DNA of 20,000 nt from an uncultured virus (IMG/VR IMGVR_UViG_3300027542_000008) (IMGVR_UViG_3300027542_000008:44986-64985); one strand, 5' to 3'. Shown: positions 1 through 20,000, numbered from the stretch's first letter. Program-made: numbers and translations. The notes: a model not told the origin generated them from the letters alone.

Positions 1-338
1 GCTTCAATTTCGACGCGCAAAAGTTCTTCATCCCACCCGGCATCCATTGCCATACGGTTATCTGCCAGGATATATGCTTTCTTTTGTGCTTCGGTGAGGT
101 GGTCAACGAATACGCACGGAACTTCCGCGATACCTTCCTCCCTCGCCGCCATAACGCGCCCGTGTCCGGCAATGATGCCGAACTCCCGGTCTATAATCAC
201 GGGATTAATAAACCCGAACTCGCGCAAGCTGGCGCGGAGTTTGTTAATCTGTTCCGGCGAGTGGGTACGGGCGTTATTCACATAAGGTACCAGCTTTGAA
301 ATTGATACCAACTGAAAATCTGTAGTTGTCTTCGCCAT
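1..338 (-). CDS. ParB N-terminal domain protein, most likely a phage site-specific DNA methyltransferase (3' part outside window)
   Basis: Not in the ORF track. Manual translation from ATG at 338 (TAATG overlap with the metK stop) gives MAKTTTDFQLVSISKLVPYVNNARTHSPEQINKLRASLREFGFINPVIIDREFGIIAGHGRVMAAREEG...YILADNRMAMDAGWDEELL, a ParB/Srx-like N-terminus typical of phage ParB-methylase fusions. Confidence 0.85.
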   Translation of the reverse strand, partial: MAKTTTDFQLVSISKLVPYVNNARTHSPEQINKLRASLREFGFINPVIIDREFGIIAGHGRVMAAREEGIAEVPCVFVDHLTEAQKKAYILADNRMAMDAGWDEELLRVEIE

Positions 339-1375
339 TATAAAAGTGCCTCCCGGTAATGGCAGCCCTCTGCCAACTTTTCATAGTCTTTTTCTGCAAG
401 GCAAAGTTTGTTGATGATTCCGCGCGGGGTGAGCGGGTAGTTCTCGCGCACCTCGTCCGCAAGGTCCAAGTCTCTATCGTTTTTCACACAAACGGAAATG
501 GGCTGAGCAACGCCGATAGCATAACCGAGCTGGACTTCGCACCACTTCAGGTCGTGTACTTCAAGCAAGTGGCAAGCTATCCACCGCGCCATATACGATG
601 CCGAGCGGTCAACCTTTGAGGGGTCTTTGCCGGAAAAGGCACCGCCGCCAACTGCACAATAACCGCCGTACTGGTCGCAGACAATCTTTCTGCCGGTAAG
701 CCCGCAGTCCGCCGTTGCCCCACCGACCGTCCATAACCCGGACGGATTGATAATAAGTTCCGGAAGCGGCTGTTCACCGAAGATGCCGGCAATCAAGTCC
801 GTTACTTTTTCCTTGACCGCTTCCAGCTCTATACCTTCCTTATGGCAAACCGAAACTAAAATGCTGTGAACGGAACCGAAGCCCGGCTCTGCATCCAGGT
901 CAACCACCACCTGAGTTTTAGCATCGCCTTTGAAAATTGTATCGGAATTACCCTCGACATCCTTTTCAATTGCGGCAATGATTTTATTTGCAAGGTCAAA
1001 CCCGAAAGGAAGTCTGCTTTCAGTTTCGCGCGTTGCGTAACCGAACATAGTTCCCTGATCACCTGCGCCAATTTCCTCGTCCGAAACTACCGCTTTATTG
1101 ATTTCCTGAGACTGCTTCCCGATTATGTTTATAATCTTGTCAACCGTGTAGCCGAGCTTTCCGGCAACGCGGCGAACAATCGCATCAATATCGAGCTTGG
1201 CGGCGGTAGTGATTTCACCGCTTAGAACCACCGTATTGTCCTTCACCAGCGTTTCAATTCCGCAATGGCTGTTTTTGTCTTGGCGCAAACACTCTGTGAG
1301 GATTGCATCCGAAATCTGGTCTGCATATTTATCCGGATGATACTTGCTGACCTGTTCTGTTGAAAATAATCTCAT
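338..1375 (-). CDS. metK: S-adenosylmethionine synthetase, phage-encoded and divergent
   Basis: Motifs HPDKxADQISDAIL, GAGDQG, DAKTQV, GLTGRKI and GGGAFSGKDPSKVDRS. RBS AAGGAG upstream. Confidence 0.93.
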   Translation of the reverse strand: MRLFSTEQVSKYHPDKYADQISDAILTECLRQDKNSHCGIETLVKDNTVVLSGEITTAAKLDIDAIVRRVAGKLGYTVDKIINIIGKQSQEINKAVVSDEEIGAGDQGTMFGYATRETESRLPFGFDLANKIIAAIEKDVEGNSDTIFKGDAKTQVVVDLDAEPGFGSVHSILVSVCHKEGIELEAVKEKVTDLIAGIFGEQPLPELIINPSGLWTVGGATADCGLTGRKIVCDQYGGYCAVGGGAFSGKDPSKVDRSASYMARWIACHLLEVHDLKWCEVQLGYAIGVAQPISVCVKNDRDLDLADEVRENYPLTPRGIINKLCLAEKDYEKLAEGCHYREALL

Positions 1376-1392
1376 TGAAAAATGCTCCTTTA

Positions 1393-1947
1393 TTAATTTC
1401 CTCTCCTCGCAGAGAGAAGTCTTTCCATTAAATCGTCCTGCGGGTTTGCCCCGCCATAATCAGCCGAGCAGTTGTCCTTTACCACCTGGTAGATTTGGTA
1501 CCAGATTTGGTTGACCTGCTTCATATAGGTCTGGCTCATTTGCACATAAGGGCTGGCGATTGCGTTGCCCGTTGTAGGGTGCTTTGCCAGGAAGCCGAAC
1601 TCGGAAATTGCTTCTTCGCATTGAATCCAACGCGAAACGCTCATCGCATACTGCTCGATGAGCTGTACACTTACCAGCTTCTCACACCCTTTTTCCTGCA
1701 ACCAGGTGAAGGTTTCCCTGAACACTGCTTCCGCGCACATATCTTTTCCGTTTTTCTGTTTCGCTTTTAGATAATCTTTCACCGGAGGAACATCAACGCC
1801 AGAAAAATGAGCAGGCTCTGGTAATCCAGAATTGCCTGCTCTTTTCTTAGTTTCCACCTTTCCTTCGGTGATTTTATCAAACATTGGCTTCGGTTTTCTT
1901 CCAGCACCTATGCGCGTTCCACCGCGATTTGTACCGTCTTTTGCCAC
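1393..1947 (-). CDS. terS: Phage terminase small subunit (P27 family)
   Basis: N-terminal RGGxRxGAGRKPK and C-terminal GFLAKHPTTGNAIASPYV...DDLMERLL. GTG start with AAGGAG RBS; directly downstream of the HNH gene. Confidence 0.85.
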   Translation of the reverse strand: MAKDGTNRGGTRIGAGRKPKPMFDKITEGKVETKKRAGNSGLPEPAHFSGVDVPPVKDYLKAKQKNGKDMCAEAVFRETFTWLQEKGCEKLVSVQLIEQYAMSVSRWIQCEEAISEFGFLAKHPTTGNAIASPYVQMSQTYMKQVNQIWYQIYQVVKDNCSADYGGANPQDDLMERLLSARRGN

Positions 1948-1964
1948 GCTTTTTACTCCTTGTT

Positions 1965-2068
1965 TGATTTAGGGGTTAATACCCCGTTTGATTTCCGATT
2001 TTTGCGTAACGAACCCCAGCCCGGTGTCCAATATAAAAATCCACAGAGATTTCATACCCCCTACCCGG
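1965..2068 (-). other. Probable cos (packaging) region
   Basis: Non-coding gap between HNH and terS. The minus strand reads GGGGGTATGAAATCTCT...GGACACCGGGCTGGGGTTCG...AAAAATCGGAAAT, resembling the cos regions found at this position in HNH-TerS cos phages. The exact cut site was not determined. Confidence 0.5.
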
Positions 2069-2428
2069 TCAATATTTGTACTCAGGATTGGTTTCCTCCC
2101 GGAGTGTTTTTTCATCGTGGCACTTCTTGCATAAGGGTTGCCAATTCGAACGGTCCCAGAACAGTGTTCGGTCCCCGCGGTGAGGCACAACATGGTCCAC
2201 AACTGTTGCCGGAATAAGCCTACCTTTGCGTTGACATTCTGCGCACAAAGGATGCTCTTTTAAGTATGCTTTGCTTGCCTTGCGCCATTCATAGGTGTAA
2301 CCACGTTCTTGCGATGGGCGGGTAAATTCTTTATGCAAAGGCAGGTGCTTGGCGCAGAACATCTTTCCCGGCTCTACCAGCTCAGGGCAGCCAGGATGCT
2401 TGCACGGCACCTTCGGACTTCTGGGCAA
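2069..2428 (-). CDS. HNH endonuclease (terminase-associated, HK97 gp74-like)
   Basis: CxxPGC N-terminus, HPLCAEC, ATVVDHVVPH, NWQPLCKKCHDEKT. TTG start with AAGGAGG RBS. Confidence 0.92.
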   Translation of the reverse strand: MPRSPKVPCKHPGCPELVEPGKMFCAKHLPLHKEFTRPSQERGYTYEWRKASKAYLKEHPLCAECQRKGRLIPATVVDHVVPHRGDRTLFWDRSNWQPLCKKCHDEKTLREETNPEYKY

Positions 2429-2442
2429 ATGTGCCTCCTTTC

Positions 2443-2479
2443 GGAAATAAAAAAATGCGCATAAAATTTACGCGCATTT
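2443..2479 (-). terminator. Terminator-like hairpin in the late-operon leader
   Basis: Minus strand AAATGCGCGTAA-ATT-TTATGCGCATTT followed by TTTTATTT. Confidence 0.55.
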
Positions 2480-2500
2480 CTGTTTCATTATTTTTTTACG

Positions 2501-2571
2501 ATTATATCATACCACACTGAGCGGCGGCTCATCACGGTTCAATGGGGTTCATTTTAGCTCATCACGGTTCA
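2501..2571 (-). promoter_or_regulatory. Activator-dependent late promoter with five phased repeats
   Basis: Extended -10 TGATATAAT (2509-2501) with no -35 consensus. Five RGYTCA hexamers at exact 10-bp spacing (2526, 2536, 2546, 2556, 2566). Confidence 0.7.
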
Positions 2572-2607
2572 ACTTTATAACCCCAGCATGCTTTGAAAAA
2601 GGGGCTA

Positions 2608-2973
2608 TTATTTTTTATCGGGGTTTAAGCTCTTATTATTGACAAGTTCATCCATTAAAGCAAACCATTTTTTATGCTTATCGGAAACTGCGAAGATAAT
2701 TTCTTCACCTTCCAAGGTTGTGACTATCAATGCTTTTCTGTTTAATCGAAAGCGACCTTTTATCGCAGAGGCAACTTCATTATACGGCAAGACAAGATAA
2801 AATTCTTTTGAAGAAATTAAATCAGAAATACCTTTTACAAGCCCACCACGGACATAAGTAGAAAGAAATCCACGTTTATTAAAAACGAGTCCTTCATCCG
2901 TTGCTACACATTCTCCGAGTATTCCTTTCCCGCCTCGCCACATATTAGTAACGCTGGATAATAAAACTTGCAT
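2608..2973 (-). CDS. Hypothetical protein, possible GRAM/bacterial PH-like domain
   Basis: 121 aa with GGAGG RBS. The pattern G-x-x-V-x-T-x3-L-V-F ... LPYNEV ... LIVTT-x-x-G ... F-A-V ... W plus C-terminal helix resembles PH/GRAM folds. Confidence 0.6.
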   Translation of the reverse strand: MQVLLSSVTNMWRGGKGILGECVATDEGLVFNKRGFLSTYVRGGLVKGISDLISSKEFYLVLPYNEVASAIKGRFRLNRKALIVTTLEGEEIIFAVSDKHKKWFALMDELVNNKSLNPDKK

Positions 2974-3002
2974 ATCTTCCTCCGTAGCATTTTAATATTC
3001 TG

Positions 3003-3407
3003 TTATTCTTCGTTCCCGCCATCAAACATAAGCAAAGGAAGCTGTGTCAGCTCTCGCATCTTTTTGGAAGCAGCTATGAGGTCCTTTTGTATAGGCACAA
3101 GCGAACCCCCGATTTTTATGATTTCACCATTGACGGTTTCCGCACACAGCCCCCAATTTCCAACATCGGTTACTTCAATAAAACTCTCTTCGGAAATTCC
3201 AGCTTCAATCATGCTTAGAATGTTTTGTGCTTCTTCCTTCGGTATTTTGAAACGCTTGTATTCGATGCGATGCCCAGCAAAATTATACCGAACTAAAACC
3301 GCACCTCCTTCCGCGGTAATAGAGAGCCTTTGCTCAACTTCATCATCCATTGCCGGCGGCGGTCCATAGCATATTGAGTTTGAAATAATTTTTAACTTTT
3401 TCAGCAT
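3003..3407 (-). CDS. Hypothetical protein
   Basis: 134-aa ORF in the middle of a three-gene operon; contains ICYGPPP...EVEQRLSI and TDVGNW segments. No function recognised. Confidence 0.7.
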   Translation of the reverse strand: MLKKLKIISNSICYGPPPAMDDEVEQRLSITAEGGAVLVRYNFAGHRIEYKRFKIPKEEAQNILSMIEAGISEESFIEVTDVGNWGLCAETVNGEIIKIGGSLVPIQKDLIAASKKMRELTQLPLLMFDGGNEE

Positions 3408-3417
3408 AGATTTTTAA

Positions 3418-3723
3418 TTAAATACCGTTCAGTTTATCCTTGAGATAGCCGCCTGCGTTTTTGTATTCTTTAAGTGAAATCCAACCATCAACCGCTACTG
3501 CTTTTAAAGGGTTTTTGGTATCGCGGTAATATGCCTGATTATGCGGCGTGAGTTTTACTTCCACTGTTTCGAAGCTGTCTGTCGCTGCAAGTTTGAACAG
3601 TTCTTCAAGGAATACCGGTCCTTCACCGGTGTGGCAAGGATACTGCTTTTTCACTCCAAGAATCTGAGACTCAAGCCGTATTTCTACCGGCACTTCTATC
3701 GGGTTATAATATAATTTTTTCAT
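3418..3723 (-). CDS. Hypothetical protein
   Basis: 101 aa with AGGAG RBS, directly downstream of a sigma-70 promoter. Confidence 0.7.
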   Translation of the reverse strand: MKKLYYNPIEVPVEIRLESQILGVKKQYPCHTGEGPVFLEELFKLAATDSFETVEVKLTPHNQAYYRDTKNPLKAVAVDGWISLKEYKNAGGYLKDKLNGI

Positions 3724-3761
3724 TTTCTTTTGCTCCTATTTTTCGTTTAATTTCTGCCGCT

Positions 3762-3790
3762 ATTATAGCATTAACTTAAAGAAAACACAA
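3762..3790 (-). promoter_or_regulatory. Sigma-70 promoter for the three-gene insert operon
   Basis: TTGTGT-17 bp-TATAAT with extended -10 TG on the minus strand. Confidence 0.7.
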
Positions 3791-3874
3791 CCGTTCAATG
3801 GGTGGCTTATCCGAGGAAAGCGCAGATTTATACCGGCGTTCACGATGGTAATACCGATATTTGTCACATAACTA

Positions 3875-3902
3875 TTGACAAAAACGCAAAACATGCTATA
3901 AT
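3875..3902 (+). promoter_or_regulatory. Sigma-70 promoter P1 upstream of DUF3800
   Basis: TTGACA-16 bp-TATAAT with TGn extension. Confidence 0.75.
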
Positions 3903-3907
3903 AAAAT

Positions 3908-3982
3908 CATCCCATAAATGTGTTTGAAATGGCTTTGTTTTGCATATATTATTATGGGGTGGATAAAATGTTTTTCTTTTTT
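3908..3982 (+). ncRNA. Candidate small hairpin RNA transcribed from P1
   Basis: CATCCCATAA...TTATGGGGTG arms enclosing a G-U-rich inner stem, followed by a T tract (3971-3982). No credible ORF. Confidence 0.35.
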
Positions 3983-3993
3983 AAGAAAAACTA

Positions 3994-4022
3994 TTGCTTT
4001 TCAAGGAAAAATATGCTACAAT
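3994..4022 (+). promoter_or_regulatory. Sigma-70 promoter P2 upstream of DUF3800
   Basis: TTGCTT-17 bp-TACAAT with TGn extension. Confidence 0.7.
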
Positions 4023-4027
4023 AGCAT

Positions 4028-4098
4028 TAAGGAAATATGGGCTGTTCATATGAACCGGGTCCACCTTCGGCGGGGATGTTCCCCGCCATTTTTATTTT
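4028..4098 (+). ncRNA. Candidate DUF3800-associated structured RNA ending in an intrinsic terminator
   Basis: Stem AAGG/TGGGCT-GTTC-ATAT-GAAC-GGTCCA/CCTT (4029-4067), then GGCGGGGA-TGT-TCCCCGCC plus ATTTTTATTTT (4069-4098), lying between P2 and the RBS. Confidence 0.55.
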
Positions 4099-4111
4099 GT
4101 GGAGACAAAAG

Positions 4112-4801
4112 ATGAAAGAACTTAGCATCTTTATAGATGAATCGGGCGATTTCGGGTCTTATGAAGTTCATTCGCCGTTTTATATTTTTACACTGGTTTT
4201 TCACGATCAGTCAAAATCAATACACGCACAAATTGAACATTTAAAAAGTAATCTCACGGATATGGGGTTGGATGATGACCATTGTTTTCACGCAGGTCCT
4301 ATAATACGCAGGGAAGCAGATTATGCCAACATGGATATTCCTGAACGCAGAAGACTTATTAACCGTATTATTACCTTCACAAAAAAAGTCGATATCCAAT
4401 ATGCAGCATTCTACGTCGATAAAAAGCATATATCCGATTCTGTTTCATTAACCGTTGGTTTGTCAAAACAATTATCAGCTTTTATTAAAAACGAATATGC
4501 CTTTTTTGATAGTTTCGATAAAGTAATAATTTACTACGACAACGGACAAGTGGAACTGGGAAAGATGCTGGCAACTATTTTTACTGTACTTATCCCGCAC
4601 GCGGAATTTCGTAAAGTTGTTCCCGCCGATTATCGCCTATTTCAAGTTGCCGATCTAATATGTACGATGAAGCTAATCAGTTTGAAAGCGGAAGTTCACA
4701 CCCTTTCAAAATCGGAAAGTTCATTTTTTGGCTCTATGCGAGACTTAAACAAGAACTACATAAAACCACTTCGAACTAAACAGTATGGACATAAGAAATA
4801 G
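4112..4801 (+). CDS. DUF3800 domain protein (predicted RNase H-like fold)
   Basis: N-terminal IFIDESG and C-terminal QVAD (QxxD) motifs diagnostic of DUF3800. Start moved to ATG 4112, which has a GGAG RBS. Confidence 0.85.
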   Translation: MKELSIFIDESGDFGSYEVHSPFYIFTLVFHDQSKSIHAQIEHLKSNLTDMGLDDDHCFHAGPIIRREADYANMDIPERRRLINRIITFTKKVDIQYAAFYVDKKHISDSVSLTVGLSKQLSAFIKNEYAFFDSFDKVIIYYDNGQVELGKMLATIFTVLIPHAEFRKVVPADYRLFQVADLICTMKLISLKAEVHTLSKSESSFFGSMRDLNKNYIKPLRTKQYGHKK

Positions 4802-4836
4802 AAGAAAGCCGATTTAGACTTTCTTCTATTTCTTAT
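4791..4836. terminator. Bidirectional terminator between the convergent DUF3800 and RinA-like genes
   Basis: Perfect 18-bp inverted repeat ATAAGAAATAGAAGAAAG (4791-4808) / CTTTCTTCTATTTCTTAT (4819-4836) that overlaps both stop codons. Confidence 0.7.
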
Positions 4837-5243
4837 TTATAAACCTTTATTTTAGAAAGTGCCGATTTATACCAACGTTTTACGGTGCTAATACTGATGT
4901 TCAGCTCATAACCGATTTCTTCAAGTTTCATATGCTGCATATACCGGTAAAGAAGCACACAACGTTCATCAGCGTTCGTCTGGGTTTCTATGGCATTTCT
5001 AATTTCCTCTTTTAGCGCTTCCAGCCGCTTCAGCTCGGAATTAATTCTTTCTTCCTGCTTCCATATCCGTTCCAGCGCCTTAACAAAAGGCGGTTCGCCA
5101 CTGCTGCTACTTTTGACACGCTCTCCGAGATTTGGCGAAGATATGCCGATGGATAATTCACGCAATGATTCAAGCTCCCGTAAATCATATTTAATTTGTC
5201 TGTCCAAATAGTACACCTGGCTCAAATACTCGTGCGCGGTCAT
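4833..5243 (-). CDS. RinA/ArpU/DUF1492-like late transcription activator (sigma-70 region 4-like HTH)
   Basis: MTAHEYLSQ start, VLLYRY...EEIGYELNISISTVKRWYKSAL HTH. Last gene of the replication operon. Confidence 0.8.
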   Translation of the reverse strand: MTAHEYLSQVYYLDRQIKYDLRELESLRELSIGISSPNLGERVKSSSSGEPPFVKALERIWKQEERINSELKRLEALKEEIRNAIETQTNADERCVLLYRYMQHMKLEEIGYELNISISTVKRWYKSALSKIKVYK

Positions 5244-5244
5244 T

Positions 5245-5463
5245 TTATACCTCCTTCTGCAATCTTTCCATAATCGGTATTCCGTCCATACCGGATAGGG
5301 TTTGAAACCACTCCGACCGGAAAAAAAACTCTATTTCCTCTTCTGCGGTTATTGCTTTTTCATACTTTGGATAGCTTTTCAAAACTTGCAGCACTTCTCG
5401 ATAATCTTTCACGGCTTGCAAAACTATAGCATTTGCAAGACTCTCTACACACTCATTCGTCAT
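5245..5463 (-). CDS. Conserved phage hypothetical protein
   Basis: LANAIVLQAVKDY...FFRSEWF pattern, usual between SNF2 and RinA-like genes. Tight spacing with neighbours. Confidence 0.75.
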   Translation of the reverse strand: MTNECVESLANAIVLQAVKDYREVLQVLKSYPKYEKAITAEEEIEFFFRSEWFQTLSGMDGIPIMERLQKEV

Positions 5464-5466
5464 CGA

Positions 5467-6813
5467 TTACCTCCAAAGCTCCGCTTTTACTGCATCAATT
5501 AGCGCATCCTGCGTTTTTTCTTTTTTTGCTATGGATTTCAAAATTTGCTCATCCAAAGTTCCTCCGGTTACGATGTGATGAACCACAACCGTTTCTGTTT
5601 GCCCCTGTCGAAGCAAGCGTCCAATTGTCTGCTCGTACAGTTCCAAGCTCCAAGTCAGCCCGAACCATATCAGGGTAGAACCGCCAGATTGAAGGTTCAA
5701 GCCGTGTCCAGCAGAAGCCGGGTGAATAAGTCCCACAGCGATCTTGCGCTGGTTCCAGGAATGAATGTCTTCCGATGATTTGATTTCTCTGGCTTCCGGG
5801 AACCTTGCTTTTATGCGTTCAAGGTCGTGTTTGAACCAGTATGCAACCAGGACCGGTTTGCCGTTTGCGCTCTCGATTAAATCTTCAAGTGCGTTCAGCT
5901 TTTCATCGTGGATGTGCAGGACCTTTCGCTCTTCACCGTACACCGCACCGTTTGCCATTTGAATCAGCTTATTAGAAAGTGCCGCCGCATTGACCGCATC
6001 AATCTCGCTGCTGTGTATATTCACAATCATGTCCGACTTCAGTTGCTTGTAAATTGCGCTTGCCTTTTCGTCCATTTCCACTTTCACGGTGTTCATCACC
6101 AGGGCTGGAAGATTGAGATAGTCTTTTGCACGCATCGAAATAGTGATGTCGGATATTTTTTCGTAGATTCGCTCTTCAGCACCCGGAAGCGGCTTGTATG
6201 AAAAAATAATCTGCTGATTTCGCTTATCGGGGGTAAAGTAGTTTGTCCGGTATCGCGTTATGTACCTGCCCAAGCGCTCACCCATATCAAGTAACCTGAA
6301 CTCTGCCCACAAATCCATCAAACCATTGCTGGAAGGCGTTCCCGTAAGCCCCACAATTCTGGACACATACGGTCTTGCCCGAAGCAACGCTTTGAAGCGT
6401 TTTGCGCTATGAGATTTGAAGGAAGAAAGCTCATCAATTACGACCATATCATAGTCGAACTCAACGCCGCTTTTTTCTATCAGCCACTCCACATTTTCAC
6501 GGTTGATAATCGTGATGTCCGCCGCCGCCAACAGTGCCGATATCCTTTCCGAAACGCTCCCGATTGCAATTGCGTAGGTCAACCCTTGCAGATGGTCCCA
6601 TTTTGCAATTTCATCTTTCCAGGTATTTTTGGCTACACGCAAAGGTGCAACTACCAAAACCCTGCGAACCTCACCGGAAGTAATCAGGTGCTTGATTGCT
6701 GTTAAGGTTATAACAGACTTACCAAGTCCGCATTCAAGAAACACGGCAGCGACTTCGTTCTTTTCGATGAACCGCGTTGCATATTGTTGATATTCATAAG
6801 GTTCGTATTTCAT
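5467..6813 (-). CDS. Phage SNF2-family helicase
   Basis: Motif I FLECGLGKS, motif II VVIDELSSFK, motif III GLTGTP, HPASAGHGLNLQ, motif VI QTIGRLLRQGQ. Confidence 0.93.
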   Translation of the reverse strand: MKYEPYEYQQYATRFIEKNEVAAVFLECGLGKSVITLTAIKHLITSGEVRRVLVVAPLRVAKNTWKDEIAKWDHLQGLTYAIAIGSVSERISALLAAADITIINRENVEWLIEKSGVEFDYDMVVIDELSSFKSHSAKRFKALLRARPYVSRIVGLTGTPSSNGLMDLWAEFRLLDMGERLGRYITRYRTNYFTPDKRNQQIIFSYKPLPGAEERIYEKISDITISMRAKDYLNLPALVMNTVKVEMDEKASAIYKQLKSDMIVNIHSSEIDAVNAAALSNKLIQMANGAVYGEERKVLHIHDEKLNALEDLIESANGKPVLVAYWFKHDLERIKARFPEAREIKSSEDIHSWNQRKIAVGLIHPASAGHGLNLQSGGSTLIWFGLTWSLELYEQTIGRLLRQGQTETVVVHHIVTGGTLDEQILKSIAKKEKTQDALIDAVKAELWR

Positions 6814-7075
6814 TGATGACCTCCTCTATTTTTTCTTCACTATCCAGGCAGTAAACTTTGAAGCCGAGTTTTCCAAGTTGCCATTTTCTCTTCCTCTGCA
6901 AAGGTCGCATATCCTTTCCGGTAGTTTTAGTTTCAACGAACGCCATCCGTCCGCCCGGCATCAGCACAATTCTGTCGGGAACCCCCGCGAAAGAAGGCGA
7001 GACAAATTTCAAGCACATACCTCCTGAACGCTTGACTGCCTTTGCAAGTTTGCTTTCTATTTTCTTTTCTTCCAT
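6794..7075 (-). CDS. VRR-NUC domain nuclease
   Basis: GVPDRIVL...AFVETK PD-(D/E)XK motif and RPLQ; 93 aa; GGAGG RBS. Confidence 0.9.
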   Translation of the reverse strand: MEEKKIESKLAKAVKRSGGMCLKFVSPSFAGVPDRIVLMPGGRMAFVETKTTGKDMRPLQRKRKWQLGKLGFKVYCLDSEEKIEEVINEIRTL

Positions 7076-7095
7076 ACTTCCACCTCCGAAATGAG

Positions 7096-7194
7096 GGTGA
7101 ATGGTGGTGAACCGAGTTTTCTAAACTTTTTTATTTTTTCAGCTTTTATTATTTCTTAAAGTAATTTAGAATTTATGGTTCAACACCCTTCACC
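7096..7194. other. Probable replication origin of the element
   Basis: Inverted arms GGTGAATGGTGGTGAACC (7096-7113) and GGTTCAACACCCTTCACC (7177-7194), 16/18 match, flanking a very AT-rich core directly downstream of the primase-helicase. Confidence 0.6.
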
Positions 7195-7205
7195 GACAGT
7201 CTTGC

Positions 7206-9323
7206 TTACCTCAAAAAATCCTCTTCTGCCGTAGTACCAACAGCCCTGTCAGCCGACAAAGTTAACCCGCGCCACTCATTGCCGATTTTCGTATGCTTCA
7301 TTTCGAACCCTGCGACACGCAGCGCTTCCCCAAAATCACGGTTGCTCCGCACATATTCGCCGGTTTCGATAGCCCACGCCCTGTATGCCTTGTAAAGCAC
7401 GCCCCCGGTTATTTTTTCAATCTCGCCAATAATGCAGCACTCTTCCAGGAAGCTGCGCAACCAGTCATTAGATTTTCTGTATTCCTTATTCGCTTCATCG
7501 ACTACTGCACAAGGCGGCATCTGATAACCGCCGGCTATAAACTTTTTCGCGCCTTCGATAGCCCACTGCAACACTGCACCACTCGCCTGCTTTATAAGCG
7601 TTTCGGCATAGTCACGCTGCGGGTTCTTGATTACCGCATTGAAAGGAAGCACAATGAGCCTGCGCCACGTTCCTTTGTCCATTGAACCCACCCTCGGCAG
7701 ATGATTGGTATAAAGAACAATGCTGTGTGTCGGCGCGAATGTAAAAGGATCGTGATATTTCTTTTCTGCGGAAATCTCATCTACCGAAGCTATCTGCTTG
7801 AGCATACTGGTAGAAAGGCGCTGTCCTTCTTCCGTTTCGCTTGCTAAGACGAACCTCTTTCCGAGCATTTCAGCAAGGTCGACTTTTGCGTTCTTTGCTC
7901 TGGTAGTCAAAGATTCTGCGGGTATCTTTCCGGCATAATCGCCAAGCACCTCGTGAATAGTATTGAAAACGGTACTCTTGCCGTTCGCACCATCACCGTA
8001 TGCGATGAACATTGACTCGGCATAAACCTTGCCAATTACCATACCCCCTGCAATATACTGCAGATACTCCTTAAATTCGGTGTTATTCTGAGTTGCGCTA
8101 TTGAGGCAGTCCTCCCATAATTCCATACCGTCCGTACTCGGTGCAACTTTCGTCATTTTGGTACAAAACGCTTCAGCTCTGTGCGCATAAGAAATCCCGG
8201 TTTTCAGGTCGATGATGCCTTTCGGCGTGTTCAGTTCAAAGGGGTTACTGTCAAGCTCGGATACCGCAATTTCAAGCTGGCTTTCGGCGCAGTGCATTAC
8301 CGCGACAATCTTGCTGTAATCGTTCATTTTATTTGCGAACTTGTAATATGCCAGCGCCTCCTTTACAAGCTGCTCATTATCCTTACCGGCTTTTTTATCT
8401 CCGTCTTCCAACGCCCCTTCACCCATATTCGCGTATGCATCTTTGACTGCCTGCCTTGCCGTTTCCAGAACCTTTTTCACAAACTCGATATAACGTTGCT
8501 TTGCTTTCAGTTCCGAAACTTCCCACTGCTTCCCGTTCCAAACCAGCCAACCCATCGCTTTGCTGAACCTGATCTCAGCGCCATATTCCCGAACGAACAG
8601 GTCTGCCATGCCGGTATCGTTTTGTGCTTTCGGTTTTAACTGATAGCCGAAATCATCCTCAGCCGTAGAGCGTTCGATGTAATTTTCAAGCGCATCCTTG
8701 CGGGTGATTTTTTGCATTTCTTCATCAGGAAGCGGTTCTGCAAACGCATACTGATTTATCTGGAAAAGAATAGTCTTCACTTCCATCGGAGTGAACCCGT
8801 TTCGAAGTAACGTTGCAGAATGCTTGAACAGCGCCCCATTTCTGCCATCACCTTCACCCATACCGGTAAAGCTCTGCCCACCCTTAATAGGTGAGAATGC
8901 TTTCGGGAAGGTATCCACCGGGCGAGTTTCATCAAAGTCACGGATTATCTCTCTTACTTTTCCCCCGCTTTTCAAGACAACGTACATATTCTTTCCGGTG
9001 CGGACATCAAACGTGAATCCGAAGGCATCTATTGCCTTGACCACGCCTTTCGTACAGAACTCACTGTTGCGGAACATAAAGTGTAATCCGCGCGTAGTTT
9101 TGTAAACACGGCAGTTTAGGTTCATTGCGCAAACCAGCGCATATACCCTTTCCGCTTCGCCGGCTTCATCCACATCCTTAACCGTGTATTCACCGTTTAA
9201 TATCCCGGCGTATTCGTCTAACTTGCTCACGTCTTCAAGAGACAAAAGCGGTTCACCGTTTCCGAATTTTTGACAAGGATGTTTGTCCTTGGTTTTTACA
9301 TATCCCCTGAAAGGACTAATCAT
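7206..9323 (-). CDS. Phage/plasmid primase-helicase, P4 family (Prim-Pol/PriCT, D5_N, SF3 helicase)
   Basis: DVD and TTRGLHF AEP-like motifs, GDGRNGALF (PriCT), WLVWNGKQW (D5_N), Walker A GDGANGKST, TNHLP. Start moved to ATG 9323 (GGAGG RBS, ATGA overlap). Confidence 0.9.
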   Translation of the reverse strand: MISPFRGYVKTKDKHPCQKFGNGEPLLSLEDVSKLDEYAGILNGEYTVKDVDEAGEAERVYALVCAMNLNCRVYKTTRGLHFMFRNSEFCTKGVVKAIDAFGFTFDVRTGKNMYVVLKSGGKVREIIRDFDETRPVDTFPKAFSPIKGGQSFTGMGEGDGRNGALFKHSATLLRNGFTPMEVKTILFQINQYAFAEPLPDEEMQKITRKDALENYIERSTAEDDFGYQLKPKAQNDTGMADLFVREYGAEIRFSKAMGWLVWNGKQWEVSELKAKQRYIEFVKKVLETARQAVKDAYANMGEGALEDGDKKAGKDNEQLVKEALAYYKFANKMNDYSKIVAVMHCAESQLEIAVSELDSNPFELNTPKGIIDLKTGISYAHRAEAFCTKMTKVAPSTDGMELWEDCLNSATQNNTEFKEYLQYIAGGMVIGKVYAESMFIAYGDGANGKSTVFNTIHEVLGDYAGKIPAESLTTRAKNAKVDLAEMLGKRFVLASETEEGQRLSTSMLKQIASVDEISAEKKYHDPFTFAPTHSIVLYTNHLPRVGSMDKGTWRRLIVLPFNAVIKNPQRDYAETLIKQASGAVLQWAIEGAKKFIAGGYQMPPCAVVDEANKEYRKSNDWLRSFLEECCIIGEIEKITGGVLYKAYRAWAIETGEYVRSNRDFGEALRVAGFEMKHTKIGNEWRGLTLSADRAVGTTAEEDFLR

Positions 9324-9760
9324 TTCATTACCTCCTGGCACTCTTCATTGAAGTACCTGATTCGAATTCCTCGCTTCTGTGCTTTTTTAATCTCGCGCAG
9401 CATTCCCGCAGACATCCTCTCACCGAAAACCCACAATTCGCTGCACTTGGTTAGAAGCACCAAGCCCATATACATTCCGATTTCTCGGTCATCCGGGTTC
9501 GCATCGTTTAAAAACTGAGTGAAGAATAGGTGCGGCGTTATTGGTAGAAAACCTTCATCAACCGCGAACTTTGAAAAGCGCCGTGCCTGCGCAGTATTAC
9601 GGGCAATATCACCGGCATACGGAGAGCAGACATAAACCAAAGGACGGAACTTGTGTAGCTCACGTTGCTTTTCCATTTCCTCTTCCATTAGGTGAAGTTC
9701 AGCGTAATACTCAGTCGGGCTGGGATAACCTTCTTTGTTATAAAAACTTGGTTTCTTCAT
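9320..9760 (-). CDS. DUF4406-like / nucleoside 2-deoxyribosyltransferase-like phage protein
   Basis: RPLVYVCSPYAGD, PITPHLFFTQF, CSELWVFG...SAGMxxEI. Start moved to ATG 9760 (AGGAG RBS). Confidence 0.75.
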   Translation of the reverse strand: MKKPSFYNKEGYPSPTEYYAELHLMEEEMEKQRELHKFRPLVYVCSPYAGDIARNTAQARRFSKFAVDEGFLPITPHLFFTQFLNDANPDDREIGMYMGLVLLTKCSELWVFGERMSAGMLREIKKAQKRGIRIRYFNEECQEVMK

Positions 9761-9764
9761 TGCC

Positions 9765-11714
9765 TCACTCCTTTTTGTAAAATGCGCACTCATAACCGTC
9801 CGCGCGAAGGTTCATCGTCTCTGCCCACTCCGACGCTTCACCCATAATTGCACAAACTTCTTCCACGCTCGATTTGCCGTTTTCAACTTCAAGCACAACT
9901 TCATCGTGAATATGCATCGTAATCTTGAACCCAGCATTATCCAGGCGCATCATAGCATCCGCCAGAACATCTCTCGCGGTTGCCTGCACGATATTCTCTA
10001 CGAATTTCGGTCCGTAACTCTCGATACGTTCCCACTTCTTCGAAGCACCCAAACCTTCATAAGTAACACAATCACTGCCGAAATTGTTCACTCCAATTCG
10101 AGGTCTCACATACGCAAGCCGTCTACCGGAAGGAAGCTGAATAAATAAAATTCCTTTCTCATACGAGAATTTCAAACCATAGCATTCATAGGTTTGCTTG
10201 TTTGAAACTACATACCGAACTGCCCTATCGACAGCCCACCAGAATTTTGTAATGTTCGGGTTTGAGCCGCGCCACGCCGCCACCAGCGGCTTCAATTCGG
10301 TTTCGGGAATTCCCATTGCCGTTGCGCCCATTGCCTTCAGTGCGCCCACAGAGCCGCCGTAACCGAGCGCAAGTTCCGCTATCTTCCCTTTCTGGCGCAG
10401 GTGTCCGTTTACGCCGTTCTTTTGCACCGGAACGTGGAACATCTGGCTTGCTGATGCGCAATAGATATCTTCGCCTTTTGCAAATACATCCAAGCGCCAC
10501 TGTTCGCCGGCGAACCACGCGATTACTCGCGCTTCAATTGCCGAAAAGTCAGCAACTATAAATCTGCATCCCGCCTTCGGAACAAAAGCTGTTCTTATCA
10601 GCTCAGATAGCACGTTGGGAATATTTCCGTATTTTTTCTCAAGGCTATCGTAGTCATCGGAACGCACCAGTTCACGTACTGCCGGCAGATTTTCAAGGTG
10701 GTTTTGCGGCAGATTTTGAACCTGAATCAAACGCCCGGCATACCGTCCGGTCCGATTTGCACCATAAAACTGAATAAGTCCGCGTGCGCGATTATCGCTT
10801 CCGACTACATTCTTCATAGCCACATACTTCTTCACGCTTGACTTCGCAAGTTCCTGACGGAGCCGAAGGATTTCTTCAATGTTCCCGGTCGCATCTTGCA
10901 AAAGGCGATTTACCTCCGCTTTTGAAAGCGATTCCACAACCTGCCCCTGCTCTATCAGCCAGGCTTTGAGCTGAGACGGTGAGTTGGGATTGTCAATTCC
11001 TGTAAGCGCACGCGCCTTCTCGGTTGCTGAGCCGGTGTTAACTTCATCACACCGTATCGCGTGTTCTACGAAGTCCATATCCAGCGCGATGCCGTAATCG
11101 TTGATACGCTGATCAAGGTGATAATTTCCCCACTCTCTTTCCGAAACCGGAAAAGCAGAAAGTCGCATTTGTATTTCTGCTTCCGCTTCCACATCGCGTT
11201 TGTTGTAAGTTTTGAAAAGTTCCCACTTTTCGCGGCTATGGTAAGGAAGATTTCTGGTTCTTTCACCGTTAATTTGCGAAGGTTCACATGGTTTGCAAAA
11301 ATAACGGATGAGTTCCTTACCGACACCGAGCTTCTGTTTGTCAAGCCCCAGAACTGCTCCCACTTTTTCAAGCGAAAGAGGCAGTCCCAAAGTTGCAGCC
11401 CACACCATCGTGCAGAACCAAGATTTCGGGTCGATATATTTCCCCGTTGAATATCCCAGAAGCCGTGATAAACACACCCTTTCGAACTGCGCATTGAACG
11501 CAAATTTCCGTACCGACTCATCGGTAAGCGCCAGCACGATATCGGGAGGTATCTTCTCTCCGCAGGCAAGGTCGATTACTTTAACTTCGCCACCGTCTAC
11601 GGAATAAGCAAAAAGCAAAATTTCAAAATCATCACTTGCCGCATACCGGTAAACACCGGACTTCTGCAAATCAACGGAAGAATATGTTTCAATGTCAATG
11701 CTGATTGTTTTCAT
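9765..11714 (-). CDS. Phage DNA polymerase, family A, with 3'-5' exonuclease domain
   Basis: Exo I SIDIETYS, motif A VADFSAIEARV, motif B RQKGKIAELALGYG, motif C MHIHDEVV. Confidence 0.95.
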   Translation of the reverse strand: MKTISIDIETYSSVDLQKSGVYRYAASDDFEILLFAYSVDGGEVKVIDLACGEKIPPDIVLALTDESVRKFAFNAQFERVCLSRLLGYSTGKYIDPKSWFCTMVWAATLGLPLSLEKVGAVLGLDKQKLGVGKELIRYFCKPCEPSQINGERTRNLPYHSREKWELFKTYNKRDVEAEAEIQMRLSAFPVSEREWGNYHLDQRINDYGIALDMDFVEHAIRCDEVNTGSATEKARALTGIDNPNSPSQLKAWLIEQGQVVESLSKAEVNRLLQDATGNIEEILRLRQELAKSSVKKYVAMKNVVGSDNRARGLIQFYGANRTGRYAGRLIQVQNLPQNHLENLPAVRELVRSDDYDSLEKKYGNIPNVLSELIRTAFVPKAGCRFIVADFSAIEARVIAWFAGEQWRLDVFAKGEDIYCASASQMFHVPVQKNGVNGHLRQKGKIAELALGYGGSVGALKAMGATAMGIPETELKPLVAAWRGSNPNITKFWWAVDRAVRYVVSNKQTYECYGLKFSYEKGILFIQLPSGRRLAYVRPRIGVNNFGSDCVTYEGLGASKKWERIESYGPKFVENIVQATARDVLADAMMRLDNAGFKITMHIHDEVVLEVENGKSSVEEVCAIMGEASEWAETMNLRADGYECAFYKKE

Positions 11715-11738
11715 ATTCCACCTCGCAGTTCGGTTTCA

Positions 11739-11764
11739 GGGGTGATAGGCTAACCTACCACCCC
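11739..11764 (-). terminator. GC-rich hairpin between the SSB and polymerase genes
   Basis: Minus strand GGGGTGGTAGG-TTAG-CCTATCACCCC. No clear U tract, so it may be a stabilising or partial terminator. Confidence 0.45.
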
Positions 11765-11777
11765 AACCGATAGAGCC

Positions 11778-12329
11778 TTAAAGTAAATCGTCTGCATCCG
11801 CGGGCAATTCACCGAAGTCATCTTCTGCCTTCGTCTTGCCGCCGAGAGGTTCACCGTCACGGACCTTCTGAATGTTTCCGAGTCCGCACGCGATGCCCCT
11901 ATTGCCGCTGCTGTTAAAAGCGTAGAAATTGATGGAAACTCTCGCATATACGCCGCTGTATACTTCGCCGCGCTCCAAAATAGGCTGCACTCTTGCATCC
12001 ACAATCTGAGGTGCCGTTGCGCTGTTCGCGTTTACGAAGAATGCGTTTGCATACGCTTCGTCATCCTCTCTTTCCACATCACCGTCACGGAGCGGAAGTT
12101 TCAATGTTGCTTTGTTAGGCTTCTTGCCGCCGAACTTACCGATGCCTTCCTCAATCGCCGCATCAATTGCCGCGTTGATTTTTGCAAGCGTGTCTTTATC
12201 ATCCTTGGGAATGATTATCGACACACTGTACTTGGGAGTCTGTCCCTCGCTTACTGCCTTGGGTTCCCATACGTTTGCGTAGGAAAGTCTCACCACGCCC
12301 GTTACTACTTTTGTCTTCGAATTTGCCAT
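11778..12329 (-). CDS. DUF2815 family phage single-stranded DNA-binding protein
   Basis: VRLSYANVWEP, KYSVSIIIPK, LPLRDGD, VYSGVYAR, GLGNIQKVRDGEPLGG and an acidic tail. Confidence 0.9.
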   Translation of the reverse strand: MANSKTKVVTGVVRLSYANVWEPKAVSEGQTPKYSVSIIIPKDDKDTLAKINAAIDAAIEEGIGKFGGKKPNKATLKLPLRDGDVEREDDEAYANAFFVNANSATAPQIVDARVQPILERGEVYSGVYARVSINFYAFNSSGNRGIACGLGNIQKVRDGEPLGGKTKAEDDFGELPADADDLL

Positions 12330-12333
12330 TTTT

Positions 12334-13473
12334 TTAATCTCCTTTTATTTCACTGAATTCGTTTTTTGGATTGGATACTTGAATTGCTACACGCTTATCG
12401 GTATCCTCGACAAGCGTAGGTTTGCCTTGCGGTTTTACTATGAGACCGCCAAGGACGGTTGCAAACTCCTTCTTCCCCATAAGCCTTTCCATTTCGGTTA
12501 CCGGAATTAAAGTCTGCTTGTAAATGTCGTGGTAACCGGCAGCCTTTGCCGCCTTGACCACCGCTTCCTCATCCGCATATTTGCGGTTTGACCTGCCTTC
12601 GACCAGCTTGAAACCCTGCCACTGCTTCCCACCGAGCGCCGCCTGCAAAGCGTATTCCTGAATTTCCTCTGCCCACTTTTTTATGTTGGGCAGCTTTGCC
12701 AGGACAACTTCGATTTCAGCATCGGTTAACAGTGGAGGAAGTTTAAATTCGCTCTGCGCGATTTTTAACTTCTCTTCGGCTCTTGCACGGCACTTGACTG
12801 CCGCCTTGCAAAACAAGCACCATTCGCCGGGGCAATACTCGCCTTCGCCGTTGTAGGCTTTGACTGCTCTGGGTTTCAGGTCCTTATCCGCCCAGCGCTT
12901 AAGTCGTGCTGCCGTGATTTCCCAGGTGCTTACGTTTTCTCTTCGGGGTTGGAAGATAGTCATTTTTATTTTTTTAATTTGGTACTTCTCTCCAAACTCC
13001 CTCAAAGCGCCCAACGCATACAGCTTCATCTGAGAATTATCTTCCGCTTCCACCAGCACACCCTGACCGTACTTAAAATCGATAATATACAGTCGACCTT
13101 TGGATACAATCAAACAGTCTCCGGTTCCGAAGCCATCAGGCACATAGCAGGAAAAGTCCAGCCGCTGTTCAATGAGAACCTGTGTTTCCGCATCGCGCCT
13201 TCGTTCCCGGATGACCTGCTCCATAACGAAATCCGTGTAATCGTCTGTGTACTGTTCCATTTCATCGTTATCGAAATTGGAAACCGGTCTCTCGCTGCGA
13301 AGTTTTAACTTTCGTCTGAGCTTGTGTTCACAGAGTGCGTGCGCCGCCGATCCTTCCGCTGCCGCCGCCGTTTCCCGGTCTTTGAATTCAAGTTCAAGCC
13401 TGGCTGACGGATTGCAGTGGAGCCAACGGTGCGATGCTGATGCCGAAAGCACTGCGTGTTTAGCAGGTGGCAT
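12334..13473 (-). CDS. DUF2800 family Cas4-like PD-(D/E)XK nuclease
   Basis: HAVLSASASHRWLHC, GTGDC...IIDFKYG, QMKLYALG and CLFCKAAVKC (Fe-S-type cysteines). Start moved to ATG 13473 (GGAGG RBS). Confidence 0.9.
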   Translation of the reverse strand: MPPAKHAVLSASASHRWLHCNPSARLELEFKDRETAAAAEGSAAHALCEHKLRRKLKLRSERPVSNFDNDEMEQYTDDYTDFVMEQVIRERRRDAETQVLIEQRLDFSCYVPDGFGTGDCLIVSKGRLYIIDFKYGQGVLVEAEDNSQMKLYALGALREFGEKYQIKKIKMTIFQPRRENVSTWEITAARLKRWADKDLKPRAVKAYNGEGEYCPGEWCLFCKAAVKCRARAEEKLKIAQSEFKLPPLLTDAEIEVVLAKLPNIKKWAEEIQEYALQAALGGKQWQGFKLVEGRSNRKYADEEAVVKAAKAAGYHDIYKQTLIPVTEMERLMGKKEFATVLGGLIVKPQGKPTLVEDTDKRVAIQVSNPKNEFSEIKGD

Positions 13474-13666
13474 GTTCACCTCCTTTGGAATCCACTTCAC
13501 AGATGGTGATACCTTCTACCGAGCTGCCGGGAACGACTATCATCACGCCCTGCATTCCGTTCAGCATACTTTTGAACTTTCTGTCTTTCGGGTTCATCTG
13601 CTTGCAAGTAACTATGCCATCCTGCTTGGGTTCCTTGGAAACACTGATTTTGAGATTGTGCTTCAC
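13460..13666 (-). CDS. Conserved small phage hypothetical protein
   Basis: GTG start with GGAGG RBS giving (M)KHNLKISVSKEP...IVVPGSSVEGITICE; overlaps the DUF2800 start. Confidence 0.7.
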   Translation of the reverse strand: MKHNLKISVSKEPKQDGIVTCKQMNPKDRKFKSMLNGMQGVMIVVPGSSVEGITICEVDSKGGEHATC

Positions 13667-13759
13667 CTTCTTACCTCCTTCGAAGAGCGTTTCGTTATTG
13701 CTGCCCTTCACTATTCGGAGAAAAGGGGGTGGTTTCGAGGGGGGTATTTTAGAAAAAAA

Positions 13760-14149
13760 TTAAAAAAGTTTTTTGTATTTTGCTTTTATCTGTTTCAGGC
13801 TTTCCCGAACCACGCTCGGATCGCAGTGTTCTTCCCTTGCTATCTGCGCAGCCGAAGCGCCATCCAACCGGCGTTCAAGCCTCCGGCGCTGCACAGCAGT
13901 GAGTGTAGAAAGAAACTTGTCCACTTTGGATTGACTTTCTTCCTCTTCCCGTATGCGGTCCTGGTTCTGGCTTTCGTCCGCGAACGCCTCGCCTTCATAT
14001 TCAAATCCGTCCAGAGAAATGCAGTGGTACCGCTGCTTGCGGTCTCCGTTCGATTCCTCTCTCCTCGATGCGGTAATGTACGCACCTATTTCTTCGCTTA
14101 CCTCAACTTCACTCGTAGTTCCGTCTGCAAATTGATACTTGATTATCAT
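13760..14149 (-). CDS. Sigma-70 region 4-like (ECF/Tn916 Orf7-like) transcription factor
   Basis: ISLDGFEYEG...LTAVQRRRL...AAQIAREEHCDPSVVRESL HTH; AAGGAG RBS; first gene of the replication operon. Confidence 0.8.
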   Translation of the reverse strand: MIIKYQFADGTTSEVEVSEEIGAYITASRREESNGDRKQRYHCISLDGFEYEGEAFADESQNQDRIREEEESQSKVDKFLSTLTAVQRRRLERRLDGASAAQIAREEHCDPSVVRESLKQIKAKYKKLF

Positions 14150-14191
14150 AAATGCTCCTTCCTCTCCCGAAGGAACATCTGCGGCAAACCG

Positions 14192-14229
14192 AAATATAAA
14201 AGGCTTGAGTACCTTTCGATACCCAAGCC
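14192..14229 (-). terminator. Intrinsic terminator inside the leader of the sigma-like gene
   Basis: Minus strand GGCTTGGGTA-TCGAAAGG-TACTCAAGCC followed by TTTTATATTT. Confidence 0.65.
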
Positions 14230-14362
14230 GAAAACGCCATTAAAAGGACGCATTAAAGAAAGGGTATCAACACACCTCCACATCCTAAAAATTGTTCGAA
14301 GTGCGTTATATCCGTTTGCCCTTTAATGCATGTCCGGGCGAGATATTTTTAATTACGGTTAC

Positions 14363-14430
14363 AGTATAGCAAGAAAAAACCGTGCTTTAAATGCCTGAAA
14401 GTTGCCCGATTATTGACCAGTTATTGTCTT
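14363..14430 (-). promoter_or_regulatory. Promoter of the sigma/replication operon with upstream phased repeats
   Basis: Extended -10 TGCTATACT (14371-14363) with no good -35. Three TTG(C/A/T)C units at 11-bp spacing (14402, 14413, 14424). Confidence 0.55.
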
Positions 14431-14454
14431 CACCAAAAGTTCTGCATAAATAAA

Positions 14455-14490
14455 AAAAGGCAAACTTCTTACTAACGAAGTTTGCCTTTT
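14455..14490. terminator. Perfect inverted repeat between the divergent promoters
   Basis: AAAAGGCAAACTTC-8 nt-GAAGTTTGCCTTTT (14-bp arms) with A/T tracts on both sides. Confidence 0.6.
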
Positions 14491-14504
14491 CAATATTATA
14501 GGGA

Positions 14505-14533
14505 TTGTGTTTTTACGTTTTTTATGCTATAAT
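14505..14533 (+). promoter_or_regulatory. Sigma-70 promoter for hamAB
   Basis: TTGTGT-17 bp-TATAAT with TGn extension. Confidence 0.7.
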
Positions 14534-14591
14534 AAATACGATATTACTAATTGACTAATTCATACTACATATCTCTTGGAGGATGCGCTAT

Positions 14592-16043
14592 TTGAAGAAA
14601 CTTTGCATAGGAACATTCTTAAATATCATTTCGCAAGCCAAAGCTACTGCTCGAGGACAGCAGCGGCTTTTTAGTGCTATACTTGCTGGAATTGAGGATG
14701 ATCCTTCATATGCAGAAGCCAGCTATCAAGGACATTTAAAATGTGGGGATAAAAATCCTTCCCAAGCATTCATAGATTTAACCAGAAAAAAACCTATAAA
14801 TGAACTTGCCGATTATTACGCTGAAAGTGTTTTACCACATCTCAATTCTTCACTTCAAAAACATATTGTTTTAGCGTTTAAGCAGGTACTTACCGAAGAT
14901 ACAACCATACCTGATAGTCAGAATTTGTGCCCCATTTCGGGATATACTAAACATGATATTCTAACAAAAAATGCATTTTCTATATCCGGTCTTTTGGCTT
15001 GCCTGTTTTACTATTCTGTAACACAGGTTTCAAACACAGCTTGGAAAGCAAGCATTAAAGAAATCGATAAAGATTATGTAATTTCTTTTGAATCTCATAA
15101 AGATGAAATCAATATTATTGAAAGCCATAGTCTCCCCGTAACCCCGCTTGCTGCTACCGCACGAAGCACAAGGTTTGATGCTGTATTCACTGAAGTTCAT
15201 CCCAACCATGCTCTTTCTATTCCAAACCCTTCTGCCACTCATATTTATCACTTAAGCGTTTCCGGCAACGAATTCAGTTATAGAGATATTTCAAAATTTA
15301 TCTGGGATAATATTGGACGCTATGTTTTTTCACGCGCGCAAAGAAATTCATACACAATGGAAGACATAGAAAATCTTACTGCTGATGCTATTCGAGCGTA
15401 CAAAAAGAGAGTTACTGCAGCCCCTGGTCAAAGCCATTTTGCAGAAATAATGTTATATTCGTTTCTGGAATGCGCATTAAACGCACCCAAAATAAGCAGT
15501 AAAATCGAACTTCAAAATATAGGTGGTACATACCAAAGTAAAACATCTGGCATACATTTACTTCCAAACGGTGCAAACAATCAGGTCATATTTGGAGCTT
15601 CTGAAGTAGTAAACGATTTGAAAGCTGCAATAGATTCTGCTTTCGCTCAAATCAGTGAAATCAAGTCAACCGCTAATGATGAATATACCTTAATTGAAGG
15701 GGATATTTTAAACCGCTCGTTCGATGCCCCCACCATGCAATATCTCAAAGGAATGTTAATTCCGCAAAAAGGCGGTTCAGTTCCTCCCGATACTGCTTTC
15801 GGATTATTTATCGGTTATAGCATCGGCATTCCAAACGCCGCCTTACTTTCAAATGCGGATTACCGCGCCGCGGTTGATAGCAAAATGCAAGCCGATATAA
15901 CTGCTTGCATCCCTCATATAGAAAAATTAATTTGTGATAAAAATTTAACTGCGTATTCATTTTATATTTATGTCCTTCCACTGAATGATGCCGATAATGA
16001 TAAAAACCTTATCATGAATACCGCCTTAGGGGGTGAAGCATGA
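14592..16043 (+). CDS. hamA: Hachiman HamA-like (DUF1837) protein with an extra N-terminal domain and a degenerate nuclease site
   Basis: C-terminal half has EIMLYSFLE..LNAPKISSKIEL, GIHLL, VIFG, AFGLFIGY and FYIYVLP typical of DUF1837, and is coupled to a Ski2-like helicase. Likely start is TTG 14592 (GGAGG 9 nt upstream); ATG 14583 abuts the RBS. Confidence 0.8.
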   Translation: MKKLCIGTFLNIISQAKATARGQQRLFSAILAGIEDDPSYAEASYQGHLKCGDKNPSQAFIDLTRKKPINELADYYAESVLPHLNSSLQKHIVLAFKQVLTEDTTIPDSQNLCPISGYTKHDILTKNAFSISGLLACLFYYSVTQVSNTAWKASIKEIDKDYVISFESHKDEINIIESHSLPVTPLAATARSTRFDAVFTEVHPNHALSIPNPSATHIYHLSVSGNEFSYRDISKFIWDNIGRYVFSRAQRNSYTMEDIENLTADAIRAYKKRVTAAPGQSHFAEIMLYSFLECALNAPKISSKIELQNIGGTYQSKTSGIHLLPNGANNQVIFGASEVVNDLKAAIDSAFAQISEIKSTANDEYTLIEGDILNRSFDAPTMQYLKGMLIPQKGGSVPPDTAFGLFIGYSIGIPNAALLSNADYRAAVDSKMQADITACIPHIEKLICDKNLTAYSFYIYVLPLNDADNDKNLIMNTALGGEA

Positions 16044-18655
16044 TAACCCCTCACCATCTTACACTCGGTGAAGAAATTTTCAGGGACATCGATAAAAACG
16101 AATACCTAAATGAAATTTATACAAATTTGCTGCTAAATTATAGTTATAAATTGATGAGCATACAGAGTATAAGCGCTCACCCTATCAATTTGGATGATGC
16201 CCTACGTTTTGCTGATTTACTTTCAAAGTCTGCCGGCTTTGATAACTCGGAAAAACATAGAGCCTGGGCGCAAGAAATTGTTGCTCTTCTTTTTACCCTG
16301 TATCCAAACAATCCTAAAGTTGAATATTACGCAGCTTCAGTTCTCACCACAATCGGGAACTACCGCGGGGTGCAATTAATAAAAACAAATTACACCAGTA
16401 CTTCTTTTCTTGATGCCCTTTACGCAAATTTTGATATGGAGTATCTATCAATTCCGTACCAAGAAAATAAGTATTTTTTCCATTCACAGAAAGCTATTTA
16501 TGATCGGCTTGATGAAACTGCCTTCAGCTATTCTGGTCCCACATCCATGGGAAAATCACTCCTTATGAGAATGTTCATCAAGGATAAAGTAAAAAATGAC
16601 GTTGCCGCTAATTTTGCTATTCTTGTCCCTACCAAGGCACTAATTACTGAAATTACAAGCAACATAATTCAAGACCTTAAATCATTATTGGAAGACAAAA
16701 ACTATACAGTAATTAACTCTGCCGGCGCGTTAATGCTTCAACAGCCGCATAACTTTATATTTGTTTTAACACCGGAACGCTTATTATACTTATTAATAAG
16801 CAATCCTCGCATTAACATAAATTATCTTTTTATAGATGAAGCACATAAAATTTCCTCTGGCGATGGACGCAGTGCTTTTTATTATAAAGTTATAGACATG
16901 CTTGCAGAAAAGGAAATCAAGCCGCATGTTGTTTTTGCTTCGCCTAACATCCCTAATCCTGAAGTGTATCTTAAGCTCGTACCAGACATTGAAGCAACTA
17001 AGCGGGCTGCACTTTCTACAAGCTATTCCCCCGTTAGCCAGCTAAAATATTATATAGATACTTTTTCACAAAAAGTTACCCTATTTAATGAGCATTCAAA
17101 GCAAATGCTTCCGATTACCAGCTTACAACCCGGTGTTAGACCTTTACAACTCGTCAGGGCTATTGCTTCAACTCCAGGCAAACAAAGCATTGTTTATTTT
17201 AATAGCAAAGATAAAGCTATTGAAATGGCAAGAGAATATGCGCAGACTCTTCCTTCAAAGAATGACCCCGTATTAGAATCTATAGCCAAAGAAATAAGAA
17301 ATGAAATTCACGATACATATTATTTGGCAGATATTATTACAAAAGGCGTAGCTTACCACGTTGGATATCTCCCCGCATATATCCGCGCAAATATAGAAAA
17401 ATGTTTCCGTGAACATAGAATAACCATTTTATTCTGCACAAGCACTTTGGTTGAAGGCGTGAATCTGCCAGCCGACAATTTATTTATTATGAGTTACGGC
17501 AACGGACCTCACAATATGACTCCAGTTGACTTCCGTAATTTAATCGGGCGCGTTGGAAGAATCGAATATAACCTTTACGGAAATGTATTCATTATACGTT
17601 CCGAACTCAAACAAAGAGCAGAGAAATATCAAGAACTTATCGAGCAAGATGTCCCCGAACAAAAAATTTCTCTGGTTACAGAATTAACCAAGCCACAAAA
17701 GGCTAAAATTGTGGAATCGCTGCTTGCTGGCACTACTGAGTTCCAGCAATATCCAGGGACACAAACAAAAGAATCATATGCGCTCATGCGTAAATTTGGT
17801 TTAATTTTATTACGCGACATAACTAAAGATAGAAACAGCGTCGTTCGTCGAGCCTTTGACGATTTCCTTAATCCAGAAAATGTTCAAGCAATCAAACAGC
17901 ACTTTCTTGGCTCTCATAAACGCACAAAACCTGACGATGACATAAATATTTCAGTTGACCAAACAGAAAATTTGTACACTGCAATTAGCAACGGAAAAAA
18001 GTATCCCGACCGAAACGCTGATGGCACATTTGACTATGAAACGGTAGTAAAATTCTTAGAAGAACTATACGTAATGTTTAAATGGGATAAATATGAAAGT
18101 AAAACGCTCGGATCCATTTCTGATGATGGATCACATAAAGCATTACGTTATTACGCAGTTATTTTAACTCAATGGATGGAAGGATATGGATTAAAAAGTA
18201 TAATTGATAAGGCTATATTTTACAAGAAAACACACTTTGAATCCACCGTAAATATTAATGGCAGACCAGAATATTATGATGATTCAAGATTACACAAAAA
18301 TGCCGTAACCGCGGAAACACTAACAATCATTGATCATACCATTCTTTTTAGCCTTGCAAATTACTTCTTGCGTTTTTCAACAGAATATAAAAAGCAACAT
18401 CATGTTGAAAACTTTGATAATGATTGGTATGAATTTGTGGAATATGGCTCAACAAATCCTCTCACCATTCTATTACAAAGAAACGGATTCTCGCGCGAAA
18501 CTTCCACTTATATAAAACAAAACCAAAGCAAATATGTAGAAACAACTCTTTCGGGACCGAAACTGAAACTATCTCTTTTGGAATGTCCAAAAGAATCCGT
18601 GCGAAGTGAAGTTCAAGATATTCAATATAACATTCCCGAAATATTTATAAAATAG
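16040..18655 (+). CDS. hamB: Hachiman HamB-like SF2 DEAH (Ski2-like) helicase
   Basis: SGPTSMGKS, LVPTKAL, TPERL, IDEAH, GVAYH, CTSTLVEGVNLP, NLIGRVGR. ATGA overlap with hamA. Confidence 0.88.
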   Translation: MITPHHLTLGEEIFRDIDKNEYLNEIYTNLLLNYSYKLMSIQSISAHPINLDDALRFADLLSKSAGFDNSEKHRAWAQEIVALLFTLYPNNPKVEYYAASVLTTIGNYRGVQLIKTNYTSTSFLDALYANFDMEYLSIPYQENKYFFHSQKAIYDRLDETAFSYSGPTSMGKSLLMRMFIKDKVKNDVAANFAILVPTKALITEITSNIIQDLKSLLEDKNYTVINSAGALMLQQPHNFIFVLTPERLLYLLISNPRININYLFIDEAHKISSGDGRSAFYYKVIDMLAEKEIKPHVVFASPNIPNPEVYLKLVPDIEATKRAALSTSYSPVSQLKYYIDTFSQKVTLFNEHSKQMLPITSLQPGVRPLQLVRAIASTPGKQSIVYFNSKDKAIEMAREYAQTLPSKNDPVLESIAKEIRNEIHDTYYLADIITKGVAYHVGYLPAYIRANIEKCFREHRITILFCTSTLVEGVNLPADNLFIMSYGNGPHNMTPVDFRNLIGRVGRIEYNLYGNVFIIRSELKQRAEKYQELIEQDVPEQKISLVTELTKPQKAKIVESLLAGTTEFQQYPGTQTKESYALMRKFGLILLRDITKDRNSVVRRAFDDFLNPENVQAIKQHFLGSHKRTKPDDDINISVDQTENLYTAISNGKKYPDRNADGTFDYETVVKFLEELYVMFKWDKYESKTLGSISDDGSHKALRYYAVILTQWMEGYGLKSIIDKAIFYKKTHFESTVNINGRPEYYDDSRLHKNAVTAETLTIIDHTILFSLANYFLRFSTEYKKQHHVENFDNDWYEFVEYGSTNPLTILLQRNGFSRETSTYIKQNQSKYVETTLSGPKLKLSLLECPKESVRSEVQDIQYNIPEIFIK

Positions 18656-18690
18656 AAAATGAGAGCTGGCTGTTTCAGCTCTTATTTTTT
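18656..18690 (+). terminator. Intrinsic terminator after hamB
   Basis: AGAGCTG-GCTGTTT-CAGCTCT followed by TATTTTTT. Confidence 0.7.
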
Positions 18691-18763
18691 TACATTATTT
18701 TCTAAAAAAAGACATCTATTCAGGGTAGCATAAAATAGCCCTGAACGAGCCTGGCTTAGTAAA

Positions 18764-19858
18764 TTACCGCAGTTTACGGTCAAGAAAATGCGAAAGAATT
18801 AATTTTGATTTATCGCTCTGCCTGAATATTTCTTCAAATTCATTTTGAAGTTCGATTGGCGGTACTGAAATGGATATTTGCTCTAATCGCGCTTTGGATA
18901 GTTCCTTAAATGTATTACCCGTTCCAAGGTTAATAAAATAATCTTTATTAATACGGAGAGCCGCATATAAATATACCGGATTGAGTTTTTCGCCACAAAT
19001 AAAATTCTTAAATCCCTGGTTGCAATACATTTCACAACCCGCAATTGCGGTCTTCCCGATAGGCGCACGGGTTGAAAATATCACCGTTCCCTTGGGAAAA
19101 GGGCGTAAACCCGCCGATTTTACTCCTTTTTCGGTAATATGCCGAACAGAGTCAAAAATTTCAAAAGTGTCATCTTGAAGTTCCGCGGGTGTAATCCATT
19201 TTACGTTTCCGTCCCAAAATTCAGGCTCTGATGAGCTTGGCGTTGTCCCCAAAACGATTGTCGCAACTTTAGGTAGCGGCTCAAAATCCCATCCTTTATT
19301 ATTTAAAATCGGATTTCCAAACATCTCTATAAATTGAGATTTCACCAGCTCATCGGTCATTTTGAGCAGTTTTTTATATGATTCTATGCTTTTATTCGCT
19401 GCCCAGAGAACTTTTGCCAGCTTTTTTTGATCTTCCAAAGAGGGTAACTCAAATGTGCATTCTCGCAGGTCCTTCCAGTTAACCGTAGGCGAAAGCGATC
19501 CAACCGAAATTCGTATTGCTTCATTAAAAAAGTAATCAGAAGCGATAAATAAAGGAAAGAATTCCTTATCGATAACTTCCTCTTTCGGTTGTAATACCAT
19601 CCCGTGAGCAGAAAAAATCCCATCATGAGGTGCAATGGCTGCCCGGCGCAAATATGCATTCCGTTTACCGAAGAGAACATCTCCCTTCTGCATTATTAGC
19701 TTTTCGCCTTTAATTGGCACCGCGCTTCCCCATCTGTTAACACGCAAACTCCCAGCGTCCAAATGCTCAAGTCCAATATAAAGTTCCTGGTCTCCATCTT
19801 TTGGCATCCTTTTAGCCGTACAGTTTATTGCAATTTCATCAAACCGATAAAGAGCCAT
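18764..19858 (-). CDS. hsdS: Type I restriction-modification specificity subunit (two TRDs)
   Basis: TRD1 (YIGLEHLD, GDVLFGKRNAYLR), LPSLEDQ, central LVKSQFIEMFG, TRD2 (GTTPS, FSTRAPIG, CNQGF), VPPIELQNEF. Start ATG 19858 with GGAGG RBS. Confidence 0.92.
   Translation of the reverse strand: MALYRFDEIAINCTAKRMPKDGDQELYIGLEHLDAGSLRVNRWGSAVPIKGEKLIMQKGDVLFGKRNAYLRRAAIAPHDGIFSAHGMVLQPKEEVIDKEFFPLFIASDYFFNEAIRISVGSLSPTVNWKDLRECTFELPSLEDQKKLAKVLWAANKSIESYKKLLKMTDELVKSQFIEMFGNPILNNKGWDFEPLPKVATIVLGTTPSSSEPEFWDGNVKWITPAELQDDTFEIFDSVRHITEKGVKSAGLRPFPKGTVIFSTRAPIGKTAIAGCEMYCNQGFKNFICGEKLNPVYLYAALRINKDYFINLGTGNTFKELSKARLEQISISVPPIELQNEFEEIFRQSDKSKLILSHFLDRKLR
19327..19354. repeat. 28-bp hsdS direct repeat, copy 1
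   Basis: CTATAAATTGAGATTTCACCAGCTCATC, identical to 19902-19929. Confidence 0.9.
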
Positions 19859-20000
19859 TATGCGCACCTCCTTGCGGAAGCGGCAAAGGGCGAAATTTGC
19901 CCTATAAATTGAGATTTCACCAGCTCATCAGTGCTTTTTATGAGGTTTTGATATGATTTTTTTGTCCTATAGGCAGCCCATAATACTTCTACCAATTCCT
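19858..20000 (-). CDS. hsdS: 3' end of a second HsdS-like subunit (5' part outside window)
   Basis: Manual translation ELVEVLWAAYRTKKSYQNLIKSTDELVKSQFIGQISPFAASARRCA*, homologous to the central coil of the downstream HsdS. TAATG overlap at 19858. Confidence 0.8.
   Translation of the reverse strand, partial: ELVEVLWAAYRTKKSYQNLIKSTDELVKSQFIGQISPFAASARRCA
19902..19929. repeat. 28-bp hsdS direct repeat, copy 2
   Basis: Identical to 19327-19354; encodes DELVKSQFI in both genes. Confidence 0.9.

Follow-up and report, generated by a model that had tools for sequence, protein, structure and literature searches.

A Hachiman gene pair with a triad-less HamA and a candidate N-terminal effector domain in a putative Ca. 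Heliusvirales prophage

Hachiman defence systems combine a HamA protein of the DUF1837 family with the helicase HamB and, according to the part of the source available, react to DNA damage (Cell 2024, PMC12278908). Besides the canonical type I-A, several derived classes have been described, and in the accessible portions of the respective papers HamA of types I-B, I-C and I-D has no PD-(D/E)XK and serves the domains fused to it as a scaffold, the N-terminal part in type I-D being an unidentified domain 'X' (Nat Commun 2025;16:2604, PMC11914072), HamA fusions without D-GEXK occur in which the dead HamA (dHamA) promotes oligomerisation of the fused effector (Science 2025, PMC12799240), and a trypsin-HamAB is devoid of nuclease activity (bioRxiv 10.1101/2025.09.03.673762). 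AbpAB, a type I-B system of the E. coli K-12 prophage CP4-57 (PDB 8zue), joins a dead DUF1837 domain to an N-terminal Cap4-type PD-(D/E)xK nuclease built around a beta-sheet. As far as the available text goes, protease-HamAB with an MBL pro-nuclease (HamMAB; PMC12799240; bioRxiv 10.1101/2025.09.03.673762) likewise places an N-terminal effector on a dead HamA, under the control of HamB ATP hydrolysis. A dead HamA with an unnamed N-terminal domain is thus already published as type I-D (Nat Commun 2025; Science 2025), and PADLOC models such proteins at full length.

The window, meaning the whole 20,000-nucleotide stretch analysed here from an uncultured virus (IMG/VR IMGVR_UViG_3300027542_000008), contains a Hachiman (HamAB) pair (Table 1), in which a DUF1837/PF08878 HamA is followed by an adjoining, co-oriented HamB helicase with ATPase motifs. 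Translation of hamA could begin at an in-frame ATG (14583) or at TTG 14592, and the gene ends at 16043; a database copy (P0003, 483 aa, 100% identical) begins at the TTG, 9 nt past GGAGG. Both ORFs are uninterrupted and translationally coupled through 4 shared nucleotides (ATGA). The PADLOC HamA1 model PDLC00164 spans the whole of HamA (4-484 of a 490-position profile, E 7e-121), Pfam PF08878 matches residues 235-467 (E 1.7e-34; 25-bit cut-off), and the sole solved structure matched by sequence is PDB 9wh1_A (E 4.9e-8). HamB matches PADLOC HamB1 (PDLC00190, E 0) as well as Pfam DEAD and Helicase_C, is closest by sequence among solved structures to PDB 9wh1_B (E 3.8e-76), and keeps Walker A GPTSMGKS (166), DEAH (266), TSTLVEGVN (467) and GRVGR (503). 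We take PDB 9wh1 to be probably of the protease-HamAB kind; its identity with the published trypsin-HamAB would be a guess. Relatives of the long HamA fall into 198 clusters at E<=0.001, nearly all full length among the 120 listed, and 33 alignment columns are invariant over 42 sequences with 36-89% identity to the query. A first-pass annotation of this DNA had described an intact, coupled pair with all helicase motifs preserved and an extra stretch ahead of DUF1837 in HamA; the ORFs, their 4-nt overlap, the Hachiman profile matches and the located motifs bear this out, the extra stretch measuring about 180 residues.

Table 1. Features of the hamAB locus and its surroundings, in window coordinates
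Feature	Coordinates	Strand	Basis
Small sigma-70 region-4-like gene, heading the phage early/replication operon; outside the hamAB system	13760..14149	-	
15-bp hairpin with A-run/T-run flanks, two-way terminator-like, in the gap between early operon and hamA	14454..14491	.	
Likely hamAB promoter: TTGTGT, 17 nt, extended -10 TGCTATAAT	14505..14533	+	Read by eye; left edge of the cassette
hamA, long form	14592..16043	+	ORF, 483 aa from TTG; PADLOC PDLC00164; identical database protein
N-terminal domain (N-dom), all-alpha, ~180 aa, candidate effector	14592..15131	+	Model, profile and homologue searches
DUF1837/HamA domain without catalytic triad (dHamA scaffold)	15144..16040	+	Pfam PF08878, PADLOC, Foldseek
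S322, in the catalytic Asp column	15546..15548	+	Two alignments
A339-S340-E341, in the E-x-K columns	15597..15605	+	Two alignments
hamB, SF2 Ski2/Hel308-like helicase	16040..18655	+	PADLOC HamB1, Pfam DEAD + Helicase_C, PDB 9wh1_B
Terminator-like hairpin directly 3' of hamB	18654..18690	+	
hsdS, specificity subunit of Type I R-M; defence cargo next to the pair	18764..19867	-	Pfam Methylase_S, E 2.3e-33

The PADLOC model for short HamA aligns to the long HamA from residue 188, and a Foldseek search with the full-length model returned 8zue_A as the best match (E 5.7e-5) as well as 8vx9_A (prob 0.96, TM by target 0.51). The catalytic columns were read from two alignments, one of 80 relatives from genomes and a second that adds distant canonical HamAs (G-x-D...G-E-x-K); both place A339 (15597-15599) in the E column and E341 (15603-15605) in the K column, with S322 in place of the Asp. 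The strings T-S-G-I-H (15543-15557) and G-A-S-E (15594-15605), from which the loss of D, E and K had been proposed earlier, are exact, and the loss itself holds in the aligned columns. In the full-length model S322, A339 and E341 are placed on strands 323-327 and 334-342, behind helix 285-298, a predicted order that corresponds to the expected nuclease-core layout. Among the 42 long HamAs, E occurs at 339 in none, K at 341 in two and D at 322 in two, and the full triad in 0/42; because the triad residues are nearly absent across this set, their loss is a feature of the clade and not a local accident. The solved long HamA 9wh1_A likewise has no ExK at the aligned columns. The D...(D/E)xK of type I-A is therefore missing here: the locus shares the HamA fold and a Ski2-like HamB with the canonical system of ECOR31 (PDB 8vx9; PMC12278908, as far as available), but the D-E(X)K of the latter (E138/K140) reads S/A/E and 180 extra residues are present.

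These extra residues (N-dom) are predicted to fold as a separate domain. The model (pLDDT 95.1) consists of 12 helices without a beta-sheet core and, at full length, is joined to dHamA via a low-confidence linker (residues 181-185). Residues 1-190 gave no HTH or other match in Pfam at E<=1, no family was found in NCBIfam, and the fold had no structural match in PDB or BFVD. N-dom is acidic (median pI 5.4; basic in 9/58 homologues), and a transmembrane-like segment was not found (highest Kyte-Doolittle 19-residue mean 1.39), which makes a simple membrane effector unlikely. Furthermore, D106 is conserved in 58/58, K123 in 57/58 and C8 in 56/57 homologues, and this invariant Asp with near-invariant Lys and Cys suggests that N-dom is an enzyme.

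Homologues of N-dom were collected with phmmer (residues 1-195 as query) from 1.84 billion representatives, yielding 214 matches, and partner domains were scanned in 58 of the 150 matches listed, chosen for a length unlike about 480-495 aa. These 58 proteins comprise fusions to ABC-3C/Lamassu CTD11 (23), CTD6 (3), ThsA_Macro (3), NACHT/NB-ARC/STAND or giant TPR proteins (7), a protein kinase (1), DUF6650 (1) and HamA (5), as well as 15 with no other family; PADLOC labels the partner parts LmuA, ThsA and PD-T4-6. N-dom is N-terminal in all scanned fusions except that with the kinase, in which residue 145 is its first. In 4/4 genome loci examined, the N-dom-CTD11 gene comes first in an operon with matching gene sizes, and Pfam identified MC7 and a DUF2326/AAA_23 ATPase in two of these operons, the three-component Lamassu layout. 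In LmuA of Lamassu (ABC-3C), the homologous domain (E values as low as 1e-19 when the domain of the window is the query) lies in the effector position, in front of the ATPase-coupling CTD, the chassis being MC7 and an ATPase there versus a helicase here. In the CTD6, ThsA-Macro and HamA fusions, N-dom is the only non-sensor part. A Cys4 HNH-like segment comes after N-dom in the CTD11 fusions, the most frequent kind, with a weak HNH match in one protein (P0157, E 8e-4), so that N-dom may not act alone there. Of the three sequences read, two lack the HNH His. By homology, N-dom is a shared defence module that is reused in the effector position across systems.

The window also encodes a replication module with a DUF2800 exonuclease, a Gp2.5-like SSB, PolA, a D5-type primase-helicase, VRR-NUC and SNF2, followed by HNH and terminase (Pfam, PHROGs), and shows 64-67% blastn identity to records listed under Ca. 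Heliusvirales, which assigns it by sequence to a gut prophage of this lineage. As the prophage end past hsdS is off the record, it is from relatives that hamAB is taken to belong to the prophage. This phage replication module lies within 8 kb of the pair in 24-26 of 71 dead-HamA loci (24 counted by exo/SSB/PolA/DUF7768 homologues, two more by weaker markers) versus 0/9 intact-HamA loci, and a cassette of hamAB, Type III R-M and DUF4357 stands behind the phage module in each of two genomes whose host flanks differ. In other related phages this slot is taken by an SF1-helicase pair or by an N-dom-NACHT gene, and in phage NatCom_991 by an HTH_3 repressor with an ImmA-like M78 peptidase. Occupation by other defence genes points to a cargo hotspot; the recurrent slot beside the early operon of a very widespread gut prophage lineage offers a defined place for further defence cargo. 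The rexAB genes of phage lambda provide a parallel, as defence cargo that is expressed in the lysogen and adjoins the immunity region and the control region of the early operon, although no repressor gene adjoins hamAB in the window.

With an N-terminal domain that is neither Cap4 nor peptidase and a dead DUF1837, the locus falls by its domain make-up into type I-D as the available text defines it, and shares with that class the 4-nt hamA-hamB overlap and the proposed scaffold role (PMC11914072). No nuclease family was detected in N-dom by Pfam or PADLOC, and the domain is all-alpha, unlike the Cap4-type nuclease of AbpAB, with which the locus has the prophage setting, the dead DUF1837 and the N-terminal effector position in common. 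Neither a trypsin domain on HamA nor an MBL-fold gene among the 21 window ORFs was found by Pfam, and the system consists of two genes, in contrast to protease-HamAB-MBL. The locus is thus an ordinary member of a published class, a dead HamA scaffold with a swapped-in N-terminal domain. For 'X', the portion of the type I-D paper available states neither a function nor a wider distribution (PMC11914072), whereas N-dom here is common to Lamassu, Thoeris and STAND proteins.

We consider it probable that the pair is a Hachiman system of the type I-D class carried as cargo by a Ca. Heliusvirales prophage, with HamB as the sensor, dHamA as the scaffold and N-dom as the effector. HamB would be a DNA-sensing helicase that encounters aberrant DNA, possibly 3' ends or intermediates of phage replication during infection, while the DUF1837 domain of HamA would no longer cut DNA and would serve as a HamB-controlled scaffold. 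By analogy with AbpAB and protease-HamAB, ATP hydrolysis would free or oligomerise HamA, upon which the fused all-alpha domain would act; if the pair is expressed in the lysogen and N-dom is toxic, the infected lysogen would arrest growth or die, protecting the host population of the prophage. A replacement effector had been the alternative offered by the first-pass annotation, and it is favoured here in view of the dead triad and the effector position of N-dom in Lamassu, Thoeris and STAND systems. More tentatively, and with somewhat greater doubt than conviction, N-dom may represent an undescribed abortive-infection effector, a cassette placed on at least five chassis (Hachiman, Lamassu, type II-like Thoeris, NACHT/NB-ARC STAND and kinase), with dead-HamA variants being habitual in the control-region slot of Ca. 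Heliusvirales in Bacillota and Actinomycetota. In that slot they may be adjusted so as to spare the replication intermediates of their own prophage and still exclude rivals. N-dom combines a confidently predicted fold, without family name or structural relative, with the effector spot in Lamassu, Thoeris, STAND and Hachiman, and its activity, once worked out, would account for the killing or arrest of infected cells by several systems.

Alternatively, N-dom could be an adaptor or sensor, with a phage protein as its ligand or a factor from the host or encoded in trans as its recruit, toxicity arising for instance from HamB helicase activity on the chromosome or from a host nuclease that is recruited. 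The domain has no recognisable catalytic family or fold, the HNH-like zinc segment follows it in CTD11 proteins, and N-terminal adaptor domains are reportedly known in STAND systems from work ascribed to Kaur and colleagues in 2020. We nevertheless regard this as unlikely: no second N-dom ORF or conserved third gene was found at 24 long hamAB loci, the CTD6, ThsA-Macro and HamA fusions leave no other non-sensor part, and the invariant Asp with near-invariant Lys and Cys resembles an active site more than a binding surface. That the HamA domain has remained a nuclease by relocation of its active site, N-dom being accessory, is quite improbable. Catalytic residues do migrate among PD-(D/E)xK enzymes, and E296, K303, K307, E309, H325 and Q334 are invariant in the 42 long HamAs, but the same residues are equally conserved in D...ExK relatives, which marks them as family features and not as compensation. 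Moreover, trypsin-HamAB has no nuclease activity in the available part of its description (bioRxiv 10.1101/2025.09.03.673762), 9wh1_A has no ExK either, and the published classes, in the portion available, treat such domains as scaffolds (PMC11914072). A decaying, functionless remnant would account for the missing triad, yet is barely credible given the intact, translationally coupled ORFs, the predominance of full-length proteins among the relatives listed from 198 clusters, the 33 invariant columns and the retention of every HamB motif.

The first-pass annotation had preferred a RecA/cI-independent induction switch, in which a HamA fusion that binds DNA is set free by HamB and switches the element on; as weighed here, HamB would sense damage, and the fusion would act on the intergenic region 14150-14580 to turn the early operon on. 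Several observations agree with such a role, namely the divergence of hamAB from the early operon, the repressor and ImmA-like peptidase (a damage-responsive switch type) in the NatCom_991 slot, the phage modules near dead-HamA but not intact-HamA pairs, the Hachiman DNA-damage response as described in the available text (PMC12278908), and the window without a repressor gene. For residues 1-190, however, no HTH or DNA-binding family was matched in Pfam at E<=1, and the acidic, all-alpha domain has no fold match and also heads Lamassu, Thoeris and STAND proteins that are unrelated to prophage control. In addition, 15 of 24 long-HamA loci have no phage gene within 8 kb, those with readable flanks lying mostly amid R-M, McrBC or GmrSD genes; on the HamA tree, adjacency to phage genes takes 17 changes and is thus scattered; and unrelated defence genes occupy the slot in other relatives. 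A switch of this kind is therefore very improbable. What survives of the proposed regulator slot is its recurrent position, with a repressor/ImmA pair in one relative, in a place that also hosts other defence genes. No cI-type HTH gene was found in the window (Pfam, 21 ORFs scanned), as had been noted, but the 65-kb record has two HTH_3 genes in other places. Our preferred reading thus remains defence cargo with N-dom as the effector.

The orientation of hamAB, divergent from the gene at the head of the early operon, agrees with the earlier description, while the sigma label of that gene relies on sub-threshold matches (Pfam Sigma70_r4_2, E 0.0039; TIGR02937, E 1.8e-5 and 24.5 bits against a cut-off of 42.9). 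Its product also matched PHROG 11138, and the equivalent gene of phage TPDSL_ph1 is annotated as a sigma factor. The candidate hamAB promoter was not listed by a consensus promoter scan; contigs of other variants depart from the window at 14505 and 14519, as loose ends, which supports the cargo reading. RNA-library contigs span the entire window evenly and do not discriminate which genes are expressed. Downstream of the pair, rearrangement joints fall at 18820-19320 in hsdS, a 93-nt direct repeat is associated with this gene, and the record stops just past this gene.

The window forms the final 20 kb of the 64,985-bp virus record and encodes a Hachiman pair, hamA and hamB, whose coordinates are listed in the table together with those of the other features. 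An alternative in-frame ATG for hamA is present at 14583; the TTG is preferred because it is also the start of an identical database protein (P0003) and is preceded, at a distance of 9 nt, by GGAGG. Pfam places the HamA/DUF1837 domain on residues 235-467 of HamA (E 1.7e-34) and identifies DEAD, ResIII and Helicase_C domains on HamB. The PADLOC model PDLC00164 matches HamA over its full length (positions 4-484 of 490, E 7e-121), and thus this long HamA form, which carries an extra N-terminal domain, is already contained in a defence-system library; PDLC00190 matches HamB (E 0). NCBIfam returned no match for HamA or for the N-terminal domain. In agreement with the first-pass annotation, both genes are uninterrupted and coupled by an ATGA overlap, and HamB retains its helicase motifs, including Walker A GPTSMGKS (166), DEAH (266), motif V (467) and GRVGR (503). 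The G+C content of hamAB and the downstream hsdS is 36-38%, compared with 45-50% for the phage. A scan of viral contigs with HamA recovered one more record carrying an identical gene, which ends about 0.8 kb past hamB. Contigs from RNA libraries (runs X15 and X16) span all 30 bins of the window, covering hamAB and lytic genes alike, so that their coverage does not single out hamAB as expressed.

Coordinates of hamAB and of neighbouring phage features in the window
Feature	Position (nt)	Strand	Detail
SAM synthetase gene	338-1375	-	carried by the phage
DUF3800-XI RNA motif	4038-4084	+	Rfam, 51.2 bits (gathering score 37.8)
DUF3800 gene	4037-4801	+	ORF
Small sigma-region-4-like gene	13760-14149	-	first in transcription order
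DUF2800 exonuclease, Gp2.5-like SSB, PolA, DUF7768, D5-type primase-helicase		-	next genes, in order
VRR-NUC, SNF2, second sigma-like regulator, HNH, small terminase, SAM synthetase, ParB-methylase		-	genes after the primase-helicase
Strong terminator-like hairpin	14202-14229	-	between likely early promoter region and the 13760-14149 gene
Strong terminator-like hairpin (15-bp)	14454-14491	-	between likely early promoter region and the 13760-14149 gene
Likely hamAB promoter	14525-14533 (TGCTATAAT)	+	-35 TTGTGT, 17 nt spacer, TGCTATAAT
hamA	14592-16043	+	TTG start
HamA catalytic Asp column	15546-8	+	S322, from the alignments
HamA catalytic Glu column	15597-9	+	A339, from the alignments
HamA catalytic Lys column	15603-5	+	E341, from the alignments
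hamB	16040-18655	+	overlaps hamA by ATGA
hsdS	18764-19867		record ends shortly after the gene
Direct repeat (93 nt)	19327-19419 and 19902-19994		record stops right behind the second copy

The HamA domain was aligned with 80 relatives recovered from genomes, and a second alignment added more distant canonical HamAs found via PF08878 in 401 Bacillota genomes. The canonical pattern G-x-D-x-x-H ... G-E-x-K is replaced by T-S-G-I-H ... G-A-S-E in the window HamA, confirming the earlier proposal, made from these same strings, that the D, E and K are lost. Among long HamAs (n=42), Glu is never found at 339 (0/42), and Lys at 341 and Asp at 322 occur in 2/42 each. The D-E-K triad is kept in 9 of the 80 genome loci, all encoding short HamAs (295-325 aa) of one clade (SH-aLRT 100), and lost in the other 71, among them all 24 long HamAs. 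In the full-length HamA model (pLDDT 86.1), S322 and A339/E341 lie on consecutive strands following helix 285-298, and the top structural matches in the PDB were HamA chains (8zue_A, E 5.7e-5; 8vxy_A, probability 0.92; 8vx9_A, probability 0.96). The motif of ECOR31 HamA is defined by E138/K140 according to PMC12278908. Sequence searches of the PDB with profiles of the long clade and the intact short clade reached 9wh1_A alone and not 8vx9_A; the D/E/K columns are therefore tied to E138/K140 through the alignment with canonical HamAs and through fold similarity.

Type I Hachiman has been divided into four types, as described in PMC11914072: I-A, an active DUF1837 protein alone; I-B, with an N-terminal Cap4 nuclease (AbpAB, PDB 8zue); I-C, a peptidase fusion; and I-D, with unidentified 'X' domains, the latter three being described there as devoid of PD-(D/E)XK and as having a probable scaffold role. 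Several HamA fusion types that miss the D-GEXK motif are likewise on record (PMC12799240 and its preprint), and AbpA had been noted earlier to be an N-terminally fused HamA whose site is inactive (PMC12278908). In one such system the dead HamA domain is reported to be required for oligomerisation of the fused protease once HamB hydrolyses ATP (PMC12799240), and a report on trypsin-HamAB states that nuclease activity was not found (bioRxiv 10.1101/2025.09.03.673762). The dead HamA with an extra N-terminal domain encoded in the window is therefore a member of a class already described.

Short HamAs of ~307-321 aa that have no fused domain and lack E-x-K (D-T-S, D-S-S) were also encountered (L018, L019, L021-L024, L042, L058 and other loci). 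Judged by gene size, they and hamB follow immediately after an hsdM-hsdS-hsdR-like trio, all in the same orientation; in both loci checked with Pfam (L018, L042) the trio was confirmed. In locus L034 hsdR also precedes hamA, behind an AbiJ-like gene. These proteins are exceptions to the published view that HamAs consisting of DUF1837 alone retain the active site. A four-gene variant (L057, L070, L071, L072, L085) encodes an N_BRCA1_IG-like protein (276-303 aa), an HTH_17 protein (73-75 aa; Pfam match in 4/5 loci), a short dead HamA with G-K-N or G-K-H in the triad columns, and HamB. It adjoins a Heliusvirales exonuclease/SSB/PolA module in 4/5 loci and is divergent from a sigma-70 region 4 gene in 2.

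The extra domain ahead of the DUF1837 part, recognized already at first pass, folds confidently on its own: residues 1-180 were modelled as 12 helices with no sheet (pLDDT 95.1, pTM 0.90), and a low-confidence linker (181-185) joins it to the HamA domain in the full-length model. Pfam gave nothing at E<=1 and Foldseek against PDB and BFVD nothing at E<=0.001; its sole counterpart in PADLOC is the stretch of positions 1-180 in the long-HamA model. With a median pI of 5.4 (basic in 9/58 homologues), the domain counts as acidic to neutral, and a search for a membrane-spanning stretch found none (top 19-residue Kyte-Doolittle mean 1.39). In an alignment of 58 homologues, D106 never varies; K123 is kept in 57/58 and C8 in 56/57. 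A Cas8a1/Csx8 cluster suggested by the ESM Atlas for residues 1-190 (feature score 0.76, structural TM <=0.32) was rejected as falling under the bars of the tool. Complex prediction for two copies of the N-terminal domain gave scores of 0.00 and 0.00, where the mark is 0.42, which speaks neither for nor against self-association.

A phmmer search with residues 1-195 against 1.84 billion representatives yielded 214 matches, 57 of them at E<=1e-10. Long HamAs are numerous among them, and in all but a few of the listed matches the alignment starts at or near residue 1. Domains were scanned in 58 of the 150 listed matches, picked for lengths unlike that of long HamA; the partner was ABC-3C CTD11 in 23, CTD6 in 3, ThsA_Macro in 3, a NACHT, NB-ARC or other STAND or giant TPR protein in 7, a protein kinase in 1, DUF6650 in 1 and HamA in 5, and 15 contained no other family. 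PADLOC names the partner parts LmuA, ThsA and PD-T4-6-like. The domain is present in 11 genomes of the 401-genome Bacillota sample. Four loci (L120-L123) encode a domain-CTD11 fusion (411-433 aa) within one operon shared by gene size, and Pfam identified MC7 (83 aa) and a DUF2326/AAA_23 ATPase in two of them, which is the layout of three-component Lamassu. Type III Mod and Res genes come next after the Lamassu-type operon, in the same direction, in all four genomes; Type III R-M is likewise found downstream of long hamAB in L015, L073 and L082. A literature search naming LmuA, ThsA and HamA jointly surfaced just a review, and the shared domain may still be published elsewhere.

In Lamassu, Thoeris and Avs/STAND systems the effector occupies the N-terminal position. 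For HamA fusions an N-terminal effector is supported by the published work (PMC11914072, PMC12799240). We consider it fairly probable that the window encodes a prophage-carried Hachiman system in which HamB would detect aberrant DNA, the dead HamA domain would pass the signal on, and the N-terminal domain would act as the effector. The N-terminal domain could instead serve as an adaptor or sensor, which we regard as unlikely: none of the 80 hamA loci contains a second open reading frame with this domain, and no third gene is common to the 24 long hamA loci, which argues against docking to a separately encoded partner.

It is more doubtful still that the HamA domain is a nuclease with a relocated site. 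The other invariant polar residues of the long clade (E296, K303, K307, E309, H325 and Q334) show the same degree of conservation in the intact clade and hence do not resemble a relocated site. Slightly less probable again is the first-pass proposal that hamAB is an induction switch of the prophage; its sole positive support is the position of the pair beside the early operon. The effector reading of the N-terminal domain is preferred here.

On its minus strand, the remainder of the window encodes a phage early/replication operon and, behind it, genes for packaging and accessory functions, and the sigma-like gene heading this operon is divergent from hamAB, as originally described. Terminase, portal and tail genes and two serine recombinases are encoded farther upstream on the record. 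By blastn, the replication module is 64-67% identical to records classed as Ca. Heliusvirales. In addition to SAM synthetase, the phage carries amidoligase, GGACT-like and PAPS reductase-like genes (L005), in line with the auxiliary genes for sulfur and methionine that PMC11283538 reports in Ca. Heliusvirales. The DUF3800-XI motif lies at the 5' end of the DUF3800 gene, a low-G+C (37-40%) plus-strand island within the minus-strand operon. Outside the window, beyond the two serine recombinases ending the phage operon, locus L003 (G000:C1:1-17400) encodes GmrSD-like and DUF6551 proteins, an RNase III-like protein with dsRBD, a further (third) serine recombinase and two divergently oriented HTH_3 genes. 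It may represent either another element or the lysogeny region of this phage.

In 24/71 dead-HamA loci, at least one of exonuclease, SSB, PolA and DUF7768 has a homologue within 8 kb of hamA; 2 further loci have weaker markers alone, and 0/9 intact loci have any marker. Among loci with >=5 kb upstream, 23/44 dead versus 0/7 intact are phage-adjacent, figures given as counts of interrelated loci sampled around a phage-borne query. A Fisher-type test of 26/71 against 0/9 was set aside because of this relatedness and sampling. Phage-adjacent loci are spread over most dead sub-clades in Bacillota and Actinomycetota, with 17 changes on the HamA tree; long HamA loci far from phages lie among R-M, McrBC, LlaJI and GmrSD genes. 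Two genomes of different genera (G001, G002) share the same cassette of hamAB, Type III R-M and DUF4357 behind the phage module, but the host genes that come next differ (NEAT/LRR in G001 or G002, collagen-binding proteins in its counterpart), which indicates that the cassette travels with the element. The same slot contains an HTH_3 repressor and an ImmA-like M78 peptidase in phage NatCom_991, and a 278-aa protein, a 930-aa SF1 helicase and then a Cro/C1 repressor in the induced phage TPDSL_ph1. In genome G270 (L124, C1:944000-956000) it encodes a fusion of the N-terminal domain with NACHT and SNaCT14 (991 aa), an SNF2 helicase and DUF4391, divergent from a DUF2800 exonuclease module.

Contigs of other variants leave the window sequence at 14505 (rightward) and 14519 (leftward; runs X16 and X11), just right of the 15-bp hairpin and at the -35 of the likely hamAB promoter, and RNA-library contigs of X15 break at 14525/14527 where a DNA contig passes through, all within one study. 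In that single study, 14505-14527 marks the recombination boundary of the hamAB cassette and is possibly also a transcript boundary. Slot contents and contig divergence fit a variable cargo region beside the prophage control region. The two hairpins, for which Rfam gave no family match, could be a leader controlled by antitermination. Besides the 15-bp hairpin and the hsdS repeat, no convincing direct or inverted repeats were found flanking the cassette.

Both records holding the identical hamA end in or just past hsdS. Within this gene, DNA contigs and RNA-library contigs alike are joined in alternative ways, with about 494-502 nt skipped (18820-18823 to 19317-19323), and one inverted join was found in the region spanning 18764 to 20000. 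Together with the direct repeat, these joints look like shuffling of target-recognition domains, which probably explains why both assemblies break there.
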